A stretch of 54,991 bases of DNA from the NCBI GenBank assembly GCA_045650025.1, contig JAZRQR010000067.1, positions 1 through 54,991 of the forward strand, in the 5' to 3' direction. This document shows, piece by piece, positions 1 to 54,991 of the stretch. Both the position numbers and the translations under genes were made by a program. Each line of letters begins with the position of its first letter. Positions within the stretch are counted from its first letter, which is position 1. The notes under the pieces were generated by a model. It had not been told where the DNA came from, ran no database searches, and was given only the letters and a program-made list of their open reading frames with translations. Origin of the DNA: Eubacteriales bacterium. GTDB taxonomy: Bacteria; Bacillota; Clostridia; Oscillospirales; CAG-272.

Positions 1-1249
1 GGTAGGGGTCGGTCATCTTACACATCGAAACCGCCGCAATGGTGGTCAAGCGCGTCTTGTCCATCTCATGCACCAGATCGTTGAGGATACGGTGATTTTC
101 CAAAAGGTCAGCATCCGAGCCTGCGATCGAGATCTCGTTGGAAAGACCCCAGACCACGATGGAAGCATGGTTATAATTCTGCGTGACCAGCTCCTTCATC
201 TGCGAGATGGTGTTCTCTCTACCACCGGGCATGTGACGGGAGATATACGGAATCTCTGCCCAGATGACCAGACCGCGCTCATCGCACAGATCGTAGAAAT
301 ACTGGTCGTGCTGGTAGTGCGCCAGACGAATGGTGGTCGCACCCACCTCACAGATCAGATCCATGTCCTCTCTGTGGTGCTCGGGCAGCAGCGCGTTACC
401 CACGCCAAGTCTGTCCTGATGACGGGAAACGCCGCGCAAGGGATACTCTTCCCCGTTGAGAATAAAGCCGTTTTCGGGATCGATCTTGAAAGTACGCACG
501 CCAAAGCGCGTGCTGACCGTGTCCAGCACCTCACCGCTCTCAGAGAGCAGCTCTGCGGTGGCGGTATACAGATAAGGATTCTTGCGTCCGTGCCAAAGCG
601 TGACGTTTTGGATATCCAGGCTATGCTCCTGGCTACCCGTGCCCTGTGCAACCACTTCGCCGGCAGCATCGGTCAGGGTATAACGTACGCTGCGACCGTC
701 CACGCCGCAAACCCACGTTTGCAGCTCTACGTGCGCGTCCTTGCCGTCCACACGAGGCGTGACGGCAAAGCCGTTGCCGCCAAAGTAATCCAGATCAAAG
801 TGCGCCCGATTGACCGCGATCAGGTTGACGTCACGGTACAAGCCGCCGTAGAAGGTGAAGTCCGCCATCTGGGGATAGACCTGCTCGTTGGGGGAGTTGT
901 CCACCACAATGGCAATCTCGGTCGTCTCGGTCAGCTTATCGGTCAGGTCTACTCTCCAGGTGGAGTAGCCGCCGTTGTGATGCGCCAGCTTCTCGCCGCC
1001 TACGTATACGTCAGCAGACGAGTTGGCGCCGCGGATCTCCAGATAATAGCAGTCTGCCTTGGGCAGCTCTGCCTTGGGCAGCGTCTTGACGTACAGGCAC
1101 GCACCGCGGAAATAATCGTTTCCGCCGTCCTGACCGTCGGTGGCGTTCCAGGTGTGGGGCAGATCGATCTGCTCACCCTGTCTTACGGTAATATCGGCTG
1201 TGTCCTTACAGAACAGCCAGCCCTGATTCAAATTTACAATGGTTCTCAC
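1..1249 (-). CDS. Glycoside hydrolase family 2 (beta-galactosidase/beta-glucuronidase-like); partial, runs off the left edge
   Basis: Absent from the ORF track because there is no stop codon in the window. Manual minus-strand reading: GGAGA RBS then GTG start at 1249 (VRTIVNLNQGWLF...). It contains GH2 TIM-barrel motifs LRGVSRHQD, TIRLAHYQH, WAEIP and VVWGLSNEI (acid/base Glu). It follows the GPH transporter on the same strand. Confidence 0.9.
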   Translation of the reverse strand, partial: MRTIVNLNQGWLFCKDTADITVRQGEQIDLPHTWNATDGQDGGNDYFRGACLYVKTLPKAELPKADCYYLEIRGANSSADVYVGGEKLAHHNGGYSTWRVDLTDKLTETTEIAIVVDNSPNEQVYPQMADFTFYGGLYRDVNLIAVNRAHFDLDYFGGNGFAVTPRVDGKDAHVELQTWVCGVDGRSVRYTLTDAAGEVVAQGTGSQEHSLDIQNVTLWHGRKNPYLYTATAELLSESGEVLDTVSTRFGVRTFKIDPENGFILNGEEYPLRGVSRHQDRLGVGNALLPEHHREDMDLICEVGATTIRLAHYQHDQYFYDLCDERGLVIWAEIPYISRHMPGGRENTISQMKELVTQNYNHASIVVWGLSNEISIAGSDADLLENHRILNDLVHEMDKTRLTTIAAVSMCKMTDPY

Positions 1250-1270
1250 AATATTTCTCCTATATTTCTA

Positions 1271-2842
1271 TCACTGCTGTGTATTTCTCTGCTCTGCCAG
1301 CTCGGCATTCATCTTGCCAAGCGTCTTCTTGTCCAGATTGTAGACAAACGCAAGACCCACAAACTGTACCAGCGCGCTGAACAGGTACAAGCCCGCAACC
1401 AGCCAGCACATGTTCTTAGCAGTCTGCGCGGACTGACCGATAGTACCCAAGTTGGAAACGTAACCCAGCATACCCATGACCCAAAGCACGACAGAGGGAC
1501 CTACGCCCTGCGCAAGCTTACGGAAGAAGGAGTGCAGCGAATATACCGTGCCCTCTTCTCTGGTGCCAAACTTCCATTCGTTATAGTCGATGGCATCGCC
1601 CATCATTGCCCAGGATACGCAGGTGTACACGCCCAGACCCACGCCATACATAACAAGCGCCACCATGTAGACCACCAGCGAGAGCATCACGTTGCTGATC
1701 AGCGGGAATACCAGCATGATCAAGCCGCCCACAACCGAGAGAAGCGTGCCTGCAACCGAGGCTTCCTTCTTACCCAGCTTGTCTACGATCTTTTTGATAA
1801 AGGGCATGAACAGCAGCATAGGCATAAAACCGACCAGCTGCACGATACCCGAAAGAGACGCCATACCAAAGTGCGTTGCAAACATAACGGTGGTAGCGGT
1901 GGTAGCAGACTGCATACCAAGGAACATACCCATAGCTGCCAGCGTTGCGCCAACGGCGGGTCTGTTCTTCATAAACTTACCAAACGCCTGCAGAATATTG
2001 AACTTTGCGCCGCCCTCCTGGGTCTTGACGCTGTTTTCATCGGTGCGAATGGTAATATTCTTGAGCATAAAGAGAAACGCGATAAAGCCAAGCACGCCCA
2101 TGATCAGCGCGGCAAAGAACACTCTCTCACCAATCAGCACCTCTACCTGCTTACCGGTCAGCGGGTTGAGCACCGCGTCACCCATTGCATAAGCCTCGCC
2201 CGTCAAGGGGTTGGAGTGGAACAGGTTGGGGTCAATGTTATCGGGAACGTCAATTTTGTCAAGGAAGCCGGTCGTGCCGTCGTAGGTCACCTTCTGCCAG
2301 ATCAGCATGGGCAGGATGATGCCGGGCAGCATATTACCGAACATAGAACCGATCGAGCGCCAGGTGGAAAGCTGTGCGCGCTCACCGGTATCCTCGGTTA
2401 CCAGCGAGAGCATAGAGCCGTAGGGTACGTTTGCAACCGTGTAGCAAGCATCCCAGATAATATAGCCCAGCACGAACAGGATCGCCTTGAGCCATACCTC
2501 GGCGTTGGGCGCGGGGATAAATACCATAGCGCCTGCCAGCAGCAGACCGCAAGCACCGATAAATATATACGTTTTGTATTTGCCTTTTTTGTAAGCTCTC
2601 TTGTCGTTATCGATCATGGAGCCGATCAGCGGGTCGTTGACCGCGTCCCAGATCTGTACAAGCAGCAGAAGAACGGAAAGCAGACCGGTCTCCATCATCA
2701 TAAAGACCAACCAGAAGGTTTGTACGGTGCCCTTGAGCGCAAAGCTCATATTGCAGCCAAAGTCACCTGCGGCATATGCAATTTTATCGCGCATGCCGAA
2801 TTTGCGGTAGCCCTTTGCATCAAGCTGAGGTTGTTTTTTCAT
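1271..2842 (-). CDS. Glycoside-pentoside-hexuronide (GPH/MelB-like) MFS sugar:cation symporter
   Basis: 523 aa, multiple TM segments. Motifs DKIAYAAGDFG, IWDAVNDPLIGSMID, YTVANVPYGSM, AMMGDAIDYNEWKFGTREEG. Confidence 0.92.
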   Translation of the reverse strand: MKKQPQLDAKGYRKFGMRDKIAYAAGDFGCNMSFALKGTVQTFWLVFMMMETGLLSVLLLLVQIWDAVNDPLIGSMIDNDKRAYKKGKYKTYIFIGACGLLLAGAMVFIPAPNAEVWLKAILFVLGYIIWDACYTVANVPYGSMLSLVTEDTGERAQLSTWRSIGSMFGNMLPGIILPMLIWQKVTYDGTTGFLDKIDVPDNIDPNLFHSNPLTGEAYAMGDAVLNPLTGKQVEVLIGERVFFAALIMGVLGFIAFLFMLKNITIRTDENSVKTQEGGAKFNILQAFGKFMKNRPAVGATLAAMGMFLGMQSATTATTVMFATHFGMASLSGIVQLVGFMPMLLFMPFIKKIVDKLGKKEASVAGTLLSVVGGLIMLVFPLISNVMLSLVVYMVALVMYGVGLGVYTCVSWAMMGDAIDYNEWKFGTREEGTVYSLHSFFRKLAQGVGPSVVLWVMGMLGYVSNLGTIGQSAQTAKNMCWLVAGLYLFSALVQFVGLAFVYNLDKKTLGKMNAELAEQRNTQQ

Positions 2843-3052
2843 AATCTTTTCCTCTTTCTTTTATTTGGGGATGCAGACATAGTGGGTCACTATTCAGTAT
2901 AAAGCTTTTATCGATTTTGCGTGAGTATTATTTTCATGCTTCTTTGTATTATTTTCACATCGTTCACGAATTTATATCATTTTTGTACAAAATTCATGAT
3001 ATAATCGATAATGGATTATGCGATTTTACCTTACCTTGGATATGGAGGAAAT

Positions 3053-4168
3053 ATGCCCTATCAAAACGAATTGCAGTTTTTGCAAGCCACGCTGACCCGC
3101 TGCCGCGTTCATACACAGCTGCTGCCCGAGCAGGATCTGCCCGCGGCGCTGGGCGTTGCCGAGCCGTCGGTGCTCCCCTTGGCGGCGCGCGCGAGATACC
3201 AATATACCGATCCGCTTGGGCGCTGCTACCTCTACCTGCGCCTGCCGCAGTGTGCAGACACGCCCGTTTTGCTGGTCGGACCTTATCTGACCGAGGCACG
3301 CAAGCCGGACGACCTGCTTGCTGCGCTGCCCCATTTAGAGGCGGGCGATTCCCTGTTTTCCATGCTGGACACCTTTTGCGAGCACATCTGGCAAACGAGC
3401 TCCTTTTCAGTAGTGGACGTCAATCGCCCTGCCCCCATTCCCACCTCGCCCATTCACCAGCCGCTGCACCACGACCGCTACGACGACGTGCTGCTGCGCA
3501 TGCAGGACATGGAGCGCAGATACGCCTTTGAAAACGAGCTGATCGAATCGGTGCGTCTGGGGCAAAGCCACAAGCACGCGCAGCTGTTCTCGGCTGTCTC
3601 GCAGGTGCCCTACGAAAAGCGCGTGGAGGATCCCGTGCGCAACAGCAAAAATTACTGCATCATTATGAATACCCTTTTGCGCAAGGCGGCGGAGGACGGC
3701 GGCGTGCACCCCTTGTACATTGACCGCGTTTCCTCGGATTTTGCCAAGCAGATTGAGCAGCTGCGCCGCCCCGAGCAAACGGGCGAGCTGATGCAGCGCA
3801 TATACCTTGGCTATTGCGCGCTGGTGCAGCAGCATACCATGCAAGATTACTGCACCGCCGTGCGCACCGCCATTTTGCTCATCGACTCCGACCTTTCCGC
3901 CAATCTGACGCTGCATTCCCTGGCGCAGCACCAGGGGCTGAGTCCGGGGTATCTTTCGGACGTGTTCAAAAAGGAGACAGGGCAAACGATCACCGCCTAC
4001 GTGCGTAAGCGGCGCATGCAGCACGCGCGACACCTCTTGCGCTCCACCGATCACCAGATCGGCACGGTTGCCTTGCATTGCGGCATTCCCGACGTGCACT
4101 ATTTTACCAAATTGTTTAAAAAAGAGACCGGCATGACACCCGGTCAGTACCGCGAGAGCGGACGTTGA
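3053..4168 (+). CDS. AraC-family transcriptional regulator
   Basis: C-terminal AraC double HTH (LSPGYLSDVFKKETG...VALHCGIPDVHYFTKLFKKETGMTPGQYR). Start moved from 3011 to ATG 3053 because GGAGG lies just upstream. Divergent from the transporter/GH2 pair. Confidence 0.9.
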   Translation: MPYQNELQFLQATLTRCRVHTQLLPEQDLPAALGVAEPSVLPLAARARYQYTDPLGRCYLYLRLPQCADTPVLLVGPYLTEARKPDDLLAALPHLEAGDSLFSMLDTFCEHIWQTSSFSVVDVNRPAPIPTSPIHQPLHHDRYDDVLLRMQDMERRYAFENELIESVRLGQSHKHAQLFSAVSQVPYEKRVEDPVRNSKNYCIIMNTLLRKAAEDGGVHPLYIDRVSSDFAKQIEQLRRPEQTGELMQRIYLGYCALVQQHTMQDYCTAVRTAILLIDSDLSANLTLHSLAQHQGLSPGYLSDVFKKETGQTITAYVRKRRMQHARHLLRSTDHQIGTVALHCGIPDVHYFTKLFKKETGMTPGQYRESGR

Positions 4169-4192
4169 CTGCAATTTTGTGAAAATTGCGCA

Positions 4193-4221
4193 TTGATTAC
4201 CGCGCACAAGCAAGGTATAAT
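4193..4221 (+). promoter_or_regulatory. Putative sigma-A promoter of the GH3 gene
   Basis: TTGATT-17nt-TATAAT, preceded by the inverted repeat GCAATTTT-gtg-AAAATTGC (4171-4189). GGAGG RBS downstream. Confidence 0.6.
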
Positions 4222-4250
4222 GAATACAGATACGATACAAGGAGGCTTTT

Positions 4251-7200
4251 ATGATACGCTTTCATACACGTACTCTTTACGCGCTGATTGCATGCTTATT
4301 GCTCTGCGCGCTGCTGTTGCCGCTCGCATCTTGCAAGGACACGCCCACCGACCTCCCCCAAGAGCAGCCCGACACCCCAACCGAAGCTGAGACCGAGGCG
4401 CAAACACAGCCCGAGCCGGTATGTGCTCTCTCGCTTACCGCCAAGAGCCTGACCTATACGCAGGGCGGCTTTGAGCTGGTGCTGGCTTGTGACGCGGGCG
4501 GTAGCATTTGCTGCGTGCTGGCGGACGGGGCGGGCGAGATTGCCACGCTGACCGCAACAGCGGCTGACCCGGTTACCCTATTTCTGGAATGTCCGACCGA
4601 CCGCTCGGGCGGCGCGCTGACCTTCTCGGTCACCGCAACCGATGCGCAAGGCATCGCAACTTCCCCTCTGACACTTTACACCAACAACCAACTGGTGCAG
4701 CTAAGCGCCGACGCCTTGGATTGCGTAGTGGCTGCCATGACGCTGGAGGAAAAGGCGCATATGGTGACCGGTACGCAAACCCTGCTCCGGCAGGGCGCTT
4801 CGGGCGGCACGTACGCCATTGAGCGCCTGGGTGTGCCCTCTGCCACCGTTAACGACGGCCCTGCAGGCTTGCGCTATGAAACCACCGTGTGGTATCCCTC
4901 TGTCATCAACGTCTCCTCCTCCTGGGATGCCGCTCTTGCTGCCAAGATCGGCGCTGCCATGGGCGAGGATTGCTTAGTCAAGGGCATTGACGTCATCTTA
5001 GCCCCCGGCATGAACATTCAGAAAAACGTACTGGGCGGCAGAAACTTTGAATATTGCTCCGAGGATCCCATACTCACCGCCTACGTGGCAAGCGCCTATA
5101 CAAACGGCATTCAGTCCACGGGCGTGGGCGTGTCGCTCAAGCACTTTGCCGCCAACAATCAGGAGGTCGCACGCGGCAGCGTGAGCGCCAACGTCACCGA
5201 GCGCGCCCTGCGCGAGATCTACCTCAAGGCGTTTGGCATTACGGTGCGCGATGCGAATCCTTACACCGTTATGTCCAGCTACAACCTGATCAACGGCACG
5301 CGCGTAGCCGTTTCCTACGACCTGCTGACCACCTACCTGCGCGACGAATGCGGATTTGAGGGCATGGTCATGTCCGACTGGGGCTCAGGCGGCACGGTGG
5401 TGGAAAAGGTCAACGCGGGCAACGACATCAACATGCCCGGCGCGGACACCGATCCCGCTCTGATCCTTGCAGCTGCCGAGAACGGCACGCTGCGCATGGA
5501 CATGCTGGATCGCGCATGCCGCAACGTGCTGGGGCTGGTGGTCAAGAGCCCCGTCTTTACCAAGCCCGAGGGAGTGGCAAGCCACATTGACTTTACCAAC
5601 CACGCAGATCTTGCCGCCGAGGCGGCAGCCCAGACCATGGTGCTGCTGCAAAACGAAAGCGGTACGCTCCCCTTCACCGAGCAAAAAACGCTTGCCGTAT
5701 TTGGCAACGGCGCGTTTGCCACCGTGTACGGCGGCGCAGGCTCGGGATCGGTCAGCGCAAGAAAGACGGTCAATATTGTCGAGGGGCTGCACAAATCCGA
5801 TGCATTTGAGGTGTATCAGTACACCTCCCACCCCTTCAAGAAGGCAAAGGCGCATTCCGCACAGGACGCCTCCTTGGATATTCCCGTCTCGGCTGAGTAT
5901 GCCGCCGAGTGTGCCGCCAATGCCGATGCCGCTGTGATTGTGATCTCGCGCGACTCGACCGAGGGTGCAGACCGCACCGACACCGCAGGCGACTTCTCGC
6001 TCAATCAGACCGAGCGCGACATGATCGAGCGCGTCAGCACCGCCTTCCGCGCCAAGGGCAAGCGCGTAGTCGTGCTGCTCAACACCGGCTCACCCATTGA
6101 AGTGCTTTCCTGGAAAGAGCAGGCAGACGCCATTTTGTGGACGGGATATGCAGGCGAGCGCACCGGTACTGCCGTTGCCGAGCTGCTTTGCGGCAACGTG
6201 CCCCCCAGCGCCAAGACCACCATCACCTGGCCCGTGGATTGCTTCTCCACCCCTGCAGGCAAGTATTATCCCGGTACCAACACCGACACCGCATACTACG
6301 AGGATATTTACGTGGGCTATCGCTACTACGCCACCTTTGGCGTGGACGTGGCGTATCCCTTTGGCTACGGACTTTCCTACACCACCTTTGCCTACTCCGA
6401 TTTCGCCCTGCAGGCTCAAGCGGACGGCAGCATTCTTGCCACCTGCACGGTGACCAACACGGGCGCGGTGGCGGGTCGTGAGATCGTGCAGATCTACGTT
6501 TCCAAGCCCCAGACCACCATGGAGCAAGCCGCGCTGGAGCTTGCGGGCTTTGCCAAGACCGCGCAGCTCTCCCCCGGGCAGAGTGAGCAGGTCAGCATCC
6601 ACATCACCACCGACGCCTTGGAAAGCTACGACACCGCAGGCAGCCGCTACGTCCTTGAGGGCGGCACCTACACCTTTACCTTAGCCGCCAGCGCTGCCGA
6701 CGGCAAGGCAACCGCCACCATGACGCTGCAATCGCAGGAGCTGCGCGACGTGACCAACGTCGCCACCCCCGACGGGGCGTTTGATTACATCCAAAAGGAC
6801 ACGTACACCATCCCCATCCCCGAGGAAAAGAAGGAAAACCTGGCGCTGGGCAAGCCCACTACCGACAACGGACACGAAAGCGATGCGCTTGCATCCAAAT
6901 TTGCCGTGGACGGCAACACCTCCACCCGTTGGAGCGGACTTGGTTGCGCGGATTCCGTTCACACCCTGACCGTGGATCTTGAACAGAGCTACGAGATCGG
7001 ACAGATCGAGATCGCGTGGGAATCGATCTCCACCCCCTTTATCATCTCAGTCTCCGAGGATGGCAATTCCTACACGCAAATGGGCGTGTACAACCAGGAC
7101 GCCATGACCGGACAATGCAAGCTCAACCTGTACGGGCAATCCGCCCGCTACGTCCGCGTCTCGATTCCCAAGGGCAGCTTTGTTTCGATCTACGAGCTGT

Positions 7201-7622
7201 ACGTTTACCAAGCCACCGAGCAGGATAAGCAGATGCGCCCCGCAGACACGCAGCGCACCAATCTTGCCAAGGGCAAAGACGTAACTGCCTCCACGCACGA
7301 GGGCGCTTACGTTGCAAAGAACGCCGTGGACGGCGACATGGAAACGCGCTGGGGCTCGCTCCCCTCAGGACAAGCTTGGTTGCAGGTGGATCTTGGCTCT
7401 CTGACCGCATTTGACGAGCTGACGCTGGTGCTGGAATCGGCTTGGGTGCCCTACCGCATTGAGATCTCCGCGGACGGCGAGACCTACCACACCATTTACC
7501 AAGGAAAGGCAGACGAGCTGTTTATCACCTTGACCGATCTTGACGCTAAGGCACGCTACGTGCGGCTGTGGCGCGAGGGCGAAAACTGGTTCAGCATTTT
7601 TGAGCTGGAAATTTACGCATAA
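4251..7622 (+). CDS. GH3 beta-glucosidase-like lipoprotein with a Fn3-like domain and two C-terminal F5/8 type C (CBM32-like) domains
   Basis: Lipobox LASC. GH3 motifs NDGPAG, GRNFEYCSEDP, SLKHFAANNQE, VMSDW (nucleophile), YPFGYGLSYT. Two NLAxGK...AVDG...TRW modules at the C-terminus. Confidence 0.92.
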   Translation: MIRFHTRTLYALIACLLLCALLLPLASCKDTPTDLPQEQPDTPTEAETEAQTQPEPVCALSLTAKSLTYTQGGFELVLACDAGGSICCVLADGAGEIATLTATAADPVTLFLECPTDRSGGALTFSVTATDAQGIATSPLTLYTNNQLVQLSADALDCVVAAMTLEEKAHMVTGTQTLLRQGASGGTYAIERLGVPSATVNDGPAGLRYETTVWYPSVINVSSSWDAALAAKIGAAMGEDCLVKGIDVILAPGMNIQKNVLGGRNFEYCSEDPILTAYVASAYTNGIQSTGVGVSLKHFAANNQEVARGSVSANVTERALREIYLKAFGITVRDANPYTVMSSYNLINGTRVAVSYDLLTTYLRDECGFEGMVMSDWGSGGTVVEKVNAGNDINMPGADTDPALILAAAENGTLRMDMLDRACRNVLGLVVKSPVFTKPEGVASHIDFTNHADLAAEAAAQTMVLLQNESGTLPFTEQKTLAVFGNGAFATVYGGAGSGSVSARKTVNIVEGLHKSDAFEVYQYTSHPFKKAKAHSAQDASLDIPVSAEYAAECAANADAAVIVISRDSTEGADRTDTAGDFSLNQTERDMIERVSTAFRAKGKRVVVLLNTGSPIEVLSWKEQADAILWTGYAGERTGTAVAELLCGNVPPSAKTTITWPVDCFSTPAGKYYPGTNTDTAYYEDIYVGYRYYATFGVDVAYPFGYGLSYTTFAYSDFALQAQADGSILATCTVTNTGAVAGREIVQIYVSKPQTTMEQAALELAGFAKTAQLSPGQSEQVSIHITTDALESYDTAGSRYVLEGGTYTFTLAASAADGKATATMTLQSQELRDVTNVATPDGAFDYIQKDTYTIPIPEEKKENLALGKPTTDNGHESDALASKFAVDGNTSTRWSGLGCADSVHTLTVDLEQSYEIGQIEIAWESISTPFIISVSEDGNSYTQMGVYNQDAMTGQCKLNLYGQSARYVRVSIPKGSFVSIYELYVYQATEQDKQMRPADTQRTNLAKGKDVTASTHEGAYVAKNAVDGDMETRWGSLPSGQAWLQVDLGSLTAFDELTLVLESAWVPYRIEISADGETYHTIYQGKADELFITLTDLDAKARYVRLWREGENWFSIFELEIYA

Positions 7623-7629
7623 AAAAACG

Positions 7630-7655
7630 CAGGGGCTACCGCAAGGTAGCCCCTG
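7630..7655. terminator. Likely bidirectional intrinsic terminator between convergent genes
   Basis: CAGGGGCTACC-GCAA-GGTAGCCCCTG with an A-tract on the left and TTT on the right. Confidence 0.8.
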
Positions 7656-7675
7656 TTTGATTGACAATTTGGGAA

Positions 7676-9280
7676 TTAGTCTTCCTTCTTCTTTGCAACG
7701 AATGCAACACCGATGAGTGCTACAACTGCAAATGCGCCGCCAACGATACCGCCGCAGCCCTTCTTCTCAGCCTCTGCCTCGGTGGTAATTTCCGCCTCGG
7801 TAACCTCCTCGGTAGTAGCTGCCTCGGTAGTCACTTCCTCGGTGACCTCCTCGGTAGTTGCCTCGGTGGTGGGCTTGGTTGCGTTTCTGTCAGCCTCGTA
7901 CTCGGGAATATCCCAAGGATCCTCGTGGTAGAACTTGATCCAAGCGATGTCGATGGACTCGCCCGCGATGCCCTCGGTTGCTACGAAGGGAACGATACCC
8001 ATAGCAACGATCCAGTCCTGCCAATGCTCTTCACCGCTCAGCTCGAGGTACATGTAGTGCCACTCGCCGTCACCAACAACGGTTTCGTATGCGGTGTAAT
8101 CCAGATTGTACTCCTTAAGGGAGGTGGACTTATAAATAATACCGGTATTGTTTGCCTTGGTGGAGGAGGTACGGTACTTCATCACCATGTACTTGGTTAC
8201 GCTGCTTACGCTGACGGGATACTTGTTACCGTAAATGTAAGCGCCGTCACCGGTAGCGGTGATTCTCATGAAGGACTCATCACCCTCGGTTACCTTCTCA
8301 ACGGTCGCGTTGTTGCCGTAGAAGGAATTCACTGCATCGTCCTGAGAGAATACGATGAAGTCACGCAGGTCGTATTCCTTATCGATCTCGCTGACCTCAA
8401 CGCGGTCCTCGATCGGAACCTCTACGCCATCGGGCAGACCTTCAAAGGTAACGGTTGCGAAGTACTGAGCCATCTTACCGGACTGGGTACCGCCGATACC
8501 GTGGCAGAAGGATACCTGCTTGGATCTGAGGTTATCGCCGTCGCCGCCCATGTTCAGAAGCCAGCAAATTCTTGCCTGGTCGCCGTTCTTTACGGTCTCG
8601 TCCATATCCAAAGCGAGCTGGAGGTTGACTCTGAACTCAATGGTCAGTCTGTTGGTGGTCTCGTTGTATACACCTGCAACGTCCTTTTCGGAGTCAGGCA
8701 GGTAGTTACCCAGCCATCTGTGGGTAACGCCGGTGTTACCGTCGGGGTTGATACCAAAGCCGGTCTCGCTGAACTGTCTGTATTCTGCATCAGCCTGACC
8801 GATACCGAACTGAATGGAGGTACAAGCGTACAGGTAGGAGGTACCGCCGGTCTTACCAACGGGGTCACAGAAGTAACCGTCTACACAGTCAATGTCAAAT
8901 GCCATGTACAGGTACTGACCGTCCCAGCCCCAGTATACGTCAAAGAAGCCGTCCTTGGTTGCGTCCATGAATGCCTGGAATTCCTCCACGGTGCATCTAC
9001 CCATGCACACGGAGTAGAACAGGTAATCTTCAAAGTTTTCAAATCTCTCGTACTCGCCAACGCTGATCTTACCGTCAAACGCGGGAGTTACGGGCAGATA
9101 AGGAACCGTCCACTTAGCGGATGCAATACCTGCGTCGCCCTCGTAGACCTCGTCTCTCTTGGTTGCCTCGTGTTCATAGAAGTTTGCAGCCGTGATGTAA
9201 TCATAATCAGCGCAAACAGTGATTGCCAGCGCGGACAGCAGCATTGCAGCCAACACCAGCACGGAAAGCATCTTTTTCAT
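7676..9280 (-). CDS. Secreted/surface protein: CBM9/DOMON-like domain, CBM-like beta-sandwich, Thr/Glu linker, Gly-Cys C-terminal membrane anchor
   Basis: Signal peptide (MKKMLSVLVLAAMLLSALAITVCA). PAFDGKISVGEY and VYWGWDGQYLYMAFDI resemble CBM9-like domains. TTEE linker, then KKGCGG + hydrophobic helix + KKKED. Confidence 0.75.
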   Translation of the reverse strand: MKKMLSVLVLAAMLLSALAITVCADYDYITAANFYEHEATKRDEVYEGDAGIASAKWTVPYLPVTPAFDGKISVGEYERFENFEDYLFYSVCMGRCTVEEFQAFMDATKDGFFDVYWGWDGQYLYMAFDIDCVDGYFCDPVGKTGGTSYLYACTSIQFGIGQADAEYRQFSETGFGINPDGNTGVTHRWLGNYLPDSEKDVAGVYNETTNRLTIEFRVNLQLALDMDETVKNGDQARICWLLNMGGDGDNLRSKQVSFCHGIGGTQSGKMAQYFATVTFEGLPDGVEVPIEDRVEVSEIDKEYDLRDFIVFSQDDAVNSFYGNNATVEKVTEGDESFMRITATGDGAYIYGNKYPVSVSSVTKYMVMKYRTSSTKANNTGIIYKSTSLKEYNLDYTAYETVVGDGEWHYMYLELSGEEHWQDWIVAMGIVPFVATEGIAGESIDIAWIKFYHEDPWDIPEYEADRNATKPTTEATTEEVTEEVTTEAATTEEVTEAEITTEAEAEKKGCGGIVGGAFAVVALIGVAFVAKKKED

Positions 9281-9325
9281 AATGTCTTACCTCTTTTGCT
9301 AAATTCGGATTGCTCCGTCCTAACT

Positions 9326-9354
9326 ATTATACACAATCATGTGAAAATTGTCAA
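9326..9354 (-). promoter_or_regulatory. Consensus sigma-A promoter for 7676..9280
   Basis: Minus strand TTGACA-17nt-TATAAT. Confidence 0.75.
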
Positions 9355-9452
9355 CGAGCGGGGGGCATTTTCAGCGTTATAGACAACTTTGAGCGGCAAT
9401 TTTGGGCACTATATCCCGTCCCCCGATCTGCCCCGCGCCCCGAAAAAACAAT

Positions 9453-9482
9453 AAGAGGTCAAGTCGCGTGACTTAACCTCTT
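9453..9482 (-). terminator. Intrinsic terminator of rpsU
   Basis: Minus strand AAGAGGTTAAGTC-ACGC-GACTTGACCTCTT followed by ATTGTTTTTT. Confidence 0.7.
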
Positions 9483-9493
9483 TCTTGTTATAA

Positions 9494-9670
9494 TTACTTA
9501 TACTTTCTCTTGCGCGCTGCTTCAGATTTCTTCTTGCGCTTTACGCTGGGCTTCTCGTAGCATTCTCTCTTACGGAGCTCGGCAAGAACGTTGGAGCGAG
9601 CCATCTGACGCTTGAAACGTCTCAGGGCGCTGTCCAGAGTTTCGCCTTCCTTGAGTCTTACTTCTGCCAT
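9494..9670 (-). CDS. rpsU: 30S ribosomal protein S21
   Basis: Below the ORF-track cutoff. Manual translation gives [58 protein letters not shown] (58 aa) with a GGAGG RBS. Confidence 0.97.
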
Positions 9671-9737
9671 TATCTATTTCCCTCCCCTCGCGTCTGCCAA
9701 GAGTGAATTAAACATAACTTCCGTTATATCCTTTGGT

Positions 9738-9766
9738 ATTATACACCAAACGTTTATGAATGTCAA
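9738..9766 (-). promoter_or_regulatory. Consensus sigma-A promoter for rpsU
   Basis: Minus strand TTGACA-17nt-TATAAT. Confidence 0.75.
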
Positions 9767-9794
9767 GGGGTTGCGCAAAAGTTTTTTTGCGAAT

Positions 9795-12230
9795 TTATCT
9801 GACCACAATATTGACGATCTTGCCGGGCACGGAGATCTCCTTGACAATGGTCTTGCCCTCGATCTGCTCGGCGATCTTGGGATCTGCCTTTGCCATAGCG
9901 ATGGCATCCTCCTTGGAGCAATCCACGGGCAACAGAATGGTGGCGCGCAGCTTGCCGTTGATCTGTACGGCAACCTCTACGGAATCATCCACGGTCTTGC
10001 TCTCGTCATATACCGGCCAAGGCTCGTACGCGATGGTGTTGTCGTGACCCATGATCTGCCAGATCTCCTCACCGATGTGCGGGCAGATGCAGGACAGCAT
10101 CTTGACGAGGCCCTCGGCATACTCGCGAGGGCACTTGCCTTCCTTATATACGGCGTTGACAAAGATCATCATCTGAGAAATAGCGGTGTTGAACGCCAGC
10201 TTCTCAAAGTCGTCGGTGATCTTCTTAATGCTCTTGTGGTAGATCTTCTCCAATGCGGGAACCTCGGTGTCCACGATGTTCTCTGCCTCGGTAAAGAATG
10301 CCCAAACGCGGTTGAGGAATCTGCGTGCGCCGTCAACGCCTGCGTCACTCCAGGGCTTGGAAACCTCCAAGGGGCCCATGAACATCTCGTACAGACGCAG
10401 CGTGTCTGCACCGTACTCTCTGACAACGTCGCTGGGGTTGACCACGTACTCGGGGAAACGCTTACCCATCTTGATGCCGTTTGCGCCAAGGATCATGCCC
10501 TGGTGCACCAGCTTCTGGAAGGGCTCCTTGGTGGGAGCAAGACCCTTATCGTACAGGTATCTGTTCCAGATTCTGGAGTACATCAGGTGACCGACCGCAT
10601 GCTCGGGACCGCCGATGTAAAGGTCAACGGGCATCCAGTGCTTGAGCAGCTCCTGATTTGCAAATTCATTCTCGTTCTTGGGGTCAATATAGCGCAGGAA
10701 GTACCAGCTCGAGCCTGCAGAGCCGGGCATGGTAGAGGTCTCTCTCTTACCCTTGATGCCGTTCTGATCGTACATCTTCCACTCGGTTGCGTTCTCCAGG
10801 GGTGCCTTGCCGCCCTCGCCCTTGTAGTTTTCCAGCTCGGGCAGTACCAGCGGCAGCTCACAGTCGGGCAGTACGTGTACCTCACCGTCCTCACCGTGTA
10901 CCACGGGAACGGGCTCGCCCCAGTAACGCTGGCGCGCGAAGATCCACTCTCTGAAGTGGTAGTTGACGGTGCGGCTTGCCACGCCCATCTTCTCCAGCTT
11001 GCAGGTGATGGCTTCCTTAGCCTCTTCCACGGTCAAGCCGGTGAACTCCTCGGAATTGATCAGGCGATAGCCCTTGCCAAGGTAATCCTGCTTTTCAAAT
11101 GCCTTTTCGGATACGTCCACGTGACCAAGCTTGTCATCACCGTCGATGACCTGGATCATATCAATGTTGTGCGCGATGGCGTACTCAAAGTCACGCTGGT
11201 CGTGCGAGGGAACCGCCATAACCGCGCCCGTGCCGTAGTTTGCCAGCACGAAGTCACCGATAAACATGCGAACTTCCTTGCCGTTGACGGGGTTGATGCA
11301 GGTTACGCCCTTGAGCTCACAGCCGGACTTGGTCTTGTTGAGCTCGGTACGGTCCATATCGTTCTTCTTGAGCGTCTCGTCAATGTATGCCTGCACCTCT
11401 GCCTTGTTTTCAATTCTGGGCATGAGCTGCTTGACCACCTCACCGTCGGGTGCCAGCACCATAAAGGTGATGCCGTAGATGGTCTCGATACAGGTGGTGA
11501 AGATGGAGAACTCACCGCCGCCTACGATATCGAACTTGACCTCCACACCGGTGGACTTGCCGATCCAGTTCTTCTGCATGAGCTTGGTGGATTCGGGCCA
11601 GTCGATCTCATCCAGACCCTCCAGCAGCTTTTCTGCAAATGCGGGCTGGTTGATGACCCACTGCTTCATGTTCTTTCTGATAACGGGATAGCCGCCTCTT
11701 TCGGACTTGCCGTCGATGACCTCATCGTTGGAAAGCACGGTGCCCAGCTCTTCACACCAGTTAACAGGCATGTCGATATACTGTGCATAGCCGTCCAGAT
11801 ACAGCTGCTTGAAGATCCATTGCGTCCACTTATAGAAATCGGGATCGCTGGTGGCGATCATCTTGGACCAGTCATAGTCAAATCCCAGCTCGCGCAGCTG
11901 ATTCGAGAAGGTCTTGATGTTCTCCTGGGTAAAGCCGTTGGGATGGTTGCCCGTGGTGACGGCATACTGCTCTGCGGGCAGACCGAACGAGTCGTAGCCC
12001 ATGGGGTGCAGCACGTTGTAGCCCTGCATTCTCTTCATTCTGGAAACAATATCAGTAGCGGTATAGCCCTCGGGGTGACCTGCGTGTAAGCCCACACCGG
12101 AGGGGTACGGGAACATATCCAGCGCGTAAAACTTGGGCTTGGAGAAATCCCAAACGTCGGTCTTGAAGGTCTGGTTCTTTTCCCAGTATTCCTGCCACTT
12201 TTTCTCAACTATTAAATGCTCGTACTTCAT
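9795..12230 (-). CDS. leuS: Leucine--tRNA ligase
   Basis: Motifs LDMFPYPSG-x-GLHAGH, QKNWIGKS, YGTGAVMAVPSHDQRD (editing domain), RQRYWGEP, YGADTLRLYEMFMGP, VPGKIVNIVV. Start moved from 12254 to ATG 12230 (GAAAGGA RBS). Confidence 0.97.
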   Translation of the reverse strand: MKYEHLIVEKKWQEYWEKNQTFKTDVWDFSKPKFYALDMFPYPSGVGLHAGHPEGYTATDIVSRMKRMQGYNVLHPMGYDSFGLPAEQYAVTTGNHPNGFTQENIKTFSNQLRELGFDYDWSKMIATSDPDFYKWTQWIFKQLYLDGYAQYIDMPVNWCEELGTVLSNDEVIDGKSERGGYPVIRKNMKQWVINQPAFAEKLLEGLDEIDWPESTKLMQKNWIGKSTGVEVKFDIVGGGEFSIFTTCIETIYGITFMVLAPDGEVVKQLMPRIENKAEVQAYIDETLKKNDMDRTELNKTKSGCELKGVTCINPVNGKEVRMFIGDFVLANYGTGAVMAVPSHDQRDFEYAIAHNIDMIQVIDGDDKLGHVDVSEKAFEKQDYLGKGYRLINSEEFTGLTVEEAKEAITCKLEKMGVASRTVNYHFREWIFARQRYWGEPVPVVHGEDGEVHVLPDCELPLVLPELENYKGEGGKAPLENATEWKMYDQNGIKGKRETSTMPGSAGSSWYFLRYIDPKNENEFANQELLKHWMPVDLYIGGPEHAVGHLMYSRIWNRYLYDKGLAPTKEPFQKLVHQGMILGANGIKMGKRFPEYVVNPSDVVREYGADTLRLYEMFMGPLEVSKPWSDAGVDGARRFLNRVWAFFTEAENIVDTEVPALEKIYHKSIKKITDDFEKLAFNTAISQMMIFVNAVYKEGKCPREYAEGLVKMLSCICPHIGEEIWQIMGHDNTIAYEPWPVYDESKTVDDSVEVAVQINGKLRATILLPVDCSKEDAIAMAKADPKIAEQIEGKTIVKEISVPGKIVNIVVR

Positions 12231-12292
12231 TTGTATTCCTTTCTTCCACCACAAGGGCGGTCGGTAATTGACGTAATAAAAACACTCCTTTC

Positions 12293-12321
12293 ATTATATA
12301 TTTTAATTCCCTTTTTGTCAA
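12293..12321 (-). promoter_or_regulatory. Consensus sigma-A promoter for leuS
   Basis: Minus strand TTGACA-17nt-TATAAT, about 60 nt upstream of the ATG. Confidence 0.75.
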
Positions 12322-12449
12322 GACTTTTTGCGTAAAATCGAGCAAAGCAACCGCAAGTCAGCGGCTTGGCGCGGCATCCGACACAAATGGAGAGTCTTCC
12401 CCACCCGACCACTGATTTGTACCCTGTAAAAAGACTTTTCCCCACCTTA

Positions 12450-12478
12450 TTGACAAAGCTTTTTGGGTGTGTTATAGT
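12450..12478 (+). promoter_or_regulatory. Sigma-A promoter for the 12521 lipoprotein gene
   Basis: TTGACA-17nt-TATAGT with an extended -10 (TGn). Confidence 0.65.
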
Positions 12479-12520
12479 GAGATTGTGACTATATAAAATC
12501 CCATTTGGAGAGAAAATACG

Positions 12521-13849
12521 ATGAAACAATTTGCCGCCTTTTTGCTCTGCTTTTCTATGCTTTTTGCATTTTGCTCGTGCGAATGCGAGATTTCGGATTT
12601 TTGGGAATTGTTTGAAATACAACAAACGCATCAAACCGAATCTATCCCCATTAATTATGACGAGATGATCGGCGTATACCGCGACATCATTCGCGTTTGC
12701 CAACGATATGACGGTGGAAAAGGCGAAGAGCATGATTACGCCGCGGAGTTCGGGATCGACGAACGCTGCGACAAGGAGCTTTATGAGAAGCTGTTCGTTT
12801 CCGCCTACATGTTGTACGGCGGCAGAGGACAAAATGATTGCTTCTCCCCACACTACAAGCTATCCTGCGGTTACGCGATCAAGGACATTAATCTCGATGG
12901 CATGGACGAGCTGATTCTTTTGAATGCGGACTATACCATTGTGGCAATCTTGTCCATAGCAAACGGCACACCCATACTGCTTGGCAACTACCAGCCTCGC
13001 ACCACCTGCTACATCGATGCGCAGGGCTTGCTGCACGAGCTGGGCAGTAACGCTTCGGACAGCCATTCGCACGCCGTTTATCGCATTGTAACCGGTGGTA
13101 CCGAAACCGAGCTGGTCGTGGAATTTGGCACGGCAGGCCACATTTGGGTAGACGACATTGCCGTACAGCAATATTACAAGCTGGAGGGCGAACTGGCAAC
13201 CGAGATTACCGAGCAGGAATACAGGGAGTTGAGTCAATGTTGGAACTGCTGCGACGGGCTGACAAGCGCACAAGAAAACCAATGCTGCGCAGGGCTCGTC
13301 TTCACTCCCCTGTTTACCGAGCAGGAGATCGCGGCGGAAATGTATCAAGCGGCATTCGTGGGTGAATGCGCGGTATACAACATCGATTCGGAGCAATTCG
13401 CCTTATTGGGACATTACAAAACGCCTTATAATGGCATCCCCCTCTACGAACTTCATAATCCACAGTATGCCTATGAAGATCTGGACGCCGATGGGATCCG
13501 CGAGCTGGTGCTTGCATACACTGAAGCCACTCTGATTCTCCGTTATTACCAAGGCACCGTTTACTTGTATTCTTTTACGTTCCGCAATATGTACGATCTC
13601 AATGCCGATGGCACATACGCTTGGAATCACACGGGCGAGAGGCTAACTTATGGGCAAAGCAGGCTGCATTTCGACGGTGCGCAGATCACCCACGAGTCGC
13701 TTTGGAAAGTGGTAAACGACGGCGAACCGCACGCAACGTATTACATCGGCGAACAAGAGGTCACGCAGGCGGAGCTTGAGCAATATGTGGCAAGTCACCC
13801 CAACGCCCCAATCGAGTTTTTCCCTTCGCCTGATTCGATCGGTAAGTGA
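12521..13849 (+). CDS. Hypothetical lipoprotein with two DxxxDGxxEL (Ca-binding/FG-GAP-like) motifs
   Basis: 442 aa. Hydrophobic N-terminus ending FCSC, GGAGA RBS, motifs DINLDGMDELI and DLDADGIRELV. Has its own promoter and terminator. Confidence 0.75.
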   Translation: MKQFAAFLLCFSMLFAFCSCECEISDFWELFEIQQTHQTESIPINYDEMIGVYRDIIRVCQRYDGGKGEEHDYAAEFGIDERCDKELYEKLFVSAYMLYGGRGQNDCFSPHYKLSCGYAIKDINLDGMDELILLNADYTIVAILSIANGTPILLGNYQPRTTCYIDAQGLLHELGSNASDSHSHAVYRIVTGGTETELVVEFGTAGHIWVDDIAVQQYYKLEGELATEITEQEYRELSQCWNCCDGLTSAQENQCCAGLVFTPLFTEQEIAAEMYQAAFVGECAVYNIDSEQFALLGHYKTPYNGIPLYELHNPQYAYEDLDADGIRELVLAYTEATLILRYYQGTVYLYSFTFRNMYDLNADGTYAWNHTGERLTYGQSRLHFDGAQITHESLWKVVNDGEPHATYYIGEQEVTQAELEQYVASHPNAPIEFFPSPDSIGK

Positions 13850-13866
13850 ATGGGACTATACATATG

Positions 13867-13897
13867 AAAGGAACTGCTTTTTGAAGGCAGTTCCTTT
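13867..13897 (+). terminator. Intrinsic terminator
   Basis: AAAGGAACTGC...GCAGTTCCTTT hairpin 17 nt after the stop codon. Confidence 0.7.
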
Positions 13898-13917
13898 ATT
13901 ATTGAGTTATCACAGGT

Positions 13918-13962
13918 GCGGGCGATCACATATTTCGGCTATGCCGAAATTCTCGCCCCTAC
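13918..13962 (-). repeat. GTAG-type REP-like palindrome
   Basis: Minus strand GTAGGGGCGA-gaatttcggcatagccgaaatatgtg-ATCGCCCGC. Same arms as the element at 54964. Confidence 0.65.
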
Positions 13963-13982
13963 TTTGTTATATAAAAGAAATA

Positions 13983-14010
13983 GCGAGATACCCCGATCGG
14001 GGTATCTCGC
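13983..14010 (-). terminator. Intrinsic terminator of the SBP gene (perfect 28-bp palindrome)
   Basis: GCGAGATACCCC-GATC-GGGGTATCTCGC followed by a T-rich tract on the minus strand. Confidence 0.75.
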
Positions 14011-14017
14011 CAAACGA

Positions 14018-15475
14018 TCAATCGCCCTGGTAAACTTCCAGGATCTTGCTGATCTCCTTATTCATGGTAGCTTCCTTATTTCTCTTGATCACGCTTGCAA
14101 CGGATGCATTCTTGGTGTCAAGGCAGGTCTGGAACAGGGTTGCACAAGCATAGCCCTTGCTGAAGAAGTGCGCGTAGCCGAAGTCGAATACGCGGTTACG
14201 GATGATGATGTCTACCATCTCAGCAGACTCTGCATCGCGAACGTTCTTGGACTTTGCAACCTTATCGTACAGGGTATCGGTTACCATGTAGTAAGAGGAG
14301 GATGCAAGTGCCTCCAGCATGTAGCCAACGTAAGGAAGTCTGTCCGACTTGATGCTCTTGGGTACTACAACAACCGAAGCCGCACCGTTTACAAAGCTCA
14401 TGTAGCTTTCCTGGTTGGTGTCATACTTGGGCTGGGGCATTACGCCATACTCGTCTGCCATATCCTTAAAGCCGTACTCAGAGTTTGCAATGGTGGTCAG
14501 CGAGCAAGCGGTGAACAGCGCTCTGCCCTCGGTAAATACCGTGTAGGGCTTTGCAGCCAGGCTGACGTCGGTGACGTAGAGCGAGTTGTTGGTCATGAAA
14601 ATGTTGTATACCTTGTCGTAAACGTTCTGGATCTTATCCTGGTCTACGCTGTATACGGGGTAGTTGTCGGAATCCTTGGTAAAGAAGGTTGCGCCCGAGC
14701 CAAAGAAGAAGTTGAACGGACCTGCGAGGTGCCAGCTGGTCATGCCGTAGTAGTCATCTCTGAAGTCCAGCTTACCGTCACCGTTGAGGTCCTTGGTCTG
14801 GTCCTTGGTCAGCTTTGCCAGCTCGTCCAGCGTCCATACGCCCTCTCTTGCAAGGTCGTAGGGGTAGTCCAGAGACTGGTTATCAAACTCAGTCTTGTTG
14901 AATGCCAGGCATGCGGAATACAGCATGGTGTGCGGAACAAGGTCGCCCACGGTCAGGAACTGGTGATCGCCAATGGTAAAGCCTTCCTTAGCGTCCTGGT
15001 CCCACCAGATCTGCTCGAAATCCACGTAATCCAGCTCGGAAAGGTCGATCAGAAGGTTGTTGACCGCCAGGTTGGTAGCCGAGTTTACCATGTGCTGGTA
15101 AACGATATCATATTCACCGTTACCGGATCCAACGTCGGTTGCCACCTTCTGACCAAGGAAGGTGTACTCGGTCTCCAGAATGGTGGTGATGGTGATGCCG
15201 TAGGTGGCTTCCAGTCTATCGTTTCTTCTGTAAAGTGCGTCCTCAAGGGGATCGGTAGACGCTTCGTCGCTGCCTGCGTCCATTTCGCGGTTGACCAGCA
15301 GCGTCAGGGTGTTGCCCGAAAACTCATCGGTGGGCTCCAGCGCAGAGCTGATCCAATTCTTCTCCTCAGTAGAGGCAGTGGTGTCTTCCGCATCGTTTGC
15401 ATCGTTGTTTGCACAACCTGCAAGCACGGAAAGCAGCATCAGACCGCACAGCAGCATGACAAGTACTTTCTTCAT
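14018..15475 (-). CDS. Extracellular solute-binding lipoprotein (carbohydrate ABC transporter SBP-like), orphan
   Basis: Start moved from 15682 to ATG 15475 (AAGGAG RBS), giving MKKVLVMLLCGLMLLSVLAGC with a lipobox. Motifs GVWTLDEL, DLNGDGKLD..DYYG, YGVMPQPKYD. No permease or ATPase gene nearby. Confidence 0.85.
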   Translation of the reverse strand: MKKVLVMLLCGLMLLSVLAGCANNDANDAEDTTASTEEKNWISSALEPTDEFSGNTLTLLVNREMDAGSDEASTDPLEDALYRRNDRLEATYGITITTILETEYTFLGQKVATDVGSGNGEYDIVYQHMVNSATNLAVNNLLIDLSELDYVDFEQIWWDQDAKEGFTIGDHQFLTVGDLVPHTMLYSACLAFNKTEFDNQSLDYPYDLAREGVWTLDELAKLTKDQTKDLNGDGKLDFRDDYYGMTSWHLAGPFNFFFGSGATFFTKDSDNYPVYSVDQDKIQNVYDKVYNIFMTNNSLYVTDVSLAAKPYTVFTEGRALFTACSLTTIANSEYGFKDMADEYGVMPQPKYDTNQESYMSFVNGAASVVVVPKSIKSDRLPYVGYMLEALASSSYYMVTDTLYDKVAKSKNVRDAESAEMVDIIIRNRVFDFGYAHFFSKGYACATLFQTCLDTKNASVASVIKRNKEATMNKEISKILEVYQGD

Positions 15476-15530
15476 GTGTTTTCTCCTTAATTTGTATTTT
15501 GGACATACGTATCGATTATGAAATCGTATT

Positions 15531-15559
15531 ATTATACCATCCCCCCTGCCCCTTGCCAA
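15531..15559 (-). promoter_or_regulatory. Putative sigma-A promoter for the SBP gene
   Basis: Minus strand TTGGCA-17nt-TATAAT with TGn. Confidence 0.55.
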
Positions 15560-15570
15560 GTCAAAAGCAC

Positions 15571-15604
15571 AAAAAACGCGACGCGAAGAGCTTCTCCGCA
15601 TCGC
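15571..15604 (-). terminator. Intrinsic terminator closing the type IV pilus operon
   Basis: Minus strand GCGATGCGGAGA-AGC-TCTTCGCGTCGC followed by GTTTTTT. Confidence 0.7.
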
Positions 15605-15629
15605 TTTTTGATCCAATTGTTCGATAGAA

Positions 15630-18600
15630 TCAGACCTTGACAGATCGTCTTCTGCGCAGAACGATGGCAATAATGAAGCCAACCGCCACGATCAGCAGCG
15701 CCGTCAAAACGCCCACGATGACCTCGATCGCCGTGCCACCCTCCACGACCTTAAAGGACGTGTTGACCTGCACGTTGCCCGCAGGCATAACGAAGGAATA
15801 CTTGCCGTCCACGATCTCGACCTTGATCGCCTGACCGTTGCACGTCACCGTGACCGTGTCTACGTGATACCCCTCATCCGGGTCGATCATCAGAGTCACG
15901 ACCTCACCCGCGTGCGCCTCCTTGATCACGTCAAACACACCGTTTACGGTAGGCTCTTGTGTAATCAGGTACTTATCGCGCAGCACAAAGGTTGCCTGCT
16001 CCATGGTAGATACCTGCAAATAGCCATCCTTGTGCACGACCTGCAGCGCGCTTTGCGAGCCGTCGCTCGCCAGGCGATACACGTCCGCGGTATGCACGCC
16101 GTTATAAGGCAGGCAAAGGGTCAGCTCGCTGACCAGGTACGCCACGGGCACGCCCGTGCCGTCATACATCTCAAAGCGATACGCCGCGCGTCCCTCGTGC
16201 TGCTCTGCAGCAAGGATGACGTTGCCAATGCCGTTGCCCATGAGGTAAAAGGCATCGATCTGCGCCTTGGGAAGGATCAGGATCGCCTCACCCAAGAACA
16301 CTCGCAGCTCCTCTGCCTGTGCTTCGCCCGCTTTTTGGACCACGTAGGAAAGATCGACCTGCGAGCCCGCAATGTGCAGCTCAAATCTGCCGTCCGATCC
16401 GACCGTCAGCTGACCCATAGTACCGTCCGCACCAAGTGCAATGGGCACTGCGCGGAAGGTTGCCGTATAGGTAACGGCACTGCCATCCACTGCCACGACC
16501 TCGGCATCCCAACCCGCAAACTCGTAGCGATAGTTGGCATCATCCGCCTTGGCGGGCGTTGTACCCGGATACTTGGGCAGGCTGCCGTACTCAAACTCTG
16601 CCGTGGTTGCCGATTCTCCCACCACAAACGTAACGGGATATTTGCGCACGGTCTTGCTGAATTCTGCTATGTAAATGGCGTCCTCGCGTACCGGTGTGGG
16701 CTCTCTGTCCCAACCGATAAAGGTGTAATCGTACTGCACGTCGGACGTCTTTTGCGGTTCCCCGTCAAACACGGGCAGCTGCTCATATGCCAATTCCAGC
16801 GTGGTGGTCTTACCCTCCACCACGAAATCCACTCGGTAAAGTCGGATATTCGCCTCAAACTGCGCCGTATACTCCGCATCCCCCGTCACGGGTGTGATCT
16901 CGCGATCCCATGCGGCAAAGGTGTAGGTATAGCGCTCGTCCATTTCCTTGGTGGGAACGATCGATGCGTTCTCGCCGTACGCGGGCGTCTGCCCATACAG
17001 CCAGGTGGTCTGCACGGCAACGCCGTCCACCATCCAAGTCACGGTATAGGAATTGACACGGCTTTCAAAGACTGCCGTAAAGGACATATCGCTTGTCAGC
17101 AGCGGCAGCTGGTTATTTTCGGTATACAGATTGCCTGCGGCATCCTTCCAGCCCACAAAGGTATACGAATACTGCGCTGTGGGGGGCATATACGGCTTTG
17201 CCATAGCTGCCACGACCTCGGCAAGGCTCTGCTCGTACAGATATTCCTTGCGGATCGGGTCTGCACCGCCACCCATATCAAAGGTTACGGTGTAGCGCCT
17301 GTCCACCCTTTCATACTGTGCTGTGTACGTCACGTCTCCCACAACCGCGCCGATCTGCTTATCCCAGCCGTTGAACACGTATTCGTAGCGTTCATCGGTC
17401 GGAATGTCGGTAGAGCCTTCAAATACGGGCGTTGTACCGTACTCCCATTGCTCCGTGGTGGTCTTGCCACCCGCAACCCAGGTCACGGTATACGTTCTGG
17501 GAAGTGCGCGATAGGACGCATACGCATACACGTCTTCGGTCATGCTGCTAAGATCCAACGGATCACCATTGGCATCCAGCCAGCCGATAAATTCATACGT
17601 GTACGCAAGCTCAGGCGCTCTTTCCAAGCTGCGCCATTGCTCGGGAATGACGGCTGCTTCACCGTACGTCACACCGACAGAGTGTCCAAGATAGGTTTCC
17701 TGATCACCCGTGTTGTAAAAATGCACGTAATAGCAGCGCTCCGCGGCGCTGAGGCTGATGGTTACGTTATTGGACGCACAAATCACGGTTTTCTGATTTT
17801 CCGTGAATGTGGGACGCTCACAGATCAATCCCTCCAGATACGCTTCATGCAGCTCCTGCTGCGTAACCGTCCAGCTCAGGGAGGGCTCAGCACCCGGGTG
17901 GGGCAGCTTTTCGCCTGCGGGAGGCGTGGGCTCTGCCATGTAGCCGGGATCTTCCATATACGGATCCAGCTCATCCTCGTGCGAAACGTACTCAAAGACC
18001 GGCTTGGAGGGGCATACACCGTCCACCAATCGCTCTGAAGGCTGCTGCGGCTGCTTGGTGATCTCATAGGTCTCGGGATCCTTGGGCCATGCACTCAGAG
18101 GCGTTGCCTTATTGGTATCGCTCGTGGGGCGCACGGACTGGTGCACCAGAGCAGTCGCCTTTTGATTGCCGCGCTTATCGACAATTTCATTAGGATTGAA
18201 CGTGACCGTATCGTCAAACATACATCTCTGTACGTACAAAGAGCCAAGCATGCGCACCAGCGTTGCAATATGCTCCGGATAGGAGCGCTGGAGCTCGTTA
18301 TAGATAGTATCGTTCTCGTAAAGCGTTTTGATATTGGTGTAAAGCTGACGCAGGTGCTTGACAAGTCCGTCACTCTGCGTGCCGCCGGGCACCTTTTTGA
18401 CGCGGTTGTATTCCTGGATATAGAAAGCGTACTTTTCCTGATCCGTAGTCAGGGAGCGATAGGTCAGGCAGAAGCTTTGCAGCTTTTGGGTGGACTCAAC
18501 CACCGCATCCACAGGTCCTTCGCCAACCAGCGCGGAGACCAGCGTGCGCTTTTCCTCGATCATGCCGGCAATGCGGTCGTCGATCATCATATCCATAAAG

Positions 18601-19550
18601 GAAATACCGGTGTTGGGATCCGGCTTTTCCATCAGCGCCAGCAGCTGCAGCTGGTTATCCACGGTGGTGCGCAACGCGGGATATTCCACGTCACGGTACT
18701 GCACGTATTGCGCGTACTTAAGGCTATCCTGCTCGTAGCGCGCCCAGGCTTGCTGGTTTTCCAAAAACGCCTGATGCTGGCTTTCATACACGCCAAGCTG
18801 CGACAGATAGTTCTGGTATGCGACGTAATCCTTGTACATGGCGCTCTTTGCCAGGTGCAGGTCGTAGCGGTCGCACTCATTCTCGTACTGCAGCCATTGA
18901 TCGCGATTCTGCTCATACGCCTGCAGCGCAACGCGATAAGCGTCCAATCTGGCTTCAAGAGACGCGTATTCATCGTGCAGAACAAGCGAATTTTGGTATG
19001 CAAAATTGACAAAATCGTTCAGGGTTGCCGCCGTGATCTCCAGCTCTGCCCCGTATTCAATGGTAGCGGTCAGCTCGGCAGACCACTCCAAGTTTTCAAA
19101 AACGGCGCGATACATGCCCTCTCCCAGATCGGAAGCAGGCGCAAAATCGCAGGTCACGTCACCAATCGTCACCGTCATGGGCTGCCACACCACAAACGCA
19201 TCGTGCTTCTTAGGCTTGTACAGATCCTCTGCCACCGTCACGATCAGGCGCTTGTCGCCGCCGTCATATTCATAGTCAAGATCGTTGAGCGAGGGTCTGG
19301 TATAGTACAGCACGTGCTGCCCTTCATAGGCATAGCGGATAAAGTTCTTTTCCTGAGCGGACATCTCAACGCCCTCCACACGGTCCAGCACCTCACCCAT
19401 CTGTTCGGTTGCATTTTTACTTGAACTGCCTCTGAAATCCAGGTCATCGTAGGTATTGGCAGCAATGGGCTCTGTCACTTGCGCAGCAATGGATAGCGAA
19501 GCACCCAGAATAAGTAAACAAGCTGTTAATATAACAACTATCTTTTTCAT
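15630..19550 (-). CDS. Large cell-surface protein with InlB B-repeat (Listeria-Bacteroides repeat)-like domains; candidate pilus-associated adhesin
   Basis: 1306 aa. Signal peptide, Tyr-rich helical region, Pro-rich region, six ~65-80 aa repeats (YTVTW/F...YG..P.....YxYxFxGW...DxxYxAxF), a further divergent repeat, and a C-terminal TM + RRRR. Starts 35 nt after the last pilin gene. Confidence 0.8.
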   Translation of the reverse strand: MKKIVVILTACLLILGASLSIAAQVTEPIAANTYDDLDFRGSSSKNATEQMGEVLDRVEGVEMSAQEKNFIRYAYEGQHVLYYTRPSLNDLDYEYDGGDKRLIVTVAEDLYKPKKHDAFVVWQPMTVTIGDVTCDFAPASDLGEGMYRAVFENLEWSAELTATIEYGAELEITAATLNDFVNFAYQNSLVLHDEYASLEARLDAYRVALQAYEQNRDQWLQYENECDRYDLHLAKSAMYKDYVAYQNYLSQLGVYESQHQAFLENQQAWARYEQDSLKYAQYVQYRDVEYPALRTTVDNQLQLLALMEKPDPNTGISFMDMMIDDRIAGMIEEKRTLVSALVGEGPVDAVVESTQKLQSFCLTYRSLTTDQEKYAFYIQEYNRVKKVPGGTQSDGLVKHLRQLYTNIKTLYENDTIYNELQRSYPEHIATLVRMLGSLYVQRCMFDDTVTFNPNEIVDKRGNQKATALVHQSVRPTSDTNKATPLSAWPKDPETYEITKQPQQPSERLVDGVCPSKPVFEYVSHEDELDPYMEDPGYMAEPTPPAGEKLPHPGAEPSLSWTVTQQELHEAYLEGLICERPTFTENQKTVICASNNVTISLSAAERCYYVHFYNTGDQETYLGHSVGVTYGEAAVIPEQWRSLERAPELAYTYEFIGWLDANGDPLDLSSMTEDVYAYASYRALPRTYTVTWVAGGKTTTEQWEYGTTPVFEGSTDIPTDERYEYVFNGWDKQIGAVVGDVTYTAQYERVDRRYTVTFDMGGGADPIRKEYLYEQSLAEVVAAMAKPYMPPTAQYSYTFVGWKDAAGNLYTENNQLPLLTSDMSFTAVFESRVNSYTVTWMVDGVAVQTTWLYGQTPAYGENASIVPTKEMDERYTYTFAAWDREITPVTGDAEYTAQFEANIRLYRVDFVVEGKTTTLELAYEQLPVFDGEPQKTSDVQYDYTFIGWDREPTPVREDAIYIAEFSKTVRKYPVTFVVGESATTAEFEYGSLPKYPGTTPAKADDANYRYEFAGWDAEVVAVDGSAVTYTATFRAVPIALGADGTMGQLTVGSDGRFELHIAGSQVDLSYVVQKAGEAQAEELRVFLGEAILILPKAQIDAFYLMGNGIGNVILAAEQHEGRAAYRFEMYDGTGVPVAYLVSELTLCLPYNGVHTADVYRLASDGSQSALQVVHKDGYLQVSTMEQATFVLRDKYLITQEPTVNGVFDVIKEAHAGEVVTLMIDPDEGYHVDTVTVTCNGQAIKVEIVDGKYSFVMPAGNVQVNTSFKVVEGGTAIEVIVGVLTALLIVAVGFIIAIVLRRRRSVKV

Positions 19551-19585
19551 CTAATTGGTTCCTCCAACGTTATCTATCAAAAAGG

Positions 19586-20080
19586 TTACGCAGTTCTCAA
19601 ATGCACAACGTGCTTCGTGCCGTTCAGATAATACGTTACCGTATTTGTGTCGATCTCTTCAAAATAAATTTCACCGGAGCAAAGCTCCACGACCTTGCTG
19701 CCGTTTCTATATACAACCTTGCCGTTTTCGTCTTGGTAAATCATCGGCACACTGTCTCCGTTTTCATTCTTCTTACTCAACGTCGGGTAAAGCGCCTCCT
19801 CGGCACCTTCCTTGATTGCCTCTCCATCGGCAACAAGCTCTGCCTGCGTGCTTTGCAAGGTCTTATGTATAAATTCCACCGCGGTCTGCTCGCGCGCGGA
19901 CATGGTGGCAGTGCCACTGACCTGCGCGGACATCTTAGTGCCCGTCAGCACAAAGCCGGTTACGGCAGCCATGACGACACTCAGCACCGCGATCACGGCA
20001 ATGACCTCTACCAAGGTCACGCCCTTATGGTTTTGACTGATTCGGAGGTTACTGATCTCCTGCTTGCGTTTGAACAGCAT
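19586..20080 (-). CDS. Type IV minor pilin (PilW/GspJ-like)
   Basis: Class III signal peptide HKG|VTLVEVIAVIAVLSVV with E5. Confidence 0.85.
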   Translation of the reverse strand: MLFKRKQEISNLRISQNHKGVTLVEVIAVIAVLSVVMAAVTGFVLTGTKMSAQVSGTATMSAREQTAVEFIHKTLQSTQAELVADGEAIKEGAEEALYPTLSKKNENGDSVPMIYQDENGKVVYRNGSKVVELCSGEIYFEEIDTNTVTYYLNGTKHVVHLRTA

Positions 20081-20468
20081 GATAGCTTACCTCCCAACTA
20101 TGAAATTCTTGATTCACCGTATCAATTTCGGCTTTAATCGTAGCGGTATCCGTTCGAATGGTGTATACGTTCCCTTCTTTGGTCACAAAAACCGAATAAG
20201 GGTCTTCTCGATTTACCTTAGTATAATCAGCATTCAGATAAAGCTCAGTTTCGCCTTCTTCAAATTTGATCTTCTCGATACGAATCAACTCCGCAACCGC
20301 GTCGGCGGCATAATAATCCGCAACGCGCTCCTGCTTTTGCAAAGACGCCTGATAGTTTTTCAGGGTCAAGCCCATGGCGGTCATGGACAGCAAGCCGATA
20401 AACATGACGGCAACGATCACGGCGTAAAGCACCTGACCGCGATTATCCTTGAAAAATCTCTTTGTCAC
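20049..20468 (-). CDS. Type IV minor pilin (PilX/GspK-like)
   Basis: DNRG|QVLYAVIVAVMFIGLL lacks E5, as is typical of PilX/GspK. It has the downstream YYAADA motif. GTG start overlaps the previous stop. Confidence 0.75.
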   Translation of the reverse strand: MTKRFFKDNRGQVLYAVIVAVMFIGLLSMTAMGLTLKNYQASLQKQERVADYYAADAVAELIRIEKIKFEEGETELYLNADYTKVNREDPYSVFVTKEGNVYTIRTDTATIKAEIDTVNQEFHSWEVSYHAVQTQAGDQ

Positions 20469-20842
20469 CGTACGATCACCCCTTCCAGAATGGGCTCTGT
20501 ACCCTCACTCGGATCTTCGTCCGCTTCAAAAGTGCCGGCATAAATGGTTACAAAATAATATCCGCCCTTATTTTCACAGAACGCCGTGACGAGATTATCA
20601 TCGCCCGTGATTTTCGTAAATTCGCCCACATCCCCGGAAAGCGTGTGCATTCCGCCCTTCAGCTCCTCCATCAGGTTGGATGCCGCGGTGTAGGTATTGG
20701 TCACCTCGGCGGCTCTGACGTTGCCTCTTTGCGCCATGACAAAGGCAGAAAGGCACGGCGCAACCACGATTGCCAGAATGGCAACGGTCACCAGCACTTC
20801 TATCATTGTCACACCCTTGTGATTTTTCCAAAGCTTTCTCAT
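20465..20842 (-). CDS. Type IV minor pilin (PilV/GspI-like)
   Basis: HKG|VTMIEVLVTVAILAIVV with E5; A..LMEELK motif. Confidence 0.85.
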   Translation of the reverse strand: MRKLWKNHKGVTMIEVLVTVAILAIVVAPCLSAFVMAQRGNVRAAEVTNTYTAASNLMEELKGGMHTLSGDVGEFTKITGDDNLVTAFCENKGGYYFVTIYAGTFEADEDPSEGTEPILEGVIVR

Positions 20843-20868
20843 GCCCTTCTCCTTTCTCTGTTGGTGCG

Positions 20869-23046
20869 TTAACTACGGTAAATTTCCTTAAGCTCGCTCA
20901 AGCTACACTCAAACAATGCAGTCGCATCCTCCAGCGTCACGTACTCAAATTCCTGCTTTTCCAGCATGAATCCGAGGATCTCGCTCTCGGTCTGGTATTC
21001 CTCATGCAAAATCCATGCAAGCTCCATGCCGGAGTAACCGTCAGCCTTGAGCTTATCGCGCACGCCTGCGAGATTCAAGCTTTCCTCGCTCATCCAGCGC
21101 TCCACGTCCTCTGCAGTATACGTGCTCTGCTTACCGCTCTCGGGAGCCTGGGAATCCCCCGTGCCGGTCGTATCCTCCGGCACGTTGGGGGTTTCGCCAC
21201 CCGTGGTGTCCTCAGGATCGGCAGGTTCTTCCTCTTCTGTGGTGTCCTCGGGCAACTGCGTATTATAAATTTGATACAAGGTTGCAATGTCACATTCAAA
21301 CAAGGCTTCCAGCTCGGTAATGCCATACTGCTTGCCCTGGCTGTACTGATCGATAAATCCTTGAATTTCGGACTGCGTCTTGTACTTTTTCTTCAGGATC
21401 CATGCAAGCTCGGTCGCGGGGTAGCCCTCGCTCTTGAGCTGGTCTCTGACCTCTTCCAGCGTCTTGCCCTCCTGCAGCATCTGCTCGATCTGCTCGGGCG
21501 TGTAATCGCTCTGAGGACCGCTGAGCGCGCCATTCACCGTAACGTCACCGAAAATGCCGTCAATACCGGGGATGATCACCTCGTCGATCACGGGAGGTAC
21601 GTATTCCGCGCCCTCCTCCAACAGATAGTAATGCAAGATCACCATCACGCCCTGAATCGACTCGTTTGCAGGATTATACTGCATGGACAGGGTGTAGACC
21701 GATGCGTAGAAATCATCGTTGTCGTTAAAGTATGCAATCAGGTTCTTCAAACCGGGATAGGTTGCATAGTACGGAATGCTGTAGACCTCGTAGCACAGCA
21801 GCATGCCGTTGGAAAGTCTCTTGTGCTGGTAATCCTGACCGTAGTTGACCGTCTGCAGACGAATGCCGGTCTCGGATTCCACCTTCATAATAAACAGAAT
21901 ATCGTCTTCTTCCTTAGACTGACCGGGGAAGCTTTGCAGCTTGGCTTCGGTATCCTGCAGGAAGATATTGTCCTTGGGATTTTCCTTGACGTATGCCGTG
22001 ATCGCCTCCAGCTTGGTATACACGTTGTCTACCTTGGGCGCATCCTCCAAGCGGTTATACATTGCAGCAAACTTACCCTGATTTTCGGTAATGTATGCCT
22101 CCAGCTGATCCAGCTTGGCCTTCAGATCGTCATATTTCTTCTGCAGCTCGTCCTTTTGCTTCTGCTGCTCGGGAATCAAGCCACCCGTTACCACGGTTTC
22201 GGTCACGGTCTGACCGTTTTCGTCCTCGCGGGTCACGGTCGTGGTCGTACCCTTGAGCTCTGCGATCTTTTGCTTAAGATCTGCAACGCCCAGCTCCGCA
22301 ATGCCTGCATCCAGCACCGCGATCGGAGCGTTCAGGGTCTCCAGGCACTGCTTCGCCTGCTCCGGATCACGCACAACCGTGGCAAAATCAGCGGACGTCA
22401 GCCCTACCTCTGCCAGCAGCTGGGAGATCTGCGCATCGTTACGCAACGTCTCCAGCTCCTTTACCGCTGCATTCCCCTCGGATTGCAGGGTTTTCTTGCG
22501 GTTTTCCATGGCGCGCAGCAGCATGTCACTCAGCTCGTCTTCCACCTTCATGCTGGGGAACACGTCGGAAATCAGCAAGCTAAGCTCCATACGCGTTTCA
22601 AGTCTCTGCTCCGACAGCGCCTCGTTTTGCGCCTGCATCGGATAATATACAAGGTACAGCGTACTCAAAAGGAGGATGAGTCCCATGCAAACGAATGCAC
22701 CTGCCATAGCAGCCTGCATCAGCATGCGGACGCTGCGCGTCATCGGGCGCTTGCCCTGCGCGGGGGTAGATGCGGCTTGTGCCGCAGCTTCATTCTCTGC
22801 AGCCGCGCCAAGCTCTGCCTGACGGATTTCTTGATCAGCCGCCCGAGCTTCCAACGCCTCGGTTGCAACCTGCGCCTGTCTTGCCTGCACGACAAGATCT
22901 TCGATCATGTTATCAATGTTCTTGTTGGTGCTTCTGTCCTTACCGCCCCAAGTTTTTTTATTGTAAATGCCGCTCTGCTTTTTCTTGTAATGCGGCTTTT
23001 TCTTTTTGCCGCCCTGCTGAGCGTACGTTCCGTTTTTATTCTTCAC
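20869..23046 (-). CDS. PilO-like alignment protein with a long coiled coil and a duplicated C-terminal domain
   Basis: Directly after pilMN. Single TM, coiled coil, and a PilO-like segment (EDDILFIMKVESETG...YYATYPGLKNLIAYF). Two ~80-aa C-terminal repeats. Confidence 0.65.
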   Translation of the reverse strand: MKNKNGTYAQQGGKKKKPHYKKKQSGIYNKKTWGGKDRSTNKNIDNMIEDLVVQARQAQVATEALEARAADQEIRQAELGAAAENEAAAQAASTPAQGKRPMTRSVRMLMQAAMAGAFVCMGLILLLSTLYLVYYPMQAQNEALSEQRLETRMELSLLISDVFPSMKVEDELSDMLLRAMENRKKTLQSEGNAAVKELETLRNDAQISQLLAEVGLTSADFATVVRDPEQAKQCLETLNAPIAVLDAGIAELGVADLKQKIAELKGTTTTVTREDENGQTVTETVVTGGLIPEQQKQKDELQKKYDDLKAKLDQLEAYITENQGKFAAMYNRLEDAPKVDNVYTKLEAITAYVKENPKDNIFLQDTEAKLQSFPGQSKEEDDILFIMKVESETGIRLQTVNYGQDYQHKRLSNGMLLCYEVYSIPYYATYPGLKNLIAYFNDNDDFYASVYTLSMQYNPANESIQGVMVILHYYLLEEGAEYVPPVIDEVIIPGIDGIFGDVTVNGALSGPQSDYTPEQIEQMLQEGKTLEEVRDQLKSEGYPATELAWILKKKYKTQSEIQGFIDQYSQGKQYGITELEALFECDIATLYQIYNTQLPEDTTEEEEPADPEDTTGGETPNVPEDTTGTGDSQAPESGKQSTYTAEDVERWMSEESLNLAGVRDKLKADGYSGMELAWILHEEYQTESEILGFMLEKQEFEYVTLEDATALFECSLSELKEIYRS

Positions 23047-23062
23047 GTCCTTCCCCCCTTCC

Positions 23063-24973
23063 TTAGTTCTGTTGTCTGAATGCTTCGGTATACTTCAGAG
23101 AGATCGTAAAGCGAACGGTTTGCGTGGGATTAAAGGGTCCCTGCACCTCGTCCTCAAACAAGTTCGAGCCCGAGCCGCCCACGATGGTCAAGCCCGAAAT
23201 GGCAAGGATCTCCACCGTATCAAACTCTCTGAGCTCCTGGATGACGTAGATCGCCTGCTCCTTGCTCTTGACCTCAATGCCCATATTGACGCCCTGGTCG
23301 GTCACCGCAATCGCGGTCACGGTAAAGGTAGAGGGCATTCTCTCCTCCAGCTCTTCCATAAACGACACAAAATTGTCGTTGTTGGTGTTCATGAAGTCCT
23401 CGTCCAGCGTATACATGATCTCCTCATACCAAGCCCAGATGCTCTTGGAGAAATCATCGTATACGGCATATTCCTTGGTGTATACGTGCTCAACGTACAC
23501 AAAATCCTGCTCCAGCTGCACGCAAGCCTCCTGCAGCGCAACGTACATTTCCGCCAGCTGCTCGTGCTCAGCCTTGAGCGACTCGTATACCAGCTTATCC
23601 TGCTCCAGCTGCTCCAGCTTTTGCTTGTAGGACTGCAGCACGTCACGGATCGACTCTGCATTGAGCTTGATATCCTGCTGCTTGGCAACCTCAGACAATA
23701 CCTCGATCTTTTCCCGGTAATCCTGAATGGTGTTTTGCGTGGTGATATTTTCCACGACCACAAAGCCTGCCATCAAAGCAGACGCCGCAAAGCACACGAC
23801 AAAAATGAACAATCCTGCCAGCACCACGAAATTCTGCTTGACGATCGCGGCGCGCTCCAGCCAGCGACGCTTTGCGCAGATGTTCTCCAGCGTCATACCA
23901 AGCACGCGGTCAGTCAGGTTGAGCGGACTCAGGCTCGCGCCGATACAAGGCAGATACAAGCCGTACTCTCTATCCGTATCCTCCGCCGTTGCGCCCATTC
24001 TGTGGGGCTCACGGAAGTCAATATCCAGCTCCTTGAACAGCTGCGACACAAATACGGGCAGCAATACGCCCTGTCCGATCGCCGTGCCGTAGATCTTACC
24101 GTTACCATAGCCTTCTACCGAGTAATAGAACTCAATGATACGGTTGATCGCACTTGCCAGCTCGGACACCTTTGCCGCGGTGACGGCATTGGCTCTCTCG
24201 GCAGCATCGCGGTCCACGTTGGAGGACAGCACGTAGCCCAGCACACCACTTGCGCGGTCTGCGTTTGCCAGCATCAGCGTGTCAAAATGGTCGTCCAGAC
24301 CCACCGAGATGGTGCGCTGCAGTCTCACGGTGCCGTCCTTGATAAAGGTCAGCTGCGTGCCGCCCGAATGCAGGTTGGCAAGCAGATACGTGCTGCCCTC
24401 GGTGTCCCCCTCTTCCATAATGATCTCAGGGTTGACCGCAACTGCCTGCAGCACGCTGTTACCCGAAAAGTCGATTGCCTCAATACCGATCTCCAGCATC
24501 TTGGCAAGCTCGTAGTACGAAGCGATCAGCGGCTTGGGCACGGCACTTGCCTGCACGCGCAGCATCTTGACGCCGTTTTCCACGATCTGCTCCTGAACCG
24601 AGTAGTCCAGCTTGTAGTCGCTGACGTCCACAGGGAAATAATCCTGCGAGTTGGTGTGCAGCATGGTCAGAATCTCGCTGCGCTTGACGTTCGGGATGAC
24701 AATATCACGCGTAATAATGCGATCGGAATTGATGCAGAATACGCCTCTGTCAGTTTTAATGCCCTGCGCACGCATCTGCTCGCGCAGAAGTGCCGCAAAG
24801 CCGGCATCCGCCACCAAAGTACCGTCACTCTCCACGGTTCCCATGGGGGTCAGCACGGAAAAAGACTTAAGCACCGTCACAGTCTTCGCAAGAACACGCA
24901 GCTCCGCGACTTGCGTGACACCGTTATCGATCTGGAACGCCAGAAGGTGCTTAGAGCCAAAGGATACACCCAT
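23063..24973 (-). CDS. pilM: Type IV pilus PilM-PilN fusion protein
   Basis: N-terminal actin-like PilM region (IITRDIVIP...YFPVDVSDYKLDY...AVPKPLIASYYELAKML...IDF), then a TM, coiled coil and PilN-like C-terminus (FMEELEERMPS...KEQAIYVIQELR). Confidence 0.8.
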   Translation of the reverse strand: MGVSFGSKHLLAFQIDNGVTQVAELRVLAKTVTVLKSFSVLTPMGTVESDGTLVADAGFAALLREQMRAQGIKTDRGVFCINSDRIITRDIVIPNVKRSEILTMLHTNSQDYFPVDVSDYKLDYSVQEQIVENGVKMLRVQASAVPKPLIASYYELAKMLEIGIEAIDFSGNSVLQAVAVNPEIIMEEGDTEGSTYLLANLHSGGTQLTFIKDGTVRLQRTISVGLDDHFDTLMLANADRASGVLGYVLSSNVDRDAAERANAVTAAKVSELASAINRIIEFYYSVEGYGNGKIYGTAIGQGVLLPVFVSQLFKELDIDFREPHRMGATAEDTDREYGLYLPCIGASLSPLNLTDRVLGMTLENICAKRRWLERAAIVKQNFVVLAGLFIFVVCFAASALMAGFVVVENITTQNTIQDYREKIEVLSEVAKQQDIKLNAESIRDVLQSYKQKLEQLEQDKLVYESLKAEHEQLAEMYVALQEACVQLEQDFVYVEHVYTKEYAVYDDFSKSIWAWYEEIMYTLDEDFMNTNNDNFVSFMEELEERMPSTFTVTAIAVTDQGVNMGIEVKSKEQAIYVIQELREFDTVEILAISGLTIVGGSGSNLFEDEVQGPFNPTQTVRFTISLKYTEAFRQQN

Positions 24974-25017
24974 TTGAAATACCTCTTTCTTTTCTCAAAG
25001 TTGCGATTTTTTCGCCT

Positions 25018-25668
25018 TTACAGACCAAGCATGGAAAGATACCACGTGATCAATGCATTGCCGAACAGCGCCGAAATCAGCACGCCGACCGACAGGTAGG
25101 GGCCCATTGCAAGCATATGCTTCTCCCCCGATATTTTCATGCGCACGATATGCACCACAGAGCCTATGATGCAACCGAGCACAAATCCAAGCAACGTTAA
25201 TTTCCAACCAAGCAGCATACCGCACGCCGCCATCAGCTTGACGTCACCTCCGCCGATCGCCGTTCCCTTGGAAAGATAGAACAGCCCAAGCAGCGGCAGG
25301 CTGATTGCGAAAAAGCCGATCACGTGATCATACCAATGCGCCAAGTCGAAGCACAGCGCCAAAACGCCGAGTGCAAAGATAAACACGTTATAGGAAAACG
25401 GAATTTCGTACGTTTTCCAGTCGATCAAGGACAGCGACGCCAATGCGCACACGGCAAGGCTGAGCAATGCCGCTCCTGCGCCCCAGCCCACGACGGCGAA
25501 TACCGCCGCCCACAAAAGCGCCATAACCACGATAAACACAGCGCTCCCCTTGACCGAAAGCTTTTGTTTTTCCAGTTTTATCAAATAGCGGTTGATGATC
25601 GGAACGCAAGCCGCGCCCGCACCAGCGCCGCATACGGCGGCACCGCCGATTACCAAAGCAGGATGCAT
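25018..25668 (-). CDS. pilD: Prepilin peptidase (A24), peptidase-only form
   Basis: Catalytic motifs LIDWKTYEIP and GGGDVKL, plus MGPYL. No N-terminal CxxC/CxxC domain. Confidence 0.9.
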   Translation of the reverse strand: MHPALVIGGAAVCGAGAGAACVPIINRYLIKLEKQKLSVKGSAVFIVVMALLWAAVFAVVGWGAGAALLSLAVCALASLSLIDWKTYEIPFSYNVFIFALGVLALCFDLAHWYDHVIGFFAISLPLLGLFYLSKGTAIGGGDVKLMAACGMLLGWKLTLLGFVLGCIIGSVVHIVRMKISGEKHMLAMGPYLSVGVLISALFGNALITWYLSMLGL

Positions 25669-25677
25669 AAGGACTCC

Positions 25678-26898
25678 TTATAAGTATTGGTCGTACATGC
25701 TGTACATCTGGAACATGGGCAGCATAACGCCGATCGCCACCACGCCTACCACGCCGCAAAGCGCGATAATGATCATGGGCTCCAGCAGCGCCATCATATT
25801 CTTGGTGGCGTTGTCCACCTCTTCCTCGTAATATTCCGAAAGCTTATCCAGCATTTTTTCAATATCGCCCGATTCTTCCCCGATGCGCACCATCTGGTAC
25901 ACCATGTTCGGGAACAATCCGCCCTGCTGCAGGGCATCCGCCAGCGTTGTACCCACGGCGACCTGCTCACGCGCGCGCATCAGCTCGTCCTTAAAATACA
26001 CGTTGGTCATGCTGCGCGAAACGATCTCCAGCGCCTCGATGATGGGCAGACCCGATGCAATCAGCGTGGCAAACGTACGCGCAAACTGCGCAGACGCGGT
26101 TTTGACGGTCAACGGACCGAACACAGGCACCTTGCGCGCGATCCACGCAAAGAAATACGTGCCCTTTTTGGTGCGTGAAAAGCCCCACGTGCCCAGCGCC
26201 ACCAGACCGCCGACCAGAATGATCAGCCACCAGTACGCCACGAAGAAATCACTCGTTCCCATGATCGCACGCGTGATCCAGGGCAGCTCCGCGCCCATAT
26301 CCTGGAAAATGGTATTGAATCTGGGCAGAACAAACAGCATCATCGCAAACATCACGATGATGACCACCACCAAGACCACCGCAGGGTAGATCATGGCTTT
26401 TTTCAGCGCAGCCTGGGTCTTGTTGGCGTTTTCATAATAGTCCGCCATACGGGAAAACGACACCGAAAGGTTACCCGATGCCTCACCTGCCGCAACCATG
26501 TTGACAAACATGGGGGCAAAGATGCGCTTGCCCTGCTTGCGCATCGCGTCCGCCAGGGTCTCGCCCTGCTGGATCTCCTTTTGCGTCTGGAAGATGGCAT
26601 TGCGCAGCGTCTTATTCTCGGTTTGCTGTCCCAGCATATTCAACGCCTCGGCAACCGGCACGCCCGCATCGATCACGCTGACAAACTGATGGCAGAACAC
26701 GCTCAGATCTCTTGCCTTGACGCTCTCGAAGATCGGGATATTGATGTCCTTGGTCAAAAGGCTCTGCTCCTTGAGCTCAATGGGCGTCAAGCCCTCGTTG
26801 AGCAGCTGCTGCCTTGCCTGCTGCAGATCGTTTGCCGTGACGCTGCCCTTCTTTTTGCTGCCGTTTCGCGAAACGGCTTGATATCCGTAAGTTGGCAT
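25678..26898 (-). CDS. pilC: Type IV pilus platform protein PilC (T2SS F family)
   Basis: Two GspF repeats (AGEASGNL; IGEESGDIEKML), KKAMIYP, LLEP. Confidence 0.95.
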   Translation of the reverse strand: MPTYGYQAVSRNGSKKKGSVTANDLQQARQQLLNEGLTPIELKEQSLLTKDINIPIFESVKARDLSVFCHQFVSVIDAGVPVAEALNMLGQQTENKTLRNAIFQTQKEIQQGETLADAMRKQGKRIFAPMFVNMVAAGEASGNLSVSFSRMADYYENANKTQAALKKAMIYPAVVLVVVIIVMFAMMLFVLPRFNTIFQDMGAELPWITRAIMGTSDFFVAYWWLIILVGGLVALGTWGFSRTKKGTYFFAWIARKVPVFGPLTVKTASAQFARTFATLIASGLPIIEALEIVSRSMTNVYFKDELMRAREQVAVGTTLADALQQGGLFPNMVYQMVRIGEESGDIEKMLDKLSEYYEEEVDNATKNMMALLEPMIIIALCGVVGVVAIGVMLPMFQMYSMYDQYL

Positions 26899-26915
26899 GA
26901 ATTACTCCTTATGTA

Positions 26916-27980
26916 TCAGCGGCCGAAGCCCTCCATCTTTCTGGTCAGGGATTGCTCGTCTTCGGCATATTTCAAAACGGTCTCCTTGGTGATCTTTTTC
27001 TGTAAATACAGCTCGTACAGGTGGTCGTCCTTGGTCTGCATGCCAAACTTCTTACCGGTCTGCAGCGCGGACGGGATCTGCGGCGTCTTATTCTCGCGGA
27101 TCATGTTACGGACTGCCATGGTAGGCATGAGCACCTCGTAGACCGCAGTTCTCTTGCCGTCCACCGTGGGCACCAGATTCTGACACAGCACCGCCTCCAG
27201 CACGGTAGAGAGCTGAATGCGGATCTGCGCCTGCTGCTCTGCGGGGAACGTGTCGATGATACGGTCGATGGTCGAAGACGTATTGTTGGTATGCAGGGTG
27301 GCAATGACCAGGTGTCCGGTCTCTGCCGCCGTCAGCGCGATCGAAATGGTCTCGGTATCACGCATCTCACCGACCAGGATCACGTCAGGGTCCTGACGCA
27401 ATGCGGCACGGAGCGCAGACGAGAAGGAGCCGGTATCCACACCCACCTCACGCTGGTGAATGATGCACTGATCCGAGGTGTGTACGTACTCCACCGGGTC
27501 CTCCAGCGTAATGATATGCTTTTTGTGGTGACGGTTGAGGTGGTGGATCAGTGCTGCCTGCGTGGTGGATTTACCGTGACCGGTAGGACCTGTCACCAGC
27601 AAAAGTCCCTTTTGTCTGGAGGCGGCGTGCACCACCGCGGGAGGCGTGCCACACTCGGTAGTAGTGGGAATGCGGAACGGCAAAAGACGCATAGCCGCTG
27701 CCAGCTTGCCGCTTTCCATGTACACGTTGCAACGCAGTCTGCCGCAGTTTTCCAAAGCAAAGGCAAAGTCCACCTCGCCGCACTTGTCCAGCGTTTCCTG
27801 CGTACGCGCGTTGAGCATTTCATCGCACACGCTCTTGATGTCCTGCTCGGTCATGACCTGCTCGTCAAAGTAGGTCAGCGTACCCTGGCATCTGTATTCC
27901 ACCGGTCTGCCCACCGTCAGGTGGATATCCGAGCACTCGTGTGCCACACCGGTATCAATAATTTGCTTAATGGTTATCAT
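26916..27980 (-). CDS. pilT: Type IV pilus retraction ATPase PilT
   Basis: SDIHL, Walker A GPTGHGKSTT, TLEDPVE, ALRQDPDVILVGEMRD, AAETGHLV, and the AIRNLIRE-like motif AVRNMIRE. Confidence 0.95.
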   Translation of the reverse strand: MITIKQIIDTGVAHECSDIHLTVGRPVEYRCQGTLTYFDEQVMTEQDIKSVCDEMLNARTQETLDKCGEVDFAFALENCGRLRCNVYMESGKLAAAMRLLPFRIPTTTECGTPPAVVHAASRQKGLLLVTGPTGHGKSTTQAALIHHLNRHHKKHIITLEDPVEYVHTSDQCIIHQREVGVDTGSFSSALRAALRQDPDVILVGEMRDTETISIALTAAETGHLVIATLHTNNTSSTIDRIIDTFPAEQQAQIRIQLSTVLEAVLCQNLVPTVDGKRTAVYEVLMPTMAVRNMIRENKTPQIPSALQTGKKFGMQTKDDHLYELYLQKKITKETVLKYAEDEQSLTRKMEGFGR

Positions 27981-28003
27981 AATAAAAACTCAGACTCCTA
28001 ATA

Positions 28004-29695
28004 TCAGTTCTCGTAGGAAACGCTCAGAATCTCCTGGAAGGAGGTCGTGCCCGACAGCACCAGCTTGCTTGCGTTCATGCGCAGCGTTTGCATGCCATCC
28101 GTAAGCGCCTGCTGCTTGATCTCCTCAGCAGTTGCCTTTTTGTTGATCAGGCGCTTGATGCCGGGCGTCAGCTCCATGATCTCATATACACCGATTCGCC
28201 CGTAATATCCCGTGCCGTTACAGCTCTGACAGCCGCCGGGCTCCCAGATATTGGTGGGAACGGTGGGATCCATTGCCATAAATTCCAGCTCGTAATCCTC
28301 TGCAGGACGCATTTTCCTGCAATTCGGGCACAGTCTGCGTACCAGTCTCTGTGCAATAATACCCACCACCGAGTCGGCGATCAGGTAAGAATCCACGCCC
28401 ATATCCAACAGACGCGTGACCGTGTTGGCGGCGCTGTTGGTATGCACCGTGCTGACCACAAGGTGACCCGTGATCGACGCCTGGATTGCGATCATAGCGG
28501 TCTCCACGTCACGGATCTCACCGATCATGATAATATCGGGGTCCTGACGCAGAATGGAACGCAGCGCGCTTGCAAAGGTCAGATCCGCCTTGGGGTTGAC
28601 CTGCACCTGATTGATGCCGTCGATATTTGCCTCGACCGGGTCCTCAACCGTGACGATATTGACCTCTTCCCTGTTCTTTTCGCTAAGCACCGTGTAAAGC
28701 GTGGTAGACTTACCCGAACCCGTAGGGCCGGTGACCAGCACGATACCGTTGGGGTAAGACATGATATGATCAAACTTGGTCATATCATCGGGGTTCAGAC
28801 CCAGCGTGCTCTTATTACGGGAAAGGCTCTTTTTGAGCGCAAGACGCATTACGCACTTTTCACCGTAGGTGGTCGGCAGCACGGACACACGGATATCGTA
28901 CTCTCTGCCGTCTACGAAGTAGGTCATTCTGCCGTCCTGCGGCTTTCTCTTCTCTGCAATATCCATACCGGCAAGGATCTTCAGTCTTGCCAGCACGGCG
29001 TTGGTCAGCTCATTGGAATACTTGTGTTTGGTGTACATGATACCGTCGATACGGAAACGTACGCGCAGCGATTCCTGCAAAGCCTCCACGTGAATATCCG
29101 ATGCTCTTTGACGTGCCGCCTGCTCCAAGAGCGTATTGACCAGCACGACGATAGGCGCGGAGCTGACGTCCTCGCCTCGCTCCTCCTCCATCGCTGCGGA
29201 AATGCTTTGTCTTTCCTTGGTGAACTGGTCCACCGCAGAGCGCAGCGTTTCGGTACCGAAGCATCTGTCAATGGCGTTCATGATGCCGGTTGCCGTTGCG
29301 ACCACGGGCTGCACGCTCATGCGCGTCAGCAGCTCCACGTCCTCAATCGCCCCCGCATTCATGGGGTTGAACATCGCCAGCTGCATTCTGGGCGGCTGCT
29401 CATCGGTCAGGGCAACCGGAATGACGCGATGCTTTTTGAGCATATTGATATCCAGACGGCGGATCAGGGAGTCGTTGAGTGCCAGTCCCTCCAGCTCCAC
29501 CATCGGAAGATCGTACTTGTATGCGACGGCCTTGGCAATGTCCTTTTCCACCGCAAATTCGCGCTCCAATATCAGCTCCTGCTCGCTCTTACCGATACGC
29601 CCTGCTTGCATGAGCGCAAAGATCTGAGCCGCATTTTCCTTTGACATCTGGCGATTATCCACCAGAATCTCACTAATTCTCTTTCTGGACGTCAT
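28004..29695 (-). CDS. pilB: Type IV pilus assembly ATPase PilB
   Basis: RASDIHVE, PQDGR, GPTGSGKSTTLY, LRQDPDIIMIGEIRD, and Zn-binding CPNC/CQSC. Confidence 0.95.
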   Translation of the reverse strand: MTSRKRISEILVDNRQMSKENAAQIFALMQAGRIGKSEQELILEREFAVEKDIAKAVAYKYDLPMVELEGLALNDSLIRRLDINMLKKHRVIPVALTDEQPPRMQLAMFNPMNAGAIEDVELLTRMSVQPVVATATGIMNAIDRCFGTETLRSAVDQFTKERQSISAAMEEERGEDVSSAPIVVLVNTLLEQAARQRASDIHVEALQESLRVRFRIDGIMYTKHKYSNELTNAVLARLKILAGMDIAEKRKPQDGRMTYFVDGREYDIRVSVLPTTYGEKCVMRLALKKSLSRNKSTLGLNPDDMTKFDHIMSYPNGIVLVTGPTGSGKSTTLYTVLSEKNREEVNIVTVEDPVEANIDGINQVQVNPKADLTFASALRSILRQDPDIIMIGEIRDVETAMIAIQASITGHLVVSTVHTNSAANTVTRLLDMGVDSYLIADSVVGIIAQRLVRRLCPNCRKMRPAEDYELEFMAMDPTVPTNIWEPGGCQSCNGTGYYGRIGVYEIMELTPGIKRLINKKATAEEIKQQALTDGMQTLRMNASKLVLSGTTSFQEILSVSYEN

Positions 29696-29703
29696 TTACA
29701 CAA

Positions 29704-31260
29704 TTACCTTTCGTTACTCACCGAATGATATGGCAGTGCCACCTTGATGGTAAAGCGGTCACCGTTGACCTGCGCTGCCATCGCACCGCCGTTATGACGG
29801 CACAGGTCACGAATGATGCCCATTCCGTAACCGTGCGACGTACCGTCACTCTTAGTCGTCATATACCTGCCCTTGTCCATGACGAAATACCCGTCACAGG
29901 AGTTGATGCAGGTGAAATATACCTTGTTTTCGTCCGCACGGATCTCCAGTCGGATCCATCGCTTTTGCGCATCGGGCAGCTTGGCACACGCATCAAACGC
30001 GTTTTGCAGCACGTTGTTGAGCAAGGAGCAAAGGTCGGAATCCGGGATGGACAGATCGGGCAGCACCGCAATATCGGTCTGCAGCGTAATACGTCTGCGC
30101 TCCGCCTTGCGGGAGAAGCTCATGACCAGATAGTCGATCATGAGATTGTTACTGTACTGCAGGGGCGCGATCGCCTGCCCGTCGGTCTGCAGCTTTTGCA
30201 GATACTCGCCCAGGCGCTGGTATTCCCCTTGCTCATACAGCATATTGCACACGTTGATATGCAGCATGGTATCGTGCTTGATACGGCGCACCTCGTCGAT
30301 TCTCTCACGAACCGCAATGGCATACCCCTGTGCGGATTCTTTTTCGTAATTGAGCACGCGAATGCTCGATTTGTTGTGCATCAGCTCGGTCAGCAAGCGC
30401 ACAAACAGAATGATCAGCAGCGTGATCAGCACGTAACGCTGCAGATAATATTCACGCAGCGGGTGCAGATTGTAATTGGTCACAAGCTCGATCAGCACGC
30501 GGCGCTGCAGGTAAAATCCGCTTCCGTTGACCAGAATGGCAAGCAGCGAAACCCCCAGCATGCCGATGACCAGGACGCTGACGATGGGGCAGAACAGACG
30601 ATAGAAGTCGTTGCCCTGCTTGGCTTCCTTGTAGCCCAAGAACAAGAGTCCCGCCAAGGAGCAGGTCAGCAGAAGATCGCACACAAAGCTCAAATAGGTC
30701 AGCACCGTCGGGAACACGCCCGTGACCGAAAGCAGCGCAAAAAGCGCGCACAACACGTATTCCATGATCAGCACGCTGCGCACAAAGCCGCGATAGCGCT
30801 CGGTGCGGATGTACAGGCACAAGAGCAGCGGAATGGCAGACAGCTGATACAGCGTATCCGCCAGCGAGCGCATCAGATACTGCAGCGAGCCGCCGCCCGG
30901 GTTGAACATGTTCAAGCCGTACAGGATGTAGAACGTCAAGCTCCACAAAAGCAGCAAAATGTAATAGTCGGTATAATCGTCTGCCCATAGCTGGGAGAGG
31001 AACGCGTACCCGCAAAGCGCGTATAGCAGCAGCAAGAACGACAGCAGCACGTAATCGTCCAGCAGCACGTAGATCTCCGCGCGCTCGTCCGCAAGCAGCT
31101 CCTTTATGGCGTCCGAGGAAAAATACGCATCCGAAAACTGCAAAAACAAAGCGGCAACAAACAAAAATATCAGCACAAGAATCACCGTCCACAAAAGTGC
31201 GGTTCGTTTATAATCCCAGGCGTTTTTTATCTTAGCTCTGATGAGCGGCTTTTGCTTCAT
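29704..31260 (-). CDS. Membrane-bound sensor histidine kinase (GHKL, AgrC/CitA-like ATPase domain), orphan
   Basis: Multi-TM N-terminus, H-box RRIKHD, N-box LLNNVLQNAFDAC, G-box TTKSDGTSHGYGM. ATG 31260 follows AAAGGAGGA. Its stop is 8 nt before pilB. Confidence 0.88.
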   Translation of the reverse strand: MKQKPLIRAKIKNAWDYKRTALLWTVILVLIFLFVAALFLQFSDAYFSSDAIKELLADERAEIYVLLDDYVLLSFLLLLYALCGYAFLSQLWADDYTDYYILLLLWSLTFYILYGLNMFNPGGGSLQYLMRSLADTLYQLSAIPLLLCLYIRTERYRGFVRSVLIMEYVLCALFALLSVTGVFPTVLTYLSFVCDLLLTCSLAGLLFLGYKEAKQGNDFYRLFCPIVSVLVIGMLGVSLLAILVNGSGFYLQRRVLIELVTNYNLHPLREYYLQRYVLITLLIILFVRLLTELMHNKSSIRVLNYEKESAQGYAIAVRERIDEVRRIKHDTMLHINVCNMLYEQGEYQRLGEYLQKLQTDGQAIAPLQYSNNLMIDYLVMSFSRKAERRRITLQTDIAVLPDLSIPDSDLCSLLNNVLQNAFDACAKLPDAQKRWIRLEIRADENKVYFTCINSCDGYFVMDKGRYMTTKSDGTSHGYGMGIIRDLCRHNGGAMAAQVNGDRFTIKVALPYHSVSNER

Positions 31261-31343
31261 TTGCAAGTCCTCCTTTCCCCTTCACGCGCGTGCCGCGCGC
31301 ATACGCACGGACACACTACACGCATTATACTATAATACATAAC

Positions 31344-31373
31344 ATTATAACATATACCCACGAATATTGTCAA
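31344..31373 (-). promoter_or_regulatory. Sigma-A promoter of the kinase/type IV pilus operon
   Basis: Minus strand TTGACA-18nt-TATAAT with TGn. Confidence 0.65.
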
Positions 31374-31600
31374 GTTTTTCGCATGAACTGACACGTTTGG
31401 CGCACCAAAGGAAAAAGACTCAAAAGCCCCGTAGCACAAGGATTTCCGCCGTCCCCCCTATCGCAAACGCGTGCACACCGCGCGCACCGCCCCCAAAAAC
31501 CGCCCATTTGAGCCGATTTTCGGCCTTTCTTGTGTATTGTTGTTTGGTTTTTAACCATTTGTTTACTGTTTTGGCGGAATTTGCAGCAAAAAGCAAAAAA

Positions 31601-31632
31601 ACACGGAATCGGGGTCACCCCCGGTTCCGTGT
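31601..31632 (-). terminator. Intrinsic terminator of the V-ATPase operon
   Basis: ACACGGAATCGGGG-TCAC-CCCCGGTTCCGTGT with A- and T-tracts on either side. Confidence 0.8.
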
Positions 31633-31654
31633 TTTCAGAATGCTTAAAAATCCA

Positions 31655-32344
31655 TTAAATTGCTTGTTCCGACTCGTCCTGCTCGTCCTGCTTGCCTGCC
31701 TGGAGCTGCGCCTTGATCATCATATCCTTGACCTTCATCAGGCGCGTGGTGTTGCCGCGGTCGTTTTCATCCAGCTTCATCTTGATCGACTTGATGGTTG
31801 CCAGATACTTGGGGATCATGATATACTCCAAAGCATTGACGCGACGACGCGTTTTTTCGATCTCCTGCGCCAGCAGCTGCACCGTCTTCTCACTCTGCGC
31901 AAGTGCGATCATATCCTCCATCACCGCGCTCATTTGCGCCAAGGAAGCGTCCAGCTCACCCGAGGTAAAGGCAAGACCGTAATTGTAGCTGTCCTGCGCA
32001 TCCTTACCAATGACCTCCAGCTCGAACTCCGGCACGGTCACGCTCATGACGTTGCGATAGTGCACGTCCAGCTTGCCCTGCTTTTTGGGAAGCATAAGAG
32101 ATTCCTCAAGCACCATGGGTCCGGAAACCGCGCCCGCGATCGAAAGGCTGCCGTACACGCCCGAGAGCGATGCCTCCACCTTTTCGCGAAGCTCCTTGTT
32201 CTGCCGAACGGTTTCAAGGAACTGCTTCATCAGACCGTCACGCTTGTCCTTGAGAAGCTTGTGGCCTCTGCGGGCATTGGCGTAGCGCGTCTTCATTTTC
32301 TTCAGCTCCATACGCGTCGGATTGACGTTGTAGGTATCTGCCAT
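31655..32344 (-). CDS. atpD: V/A-type ATP synthase subunit D (NtpD)
   Basis: NPTRMEL...RGHKLLKDKRD and EIEKTRRRVNALE. Confidence 0.96.
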   Translation of the reverse strand: MADTYNVNPTRMELKKMKTRYANARRGHKLLKDKRDGLMKQFLETVRQNKELREKVEASLSGVYGSLSIAGAVSGPMVLEESLMLPKKQGKLDVHYRNVMSVTVPEFELEVIGKDAQDSYNYGLAFTSGELDASLAQMSAVMEDMIALAQSEKTVQLLAQEIEKTRRRVNALEYIMIPKYLATIKSIKMKLDENDRGNTTRLMKVKDMMIKAQLQAGKQDEQDESEQAI

Positions 32345-32366
32345 AATTGCCTCCGGCTAAAGTCGA

Positions 32367-33740
32367 TTACTTATTGGGCCAGTACTTGTCGACGTACTGG
32401 GGCTTGATACGCTTCATCTCGGACTTGGGCAGAATGGAAAGCAGCTCCCAACCGATATCCAGCGTTTTTTCAATGGTTCTGTCCTCGTAGAAGCCCTGAT
32501 TGATAAACTTCTCCTCAAAGGCATCCGCGAACTTTGCGTAAAGTCTGTCCATGGGGGTCAGCGCAGCCTCGCCAAGCACCACCATCAGCTCCTTTGCGTC
32601 CTTACCTCTTGCATAAGAGGAGAACAGCTGGTTGAGCACGCCCGAGTGGTCCTCGCGCGTCTTGCCCTCGCCAATACCCTTATCCTTCAGACGCGACAGC
32701 GAAGGCAGCACGTCCACGGGAGGCATATAACCCTTACGGTACATCTCACGCGACAGAATGATCTGTCCCTCGGTAATGTAGCCGGTCAGGTCGGGAATGG
32801 GGTGGGTCTTATCATCCTCGGGCATGGAGAGGATCGGGATCATGGTAATCGAGCCCTCGGATCCCATCTTTCTGCCCGCTCTTTCATACATGGTTGCAAG
32901 GTCGGTGTACAGGTAGCCGGGATAGCCGCGTCTGCCGGGTACTTCCTTACGTGCAGCGGACACCTCACGCAGCGCCTCTGCATAGTTGGTAATGTCGGTC
33001 ATGATGACCAGCACGTGCATATCGCACTCAAACGCCAGATACTCAGCGGCGGTCAGTGCCATACGGGGCGTGGAAATTCTTTCAATTGCGGGGTCACTTG
33101 CCAGGTTGATGAACAATACGGTTCTGTCAATAGCGCCCGTCTTCTTAAAGTCGGAGATAAAGAAGTCCGCTTCCTCAAAGGTAATACCCACAGCGGCAAA
33201 TACAACCGCAAACTTGGAATCGCTGCCGCGCACCTTTGCCTGACGCGCGATCTGCGCAGCCAGATTTGCATGAGGCAGACCCGAGCCCGAGAAGATGGGC
33301 AGCTTCTGGCCTCTTACCAGCGTGTTCAAGCCGTCAATGGTAGAAATACCGGTCTGGATAAACTCGGAGGGATAGTAGCGCGCCGCGGGGTTAATGGGCG
33401 TGCCGTTGATGTCCAGGGACTTTTCAGGGATCAGCTTAGCGCCGCCGTCAATGGGCTCACCCATACCGCTGAATACGCGACCCAGCATGTCGGGCGACAC
33501 AGGCATCTGCACGCCGTGACCCGTAAAGCGCACCTTGGAATGCGCCAGGTTAATACCCGCAGACGATTCAAACAGCTGCACCAGCACGTTTCTGCCGTTG
33601 ACCTCGAGTACGCGGCAGCGGCGCACGCTGCCATCAGGCAGCTCAATCTCGCCCAGCTCGACGTACTTGACGCCCTCCACCTGCTTGACCAGCATCAAAG
33701 GGCCGGCAACTTCTTCTATAGTTCTATATTCTCTGATCAT
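32367..33740 (-). CDS. atpB: V/A-type ATP synthase subunit B (NtpB)
   Basis: [48 protein letters not shown]. Confidence 0.97.
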
Positions 33741-33761
33741 ATTACGAATCCTTTCCCAGCC

Positions 33762-35522
33762 TTATGCTCTGTCCAAAGCATCCAGCTGACGAGAGATTTC
33801 CTGCTTGATTTTTTCGGATTCTGCGCGGTAGCTTGCATAAGGCACAGCCTTGAAACGACCGATCTGCTCACGTACGGGCAGGTTTGCCACCTCTTCAATA
33901 TCCGCACCTGCTGCCACGGCAGCGGTTGCCTTTTGCTCAAAGTCAAATACCAGCGTCAGCATCTCATACTGCTTATCCAGCTGGGTATAGCCGTCCACGT
34001 CGTCAAATGCAAACTGCTGCAAGAAGTCCTCACGCACGCTGCGCGCGATCTCCAGGGTCAGTCTGTCCTCGCCCGAAAGCGCGTCCATACCAACCAGCTG
34101 CACGATCTCGTTGAGCTCTGCCTCCTCCTGCAGGATCTTCAGGCACTTGCCCGTCAGCTCCATCCAGCGAGCAGACACGTTGGTCGAGAACCAATCACTC
34201 AGGCGGTCACGGTACAGCGAGTAGGAGTTCAGCCAGTTGATCGCCGGGAAGTGACGCTTATATGCCAGTGCAGAATCAAGACCCCAGAATACCTTTACGA
34301 TACGCAGCGTCGCCTGGGTAACAGGCTCGGAAATATCACCACCCTGCGGAGATACCGCACCGATCGCGGACAGCGTACCGATTCTGCCGTCGTCGCCAAG
34401 GCATACCACCTTGCCCGCTCTTTCATAGAACTGTGCAAGACGGCTGGTCAGGTAAGCGGGATAGCCCTCCTCACCGGGCATTTCCTCAAGTCTGCCCGAC
34501 ATCTCACGAAGTGCCTCTGCCCAACGGGAGGTCGAGTCTGCGATAACGGCTACGTTATAGCCCATATCGCGGTAGTATTCCGCAATGGTAATACCGGTAT
34601 AAATAGATGCCTCACGTGCCGCAACCGGCATATCCGAGGTGTTTGCGATCAGCACGGTACGCTCCATGAGCGATTTGCCGGTACGGGGGTCGACCAGCTC
34701 GGGGAATTCGCGCAAAACGTCGGTCATCTCGTTGCCGCGCTCGCCGCAACCGATGTAGACCACCACGTCCACGTCACTCCACTTCGCCAGCTGATGCTGC
34801 ACGACCGTCTTACCTGCACCGAAGGGACCGGGTACGCAAGCAGTACCACCCTTTGCGATGGGGAAAAGTGCGTCGATCGAGCGCTGACCCGTGATCATGG
34901 GCTCAACGGGAGGCAGCTTCTCTGCATAGGGTCTGGACACACGTACAGGCCACTTCTGCGAGAGCAGGATCTCCTCGATTGTGCCGTCGGGGCGCTTGAT
35001 CTTACCCACGCGGTCGGTAATGCGATAATCGCCCTCTACCAGATCCACAATGGTGCCGCTGACGCCGGGAGGAACCATGATCTTGTGGGTAATGACCTCG
35101 GTCTCCTGCACCGTACCGTAAATATCACCGGGGCCTACCTTGTCGCCGAACACGTGCGCAGGCACGAAATGCCAGGTCTTGGTTCTGTCCAGCGCGGGCT
35201 CGTCAATGCCCTTGGTGATGTTGGCACCGCAACGCTCACGGATCGCCTCCAGGGGGCGCTGAATGCCGTCGTAAATATTGGAAAGCAAGCCGGGACCAAG
35301 CTCGACGGACAAGGGCGCGCCCGTAGACACGACCTTATCGCCGCGGCCAATGCCTGCGGTTTCTTCGTATACCTGAATGGAAGCACGGTCACCGTGCATT
35401 TCAATGATCTCACCGATCAGACGGGCTTCTCCCACGCGGACAACGTCAAACATGTTTGCCTCGCGCATGCCCTCTGCTACGACCAGCGGGCCGGAAACCT
35501 TGAGAATCTTTCCTTCTACCAT
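33762..35522 (-). CDS. atpA: V/A-type ATP synthase subunit A (NtpA)
   Basis: P-loop [32 protein letters not shown]. Confidence 0.97.
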
Positions 35523-35534
35523 ATCTGATACTCC

Positions 35535-35855
35535 TTATTCCTTAAACAATATGTCTGCGCCAACCGCTCTTTCCACAGCCTTTTTGACTTGGCTGAGTCC
35601 GTAACCGGTGCTTCCGTTTTTACCCGGAACGCAAATGATTGCGGGGGTGGGCAGATCCTTATATTTTGCGATGTCCTCGGTAAGGGCGATCGCGTAGTTT
35701 TCTACGATGAAAATAATGGCGTATTCGCTGTCCTTTGCCAAGGTGTGCAGCACGGCTCTTGCCGCATCCGCATCCTCTGCCTCATGCACCGCAAAGCCCA
35801 GTGCCATATATCCGATGACGCTGTCGCGTTCTCCGATCATGCCAATCTTATACAT
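35535..35855 (-). CDS. atpF: V/A-type ATP synthase subunit F
   Basis: MYKIGMIGERDSVIGYMALG...VERAVGADI. Confidence 0.94.
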   Translation of the reverse strand: MYKIGMIGERDSVIGYMALGFAVHEAEDADAARAVLHTLAKDSEYAIIFIVENYAIALTEDIAKYKDLPTPAIICVPGKNGSTGYGLSQVKKAVERAVGADILFKE

Positions 35856-36858
35856 AGCTTACCCTGATCCTTTCGTGAATGATTTCCGGCGAAAGCCCTG
35901 CGCTCTTGGCTGCAATGACAATACGGATATTCTTGACCGCATACTCCTGCGCGTAGAAATACGCCGAGAGTACGGGCGCACCAAAGGTGATCTGCTTGGC
36001 TTTACTGATCTGCTCCATACGCCAGTCGTCCGCCAATCGCTCGGCAGCCGCAGCCGTACCGTCGCTCTCTGCAATCCGGTGTGCCAGCTTTTCATAGGGC
36101 GTGCGGTTAAGCAAGTACAGCAGCGCGCTCTCCCCTTCGGGATACGCTGCCAGCAGCGCGCCGGTATCCAGCGTGCCGCCCGGGATCAGTGCCTGCTCCA
36201 GCAGCAGTCTGCCCTGCTCGCCCGCCTGCATGCGGACAAGGCGCAGGCAGATCATGAGGTTGACAAGATCGATCTGTGCGCGCACAAGCTGCACGTGATA
36301 GTCCACACCGCCCTCTTTGACGCAGCGCAGCATATCCGCAAAGCAAGCCTTATCCAGAATCAGATCGATCGCGCGCGGATTTCCCGTCTTCTCATACGCC
36401 TGCATGGCAAGCGGAGCCGCCTTTGCCATCTCTGCAGGCAACGCGGCAAAATCGCCGGTCACGGGCATTTCGCAAACCTCCCGGGCAGATGCAACGCCCA
36501 GATCAAACAGCATCCCACTTGCCTGCAAGCCGCGAAAATGGCACTTGATAGCAGATTTTATATTATGACAATCATACGGATAGCGCAGAAAATCAAACAG
36601 CTCGGGCGCAGGTGCGCCGTCAAGCAGATCGCCGAGTGTACGCTTGAGCATACCGCAAAGCGTCGGCTCAATCTGCACGCTGCCGTTTTCGTCACGCGTG
36701 GGCGTAATGCCGTACTCCGCAAGGCGTGCATACAGCTCGTCCATGCTTGACGCATCCGCCAGTTGCCGAATACGCTCTCTGCCAACCAGCCCCGCTTCCA
36801 GGGCGCGCACGCGAGCAGAGGCATACGTATATTCGGTGGATTGTGGTTTTTTCGACAT
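35848..36858 (-). CDS. atpC: V/A-type ATP synthase subunit C (d)
   Basis: YTYASARVRALE, YDCHNIKSAIK, NIRIVIAAK; expected operon position. Confidence 0.92.
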   Translation of the reverse strand: MSKKPQSTEYTYASARVRALEAGLVGRERIRQLADASSMDELYARLAEYGITPTRDENGSVQIEPTLCGMLKRTLGDLLDGAPAPELFDFLRYPYDCHNIKSAIKCHFRGLQASGMLFDLGVASAREVCEMPVTGDFAALPAEMAKAAPLAMQAYEKTGNPRAIDLILDKACFADMLRCVKEGGVDYHVQLVRAQIDLVNLMICLRLVRMQAGEQGRLLLEQALIPGGTLDTGALLAAYPEGESALLYLLNRTPYEKLAHRIAESDGTAAAAERLADDWRMEQISKAKQITFGAPVLSAYFYAQEYAVKNIRIVIAAKSAGLSPEIIHERIRVSYV

Positions 36859-36899
36859 GGGTCAAACAACCTTTCTCTGGGCAACCAATCGTTGCCGTC

Positions 36900-37580
36900 T
36901 TAAGATTTGTTCTGATCCTTATAAAGGATCTGTTGGATGCGGGGCTCCAGCGCGGGGCGCACGGTTGCCAGCATCATTGCAAACGAGCAATTGGTCTCAA
37001 TATCGCCGCAGCGCAGCACCAAGCCGCCGTCAATGTCCACGGGCGTGGGGCAAAGGCGTACCTTTACCGCCATATCGGCAGGGATCTTGCCGCTGACGGC
37101 TGCTGCACGCACGCCGTTCATCACGTTTTGTGCAACGTCGCCGCTATCGCGTGCGTTCAGCATCAGCTCGTAATACTCAGGCGCGATGTTCTCGCCGTAC
37201 AGGCGCATGCTATCGCGCTCGGATTCTCTTTGCGCATTCAGGGTCTTGCAAAGCAGCGAGAGCAGCAGCTCTGCGTACTCGGCACGATCCATCTCATAAA
37301 TTTCCTGCATCGCGCGGGTAAATGCACGCTCGATCATTTCGCTTTTGGCAGCAAGCTCGACGTTGCGTCTGGTCATTGCCGCGCTGGACTTTGCGCGAAT
37401 AACCAGTGCCTCGCCCTCTTTTTCCGCCTCGGCGATCAGGCGATCCTGCGCCGCCTGCGCATTGGTCAGATTTTGTGCGCGCACCGCAAGACTTTTTTCG
37501 GTTGCTTCGTCCAAAATCTCCTCTGCCTGCGCTCTTGCATCTGCCAGAATGCGGGAAGTGATTTTTTCAAGTCCTGTCAT
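36900..37580 (-). CDS. atpE: V/A-type ATP synthase subunit E
   Basis: MTGLEKITSRILADA and IDGGLVLRCGDIETNCSF. Confidence 0.92.
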   Translation of the reverse strand: MTGLEKITSRILADARAQAEEILDEATEKSLAVRAQNLTNAQAAQDRLIAEAEKEGEALVIRAKSSAAMTRRNVELAAKSEMIERAFTRAMQEIYEMDRAEYAELLLSLLCKTLNAQRESERDSMRLYGENIAPEYYELMLNARDSGDVAQNVMNGVRAAAVSGKIPADMAVKVRLCPTPVDIDGGLVLRCGDIETNCSFAMMLATVRPALEPRIQQILYKDQNKS

Positions 37581-37634
37581 GATGATTCCTCAATTCTCAA
37601 ATTTCTGTATGTGGCACTCAGGTCACAGAGAAAA

Positions 37635-38264
37635 TTAACCGAGCAGAACCAGCAGAACCGAGATCAGCAGTGCGAAAATTGCGTAGGTCTCAACCAGAGC
37701 CGCGGAGGTGATTGCCTTACCAACCTGGTCAGGACGCTTAGAGAGCAGATTGATGCCCGCAACGGCAACTCTTGCCTGCTTGATTGCGGAGAACAGACCA
37801 ACTGCTGCGATGGGGAGAGCTGCCATGAGGTAGTAAGCACCCTGTGCTACGGACAGAGACAGGATGGCTGCCATGCCGCCCTCGAACAAGCCTGCCTTCA
37901 TAACGATCAGGAATGCGATAACCAGACCGTAAATACCCTGGGTCATGGGAAGAGCCATAAGCACGAAGCACTTACCGAACAGGTTGGGGTTCTCGGAGAG
38001 CAAGCCTGCGGTTGCTTCGCCTGCCATACCAACGCCCTTAGCGGAGCCAATGCCTGCAAGACCAACTGCCAGAGCCGCGCCAACGATTGCAAGTGCGCCG
38101 CCGCTGAAGATCAGGGAGAACAGAGAGGGTTGGGTTTCGGTCTCTTCAATTGCGCCGATGGTGGTGGTATCGGTGGTAACTTCCTCAGCTGCAAATGCGC
38201 CGATGGTCAGAGCCAGTGCCAGAATGGCAGTCATAACGATAGTCAAAAGAACAGTCTTTTTCAT
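37635..38264 (-). CDS. atpK: V/A-type ATP synthase proteolipid subunit K (c), four-TM type, with an N-terminal signal-like extension
   Basis: GIGSAKGVG, ALPMTQGIYG, SAIKQ, LVETYAI. Confidence 0.93.
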   Translation of the reverse strand: MKKTVLLTIVMTAILALALTIGAFAAEEVTTDTTTIGAIEETETQPSLFSLIFSGGALAIVGAALAVGLAGIGSAKGVGMAGEATAGLLSENPNLFGKCFVLMALPMTQGIYGLVIAFLIVMKAGLFEGGMAAILSLSVAQGAYYLMAALPIAAVGLFSAIKQARVAVAGINLLSKRPDQVGKAITSAALVETYAIFALLISVLLVLLG

Positions 38265-38300
38265 GATTTTATTTCTCCTTAATATAATTCAGATTGATTT

Positions 38301-40301
38301 TTATTGATCGGTATAGCGGTCCGAGTCGGCAACCGGCACAAAGCCCTCGCCGCCGTCCTCAAAGAACTTACCGAAGAATTCCAGATACTGCAAACGGCTG
38401 GTGTGTACGAACGAGCCCAGCACGTTGAGCGCCATATTGACCGAGTGACCGATCAGCGAAACGACCAGCAGGATCACACAGCGCAGAAGAATGTTGACAA
38501 ACGGATTGCCAAACATGCCGCCAATGATGTCTCCGAATACGGTACCAACCATGTTGATTACCTGCGCAATGACCGCCGAAGCAAGTCCCAGCGCCAAAAT
38601 TCGCGAGTACGAGAGCAGGTCGGCTGCGTAGTTGATCAGGTCGTAAAGACCCAGCAAGCCCTTGAGCAGCTTCATGACAATGCCCTTGGCAGCTCTGCCC
38701 GCCGTGCAGATGACCATCAGCACACCAAGCACGACCATGGCAATGCCCGCAGTCTTGTGCAGGAAGAATACGCCCAGCCCCGCAAACATGATCAGCCAGG
38801 AGCCGATGTCAAAGATTGCCGAGAATACCTGCTTGCTCTTACACAGCAGCACGAACTTGACGATCATGCCCGCAATCAGGTGCACAGCACCCATGCCCAG
38901 CGCGATTGCCAGGAACGGCATGGGATCGGTCAAGGGATTGAGCGCGTACAATTTATCACCCAGCGCAACCTGCAAGCCATTGAAGAACGGCACGGCAGCC
39001 ATTGCCGCCTCGGTGGACTCATACAGTCCAAACAGGTTCATGAGCACGTACGGCATATCGCCAAACCAACCGCCGAAGATGACGCCGCATACCACGCACG
39101 CAATGCCGCAGTAGCCGAACATATTGAACGTGCGGCGCATACCGTCGCGCATCTTGATCAGGGGCGGGATCAAAAATCCTCCCAGCGCAAGCAGCGCACC
39201 GTAACCAACGTCGGCAAACATCAGACCAAAGAGTATGAAGTAGAAGATACTCATGATCATGGTAGGATCGTACGTACCGTACTTGGGGTACGAATACATG
39301 CCGATTACCCACTCGAAGTTTTGCGCAAATTTATTGTTTTGCAGCAGAATGGGAACCTCGTCGTCCTCATCCGGCTCTTCAAATTCAAACGCACACTCGA
39401 TCTGCCCCAGTACCTCGGAGATCTTGTCCACACGCCCGATGGGCGCCCAGCCCTCCAGCACCACGCAGCTCTCTGTCTGCGCCAGCTTTTGCTTGGCGGT
39501 TGCCAGCGTCAGCGCGGAGTTTTCCACGTCCCAAAGCGCCTCAATATCGTCAAGGCTCTGTGCCAGCTCAAACATCCAAGCCTTCAGCTGCCCCAGCTCG
39601 ACCTGCAAATTGGAGACCTCCAACCTGCACGCTTCGTATTCCTCACGGGGCATGCCCGAGAATTCCTTGAGAGCCGATTTGATAAAGCCGTTCTCGCCCA
39701 GCACGCGCTGCGCCGCAGCCGCGTCGTCCTTGTGGCAAATGACGCAAACGTATTCGCCGTCGGCATCCGAGAACACGCTCTCGATCTCGGCACAGCACTC
39801 GGCAAGCGCTGCACGCATATCGGCAATTTTCGTTTTTGCAGGCAACGCACCCAACGTGATCTCGCAGCAGCCCGTTTCGGTCTCTGCAAGCGGTAACGCG
39901 TAGGTCAGCCAGGGTGCTAAGGCATGCATGCGCGTCTCGCGCGCCGCAATCTCCGCAAAGCACTCTTGCTCGCGTTGCTTATTGGCAAGCGTTTGCTGCA
40001 CGGCTTTGGTTGCCGCATCGTAGCGCTCTGCCATAAATTTTTCCATATCCAGCTGATTTCTGGTTTGCACAAAGCCCTTACGCCCGGAGTACTTGGCAAG
40101 CGTCTCCAGCGCCTCGGTCACCGCAGCCAATCGCCGCTCGGCAGCCGCTCGTTGCGCGTCACACGCAACGTATTCCAGCTGCTCCCCACCGTCGGTTCGG
40201 CGCACCTGCACGCATCGCAGGCGCATCAATCGACGGATCAGCGCATCGGACTGCTCCTTGGGTGCAAACACGGTCAGCTTTCGCATCGTGCTTACTGACA
40301 T
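38301..40301 (-). CDS. atpI: V/A-type ATP synthase subunit I (a)
   Basis: LEGWAP, FGLMFADVGYG, DLLSYSRILALGL (essential Arg), HTSRLQYLEFFGKF. Start moved from 40319 to ATG 40301 (AAGGAG RBS). Confidence 0.94.
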   Translation of the reverse strand: MSVSTMRKLTVFAPKEQSDALIRRLMRLRCVQVRRTDGGEQLEYVACDAQRAAAERRLAAVTEALETLAKYSGRKGFVQTRNQLDMEKFMAERYDAATKAVQQTLANKQREQECFAEIAARETRMHALAPWLTYALPLAETETGCCEITLGALPAKTKIADMRAALAECCAEIESVFSDADGEYVCVICHKDDAAAAQRVLGENGFIKSALKEFSGMPREEYEACRLEVSNLQVELGQLKAWMFELAQSLDDIEALWDVENSALTLATAKQKLAQTESCVVLEGWAPIGRVDKISEVLGQIECAFEFEEPDEDDEVPILLQNNKFAQNFEWVIGMYSYPKYGTYDPTMIMSIFYFILFGLMFADVGYGALLALGGFLIPPLIKMRDGMRRTFNMFGYCGIACVVCGVIFGGWFGDMPYVLMNLFGLYESTEAAMAAVPFFNGLQVALGDKLYALNPLTDPMPFLAIALGMGAVHLIAGMIVKFVLLCKSKQVFSAIFDIGSWLIMFAGLGVFFLHKTAGIAMVVLGVLMVICTAGRAAKGIVMKLLKGLLGLYDLINYAADLLSYSRILALGLASAVIAQVINMVGTVFGDIIGGMFGNPFVNILLRCVILLVVSLIGHSVNMALNVLGSFVHTSRLQYLEFFGKFFEDGGEGFVPVADSDRYTDQ

Positions 40302-40621
40302 TGCTCCTTGATCCCCCAAACAATTGCCTTAACTGCCTCTTCCATGTGGAATTCGGCAAGCTTATTCATGTGTTCCGCTTCCTTTTGCGCGCCCTCACTG
40401 CTGCGTTGCAAAATTTCCTGGCTCTTTGCCTGCATTTCGTCCAGCATTGTGCGCAATCTCTGCTCGGTCTGCTTTTCCAGCTGCTCGCGGTCCTCGTTGC
40501 TCTTTTGCTCGGTCTCAGCGTACATGGCACGAGCTCTTGCCTGCGCCGCCTCAACGATCTCGCGCGCCTCCTGCTCCGCCTGTGTGATCTTGCGGATTGA
40601 TTCCTTTGACAAAGGGTTCAC
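40292..40621 (-). CDS. V/A-type ATP synthase subunit G/H (peripheral stalk)
   Basis: 109-aa Glu/Ala/Lys coiled coil (ITQAEQEAREIVEAA), first gene of the operon, overlapping the subunit I start. Confidence 0.8.
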   Translation of the reverse strand: MNPLSKESIRKITQAEQEAREIVEAAQARARAMYAETEQKSNEDREQLEKQTEQRLRTMLDEMQAKSQEILQRSSEGAQKEAEHMNKLAEFHMEEAVKAIVWGIKEQCQ

Positions 40622-40686
40622 CGTCCTTTTTCGTGTGATTTCAAAAATGTTTTTTCATCATTTCAATACTACCCATTATAATTGAT

Positions 40687-40715
40687 ATTGTACCACATAT
40701 ATCATATAAATGCAA
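40687..40715 (-). promoter_or_regulatory. Sigma-A promoter of the V-ATPase operon
   Basis: Minus strand TTGCAT-17nt-TACAAT with TGn. Confidence 0.6.
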
Positions 40716-40770
40716 GGGCTTTTGGGTATTTTTTCGATACGCACATGAAAACTTACCGCTTCGCCCAACA

Positions 40771-40807
40771 AAAAAAGCCCCCCGTTCCGCGTCCGGAACG
40801 GGGGGGG
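40771..40807 (-). terminator. Intrinsic terminator downstream of the low-GC gene
   Basis: CCCCCCGTTCCG-CGTC-CGGAACGGGGGG with a T-tract on the minus strand. Confidence 0.7.
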
Positions 40808-40869
40808 AGATCAAGCGATGACTCTTGCTATCGAAAATGCATTATGCTTTACGAAAACATCGATGTCCA

Positions 40870-41223
40870 TTATTCAAAGATATTTAATTGCTCTATAATC
40901 CAGTTCAAGTCTTTTATAAAGTCTTCGTCTTGCCAAGAAATGAACTGATATCGTTCTCTCTTATCAACAAAGATTAACATGGTAGCAGTTGTCAAACAAC
41001 TACTATCAAAAACTTTCACCAATTCATCATTTTTATCACAAACGGATAAACTTAAATAAATGTTCTTATCTTTCTTATCCTTGGCTTTCCCAAAATCCAA
41101 ATCAAGATGAAACTCATGAGATTTAACTAATTCATTCAATGTGGAGTATTGAGGACTACTTATAAATCTATTGATTTCCGATTTGCAATAATACTGCAAA
41201 GTATCGTTCACACTTGCTTCCAT
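40870..41223 (-). CDS. Hypothetical protein, low GC
   Basis: AT-rich ORF. Preferred start is ATG 41223 (GGAGG RBS, MEASVNDT..., 117 aa). The ORF-track start at 41277 overlaps the repeat end. Confidence 0.6.
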   Translation of the reverse strand: MEASVNDTLQYYCKSEINRFISSPQYSTLNELVKSHEFHLDLDFGKAKDKKDKNIYLSLSVCDKNDELVKVFDSSCLTTATMLIFVDKRERYQFISWQDEDFIKDLNWIIEQLNIFE

Positions 41224-41276
41224 AGAACCCTCCGACGTTATTATTTCCCTATTACTCTTCGTAGCAATAAATCCCA

Positions 41277-41480
41277 TGTAACAGGGGACGGTTCTCTGTT
41301 ACATCAAAATTCCTTATAGTATAAGCATTATTACGCGCGCGAAAAGAAAATTAGTTTAACCCCCGTGTTTTGTTTTAGGCGGTTGCTAAATTGGAGTTGG
41401 ACACAGCATCAGCTTGTCCGCCCCCCCGCCGAAGCGGCGGGAGAGAGAATGGATGTAACAGAGAGCCGTCCCCTGTTACA
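41277..41480. repeat. Pair of inverted 29-bp palindromic repeats (REP/REPIN- or MITE-like)
   Basis: TGTAACAGGGGACGGTTCTCTGTTACATC (41277-41305) and its reverse complement with one mismatch, GATGTAACAGAGAGCCGTCCCCTGTTACA (41452-41480). Each copy is itself a hairpin. Confidence 0.8.
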
Positions 41481-41502
41481 CTGAATAAATTCTATATTTC
41501 AT

Positions 41503-41531
41503 ATTGTACCACAATTGCCATGTAAAAGCAA
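41503..41531 (-). promoter_or_regulatory. Putative sigma-A promoter firing into the repeat pair and low-GC gene
   Basis: Minus strand TTGCTT-17nt-TACAAT with TGn. Confidence 0.5.
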
Positions 41532-41576
41532 GCAGTTTTAGGGATTTTCCGCTTTTTCCAAGAGTTTTCACGCCGC

Positions 41577-42191
41577 CTACCCATTCTGCACCTTTTGTGC
41601 AAGAACAGGAATAAAATCCTGTGCGCCGCCCCCCTTGCGCGGCACAAAATCCACGGAAATGCCGGTATGATACTCGGCATACCCCTCAGCTCCCTCGTTG
41701 TGATACAGCACCACGCCGTCCTCGGCAACCCACAAGCCCTCGGGACGCTTACCGCCCACGCGCAGAGCGCGTAGTCCCGGCACGTAATGCAAAAACGCCT
41801 TGGCAGGCAGAATGACGCCGCGCGCCATATCCCACACCTCGGCACAGCGGTGACAGGCGGGGTATTCCCCCTTGACACCACTATCCCGCACGCTGTCCAT
41901 CACCACCGATGCAAAACGCCCGGACTGCCACACCACGCGCACGTCCAGGCTGCACGTCATGGGGCGAAAGCCAAACATTTTGTCGGTTTTTTGGGCGGCG
42001 TATTCCTCCTGAAGCACTCTTCCCTGCTTATTTTGCGCCCAGGAAAGGTATGCCCGCGCGGCGTTTTGATAAAAGGCGTTAAAGCGCTCCTGCCCTTCCC
42101 CCTTGGCGCACACGTACGTCACTCGCGCGCGCAACACGCATGCCCCGCTCTGCATGACGCTGATCTGCTCTGTTTTTTGCTCAAATTGCAT
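41577..42191 (-). CDS. Hypothetical protein, possibly DUF4163/DUF3298 (RsiV/PdaC-like) fold
   Basis: 204 aa with a G-rich RBS. Pattern RFNAFY...RFASVVMD...VWDMARGVIL resembles these families, by eye only. Confidence 0.6.
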   Translation of the reverse strand: MQFEQKTEQISVMQSGACVLRARVTYVCAKGEGQERFNAFYQNAARAYLSWAQNKQGRVLQEEYAAQKTDKMFGFRPMTCSLDVRVVWQSGRFASVVMDSVRDSGVKGEYPACHRCAEVWDMARGVILPAKAFLHYVPGLRALRVGGKRPEGLWVAEDGVVLYHNEGAEGYAEYHTGISVDFVPRKGGGAQDFIPVLAQKVQNG

Positions 42192-42243
42192 GGTATCCCC
42201 CCCTTTTTACTACAGATGTATTCCGAAAAGCGGGAAAATATGC

Positions 42244-42276
42244 AAAAAAGCCTCAACGGCACGTAGCCGTTGGCGC
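42244..42276 (-). terminator. Intrinsic terminator of the CvpA-like gene
   Basis: Minus strand GCGCCAACGGC-TACGT-GCCGTTGAGGC followed by TTTTTT. Confidence 0.6.
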
Positions 42277-42284
42277 GTTCTGGT

Positions 42285-43856
42285 TCAGTTCCAATTCGAG
42301 TCTGTGATACCGGGAATCACCGAGTCAATCTCTTCTTCGGTGAAATTGCCCGATGCGTACGAGAGAATAAAGCCAATGACCTCCTCTTCGGTGACCTGAT
42401 CCTTGCCCGCAAACTCGTTGCTGATCGCTTGTGCGACCTCATCAATGACGCCCTCTCCTATCGCCGCCGAAATATCCTGGTCCCCCAGATACTCCTCCAC
42501 GATCGAGGTCAGCTCCTGGCTGAGCATTTCGGGATCGTCCTTGTACGTGTTGATCGAGCCGGTCAGCTGCCCTGTCAGCTCGGTGTTGCCCATATCCAGC
42601 GAGCCTGCCACGGCGCGTACGCACAGCGCGCGGAACTCGGTTGCCATGGGGGCGAGATGCTCGTTGGATTCAAACAGTGCCATCAGATCCTTGAGCAGCG
42701 TGGGGTTCTTGCTAAACAAGCTTGCTATTTGCTCCGAATCCTGATGACTGTCGAAAAATCCGCTTTCCACAAGCAGATCCAGCATATCCACCAGCGTTTG
42801 CAGGTCCGCTACCAGCGTCTCACCGTCCGAGGTTGCCATGATTTCCAGCAGCACATCAAAGGTGGGATTCAGCAGATACCCCAAGTCAGGACGGCGGATA
42901 CCAAACAGATCCTTGTTGTACGCCCAATTATCACACATTTCCGCCACAAACACGGCAGCCAGCTCGGGCATCAGCACCGATTCACCCAGCGTATCCACAA
43001 TATCGTGCAGCGACTCCACGCTCTTTGTGCCCGGGTTGGTCAGATCCGCAGACACAAACTGCATACCGTCGCGCAAGAGGCGAATGCCCACAATGGCTTC
43101 GGTTTCCAGATTAAATGCACTCTTGCCGTACGCGGTTGAGGTCATGTGATTGAACATGGGCTTGCCAAGCGTAGAGTAGGTCGCTTTCAAAAACCAATTC
43201 TCGGTGACGGGCGACACGTAGTCCTGCATTGCAAAATAGAGACTGGGCGCTACCGAGGCGTCCTCTCTGGAATAGGTCGAGGTATCAACCAGCGAAAAAT
43301 ACGCGTCCGCAACGTTGCGCGACAGGTTTGCATAGCCGTTAAAGGGCAGCAGCAGGATCGCCAGCAGCAAAAACGCATTGACCACACCCACTACAGCACC
43401 GCTGATGCGTGACCGGGTCGGTACGTGTCTCTTGATTTTGACCGTATTGCCGTCCTCGTCCACTGTTTTGCGGCGGGAACGATATACGAAGGACAAAATC
43501 AAGCCGATGATGGTACGGAGCACAAAGAAGCAGATAAGGAACAGGAACGGCGTGATCATGACGCCCAGGAACAGGGGCAGCAGCTCGATCAGCCCTTCAA
43601 TCTCGGCAAGCTCCTGCTCGATCCAGTCCATGCCCAGAAGGCGCATCACGAACAGAAACAAGGGATACACGTAATCACGCGCGATAGTGGTGAAATCTCT
43701 GGACATAAAGCAGGCAAGAAACGCACTGAGCACCAAGTTACCCGTAGTCATTGCAGCCTTGACAATGCCGCGGCGTGCCCCCCGCTGCGCAAAATACAGT
43801 CCTAAGAGCACTAATACAACCGTGATACCGATGGAAACGATCTGACCAACGTTCAT
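42285..43856 (-). CDS. CvpA (colicin V production)-family membrane protein with a long C-terminal helical extension
   Basis: N-terminal G.RRGIVKA and later SRISGAVVGVVNAFLL TM pattern typical of CvpA. AAAGGAG RBS. TTGACA-17-TATCAT promoter at 43892-43920. Confidence 0.7.
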   Translation of the reverse strand: MNVGQIVSIGITVVLVLLGLYFAQRGARRGIVKAAMTTGNLVLSAFLACFMSRDFTTIARDYVYPLFLFVMRLLGMDWIEQELAEIEGLIELLPLFLGVMITPFLFLICFFVLRTIIGLILSFVYRSRRKTVDEDGNTVKIKRHVPTRSRISGAVVGVVNAFLLLAILLLPFNGYANLSRNVADAYFSLVDTSTYSREDASVAPSLYFAMQDYVSPVTENWFLKATYSTLGKPMFNHMTSTAYGKSAFNLETEAIVGIRLLRDGMQFVSADLTNPGTKSVESLHDIVDTLGESVLMPELAAVFVAEMCDNWAYNKDLFGIRRPDLGYLLNPTFDVLLEIMATSDGETLVADLQTLVDMLDLLVESGFFDSHQDSEQIASLFSKNPTLLKDLMALFESNEHLAPMATEFRALCVRAVAGSLDMGNTELTGQLTGSINTYKDDPEMLSQELTSIVEEYLGDQDISAAIGEGVIDEVAQAISNEFAGKDQVTEEEVIGFILSYASGNFTEEEIDSVIPGITDSNWN

Positions 43857-43969
43857 ACGCGATCTCCTTTCGCACTTTTGTTTACATATACATGATACAC
43901 CGAATAACAGAATTTGTCAACACATAAACATAAAACGGGCGTAGCCCTGCACGGACTGCGCCCATTTTC

Positions 43970-44416
43970 TTATTGCTCGATAACCAAAGACGAAAGAGTA
44001 ATACTGACAATGTAGCCACCGCCAACCACAACTGCCTTGCTCTCACCAATCTCGGATTGCAGCTGCACGTTTACCAGCTGCTCAAACGACTCTGCGTCCG
44101 CCGTGGTGTCAAAGCCGAGTACCCAGTACTTAACCCATTCACCGGTTTGCTCGTTGGCCTCGCCGCCAATCAAGGCTGCGGTTACCTTGCCTTGAAGTGT
44201 CATTTCATACTCTTGTGTCAAAGCCGCCTGAATATCTGCCAAACCCTGCTCGTCCGCGCGCTCAAAGGGCGCGTCGTTCTCTTCAAGCTGAGAAGCAACT
44301 GCATCTACGGCAGTAACCGAAACCACCTCACCGATCTTCTGCTCTACCTGCGCGCAGGATGCAAAGCAAGCGGTGCAAATGAACAGTAAAAGTGCAAAAG
44401 TCAAAATTCTTTTCAT
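43970..44416 (-). CDS. Hypothetical lipoprotein (paralog 1)
   Basis: Start moved to ATG 44416 (GGAGG RBS): MKRILTFALLLFICTACFASC lipobox. Confidence 0.75.
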   Translation of the reverse strand: MKRILTFALLLFICTACFASCAQVEQKIGEVVSVTAVDAVASQLEENDAPFERADEQGLADIQAALTQEYEMTLQGKVTAALIGGEANEQTGEWVKYWVLGFDTTADAESFEQLVNVQLQSEIGESKAVVVGGGYIVSITLSSLVIEQ

Positions 44417-44448
44417 AGTAATATCCTCCAATATGATCATTCAAATAC

Positions 44449-44874
44449 TCAACCGCGCAGAACCGTGATAATGCGACCTTTTACGGTCACCTTAACCACC
44501 GTGCCGATGTCATCGCCTTGTGATTCGTACACCTTGGCAATGGCTTTGGCATCCGCCTTGTCGGTCACGGCAATCACCGTGGTAAAGAACATCTTGCCCG
44601 ATTCAGCATCCGGAGAGCTGTATTCCAGCACGCCAACGACCTCGCCCTCCAAAAGCACGCCATCACCCGAAGCCAGCGACTCGGCAAAGGCAATGACCTC
44701 CGCCTCATCCGCGCGAAGCACCACGTACCCTTTTTCCTCCAGCTGTGCCTGCAGCTTATCCAGCTCGGCAATGGCGGAATTCTTATTCGCGGAGCGCATC
44801 ACGTCAGCACAAGACGTCAGCATCAAGGCGCTAAGCGCAAGCAAAAACAGCGATAATAGCACTTTTTTCTTCAT
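44449..44874 (-). CDS. Hypothetical lipoprotein (paralog 2)
   Basis: Start moved from 45078 to ATG 44874 (GGGAGG RBS): MKKKVLLSLFLLALSALMLTSC lipobox. Confidence 0.75.
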   Translation of the reverse strand: MKKKVLLSLFLLALSALMLTSCADVMRSANKNSAIAELDKLQAQLEEKGYVVLRADEAEVIAFAESLASGDGVLLEGEVVGVLEYSSPDAESGKMFFTTVIAVTDKADAKAIAKVYESQGDDIGTVVKVTVKGRIITVLRG

Positions 44875-44917
44875 TTCAGACCTCCCGACCGACGTTTTTG
44901 CGTCGATCCACCCGATA

Positions 44918-44946
44918 ATTATAGCACATTTATCCAACTCTGTCAA
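44918..44946 (-). promoter_or_regulatory. Consensus sigma-A promoter for the lipoprotein pair
   Basis: Minus strand TTGACA-17nt-TATAAT with TGn. Confidence 0.75.
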
Positions 44947-45015
44947 GCAAACTGCGTCGATAATTGGGCAAGTGCAAAAAAATAAAAAATTTTCTGACTT
45001 TTTTTCAAAAAGGGG

Positions 45016-45044
45016 TTGCATTTTTAAAAATGTTGTGCTATAAT
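45016..45044 (+). promoter_or_regulatory. Sigma-A promoter of tRNA-Glu
   Basis: TTGCAT-17nt-TATAAT with TGn and an AT-rich upstream region. Confidence 0.75.
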
Positions 45045-45064
45045 AAGCAAGTCGCAAACGACAA

Positions 45065-45139
45065 GGCCCGTTGGTCAAGCGGTCAAGACGCTAGCCTCTC
45101 ACGCTGGAAACATGGGTTCGATTCCCGTACGGGTCACCA
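45065..45139 (+). tRNA. tRNA-Glu (anticodon CTC)
   Basis: Cloverleaf: acceptor GGCCCGT/ACGGGTC, D-arm GTC/GAC, anticodon arm CTAGC-CTCTCAC-GCTGG, T-arm ATGGG-TTCGATT-CCCGT, encoded CCA. Confidence 0.97.
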
Positions 45140-45180
45140 AAAAAAGAACAGGAGCACAGAAGTGCTCCTGTTCTTTTTTT
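45140..45180 (+). terminator. Intrinsic terminator after tRNA-Glu
   Basis: AAGAACAGGAGCAC-AGAA-GTGCTCCTGTTCTT followed by a T-tract. Confidence 0.8.
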
Positions 45181-45669
45181 GCCGACCCGACGCGAACCCA
45201 TTTCGTGCGCAACGCGCACGATCGGGTTCGCATTTGCCGCGAAGCCGTCGGAAAGCGACTCGCGCAGCGAGGCATTTTCCAGCGGCAAGCGTGCAAATAT
45301 TCGCCGTAGGCGAAATTCCCGTGCTTTTTGTGTTGCTGCCCCATACGAGGAATCTCACCCGGCGAGTCGAGCCGTAGGCTCGCCTCGCTGGGTTCGCATT
45401 CGCCGCTCGTAGATCGGAGAGCGACTCGCGCAGCGAGGCATTCTCCAGGCGGAGAGCGCGCGAATTCTCGCCAACGGCGAGATTCCCGTGTTTATTTGGC
45501 AGGCACCTCGAATGAGGTGCCTGTTCTTTTTCTGTCGACCCGACGCGAACCCATTTCGTGCGCAAAGCGCACGATTGGGTTCGCATTTGCCGCGAAGCCG
45601 TCTGGGAGCTTGCTCACAAGCGGCAAGCGTTCAAATATTCGCCGTAGGCGAAATTCCCGTACGGGTCAC
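45181..45669 (+). repeat. Tandem array of three structured units, each a tRNA T-arm split by a multi-hairpin insert, ending in a 17-bp duplicate of the tRNA 3' end
   Basis: GGGTTCG-[insert]-ATTCCCGT at 45224-45322, 45390-45489 and 45577-45660. ATTCCCGTACGGGTCAC at 45653-45669 equals 45121-45137. Confidence 0.85.
45500..45531 (+). terminator. Terminator-like hairpin inside the repeat array
   Basis: CAGGCACCTC-GAAT-GAGGTGCCTG followed by TTCTTTTT. Same 3' flank as the post-tRNA terminator. Confidence 0.65.
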
Positions 45670-45762
45670 GGCAGGGACAAGGTTGCTTCCCACAGAATAA
45701 AATCCACACTCCACGGGAGCCCTCGCTCCCCTTTTTCTTTCACATTTTTTACAAAATCCCGC

Positions 45763-45791
45763 TTGCATTTTTCGCTTTGTTCAGTTATAAT
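45763..45791 (+). promoter_or_regulatory. Sigma-A promoter for the GH106 gene
   Basis: TTGCAT-17nt-TATAAT, preceded by a small hairpin plus T-tract at 45715-45740. Confidence 0.65.
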
Positions 45792-45850
45792 AAATACAAC
45801 ACCATCCCCTAATCACCACCCCGCGCAGGCGCGGAGAACAGGAGACGCAT

Positions 45851-48800
45851 ATGATTTACGAAAAGAACACAAAGCAACCCAAGCTGGATAAAGCCCTTTT
45901 CCAAAACCCGACTGCGGAATACCGCGGCACGCCATTCTGGGCATGGAACTGCGAGCTGGAAAAGGACGAGCTACTGCGCCAGATCGACATTTTTAAACAG
46001 ATGGGTCTGGGCGGCTTCCATATGCATTGCCGTGCAGGCATGTCCACCACATATCTTTCGGACGAATTTATGGACTTGGTCAAGGCGTGCACCGATCACG
46101 CCGAGAAAAACGAGATGCTTTCCTGGCTGTATGACGAGGACAAGTGGCCCTCCGGCTTTGCAGGCGGCTACGTGACCAAGAACCCCGCCTTCCGCCAAAG
46201 ATTCCTTGCCTTTACCTGCAATCCCGGCTACGTTACAACCGAGCACTCGGTTTTGATTGGCAAATTTGACGTGGTGCTGGGCAAGGACAAGTGCTTGAAA
46301 TCCTACCGCAAGGTGCAGGACGGTGACCCCATTGAGGGCACACTGTGGACGGTATGGCGTGAGATCTCCGGCAACTCCCCTTGGTACAACAACCAATCCT
46401 ACGTAGACACGCTCAATAAGGCTGCCATTGAAAAGTTTATTGAAGTGACGCACGAGCGTTACTACCAAGCCGTTGGCGACCGCTTTGGCACAGTAGTGCC
46501 CGCCATCTTTACCGACGAGCCGCAGTTCATGCGCAAGGGCACGCTTGCCTTTGCCGACAGCAAGCAGACCGTGCACCTGCCCTGGACTGATGACCTGGAG
46601 GACACCTTCCGCGCGGCATACGGTGAATCGCTGGTGGATCACTTGCCCGAGCTGCTGTGGGATCTGCCGGGCGGCGAGGTTTCCCTGACCCGCTACCACT
46701 ACCACGACCACGTTTCCGACCGCTTTGCCAAGGCGTTTGCCGACACCTGCGGCGACTGGTGTGACGCGCACGGCATTGCGCTGACCGGCCACATGATGGA
46801 AGAACCCACGTTGCACTCGCAGACCGCCGCCATTGGCGACTGCATGCGCTCCTACCGCGGCTTTGGCATTCCCGGTATTGATATGCTTTGCGCATCCTTT
46901 GAGTTCACCACCGCCAAGCAGTGTCAATCCGCCGTACACCAATACGGCAAGCCCGGCATGATGAGCGAGCTTTACGGTGTGACCGGCTGGGATTTCGACT
47001 TCCGCGGCCACAAGCTGCACGGTGACTGGCAGGCAGCACTGGGCGTGACCGTGCGTGTCCACCACCTTTCCTGGGTCTCCATGAAGGGCACGGCAAAGCG
47101 CGACTACCCCGCATCCATGTCCTATCAGTCCTCCTGGTACAAGCAGTACGCATACGTGGAGGATCACTTTGGCAGAGTGAACACCGCGCTTACCCGCGGC
47201 ACGCCGCTTGTTAAGGTGGGCGTGGTGCATCCCGTAGAGAGCTATTGGCTGCATTGGGGCCCCAACGAGCAGACCCAGCTGATCCGCGACAAGCTGGACG
47301 GCAACTTTATGAACGTGACCGACTGGCTGCTGCGCGGCAACATTGACTTCAACTACATCTGCGAATCCACCCTGCCCGATCTGTGTCCCGCAGGCGGCGC
47401 TCCCCTGCAGGTAGGCAAGATGGCTTACGACGTGGTCATCGTGCCCGAATGCGAGACGCTGCGCTCGACCACGCTGGATCGCCTGGAGGCATTCCTGGAC
47501 GCAGGCGGCAAGCTGGTATTTATGGGAGACGCGCCCAAGTACGAGGACGCCAAGACCTCGGAACGCGGCAAGGCACTCTTTGCACGCGCAAAGCAGATCG
47601 CTTTCTCGCGCGGCGCGCTGCTGGAAGAGCTGTACGACGACCGCACGGTGGAGATCCGCGAGTTTTCGGGTGCTTACACCACCAACCTGATCCACCAGAT
47701 CAGACGTGATACCGACGGTCTTTGGCTGTTTATCTCGCACGCAAACGAGCCCTACAACAAGCATATTTCCCGCTCGCAGGGCATTCACGTTTACGTCAAG
47801 GGCAAATACAAGGCGCAGCTGTGGGATACCATCACGGGCGAGATCAAGCCTGTGCGCTACAGCAACCGCTCGGGCGGCAAGACGCACATCATTATGAATC
47901 TGCACGATTACGACTCCGCGTTGCTTTATCTGGAGGACACCGACGAGGACGCAGGCTACGAGCCCGAGGCTGCCGCTGCACCCATGCCCATTGGCATTCA
48001 GCGCATGACTGTTGGCTATGATGCCTGGGCGGAGCAAAACGCAGCACCCGATCCCGTTGCCAACATTCCCTACACCGTGCCCTACTCGCTCTCCGAGCCC
48101 AACGCCCTGCTGCTTGACATGGCGAAATACGCGCTGGATGACGAGCCGCTCTCGGCTACCGAGGAGATTTTGCGCATTGACGCCGCCGTGCGCCGCCGTC
48201 TCGGCTTCCCTGCCGGCAAGGCACAGCCCTGGGTCATTCCCGCAAAGCCCGCAGAGCATACCGTGACGCTGGAATACACCATCTACAGCGAAATTGATTA
48301 CGCGAACCCCTACCTTGCGCTGGAGGACGCGGATATTGCCACCATCCTCTGGAACGGCTCACCCGTCAAAGCACAGCCCGAGGGCTATTACGTGGATAAA
48401 TCCATTCAAAAGGTGGCGCTTCCCGCACTTTGCAAGGGCGAGAACGTGCTGCGCGTGACCATTCCGTTTGCAGAGCGCTCCAATTGCGAGGCAATGTACC
48501 TGCTGGGTGCGTTTGGCGTGCGCGTGACCGGCAAGCTGTTGACCGTGACCGCCCTGCCCGAAACGCTCGGATTCTCCGATCTGACCTACCAGGGTCTGCC
48601 CTTCTACGGCGGCGAGGTCACCTATAAGATCCCCGTTTCCTGCGATACGGACTGGAACGCCGTGATCAAGGTGCCGCACTTTGACGCCGTGGTCAACTCG
48701 GTAGAGGTGGACGGCGAGCAACGCGCCGTGGTAGCTTACCCGCCTTACGTTGCCGATCTTGGCACACTATGCGCAGGCGCACACACCATTGGCCTGACTA

Positions 48801-48964
48801 CCTACATCTCGCGCCGCAACTGCTTTGGAGACGTGCACAACGCCGACGAAAAGCACCGCTGGCAGGGGCCTGTCGCTTGGGTAACCTCGGGGGATGCCTG
48901 GACATACGAATACCGTCTGCGCCGCACCGGTATTCTCACCACACCCGAGATCTATAGAAAGTAA
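45851..48964 (+). CDS. Glycoside hydrolase, GH106 (alpha-L-rhamnosidase)-like, cytoplasmic
   Basis: 1037 aa, no signal peptide. Motifs RGTPFWAWN, WLYDEDKWPSGFAGG, IFTDEPQ, PGIDML, MSELYG, AKRDYP. Confidence 0.8.
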   Translation: MIYEKNTKQPKLDKALFQNPTAEYRGTPFWAWNCELEKDELLRQIDIFKQMGLGGFHMHCRAGMSTTYLSDEFMDLVKACTDHAEKNEMLSWLYDEDKWPSGFAGGYVTKNPAFRQRFLAFTCNPGYVTTEHSVLIGKFDVVLGKDKCLKSYRKVQDGDPIEGTLWTVWREISGNSPWYNNQSYVDTLNKAAIEKFIEVTHERYYQAVGDRFGTVVPAIFTDEPQFMRKGTLAFADSKQTVHLPWTDDLEDTFRAAYGESLVDHLPELLWDLPGGEVSLTRYHYHDHVSDRFAKAFADTCGDWCDAHGIALTGHMMEEPTLHSQTAAIGDCMRSYRGFGIPGIDMLCASFEFTTAKQCQSAVHQYGKPGMMSELYGVTGWDFDFRGHKLHGDWQAALGVTVRVHHLSWVSMKGTAKRDYPASMSYQSSWYKQYAYVEDHFGRVNTALTRGTPLVKVGVVHPVESYWLHWGPNEQTQLIRDKLDGNFMNVTDWLLRGNIDFNYICESTLPDLCPAGGAPLQVGKMAYDVVIVPECETLRSTTLDRLEAFLDAGGKLVFMGDAPKYEDAKTSERGKALFARAKQIAFSRGALLEELYDDRTVEIREFSGAYTTNLIHQIRRDTDGLWLFISHANEPYNKHISRSQGIHVYVKGKYKAQLWDTITGEIKPVRYSNRSGGKTHIIMNLHDYDSALLYLEDTDEDAGYEPEAAAAPMPIGIQRMTVGYDAWAEQNAAPDPVANIPYTVPYSLSEPNALLLDMAKYALDDEPLSATEEILRIDAAVRRRLGFPAGKAQPWVIPAKPAEHTVTLEYTIYSEIDYANPYLALEDADIATILWNGSPVKAQPEGYYVDKSIQKVALPALCKGENVLRVTIPFAERSNCEAMYLLGAFGVRVTGKLLTVTALPETLGFSDLTYQGLPFYGGEVTYKIPVSCDTDWNAVIKVPHFDAVVNSVEVDGEQRAVVAYPPYVADLGTLCAGAHTIGLTTYISRRNCFGDVHNADEKHRWQGPVAWVTSGDAWTYEYRLRRTGILTTPEIYRK

Positions 48965-48976
48965 GCCTGACACTTC

Positions 48977-49006
48977 AAGGGGATGACACTTTTGTCATCC
49001 CCTTTT
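48977..49006 (+). terminator. Intrinsic terminator
   Basis: AAGGGGATGACA-CTTT-TGTCATCCCCTT-TT. Confidence 0.8.
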
Positions 49007-49071
49007 GCACTGTTTTTTGTACAAATACACCTCTTCGATTTTATGCACAATGCCGAAAAACCGCAGCGCCC

Positions 49072-49100
49072 TTGACGCACGGCATATTATATGGTAAAAT
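49072..49100 (+). promoter_or_regulatory. Putative sigma-A promoter
   Basis: TTGACG-17nt-TAAAAT with TGn. Confidence 0.55.
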
Positions 49101-49136
49101 AAGAAGATTGAAAAATTAAAACATGAGGTATCACAC

Positions 49137-52100
49137 ATGAAAAAATCACTGATCACCGCTCTGTCGATTTTGCTGCTGTGCTCCATGCTGCTCGGTACGC
49201 TGGCTGCATGCAAGGACAGACCGCAGGACGACCCTGAGCAATCCACCCAGGACGAGACCACCGCGCCCGAGGACGAAAAGGCTCCCGTACGCGAATCCAT
49301 TCTGACCGGTGCTTATGCCGATCTGGTGGAAAACGCAAAGTGGTTGGAAAACGGCGTGAACGCCTACTTTACCAACTCCGTGCGCAGCGCGTACGCCATC
49401 GAAAACCAAAGCATGAAGCTCTACTACAACTTTAACCCCGAGCAGCCGCAGCTGGTCACCTCGCTGACCACGCCCGGCGGTAAGGCATATCTGAGTGACA
49501 CCATGGACGTTTACGTCAAGATGGAAGACGGCAGCACCTACTATGCGTCCGGCAGCTCCGCCCCCGGAACCGCCAACATTTACCGTCTTGGCTATTACTA
49601 CTACGACGTGCATCTTGCCGACCAGAACTTTATCAATTCGGTCAAGGTGACCAAGGATCGCACGCTTAACCTTTCGGGCTTGAAGAAGGGACACGATATG
49701 ACCGATCCCGTCGTGACCGACGGCATCCTCACCTCCACCATTCTCAGCTCCGCAGACGCGTATATCTACGGTAACCTTAAGTTCAATACCAACGAAGCGG
49801 ATAATCTGCAGGTGACCATGCGTACCACCGGCGTTTCCGAGATCCAGCTGTACCTCAAGATCGGCGCAGACGAATACTCCGACGCACGCTGGGTCAGAGC
49901 CGCTGTGACAAACGACGGTGACTGGCACACCTACACCTTCCCGCTCAATAATTCCACCGTGACCGATTATTCCGGCATCGTCAACGCCATCCGCCTTGAC
50001 TTCGTTGGTGCTTCCGGTCACCAGATCGAGATCAAGGAAATCAAGGTCAACAAGACCCAGACCGATAACGCGCCTCCCCTTTATCTGGACAGAACCCTGC
50101 ACGTATATTCCGACAAGCTTAATCACGTTGTCCGCATTTGTGCAGAATCCGACACCGACGGCATTGCCGAGATCGGTCAGATCACCGAGCTGGCAGCCGA
50201 TACCGTTAACGCACTGATCGTCAAGGACGCAAACGGCGAGCACACCACGCTGGACGGCGTGGATTGGGCAACTGCCGAGTATATTGCCTTTGACATCCAG
50301 AACGTAGGCGTATTCGGTTACATTCTGCTCAAGGATGCTTCCAGCGGCAGCATGACCGTTACCCTGGAGGATGGCAAGTACAAGATCGTACAGTTCACCA
50401 CTCCCAAGGACGGCACCATTCTCGCGCCCGTCAACAGCACCGCTAACGATTTCTACATGGGTCAGCGCATCTACACCGACCTGAACCATGATTTTGAAGC
50501 ATTCCGCAAGGCAGCATACGAGGAGCGCAATCCCCTCGCTCCCGAGAACATCAAGGTTGACGCCAAGGTAGCACCTCTTGCTTCCTACGTTGGCTACAAC
50601 GCCATTCGCGGCGCATACGAGTTCCACATGGAGGCGCAGAGCAGCTTTAACGTGCCCTACTACGAATCCTGGAACAAGCACTACAACATGGCATTTGAAA
50701 TTACGGGCGATGACCGTGACCGCAACATCTACGTGATGACCTATGCACACGGCACCTGCATTGAAAGCGGCGTGCTGCTGGGCGAGAGTGACATGCTGCT
50801 GCCCGTTTCGCTGGAGGTTTGTAAGAACTTCACCCACGAAAAGGAAGAGCCCCTTTTCGACTGCGGTGACGACGCATATAGCGAGACTTACTTCCCCATG
50901 ACCCTTAAGGCAGGTAAAACCGAGCGCTACACCGTTCTGAACCTGTATCAGAACTGGGGTAACTTCCCGCTCAAGCAGATCTCCTCGATCCAGTTCTTCT
51001 CCCCCTACTATCACCTTTCTACCGGTGTCAGCGAATCCAACTGCATCGCTCCCTATTACGTTTACAATAAGGACCTTTACACGCTGCCCGACCACCGCGC
51101 TATGTCCGCTCCCTTGTGGAGTGAGATGGCAAATCCCATCAACGGTAAGCAGCCCCAGCATACCAACGGCGGTCAGCACTACTGGCTGCAGTACACTACC
51201 TCCGACGGTCAGTACTACGCCTCGGATAATATGCAAAACATCATCAACTCCTACGGCCCGACCTACGCTGACATTGATATGACCTACCTTTCCGACGACG
51301 GCAACATCAAGGTCACTTACAACCACATGGAAATGCCGCAGACCGATGAAAACCGCACCTACTATCAGATCAGCTACGAGGTGCTGGGCGACGTTTCGAT
51401 CAAAGACTTCAAGCGCGACTTTTCCTTCTACTCGGTGCGCGGTCTGAGCGGTGACTACGGACTCATCGGCTATCTGGATGCAAGTAACAATTCCGTTATG
51501 ACCAACAACGTAGCCGACGGCAATACCGCCTACTACACGCTTGGCAACACGTTCCCCTACTTTGATATGTGTCAGATGATCGCAGGCACCGTCAACGACT
51601 ACGTTAACGTTTCTATGATCATTGCAGATGCGCAGTTCACCATTAACGGTCAAAAGGTCAACGCCCCCTTCGTAGTCAAGAACGAATACCTGGCAGCTTA
51701 CCTGACGCTGGATCTTGGCGAGGTTACCTTGAAGAAGGGTGACACCTTTACCATCAACGCAATCATCATGCCTTGGGGCTCTCAGGAGACCGACTACAAG
51801 GCAAAGCATCCCGACCAGAACGTACTGGACGTTCGCCAGAACTCGATCATTGACCCCTTGAAGGTTGACGTGGCAGTTGGCGAAAACATCAGCTCGATCT
51901 TCCTGCCCCAGATCAAGGCGCAGAACGATACCGCAGAATTCACGCTCAGCGGCGGTGAAAACAACATTTCCCTGCGCGTATACGGCTTCTCCACCCTCAC
52001 CGTTCCCAAGATCTACGAAAAGATCAACGGCGAATGGGTCGAATACAAGGTCAACTCGATGGGTAACCCCGATGATCGCGGCTACCAGCACTACTACGAC

Positions 52101-52829
52101 GGCTACATGGTACATTACGACGGTGACGGCACCTTCTCTTACTCCTTCGTCGTCAACATGACCGATAAGGCACGCACCTTTAAGGTAGAGCTTGACAAGG
52201 AATTTAACGGCTGGCCCGCAGATCCCGATCCCTCCACCGCGCTGCCCCCCGAGCCTGAGCACCCCCTCAACCTTTACTTCACTCCCGCAGACCTGGTAGC
52301 ACAGAATGCAACCGCTGCAGGCTTTGGCAGCATGGAAGTTTCCGCTGATGGCTCTTACCTGCGCCTGACCGGTAACGGTGAAGCAGGCGAGGCTTACTTC
52401 ACGGTATTTACTGGTAACAGCGAGGTCACCGGTCAGTACGCGGTTGTTCGCTACCGTACCAGCACCGCAGACGAATCCAAGTTTGGCAACATTGAGGTGT
52501 TCTCCGGCACGACTACCTCCGCTCCTACCGGTCAGAATGACTACGCGTTTACGCCCGGTATCATTGAGGACGGTGAATGGCACGTTATGGTATTTGACCT
52601 GGCAGCCTTCAACCTCGCTTCCTTCACCCCCGCAGCCGATGGCACCTACACCGCGCGCTTCCTGCGCCTGGATGCCCTTGGCAAGGTAACCGAGCCTACC
52701 ACCTACATGGACATCGCTTACGTTGGCTTCTCCGAATCTCTGGACGAGATCAAGGAGATCAACCAGGATATTGACAGCATCCAGCTGGCAACCGGCGTTG
52801 GTAAGGTAGAGCTGATTCCCACCAAATAA
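49137..52829 (+). CDS. Large hypothetical lipoprotein with two CBM-like modules
   Basis: 1230 aa, lipobox LAAC, GAGG RBS, beta-rich and aromatic-rich. Two DGxWH...RLD modules. No catalytic motif I can name. Confidence 0.85.
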   Translation: MKKSLITALSILLLCSMLLGTLAACKDRPQDDPEQSTQDETTAPEDEKAPVRESILTGAYADLVENAKWLENGVNAYFTNSVRSAYAIENQSMKLYYNFNPEQPQLVTSLTTPGGKAYLSDTMDVYVKMEDGSTYYASGSSAPGTANIYRLGYYYYDVHLADQNFINSVKVTKDRTLNLSGLKKGHDMTDPVVTDGILTSTILSSADAYIYGNLKFNTNEADNLQVTMRTTGVSEIQLYLKIGADEYSDARWVRAAVTNDGDWHTYTFPLNNSTVTDYSGIVNAIRLDFVGASGHQIEIKEIKVNKTQTDNAPPLYLDRTLHVYSDKLNHVVRICAESDTDGIAEIGQITELAADTVNALIVKDANGEHTTLDGVDWATAEYIAFDIQNVGVFGYILLKDASSGSMTVTLEDGKYKIVQFTTPKDGTILAPVNSTANDFYMGQRIYTDLNHDFEAFRKAAYEERNPLAPENIKVDAKVAPLASYVGYNAIRGAYEFHMEAQSSFNVPYYESWNKHYNMAFEITGDDRDRNIYVMTYAHGTCIESGVLLGESDMLLPVSLEVCKNFTHEKEEPLFDCGDDAYSETYFPMTLKAGKTERYTVLNLYQNWGNFPLKQISSIQFFSPYYHLSTGVSESNCIAPYYVYNKDLYTLPDHRAMSAPLWSEMANPINGKQPQHTNGGQHYWLQYTTSDGQYYASDNMQNIINSYGPTYADIDMTYLSDDGNIKVTYNHMEMPQTDENRTYYQISYEVLGDVSIKDFKRDFSFYSVRGLSGDYGLIGYLDASNNSVMTNNVADGNTAYYTLGNTFPYFDMCQMIAGTVNDYVNVSMIIADAQFTINGQKVNAPFVVKNEYLAAYLTLDLGEVTLKKGDTFTINAIIMPWGSQETDYKAKHPDQNVLDVRQNSIIDPLKVDVAVGENISSIFLPQIKAQNDTAEFTLSGGENNISLRVYGFSTLTVPKIYEKINGEWVEYKVNSMGNPDDRGYQHYYDGYMVHYDGDGTFSYSFVVNMTDKARTFKVELDKEFNGWPADPDPSTALPPEPEHPLNLYFTPADLVAQNATAAGFGSMEVSADGSYLRLTGNGEAGEAYFTVFTGNSEVTGQYAVVRYRTSTADESKFGNIEVFSGTTTSAPTGQNDYAFTPGIIEDGEWHVMVFDLAAFNLASFTPAADGTYTARFLRLDALGKVTEPTTYMDIAYVGFSESLDEIKEINQDIDSIQLATGVGKVELIPTK

Positions 52830-52835
52830 TATTTT

Positions 52836-52866
52836 AAGGGCATTCGGCGTCAGCCGAATGCCCTTT
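52836..52866 (+). terminator. Intrinsic terminator
   Basis: AAGGGCATTCGGC-GTCA-GCCGAATGCCCTT followed by TGCTTT. Confidence 0.75.
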
Positions 52867-52879
52867 GCTTTGCAATCTC

Positions 52880-52908
52880 TTGACGCGCGCGCGTATTTAT
52901 GATACAAT
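52880..52908 (+). promoter_or_regulatory. Putative sigma-A promoter
   Basis: TTGACG-17nt-TACAAT with TGn. Confidence 0.55.
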
Positions 52909-52944
52909 ACAGGCAAAAGAAACCTATGAAAGGCAGATACCGAT

Positions 52945-54957
52945 ATGTCGCATGATTTCAAAGGAAGCTGGATCTCCTGCGCAGAGCTTGCCGCCCTGCA
53001 GCCGCGCAACGTATTCCACCGTCAGCTTGAGCCGCTGGCGCTGGATTGCTCCGCGCACAGAAACCGCCACGTGCTGTTCCGCAAGCGCTTTACGCTGAAA
53101 GACAAGCCCGCAAGCGCGCGCCTGTTTATCACAGCGGATGATTACTATATGTTGTATGTCAACGGCGCGTTTGTGGCACAAGGTCCTGCGCCCTCCTATC
53201 ATTTTCAGTACAATTACAACGAGATCGATCTGACCCCTTATCTGACCGAGGGTGACAACCTGATCGCGGTGCACACGCTGTATCAGGGGCTGATCAACCG
53301 CGTCTGGCAGAGTGGGGATCAGCGCCACGGCTTGCTTTGCGATCTGGAGGCAGACGGACACATCATACTCTCCAGCGGCGAGGATTTCTTGGTCGCGCTG
53401 CACTCGGGTTACGCCGAAAGCGGCATATGCGGCTACCAGACGCAGTTTTTGGAGACCTACGACTCGCGCGCGCACGAGGTTGGCTTTGAGCGCCCCGATT
53501 TTGACGACCGCGATTGGCAGAACGCATCACTTTGCCTGCACGACGACCACGCCACGGTGGCGCAAGAGAGTGCCATGCTGGTGTTTGAGGAGATTGCGCC
53601 CACTTGCACGCAAAGTGGGCAAAACCGCGTGGTACTGGATTTTGGCGCCACGTACGTGGGCTATTTGGACGCTGTTGTGTGCGGTAACGCGGGTGACGCG
53701 GTGACCGTGCGCTGCGGGCAGGAGCTCGGAGAGGACGGCAGCCTGCGCTATGCCCTGCGCGCCAACTGCGTTTACGAGGAAAAATGGATTCTCGGCGAGG
53801 GTGAGAGCTGCCTTTGCTGGTTTGACTACAAGGCATTCCGCTATGCCGAGCTGATCCTGCCGGATGGCGCACAGTTCGTGCGCGCTACACTGCGCGCACG
53901 GCACTATCCCTTTGCCCTGCATGCCGCCATCAAGCCTTCCTACGCGCAGGATGAAGCCCTCTGCCGCATTTGGGATTTGTGCGTGAACACGCAGAAATAC
54001 GGCGTGCAAGAGGTGATTCAGGACTGCATGGAGCGCGAAAAGGGCTTCTACCTTGGGGACGGCTGCTACACAGCGCTGACGCACATGGTGCTTTCGGGTG
54101 ATGATTCCATGGTGCGCAAGCTGATCGACGACGCCTTTGCCACGCGCTTTATCACGCCCACTTTAGTAACCTGCATGGATTGCTCTTTCATGCAGGAAAT
54201 TGCCGAATACCCCTTGATGCTGGTGTATCTGGTGCTGTGGCACTACCGCTACACGGGCGACGGCGCGTATCTGGCGCAGAATTATGGCAAGATCACGGAG
54301 CTTTTGGACGCCTACCGCACCGAATACGAGCACGACGGCTTGATCAAGGAGCTGAACAAATGGTGCGTGGTGGAGTGGCCCGCCAATTTCCGCCACGGCT
54401 ATGACGTGGACATCCGCGAGGGGCAGGTCTGCCACCAGGCGCACGTGTCGATCAACGCGTACTACATCGCCGCCATTCGCACGGCGAACAAGATTGCCGC
54501 CGAGCTGGGATTGCCTGCATATCGCGATGAATCTGCGTTGTCAGATGCGTTTTACGCGGCGTTTTACGACAAGGAGCGCAAGGTATTCAAGGACGGCGAG
54601 AGCACCGAGCATGTCAGCCTTGTGGGCAACACGTTTGCATACGGGCTGGGGCTTTGCCCCGACGCCGAGACCAAGCGCAACATTCTCGCCATGCTGGACT
54701 GGCACTCCATGTCCTCGCTTTCCATGTTCTGCACCTTCCCCATGCTATGGGGCTTGGTACGCGACGGCGAGGAGGACCGCATTCGCGAGGCGCTGCTGCA
54801 CGAAGGCACGTGGAGCAGAATCTTGCGCGAGGGTGGCACCACCACCTTTGAGGGCTGGGGCAAGGACACTAAGTGGAACACCTCGCTGTTCCACCTGACC
54901 ATGAGCTACGGTGCCTTGTTTATGGCGGATGTGGATCTAAAGGAGATATTGGATTGA
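52945..54957 (+). CDS. GH78 alpha-L-rhamnosidase-like protein
   Basis: LFRKRF...ARLFITADDYYMLYVNG, VLDFG, FRYAEL, DCMEREKGFYLGD (cf. DCPxRER..W.GD), GTTTFEGW, SLFH. Confidence 0.85.
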   Translation: MSHDFKGSWISCAELAALQPRNVFHRQLEPLALDCSAHRNRHVLFRKRFTLKDKPASARLFITADDYYMLYVNGAFVAQGPAPSYHFQYNYNEIDLTPYLTEGDNLIAVHTLYQGLINRVWQSGDQRHGLLCDLEADGHIILSSGEDFLVALHSGYAESGICGYQTQFLETYDSRAHEVGFERPDFDDRDWQNASLCLHDDHATVAQESAMLVFEEIAPTCTQSGQNRVVLDFGATYVGYLDAVVCGNAGDAVTVRCGQELGEDGSLRYALRANCVYEEKWILGEGESCLCWFDYKAFRYAELILPDGAQFVRATLRARHYPFALHAAIKPSYAQDEALCRIWDLCVNTQKYGVQEVIQDCMEREKGFYLGDGCYTALTHMVLSGDDSMVRKLIDDAFATRFITPTLVTCMDCSFMQEIAEYPLMLVYLVLWHYRYTGDGAYLAQNYGKITELLDAYRTEYEHDGLIKELNKWCVVEWPANFRHGYDVDIREGQVCHQAHVSINAYYIAAIRTANKIAAELGLPAYRDESALSDAFYAAFYDKERKVFKDGESTEHVSLVGNTFAYGLGLCPDAETKRNILAMLDWHSMSSLSMFCTFPMLWGLVRDGEEDRIREALLHEGTWSRILREGGTTTFEGWGKDTKWNTSLFHLTMSYGALFMADVDLKEILD

Positions 54958-54963
54958 CGAAAC

Positions 54964-54990
54964 GTAGGGGCGACTGAACGAATCGCCCGC
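54964..54990 (+). repeat. GTAG-type REP-like palindrome
   Basis: GTAGGGGCGA-ctgaacga-ATCGCCCGC right after the GH78 stop. Same arms as 13918-13962. Confidence 0.65.
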
Positions 54991-54991
54991 G

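What the first reader, a model, noticed from the sequence alone, without database searches (positions are those of the whole stretch)
45181..45669. Tandem array of tRNA-T-loop-interrupting structured elements behind tRNA-Glu: candidate undescribed tRNA-targeting mini-element or tRNA-mimic RNA
Seen: the tRNA T-arm reads GGGTTCG|ATTCCCGT. The same two halves recur three times downstream, each separated at exactly the same T-loop position by an insert: 45231-45314 (84 nt), 45397-45481 (85 nt) and 45584-45652 (69 nt). All inserts start CATT(T/C)GCCGC and end in a small hairpin (TTCGCC-GTA-GGCGAA or CTCGCC-AAC-GGCGAG). No credible protein is encoded and no integrase or transposase is in the window. 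Established: tyrosine integrases commonly use tRNA 3' halves, including the T-loop, as attB and leave a duplicated 3' end. Inference: this is either a family of ~170-350 bp non-autonomous elements that accrete in tandem at tRNA T-loops using an enzyme in trans, or a structured RNA presenting a split T-arm. I do not recognise it as a named family.
Basis: partly seen in the sequence, partly recalled or inferred. Interest (0 to 1): 0.85.

Follow-up and report, generated by a model that had tools for sequence, protein, structure and literature searches.

The report
Tiny structured modules behind tRNA genes
Behind this tRNA gene, and behind about twenty other tRNA and tmRNA genes of the same uncultured gut bacterium, sit small gene-less, hairpin-rich DNA modules that each carry a direct and an inverted copy of their own host gene's 3' end, which looks like an undescribed kind of miniature mobile element that targets tRNA genes.

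Summary
Three tandem units follow tRNA-Glu(CTC). In each, GGGTTCG and ATTCCCGT are split by an 84, 85 or 69-nt insert.

- Each unit starts with an inverted copy of the tRNA 3' end, directly after a terminator.
- The insert is a long hairpin with strong covariation: 95% of cells paired, 12 pairs with compensatory changes, 0 of 500 shuffles as high.
- The window is one case of a genome-wide pattern. 19 of 44 tRNA/tmRNA genes carry such modules, from at least three core families, each matching its own host gene.

At the tmRNA gene of eight congeneric genomes the site holds family A, B or C, or is empty. That argues for mobile DNA rather than a conserved RNA gene.

I found no match in Rfam, in the phage or plasmid collections, or in five literature searches.

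My best reading is ORF-less integrative modules that exchange in the T-loop, possibly as a folded single strand, using an unidentified enzyme in trans (0.45). The main rival is a structured RNA carried on tRNA read-through (0.25). No RNA data could be obtained.

The parts
45065..45139 (+). Host gene tRNA-Glu(CTC), with encoded CCA. The T-arm is ATGGG-TTCGATT-CCCGT.
   Evidence: ARAGORN; Rfam RF00005, 61.1 bits.
45140..45182 (+). Terminator hairpin T1 (A-tract, GC stem, T-tract). Its stem continues outward into a pairing of the tRNA 3' end with the following 5' segment.
   Evidence: Inverted repeat I1, 45130-45157 / 45162-45189, 28 nt, 93% complementary; sequence.
45183..45200 (+). Unit 1, 5' segment: the reverse complement of the tRNA acceptor 3' strand (GACCCG) and of T-stem 5' plus TTCG (CGCGAACCC).
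   Evidence: Local alignment to the reverse complement of the tRNA 3' end; read.
45203..45221 (+). Unit 1, hairpin H1 (TCGTGCGC-AAC-GCGCACGA).
   Evidence: Palindrome I3; paired in the minimum-energy fold.
45224..45230 (+). Unit 1, left T-arm half GGGTTCG. In the fold it pairs with CGAACCC of the 5' segment.
45231..45314 (+). Unit 1, family A core (84 nt): a long irregular hairpin (helices P1-P4) plus the small hairpin P5.
   Evidence: Alignment A1; pair counts; model R1, 106 bits.
45315..45322 (+). Unit 1, right T-arm half ATTCCCGT. The acceptor part is not kept.
   Evidence: (repeat family D2).
45345..45360 (+). Unit 2, 5' segment ACGAGGAATCTCACCC: a diverged reverse complement of a whole, uninterrupted T-arm.
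   Evidence: Read. In the fold it pairs with AGAUUCCCGUG at the unit's 3' end.
45361..45388 (+). Unit 2, hairpin H1. Its sequence differs from the H1 of unit 1.
45390..45396 (+). Unit 2, left T-arm half GGGTTCG.
45397..45481 (+). Unit 2, family A core (85 nt). It is 99% identical to the copy behind tRNA-Glu(TTC) on contig C90.
   Evidence: (99.0% over 101 nt); R1, 124.9 bits.
45482..45489 (+). Unit 2, right T-arm half ATTCCCGT.
45498..45535 (+). Terminator T2 between units 2 and 3. Its stem is that of the tRNA-Glu(TTC) terminator on C90, but its loop is the reverse complement of that loop.
   Evidence: Terminator scan; comparison with L002.
45537..45552 (+). Unit 3, 5' segment GACCCGACGCGAACCC.
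   Evidence: Repeat D1, 92% identical to unit 1. In the fold it pairs with CGGGTC at the unit's 3' end.
45556..45574 (+). Unit 3, hairpin H1.
   Evidence: I3.
45577..45583 (+). Unit 3, left T-arm half GGGTTCG.
45584..45652 (+). Unit 3, short variant of the family A core (69 nt; the P3-P4 tip is replaced by a shorter hairpin).
   Evidence: R1, 54 bits. The same short variant occurs in L025, L030 and L049.
45653..45669 (+). Unit 3, right half plus acceptor 3' strand, ATTCCCGTACGGGTCAC: an exact direct repeat of tRNA positions 58-74.
   Evidence: Repeat D5.
45715..45740 (+). Terminator-like hairpin T3 behind the array.

Best explanation
The three units are copies of an ORF-less, hairpin-rich miniature DNA module that is specific for the 3' end of tRNA and tmRNA genes and piles up in tandem.

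Proposed anatomy of one module: (1) a replacement 3' end of the host gene, from about T-loop position 57/58 to CCA; (2) a terminator hairpin; (3) an inverted copy of that 3' end; (4) a variable hairpin H1; (5) a conserved structured core; (6) a copy of the T-stem 5' strand plus TTC(G).

Proposed mechanism: the module is joined into the host gene by strand exchange in the T-loop. The gene stays whole, and its old 3' end is pushed behind the module as a direct repeat. Known tRNA-gene islands do the same, but here with only about 130-190 bp and no recombinase gene. Because the direct and inverted copies are complementary, a single strand of the module can fold into a rod whose stem rebuilds a duplex copy of the T-arm and acceptor region. 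An enzyme that reads that shape, acting in trans, could then serve many different tRNA genes.

Shown here: the anatomy, the host matching, the conserved folding, the tandem and presence/absence variation, and the different families at one site.

Inferred: that the exchange point lies in the T-loop, that the substrate is a folded single strand, and that an enzyme acts in trans. No such enzyme was found.
For: 1. Host matching. In G000 an exact repeat of 9 nt or more of the host's 3' part, starting at T-loop position 58, lies within 1.5 kb downstream of 15 of 44 tRNA/tmRNA genes. In 14 of them the first copy is 147-228 nt (514 nt for the window's array) downstream; the 15th, Pro-GGG, is a 525-bp module beside an integrase-bearing island. 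Family A behind Gln-CTG and tmRNA and family B behind Arg-ACG, Ala-GGC and Val-CAC bring the total to 19 of 44.

2. Same plan everywhere: terminator, reverse complement of the host 3' end, hairpin, core, T-arm copy.

3. The junction is always in the T-loop. Family B has one extra base after TTC, and the 5' segment carries the complementary extra base. Family A has the core at that place. Family C keeps only the part from position 56/57 onward.

4. Turnover typical of mobile DNA. Among the tmRNA genes of 8 congeneric genomes that I read, 4 carry family A (G000, G008, G004 with two copies, G010), 1 carries family B (G012), 2 carry family C (G013, G009) and 1 is empty (G014). tRNA-Glu(CTC) has 3 units in G000, 1 in G005 and at least 1 in G006, where the contig ends inside the first unit. 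There are 4 tandem units behind Arg-CCG. Window unit 2 and the Glu-TTC copy are 99% identical.

5. In G009 the working tmRNA and the inverted copy share the T-loop variant AATT. The distal copy keeps GACT, with CCA and its own terminator, as expected if the proximal 3' end came in with the module. G004 likewise has an AATT gene and GACT units.

6. Folding is conserved in family A. Over 31 sequences, 95.0% of cells are paired, 12 of 33 pairs show double changes, 0 of 500 shuffles reached the observed values, and the slid controls gave 25-56% paired. One G.U pair is invariant on the tRNA-sense strand. Fold z-scores are -5.1, -5.7 and -6.5.

7. Known tRNA-gene islands split the gene, restore it and leave a displaced 3' fragment. 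1836 of 3919 Islander islands have a T-stem-region attP (PMC4383910, passages).
Against: - No enzyme was identified. The window's contig has no recombinase hit. G000 has six Phage_integrase matches. Of the four I read, three are phage-type integrases on contigs C66, C99 and C120, where no tRNA gene was found, and one is Xer-like; a fifth lies in the Pro-GGG island. The one I tested is found in 0 of 15 other genomes of the genus.
- The two Y1_Tnp (RAYT-like) genes have repeats of their own.
- No RVT_1, no Y2_Tnp, and no IS110 or TnpB match over the cut-off was found. The genome is 93% complete.
- No excised circle, free copy, phage copy or plasmid copy was seen.
- One family occupying at least 7 different host genes with matching flanks is hard to explain for a module that carries its own arms. 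How the arms are re-tailored to a new host is unexplained.
- At the tmRNA gene of G012 the first terminator is homologous to that of the empty site in G014, and no terminator follows the module. That fits insertion behind the terminator better than exchange in the T-loop.
- The invariant G.U pair and an A.G/G.A swap (columns 38/52 of A1, read) are also what a functional RNA would show.
- Some copies lie without an intact tRNA gene nearby (L059, L068, L084).
Confidence: 0.45

Rival explanations
1. The units are structured non-coding RNAs, or cis-acting RNA elements, made by read-through from the tRNA promoter. The 3' tail identical to the host tRNA, often with CCA and its own terminator, lets the tRNA-processing machinery handle them or lets them interact with the host tRNA pathway. 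Their spread in DNA is secondary, by duplication and gene conversion.
For: - There is strong covariation, with an invariant G.U pair on the tRNA-sense strand.
- A purine-purine position shows only A/G or G/A in 29 of 31 sequences (columns 38/52, read).
- The + strand folds slightly better than the - strand: z -5.1, -5.7, -6.5 against -3.9, -4.6, -6.3.
- All units are co-oriented with their tRNA.
- Several units end in CCA plus a terminator of their own.
- In unit 3 the two ends can form an acceptor-like stem.
Against: - No sigma-70-like promoter lies in the array on the + strand, and a strong terminator precedes each array.
- Three unrelated cores or none occupy the same tmRNA site within one genus, and copy number varies. 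That is not expected for a conserved RNA gene.
- No Rfam family matches, and ARAGORN does not call the units.
- T-loop position 58 is not A in the Gln, Pro and Tyr copies.
- The 5' segment has decayed in the Pro copies.
Confidence: 0.25
2. The units are inert scars: what is left of ordinary integrase-bearing islands or prophages at tRNA genes after internal deletion, that is attL and attR with the attP arms only. They accumulated through repeated integration.
For: - Ordinary islands do use these sites in this group: the Pro-GGG island with an integrase in G000, a 16-kb insert between tmRNA and its unit in G010, and an insert between tRNA-Glu and its array in L008/L066.
- Displaced 3' fragments and remnants are known (PMC4383910; tycheposon preprint, passages).
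Against: - Scars should not keep compensatory base changes in five helices, nor a complementary extra base in both arms.
- No copy that I read carries any trace of an integrase gene.
- The same core serves at least 7 different host genes.
- Module sizes are uniform.
Confidence: 0.12
3. Only the 69-85-nt core is mobile. It would be an IS200/IS605-like miniature element (PATE) that inserts 3' of TTCG in T-arm-like hairpins of single-stranded DNA. The tRNA-like surroundings would have arisen separately.
For: - The left flank is TTCG in 28 of 31 aligned copies, while the right flank varies with the host.
- The core starts and ends with hairpins.
- IS200-type Y1 transposases occur in some genomes of the genus.
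Against: - All 6 copies in G000 lie in the same module context. None lies at any other TTCG in 2.6 Mb.
- G000 itself has only RAYT-like Y1 genes, which have other repeats.
- Families B and C have the same module plan without such an insert.
Confidence: 0.07
4. The direct-inverted-direct triplication of the tRNA 3' end is a by-product of replication template switching at palindromes (the terminator and H1), with no element and no function.
For: The order is sense copy, hairpin, antisense copy, hairpin, sense copy, with hairpins at both turning points.
Against: - The cores are conserved and covarying, and they are shared between unrelated tRNA loci and between families of bacteria.
- H1 and the core are not derived from the tRNA sequence.
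Confidence: 0.06

Closest known systems
Genomic islands integrated in tRNA/tmRNA genes by tyrosine integrases (Islander class with attP in the T-stem region)
   Same: The target gene stays intact. A displaced 3' fragment in direct orientation marks the far end. The repeat starts in the T-loop/T-stem region. Tandem arrays occur (PMC4383910, passages seen).
   Different: The modules are 130-190 bp, with no integrase or any other gene. They have a conserved, covarying hairpin core, an inverted copy of the gene's 3' end and one extra base in the T-loop copy. 19 of 44 genes are occupied in one genome. Islander's filters require an integrase gene and apply a length test, so such modules may be discarded by design.
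Tycheposons and their remnants in Prochlorococcus islands
   Same: They integrate at several tRNA genes, are flanked by partial tRNAs, integrate repeatedly at the same site, and leave scattered partial tRNAs as remnants (preprint 10.1101/2020.12.28.424599, passages seen).
   Different: Tycheposons carry integrases and cargo and are kilobases long. There the partial tRNAs are treated as scars, not as part of a conserved structured module.
CIMEs and tandem accretion of att-flanked elements lacking a recombinase (ICESt1 group). Recalled from memory, not looked up.
   Same: They are non-autonomous, att-flanked, thought to be mobilised in trans, and accrete in tandem.
   Different: CIMEs are kilobase-sized deletion derivatives of a known ICE at one site. 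No parent element is known here, and many sites are used.
Recombination sites that work as folded single strands: integron attC and the CTX phage attP(+). Recalled from memory.
   Same: Imperfect inverted repeats can refold into a duplex site. Structure is conserved while sequence varies. Arrays of units occur.
   Different: No integron integrase context or dif-like site is present. The stem mimics a tRNA gene's T-arm. The extra base is paired, not extrahelical. No enzyme is known. This is an analogy, not a tested membership.
IS200/IS605 miniature derivatives (PATEs) and REP/RAYT repeats. Recalled from memory.
   Same: They are small, hairpin-rich and ORF-less. IS200/IS605 elements have a fixed short left flank, as family A has TTCG.
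   Different: The copies are confined to tRNA-gene ends and their flanks are host-specific. The RAYT-like genes of G000 have different repeats.
tRNA-like RNAs (the tmRNA tRNA-like domain and other tRNA mimics)
   Same: The 5' and 3' ends can pair like an acceptor stem (unit 3). The 3' tail is that of a tRNA, sometimes with CCA.
   Different: Neither ARAGORN nor Rfam recognises them. The T-loop consensus is not kept across hosts. The T-stem 5' strand is mostly paired with the inverted copy.

Membership tests
Any Rfam 15 family | A match to a curated covariance model at or near its gathering score. | tested here: not met
   Window at gathering threshold, the region at E<=10, and 15 loci with units at E<=0.1. 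Only tRNA, tmRNA and low-scoring hairpin look-alikes far below their gathering scores were found.
tRNA-gene genomic island (Islander sense) | An intact tRNA/tmRNA gene plus a cognate 3' fragment in direct orientation. | tested here: met
   The 17-nt exact repeat 45121-45137 / 45653-45669. 15 of 44 genes in G000 have an exact repeat of 9 nt or more.
tRNA-gene genomic island (Islander sense) | An integrase gene between the gene and its fragment, and kilobase length. | tested here: not met
   The units are 130-190 bp with no credible ORF. No Phage_integrase hit lies on contig C67.
CIME / in-trans mobilised att-flanked element | Homology to a parent integrative element that supplies the recombinase. 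| tested here: not met
   No blastn match in the phage or plasmid collections. No viral contig matches the core pattern. One integrase of G000 was tested and found in 0 of 15 congeners. Other integrases were not tested.
IS200/IS605-derived PATE | A fixed short target at the left flank. | tested here: met
   TTCG lies directly 5' of the core in 28 of 31 aligned copies.
IS200/IS605-derived PATE | Copies spread over many sites that share only the short target, with a cognate TnpA in the genome. | tested here: not met
   All 6 G000 copies lie in tRNA-end modules. G000 has only two RAYT-like Y1 genes, with other repeats.
REP/RAYT repeats | Many short palindromes flanking and matching a RAYT gene's own repeats. 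| tested here: not met
   The repeats flanking the two Y1 genes are GGGGAC..GTCCCC-type palindromes unrelated to the units.
Folded single-strand recombination site (attC / CTX attP(+) type) | Inverted repeats that refold into a duplex copy of the partner site, with structure conserved over sequence. | tested here: met
   The 5' segment pairs with the T-arm copy, including the extra base and the host-specific loop letters (columns 28/144 and 37/135 change on both sides).
Folded single-strand recombination site (attC / CTX attP(+) type) | A cognate recombinase, and proof that a single strand is the substrate. | not testable with these tools
   No candidate enzyme was found. This needs experiment.
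T-loop RNA motif / tRNA mimic | The T-loop consensus with the U54-A58 pair kept, and recognition by tRNA finders. | tested here: not met
   The 3' half begins TA, TTA, CA or TAT in the Gln, Pro and Tyr copies. The family B loop has 8 nt. ARAGORN finds only the true genes.
Classical MITE | Terminal inverted repeats of fixed sequence plus a short target-site duplication. | tested here: not met
   The inverted ends differ from host to host and equal the host tRNA 3' end. The direct repeat is the gene's 3' part, 9 to about 54 nt long.

The most novel reading that the evidence does not exclude
A recombination system that reads shape rather than sequence. A tiny gene-less DNA rod, folded from a single strand, presents a duplex imitation of a tRNA gene's T-arm and is exchanged into the T-loop of whichever tRNA or tmRNA gene it imitates, by one host- or helper-encoded enzyme not yet identified. 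It would be a tRNA-gene counterpart of integron attC and CTX attP(+) sites, and the smallest integrative element class known. It would also explain how T-loop variants of tmRNA move between species.
Probability: 0.22. Interest if true: 0.9.

Novelty: new variant of a known kind. Interest (0 to 1): 0.72.

Why it matters
If these are mobile, they are integrative elements stripped to about 150 bp that still find and repair tRNA genes. That would reveal the minimal requirements for tRNA-gene targeting and point to an unknown enzyme with broad tRNA-gene specificity, which would be of interest for programmable integration.

They also rewrite the 3' ends and terminators of most tRNA transcription units in a whole genus of uncultured gut bacteria. 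Island finders that demand an integrase gene and a minimum length would overlook them, and they break assemblies at tRNA genes: many copies lie at contig ends.

If they prove to be RNAs instead, they are a new multi-family class of tRNA-linked structured RNAs.

Tried and rejected
**Rfam.** I searched at gathering and at permissive thresholds. Nothing but tRNA and tmRNA was found.

**Phages, plasmids, viral contigs.** The whole array gave no blastn hit in the phage and plasmid collections. The family A core pattern matched 0 viral contigs.

**RNA evidence.** The look-up of sequencing runs listed no RNA holder (none was listed). Read laying was therefore not used. Expression is untested.

**Enzyme hunt in G000.**
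- Y1_Tnp: 2 hits, both RAYT-like with repeats of their own.
- Phage_integrase: 6 hits, none on the window's contig.
- RVT_1: 0 hits.
- IS110 DEDD and Cas12f/TnpB domains: only sub-threshold hits inside very long frames.
- Y2_Tnp: 0 hits, but the control rang nowhere, so this says nothing.
- Y1_Tnp across 60 relatives shows no link to unit presence: 13 of 15 in the genus, and common elsewhere.
- The C66 integrase is strain-specific: 0 of 15 congeners. The C99 and C120 integrases and the Xer-like gene were read, but their distribution was not tested.

**Is the plan common in the class?** A 12-mer for 'T-loop plus one base' matched 265 of 301 genomes, with G000 at 10 hits against 2 for the control. 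In the four genomes with the most hits, however, only 1 of 30 loci held any tRNA gene, about 830 nt away on the other strand. The screen is therefore uninformative, and the plan is not shown outside the order.

**Family B model R2.** 0 of 150 other genomes in the order sample matched. That sample held no other member of genus g1, so family B's spread within the genus is untested.

**A 'chimeric' unit.** I thought the unit in L035 had a Pro-like left flank and a Glu right flank. It is a deletion of H1.

**Literature.** Five full-text searches listed no description of such modules. I read passages of PMC4383910 and of preprint 10.1101/2020.12.28.424599, and only the outline and abstract of PMC9897764. 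Supplementary files were not consulted (closed) and might hold relevant island lists.

**Assembly artefact.** Rejected. The same architecture recurs in dozens of independent assemblies.

**Rows dropped.**
- Alignment A1 uses 31 of the 36 full-length family A hits. Left out: three short-core variants (window unit 3, L025, L030:1908), L019 (diverged 3' end) and L009:1351 (5'-truncated).
- Of the 8 tmRNA-locus stretches fetched, I read 5 (L126, L127, L129, L131, L133). L128 and L130 end at contig ends. L132 was not read.

**Tools lost or closed.** The script machine was lost, so later counts were made by reading tool outputs.
Full report
**1. What is in the window.**
tRNA-Glu(CTC) lies at 45065-45139. 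It is followed by a terminator hairpin at 45140-45182, whose stem extends outward. The last 10 nt of the tRNA pair with the bases just past the T-tract (28-nt arms, 93% complementary).

Three units follow. Each has:
- a 5' segment that is the reverse complement of part of the tRNA 3' end (GACCCG..CGCGAACCC in units 1 and 3; ACGAGGAATCTCACCC in unit 2);
- a hairpin H1, whose sequence differs between unit types;
- GGGTTCG;
- an insert of 84, 85 or 69 nt;
- ATTCCCGT.

Unit 3 runs on to ATTCCCGTACGGGTCAC, an exact 17-nt repeat of the tRNA's positions 58-74. Both junction motifs occur three times in the window, against 0.01-0.02 expected by chance. A second terminator lies between units 2 and 3, and a third lies behind the array. 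No sigma-70-like promoter is found inside the array on the + strand.

**2. The insert is a conserved fold.**
In 31 family A copies from 16 genomes (alignment A1) a hand-drawn structure holds well. The structure is a T-stem, four nested helices forming one long hairpin, and a small end hairpin.
- 95.0% of 1021 cells are standard pairs.
- 12 of 33 pairs show changes on both sides (68 cells).
- 0 of 500 column shuffles reach the observed values.
- Sliding the partners by 1-3 columns drops pairing to 25-56%.

Examples of compensatory change are ATTTGC/GCAAAT, ATTCGC/GCGAAT, ATATCC/GGATAT and ATACCC/GGGTAT, as well as CTCGC/GCGAG against CTTGC/GCAAG.

One G.U pair is invariant on the tRNA-sense strand. 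One purine-purine position shows only A/G or G/A in 29 of 31 rows (read). The three window units fold with z-scores of -5.1, -5.7 and -6.5 on the + strand, and -3.9, -4.6 and -6.3 on the - strand. A single-stranded form of the sense strand, RNA or DNA, is therefore under selection. The related sequences are not independent, so the shuffle counts overstate significance.

**3. The same insert sits behind other genes, with their own flanks.**
G000 has six family A copies: the three in the window, plus one each behind tRNA-Glu(TTC), tRNA-Gln(CTG) and the tmRNA gene. The flanks follow the host. Gln has AGGTTCG|core|TACCCTAGTGCCGCAG, and tmRNA has GGGGTTCG|core|ACTGCCC.

In relatives I also saw hosts Cys, Pro(CGG) and Tyr. 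At the tmRNA gene of G008 the flanks are GGGGTTCA|core|ATTCCCCTC, which matches that genome's T-loop variant.

Distribution of family A:
- By blastn: 15 of 15 other genomes of the genus, 4 of 21 genomes of other genera of the family, and 2 of 24 genomes of other families. Some of the hits outside the genus are weak.
- With covariance model R1: 3 of 150 other genomes in an even sample of the order. Each of these lies directly behind a tRNA plus terminator.
- An exact-pattern scan of 185,579 species genomes gave 40 contigs. By their record titles all are uncultured Clostridia, Eubacteriales or Oscillospiraceae assemblies from animal guts, plus one short contig filed under Elusimicrobiaceae.
- Of those 40 loci, 13 hold a co-oriented tRNA or tmRNA gene within about 700 nt upstream. 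Most of the rest have the match at a contig edge.
- Of the internal ones I read four. In one the tRNA had been moved away by an inserted element (L066). Two are truncated units with no tRNA (L068, L084). One follows a pseudo 3' end plus terminator (L059).
- In metagenome contigs, 2 of 3 hits have the tRNA upstream.

**4. The window is one case of a genome-wide pattern.**
ARAGORN run per contig finds 44 tRNA/tmRNA genes in G000. For 15 of them an exact repeat of 9 nt or more of the host's own 3' part, starting at T-loop position 58, lies downstream. In 14 of these the first copy lies 147-228 nt downstream (514 nt for the window's three-unit array). The 15th, Pro(GGG), is a different thing: a 525-bp module beside an island with an integrase.

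Adding the diverged family A copies (Gln, tmRNA) and three more found with the family B model (Arg-ACG, Ala-GGC, Val-CAC) gives 19 of 44 genes. That is most of the genes that end a tRNA transcription unit and have enough downstream sequence.

The plan is always the same: terminator, reverse complement of the host 3' end, hairpin, core, T-arm copy. The cores differ.
- **Family B** has a 9-bp stem, ATTTGCGCC/GGCGCAAAT, around a loop with GATACCCAAACG. It gives 13 matches in G000, 12 of them behind co-oriented tRNAs and one at a contig start. It keeps the T-loop whole but with one extra base (GGTTC-T/A-GA..). The 5' segment carries the complementary extra base and the host-specific loop letters.
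- **Family C** (Ser-TGA in G000; tmRNA in G013 and G009) keeps only the part from position 56/57 onward.
- Further cores follow the Leu, Tyr, Pro(TGG), Met and Arg(CCT) genes.

None of these loci match an Rfam family.

**5. Evidence for turnover.**
I read the tmRNA gene in eight genomes of the genus.
- Four carry family A: G000, G008, G004 (two tandem copies) and G010.
- One carries family B: G012.
- Two carry family C: G013 and G009.
- One, G014, has nothing. There the terminator runs straight into the promoter of the next gene.

In G010 a 16-kb insert separates the tmRNA gene from its unit.

In G009 the working gene and the inverted copy share the T-loop variant AATT. The distal copy keeps GACT, followed by CCA and a terminator of its own. 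In G004 the gene is AATT and the units are GACT.

tRNA-Glu(CTC) has three units in G000, one in G005, and at least one of another subtype in G006, where the contig ends inside the first unit. Window unit 2 and the Glu(TTC) copy are 99% identical. Terminator stems are shared between the two Glu loci, in one case with the loop inverted.

Different families or none at one orthologous site, tandem copies and near-identical copies at different loci are what mobile DNA does. A conserved RNA gene would not behave this way.

**6. How it may work.**
The direct repeat always starts in the T-loop, as with the commonest class of tRNA-gene islands (PMC4383910, passages). The simplest reading is that a module is exchanged into the T-loop and brings a replacement 3' end and terminator, while the old 3' end is displaced. 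The G009 and G004 cases fit this.

What is new is the inverted copy. Together with the terminator palindrome it makes the whole module a near-rod when single-stranded. Its stem is a duplex imitation of the gene's T-arm and acceptor region, with one added base pair (family B) or the core branching out (family A) at the presumed exchange point. By analogy with integron attC and CTX attP(+) sites, which I recall rather than tested, an enzyme that reads this shape could serve many tRNA genes.

This part is inference, and there are open problems:
- No enzyme was found.
- It is unclear how the arms are re-tailored to a new host gene.
- The G012 and G014 terminators fit insertion behind the terminator better.

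**7. Rivals.**
- *A functional RNA made by read-through.* This stays possible, given the G.U pair, the purine-purine covariation, the CCA-plus-terminator ends and the slightly better + strand folding. It is not exclusive of mobility. I could get no RNA data.
- *Inert scars of ordinary islands.* This does not explain the compensatory changes.
- *An IS200/IS605-like mini-insert.* This fits the fixed TTCG left flank (28 of 31) but not the confinement to modules.
- *Template switching.* This does not explain cores shared between loci.
- *Assembly artefact.* Excluded by recurrence in many independent assemblies.

**8. Novelty and limits.**
Five full-text searches listed nothing that describes these modules. 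The closest systems I read about are tRNA-gene islands and tycheposon remnants.

The lineage is uncultured, so no experiment bears on it. After no scripts could be run, so the later counts come from reading tool outputs and are smaller than I would have liked.

I file it as a new variant of tRNA-gene integrative elements: miniature, ORF-less and structured. The bolder reading of a shape-guided single-strand recombination system is kept at about 0.2.

Noticed in passing
G000 contig C192:10132-15458 (outside the window): tRNA-Pro(GGG) is followed by a 525-bp module bounded by exact 19-nt repeats of the tRNA 3' end. The module holds three TGTTACACA repeats and recurs a second time (six repeats in all). 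A 395-aa tyrosine integrase gene follows at 14271-15458. This is an ordinary island, with an att-flanked remnant in front of it.
   Followed up: partly
G000 contigs C152:45830-46603 and C2:2702-3514: Two Y1_Tnp (RAYT-like) proteins of about 250 aa with an extra C-terminal region. Both genes are flanked by GGGGAC..GTCCCC-type palindromes. Similar CCCCTGTTACAC motifs occur in the Pro(GGG) module.
   Followed up: partly
L008 (G014:C44) and L066, upstream of the Glu(CTC)-type array: The tRNA-Glu(CTC) gene is not next to its array. A protein-coding gene ends there, followed by a degenerate ..TTCACCA and the terminator. This looks like a larger element integrated between the gene and the array.
   Followed up: no
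G010:C51:190499-206780 (L164, L018): About 16 kb separate the tmRNA gene from its family A unit. The far junction keeps only TCCACCA of the tmRNA end. This suggests an island that uses the extreme 3' end of tmRNA as its site.
   Followed up: no
L023 (G009:C80) and L129 (G009:C29): Runs of another palindromic repeat, with GATGATATAC-like motifs, lie next to units behind tRNA-Cys and tmRNA. In L023 a 91-aa ORF of unknown function also lies between the tRNA-Cys terminator and its unit.
   Followed up: no
tmRNA genes of genus g1 (L004, L126, L127, L129, L131, L133, L164, L165): The tmRNA T-loop exists in two variants within one genus: TTCGACT in G000, and TTCAATT in G004, G008, G009, G010, G012, G013 and G014. 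Displaced copies sometimes carry the other variant, which suggests that integrating elements rewrite the 3' end of tmRNA.
   Followed up: partly
window 45851-48964 (+) and 49137-52829 (+): Two long ORFs (1037 and 1230 aa) lie directly downstream of the array. I did not characterise them.
   Followed up: no
method note: ARAGORN run in the script box on multi-FASTA files with unwrapped lines missed many genes: 31 against 44 in G000, and none in several loci. Rerunning on wrapped lines or one record at a time fixed it.
   Followed up: yes

Follow-up and report, generated by a model that had tools for sequence, protein, structure and literature searches.

A tandem array of folded, non-coding units behind a tRNA-Glu gene in a Clostridia genome: a candidate small mobile DNA linked to tRNA genes

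The window analysed here is a stretch of 54,991 nt from an Eubacteriales bacterium (contig JAZRQR010000067.1). A single tRNA gene was called in it by ARAGORN, an intact tRNA-Glu(CTC) (45065..45139; 61.1 bits with the Rfam tRNA model), which, like the parts of the array described below, lies on the + strand. The gene is followed by an array (45140–45669) of three hairpin-rich, non-coding units of about 150 bases each, anchored on tRNA-Glu, inside which ARAGORN called no tRNA. The array ends in a repeat of the 3′ part of this gene, from A58 (45121) onwards (direct repeat D5).

Directly behind the gene lies a terminator-like hairpin with an A-run and a T-run (H1; 45140..45181; inverted repeat I1). 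The tRNA 3′ end, H1 and the inverted copy that comes next form a palindrome with 28-nt arms (45130–45157 and 45162–45189), 93% complementary (I1). By sequence reading, this inverted copy in unit 1, GACCCGACGCGAACCC (45184..45199), is a degenerate reverse complement of the tRNA acceptor 3′ strand and the 5′ half of the T-arm. A variable hairpin V (TCGTGCGC-AAC-GCGCACGA; 45203..45221; inverted repeat I3, folding) precedes the heptamer GGGTTCG (45224..45230; repeat D4, flank statistics), a copy of the T-stem 5′ strand plus TTCG that ends at the equivalent of G57. A long hairpin, here called the rod (45231..45298; folding, alignment and covariation), follows at once, with internal loops GAAG/CAAG and an extended tip. 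The unit is completed by a small hairpin, TTCGCC-GTA-GGCGAA (45300..45314; repeats, folding, covariation of helix 4), and by ATTCCCGT (45315..45322; D2), a copy of tRNA positions 58–65, i.e. the 3′ part of the T-loop and the T-stem 3′ strand.

Unit 2 has an upstream hairpin of another sequence (CCCGGCGAG...CTCGCTGGG; 45357..45392; folding) that overlaps its T-stem copy, GGGTTCG (45390..45396; D4). Its rod (45397..45465; folding, alignment, covariation) is of the AGATC/AGGCG internal-loop type with an extended tip and is 99% identical to a copy on contig C90 of the same genome. The small hairpin CTCGCC-AAC-GGCGAG (45467..45481; I5, I6 and folding) and a second ATTCCCGT copy of positions 58–65 (45482..45489; D2) close the unit. 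A terminator-like hairpin with a T-run (H3; 45498..45535), of the same type as that 3′ of tRNA-Glu(TTC) on contigs C90 and C106, separates it from unit 3. There the inverted copy of the tRNA 3′ region, GACCCGACGCGAACCC (45537..45552; D1, 92% identical to unit 1), is followed by V (45556..45574; I3, folding), GGGTTCG (45577..45583; D4), a rod of the short-tip form that is commonest in the family (45584..45636; folding, alignment) and the small hairpin TTCGCC-GTA-GGCGAA (45638..45652; repeats, folding). The array ends with ATTCCCGTACGGGTCAC (45653..45669), a 17-nt direct repeat that is 100% identical to tRNA positions 58–74 (45121–45137; D5).

The repeat search recovered the three unit copies as families D2–D4. 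In each unit the two T-arm halves stand on either side of a conserved rod (55–70 nt) and the small hairpin. The break in this T-arm copy falls between G57 and A58, and the intervening sequence measures 84, 85 and 69 nt in units 1, 2 and 3, respectively. Folding of the + strand against dinucleotide shuffles gave z values of −5.6, −4.1 and −5.7 for the three units, values that none of 200 shuffles equalled; on the − strand folding is likewise good (z = −3.8, −3.8 and −6.2).

A preliminary description of the interval 45231..45481, which extends from the first base of the unit 1 rod to the last base of the unit 2 small hairpin, had listed paired substitutions between these units, and they are present: CATTTGCC...GTGCAAAT against CATTCGCC...GCGCGAAT in the outer stem of the rods, GGAAA/TTTCC against GGAGA/TCTCC in the inner stem, and the two versions of the small hairpin given above, with the invariant core GCGACTCGCGCAGCGAGGCATT in both units. 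It was also right that unit 3 has its inner core replaced, by a short tip GGGAGC-TTGC-TCAC, and that the upstream hairpins (45203–45221 and about 45357–45392) differ in sequence and keep their pairing. What it missed changes the identity of the object: read from the sequence, its 'GGGT half' and the ATTCCCGT tail are the two T-arm halves of the adjoining tRNA. Three units alone are insufficient to prove selection on the fold; an alignment of 127 copies allows it.

Six copies were found in the genome of the window, three in the window and one each on contigs C90 (behind tRNA-Glu(TTC)), C33 (behind a tRNA read as tRNA-Gln) and C123 (behind a tmRNA-like 3′ end). The flanks of the last three match their own neighbouring gene and not tRNA-Glu. 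A BLAST search with unit 2 matched 35 of the 401 family genomes, counting G000, and these represent 16 of 97 genera; a search of the genus gave matches within the unit part of the query in all 15 other genomes. A pattern scan with one genome per species detected at least 121 stretches, from which 80 loci were taken, with 86 distinct matches among the matches listed. Those at L091, L113, L126 and L136 were discarded as chance matches in which the rest of the rod is missing; the remaining loci belong, among the matches listed, to metagenome-assembled genomes titled Oscillospiraceae, Clostridia, Eubacteriales, Ruminococcus and one Lachnospiraceae, many from ruminant guts. An HMM search of the listed loci and the window's own genome yielded 150 matches, corresponding to at least 144 elements after removal of duplicated loci and one chance match. 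With a covariance model, the element was found in six of 151 genomes sampled from the order, in up to five families (strong matches in f1, f23 and f27, weak ones in f8 and f19), all four matches outside f1 having the expected layout beside a tRNA, and in none of 150 other genomes sampled from the class; both surveys are samples with strict filters, in which non-detection does not equal absence. The distribution is patchy across genera.

Alignment A1 comprises 127 distinct copies of the 144, 17 having been left out for truncated coverage, locus ends or identity. About two thirds of its rows were obtained through the pattern, which fixed the internal loops and the tip, and conservation of those columns is thus partly by construction; the covarying positions were N in the pattern or lie outside it. 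RNAalifold predicted 19 pairs from the 127 copies, 17 of them with compensatory changes (for example U-A 63, A-U 56, C-G 3 and G-C 2 at one pair and C-G 64 and G-C 55 at another). In the 26-pair structure, 89.4% of the cells pair compared with 73.4 ± 0.5% in shuffles, and 23 of the 26 tested pairs show changes on both sides. Cells with both sides changed number 589 against 207 ± 21 in shuffled alignments, with slid-partner controls at 156 or fewer; none of 500 shuffles reached 589, a count that is not a probability. The rows also include related, non-independent genomes. Pairing is kept in 96.8% and 96.2% of the cells of the two rod helices and in 90.6% of those of the small hairpin. The variable upstream hairpin is general though unalignable, 127 distinct 48-nt segments having a median z of −2.9, with 72% below −2. 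The structure of the element is under selection, and the larger alignment upholds the earlier proposal that what is conserved is the folded form of a single strand, RNA or ssDNA, and that neutral slippage is not the explanation.

The elements are tied to tRNA and tmRNA genes. For 73 of the 144 elements, a tRNA or tmRNA gene on the same strand ends at most 700 nt upstream (Glu, Gln, Cys, Met, Pro, Val, Arg, Ser, Gly, Thr, Tyr and tmRNA), and 13 have a tRNA-Ser on the opposite strand; for 33 the nearest contig or locus edge is no more than 300 nt away, and 25 are without a tRNA or tmRNA neighbour. Away from contig edges, such a gene adjoins 86 of 111 elements. One scaffold occurs at no fewer than 13 tRNA identities and tmRNA. 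The target-matching pieces follow the neighbour: in 68 elements the 5-nt stem copy is 90% identical to the T-stem of the adjoining gene (54 ± 2% for shuffled partners) and the 3′ copy is 52% identical (37 ± 1%). The inverted copy begins with TGG, the complement of CCA, and agrees with the reverse complement of the last 14 nt of the tRNA at a mean of 10.1 of 14 positions, against 7.9 ± 0.1 for other tRNA species; 14 of 52 units reach at least 12 of 14 (control mean 0.39) and 29 of 52 at least 10 of 14. The 3′ copy is often only 8–10 nt long and the inverted copy has decayed in about half of the units, so that the proposed target mimic is often imperfect. The junction consensus of 63 distinct intact sites is (G/A)(G/C)TTCG|A(T/A)TCC, and it is partly fixed by the site-finding procedure. 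The opposite-strand class copies CCGCTTCG|ATACCTCTGC, the reverse strand of the 5′ part of tRNA-Ser, a site that is T-loop-like in sequence and at which a T-stem is impossible. An origin of the inverted copy by reverse transcription from the CCA end of a mature tRNA was put aside, as this class has the same layout and no CCA end.

Insertion is indicated at a tRNA-Gln gene that is filled in genome G427 and empty in its congeners G553, G554 and G555 with the same flanks, the insertion polymorphism resting on this one filled/empty comparison. The insert is about 165 nt plus a direct repeat of about 21 nt, and the last part of the unit is a full tRNA 3′ end including CCA. At the empty site the native terminator stands directly 3′ of CCA; in G427 it stands behind the 3′ tRNA copy of the element, and the terminator-like hairpin of the element (H) is unrelated to it. 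A fold-back at the native terminator as the source of H was rejected on these two grounds. Of 124 tRNA and tmRNA genes with at least 200 nt downstream, a set enriched for element loci, 58 are followed by a split T-arm duplicate and two by a contiguous one, of which one is a real second tRNA.

Six pairs of scaffolds (rod and small hairpin) at least 93% identical adjoin different tRNA species, and they span the T-loop and reverse tRNA-Ser sites (for example Glu and reverse-strand Ser); nearly the same H was found with Gln-type and Cys-type flanks (L090 and L215 compared with L048). Such near-identical scaffolds and H at different tRNAs indicate that a constant scaffold has moved between targets while its target-matching parts changed. 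Modules are also mixed within the genome of the window, where the C90 copy combines the 5′ module of units 1 and 3 with the rod of unit 2 (99% identity). Two or more units occur on 28 of 111 locus-strands, mostly spaced by 150–260 nt, and units can bracket small cargo genes (L132, L050 and L216). In genome G241, tRNA-Gln is followed by one unit and then by 3 kb of cargo that includes genes for a serine recombinase and an HNH protein as well as an inverted tRNA fragment; H and another unit come after the cargo. The latter unit, together with the sequence downstream of it, has its counterpart in the first unit of G130, where the cargo is absent. The G241 serine recombinase used as a query found no homologue in the genome of the window, and neither an excised or circular form of the element nor an enzyme for it was found.

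No recurrent linked protein was detected among 1194 ORFs within 2.5 kb on either side of 111 loci; the only ORF clusters present at more than six loci are ORFs that run across the units, which have no ORF of their own. The window's genome has six tyrosine recombinase genes, none on a contig with a unit, and PF01548 (IS110) gave no match above the cutoff in this 93% complete genome. Two candidate partners gained no support. The Y1_Tnp genes on contigs C2 and C152, considered as a RAYT partner, are flanked by another repeat (GACACAGGGGACAGTCCCC...), and nhmmer found no unit there. Two small GIY-YIG genes on C165 and C94, presumably cd10448 by their sequence pattern and considered as an Ssn partner, are flanked by GTCATCCTGAGCGGAG-type repeats and not by units. 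Carriage by phage or plasmid likewise gained no support: two pattern matches in viral contigs lie inside long ORFs, lack the rest of the rod and are due to chance. A typical unit gave no blastn match in 50,697 phage and 72,556 plasmid records, so that none of these collections points to a vehicle. No Rfam 15 family reached its gathering score over the units in positions 44000–46500 of the window or in 12 element loci, which make up 47.6 kb. The passing matches were tRNAs (RF00005 matched true tRNAs only) and an unrelated Gut-1 RNA in L197, and miRNA models gave sub-threshold matches on the terminator hairpin. Full-text searching of the literature, with the hits judged at the level of abstracts, returned no description of such a tRNA-linked element.

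In the integrated layout, the intact gene (...TTCG-ATNCC-R1, with or without CCA) is followed by H and a degenerate inverted copy of the last ~27 nt of the gene, and then by V, an optional GAAT, the 5-nt stem copy plus TTCG, the rod, the small hairpin and ATNCC-R2. H, rod and small hairpin form a scaffold that is constant across different tRNAs, and the target-matching pieces vary with the target. This layout implies that the element swaps the 3′ end and terminator of the gene for its own copy and leaves the old end behind. The element looks like an undescribed small mobile DNA. The explanation we prefer, at roughly even odds, is that the array consists of tandem copies of a mobile DNA element that is non-autonomous and retargetable and adopts its fold as a single strand. 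This element of about 150–220 nt would insert into the T-loop sequence of tRNA and tmRNA genes at TTCG|A(T/A)TCC, the step from G57 to A58, and in tRNA-Ser genes also into a similar site on the opposite strand, CCGCTTCG|ATACC. Its scaffold would work as a folded single strand, most likely the + strand as ssDNA; the inverted and direct target copies would pair and so imitate the target duplex. Rod and small hairpin would stick out where insertion takes place, and a trans-acting enzyme (a recombinase or nuclease) would cut and join there. Tandem arrays, including those that bracket foreign cargo DNA, would come from repeated insertion or unequal exchange. We know of no precedent for the rewriting of target-matching segments at a new tRNA. 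A bolder version, which we regard as doubtful, is a retargetable device made of DNA only, in which the folded strand presents a mimic of the double-stranded target to a host or helper enzyme, through pairing of its inverted with its direct copies and with rod and small hairpin as markers of the cut site, and the target segments are re-copied from the new site at each jump; it is equally doubtful that the scaffold of such a device enters any tRNA T-loop, on either strand, without killing the gene. If true, this would be DNA-guided, templated target choice with neither a guide RNA nor a protein encoded by the element.

The main rival to mobile DNA, which we judge rather unlikely, is a structured RNA: each unit would be the gene for a tRNA-like small RNA, handled by tRNA proteins and spread by duplication beside tRNAs, with an acceptor-like stem (inverted plus 3′ copy) and a T-arm carrying two extra helices at the 57/58 gap of the T-loop. 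Strong covariation is as expected of such an RNA, the flanks could form acceptor-like and T-stems, and insertion occurs at the 57/58 position, where the T-loop motif has its intercalation gap. In the 127-copy alignment 70% of the cells retain T-stem pairing, and the G427 unit, with its complete 3′ end followed by the native terminator, suits a tRNA-like transcript. In 112 of 127 rows a G-C pair closes a CTCG or CTTG loop at the tip of the rod, a loop type typical of RNA. Purine–purine mismatches (109) far exceed pyrimidine–pyrimidine mismatches (25) on the + strand, which therefore is the folding strand under a DNA or an RNA reading; at T-loop sites it is also the tRNA sense strand. The comparison of wobble types proposed in the preliminary description gives the same strand, with G.T in 48 of 2652 cells (1.8%) and A.C in 23, and such a scarcity of wobble pairs counts against RNA. 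Also in favour of DNA, the heptamer GCGAAGC, which forms a highly stable mini-hairpin as DNA, is found 50 times on the + strand of 141 units as against 17 times for its complement; the small hairpin has mostly 3-nt loops ending in A, and the internal loop of the rod consists of two facing CGNAG strands, the same motif as C-GNA-G in the small hairpin. Further against an RNA, the units have neither a D nor an anticodon arm, often lack the 3′ acceptor copy and are called neither by ARAGORN nor by the Rfam tRNA model. In thirteen elements the copied sequence is the reverse strand of tRNA-Ser, which cannot yield a T-stem and where tRNA mimicry at the RNA level would be pointless. A terminator-like hairpin precedes each unit, and a simple scan of the + strand found no promoter-like site inside the array. 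The metatranscriptome contig sets X16, X17 and X19 cover the tRNA only and X15, probably DNA, covers part of unit 2; all are low-depth contigs and have no bearing on transcription.

Two further readings dispense with a unit that moves as a whole. One, which we consider quite improbable, takes the flanks as attR-type partial-tRNA scars of integrase islands into which REP/MITE-like rods were inserted later and separately, in dead copies only because insertions into live tRNA genes would be lethal. The exchange of rods relative to the 5′ modules, the presence of tRNA-linked islands at such loci (for example the 3 kb of cargo between two units in G241) and the resemblance of the 17-nt direct repeat of the window to a classical att repeat speak for it. 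Against it, rod-free contiguous T-arm duplicates are almost absent, with two as compared with 58 split ones in the 124-gene set enriched for element loci; the filled and empty sites differ by the whole unit together, and the inverted target copy and H are foreign to attR scars. The other reading, to which we give little credence, holds the units to be immobile terminator or insulator cis-elements that arose by local fold-back and tandem duplication and were kept for tRNA 3′ processing or termination. The A- and T-runs of the H hairpins and the regular spacing fit this, and the order direct–inverted–direct is that expected from template switching at a hairpin. Against it stand the near-identical scaffolds at different tRNA species in different genomes, the incongruence of the scaffold tree with host and tRNA trees that the six scaffold pairs suggest, the patchy occurrence in 16 of 97 genera, and the empty congener sites with a normal terminator that differs from H.

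If the array is mobile DNA, it represents a new way for selfish DNA to exploit tRNA genes: a protein-free element of 150–220 nt, selected for its fold, that restores the gene it enters and carries its target in both orientations, and that has changed its target among 13 or more tRNA identities, tmRNA and a T-loop-like site. It would then account for the frequent contig breaks behind tRNA genes in these gut Clostridia and would point to a putative enzyme that recognises TTCG|A in a structured context, possibly of use as a single-stranded DNA tool. The element may also mark sites where islands build up. Even if the units act as RNA, they form an uncatalogued, strongly covarying family with helices inserted in the T-loop.

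Among known systems, elements such as tyrosine-integrase islands and prophages, which integrate at tRNA and tmRNA genes (in the T-loop or at the 3′ end) and leave partial-tRNA attL/attR repeats, offer a close parallel; the sublocation classes of such integration sites were reportedly set out by Williams in 2002. As in such elements, the gene stays intact, a replacement 3′ end is carried by the insert, the former 3′ end persists downstream of the insert as a direct repeat (17 nt in the window, ~21 nt in G427), tRNAs and tmRNA serve as targets, and arrays and cargo accumulate at the site. The present element differs in its length of 150–220 nt without an ORF or an integrase within 2.5 kb, in a T-arm copy split by ~70–90 nt of covarying hairpins (58 split, two contiguous), in the extra inverted target copy and in the use of one scaffold for 13 or more tRNA identities and tmRNA. 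Its ends (ATNCC... and ...GGCGAA) are not inverted repeats, unlike those of a MITE, and its direct repeats range from 8 to ~41 nt instead of being short and of fixed length; unlike IS110 elements with a bridge or seek RNA, no gene for a DEDD recombinase adjoins the units. Folded single-stranded recombination sites are known from integron attC and the CTX-phage attP(+) hairpin. As in these, structure is kept here by compensatory changes rather than sequence, one strand seems active, and units stand in tandem and are able to bracket small cargo genes; by eye, however, no RYYYAAC/GTTRRRY cores are apparent at the rod ends of alignment A1, and the anchor is a tRNA gene instead of attI or dif, with target copies carried by the element. 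In IS200/IS605 elements (IS608), the target is chosen by base pairing of a guide segment in the element end. The likeness lies in a short target-matching segment within a DNA element, the specificity of which may change with the segment; here, however, no TnpA gene is linked, the segments are longer (5–27 nt) and in both orientations, and the disrupted gene is restored.

REP/BIME hairpin repeats pair with RAYT Y1 transposases. The nearest published concept is that of Ssn and NTS, in which an oriented hairpin repeat is cut as ssDNA by a small nuclease (PMC11893778); SRM repeats are described there as 20–50-nt hairpins flanking a single-domain GIY-YIG gene of ~94 amino acids (PMC11893778). The units are multi-copy, intergenic, oriented hairpin repeats, as are the NTS/SRM repeats (PMC11893778) and REP/BIME. 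A protein acting on ssDNA hairpins is a plausible partner of the element. Compared with SRM and REP, the units are 3–5 times longer and bound to one target sequence, and the GIY-YIG and Y1_Tnp genes of their own genome are flanked by other repeats. The ATTC...GAAT-type stems of the element resemble NTS/dRS3 in style.

The stretch from 45065 to 45850, which holds the tRNA-Glu(CTC) gene and its array of units and lies upstream of a GH106-like gene (window positions 45851–48964), was found to be rearranged within the genus on comparison with three loci (L183, L185 and L186). In the sequences read from G270 (L185, contig C9) and G161 (L186, contig C63), tRNA-Glu(CTC) is inverted and no units accompany it; the same inverted match was obtained for G093 from the match table of the genus search. 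In G408 (L183, contig C50) the same place is occupied by tRNA-Met, tRNA-Glu(TTC) and one unit. The rearrangement suggests exchange between tRNA-Glu loci or between units.

In the genus search, unit matches frequently lay within ~200 bases of a contig end (for example G093:C76:18–115, G359:C204:18–174 and G406:C69:4–104). Short-read assemblies appear to be broken behind tRNA genes by the elements.

A minimal form of the element was observed at a reverse-strand tRNA-Ser site (L198, G445:C42). In the orientation of the element, its rod, the long hairpin of the unit, consists of the outer stem alone with a 3-nt loop, CATTCGCC-AAA-GGCGAAT, and is followed by the small hairpin. The element is bracketed by an exact 40-nt direct repeat spanning the tRNA 5' end and the upstream flank.

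Five elements without an adjacent tRNA (L040, L050, L057/L216, L071 and L132) carry the conserved motif CATCT(A/T)T..GTCA(A/G)(A/C)AC immediately before H, the terminator-like hairpin. It stands about 107–111 nt upstream of where the unit match begins and directly 3' of the stop codon of a small ORF on the same strand. A cassette-like cargo may end at this motif. At L216 (G241:C20), the cargo between two units (positions 2400–5350) codes for a 293-aa small serine recombinase (Resolvase and HTH domains), an HNH endonuclease and a protein of 264 aa that belongs to no family; it also contains an inverted fragment of the T-arm and acceptor of another tRNA. At L217 (G264:C45), where no tRNA is visible, a Cys-type unit has a variable island (500–6700) on its upstream side; the genes of the island encode RHS-repeat, type I restriction–modification specificity, GNAT, GIY-YIG and XRE-type HTH proteins, the GIY-YIG protein being of 159 aa with a hydrophobic stretch at its N-terminus.

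The window's own genome (G000) holds two single-domain GIY-YIG genes of ~93 aa (C165:4618–4836 and C94:22817–23038; loci L218 and L219), which resemble the Ssn family. Both are flanked by composite repeats beginning GTCATCCTGAGCGGAG, and the inverse of this repeat overlaps their upstream regions. Two IS200/RAYT-like Y1_Tnp genes of the same genome (C2:2702–3511 and C152:45830–46600), whose products of ~235 aa carry an HTH-like tail at the C-terminus, have on both sides a separate hairpin repeat of the GACACAGGGGACAGTCCCCTGTGTC type. Copies of this repeat were also seen in L036 (G020:C103), replacing the 5' half of the rod of one unit.

On G000 contig C192 the T-arm of tRNA-Pro(GGG) is duplicated contiguously 498 nt downstream of that tRNA, and the same contig carries a tyrosine recombinase gene (14838–15392); the duplicate looks like an ordinary att repeat. 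An Rfam Gut-1 RNA match (71.4 bits; gathering score 50) was located on the minus strand of L197 (G461:C28) at 577–647, about 1 kb away from a unit.
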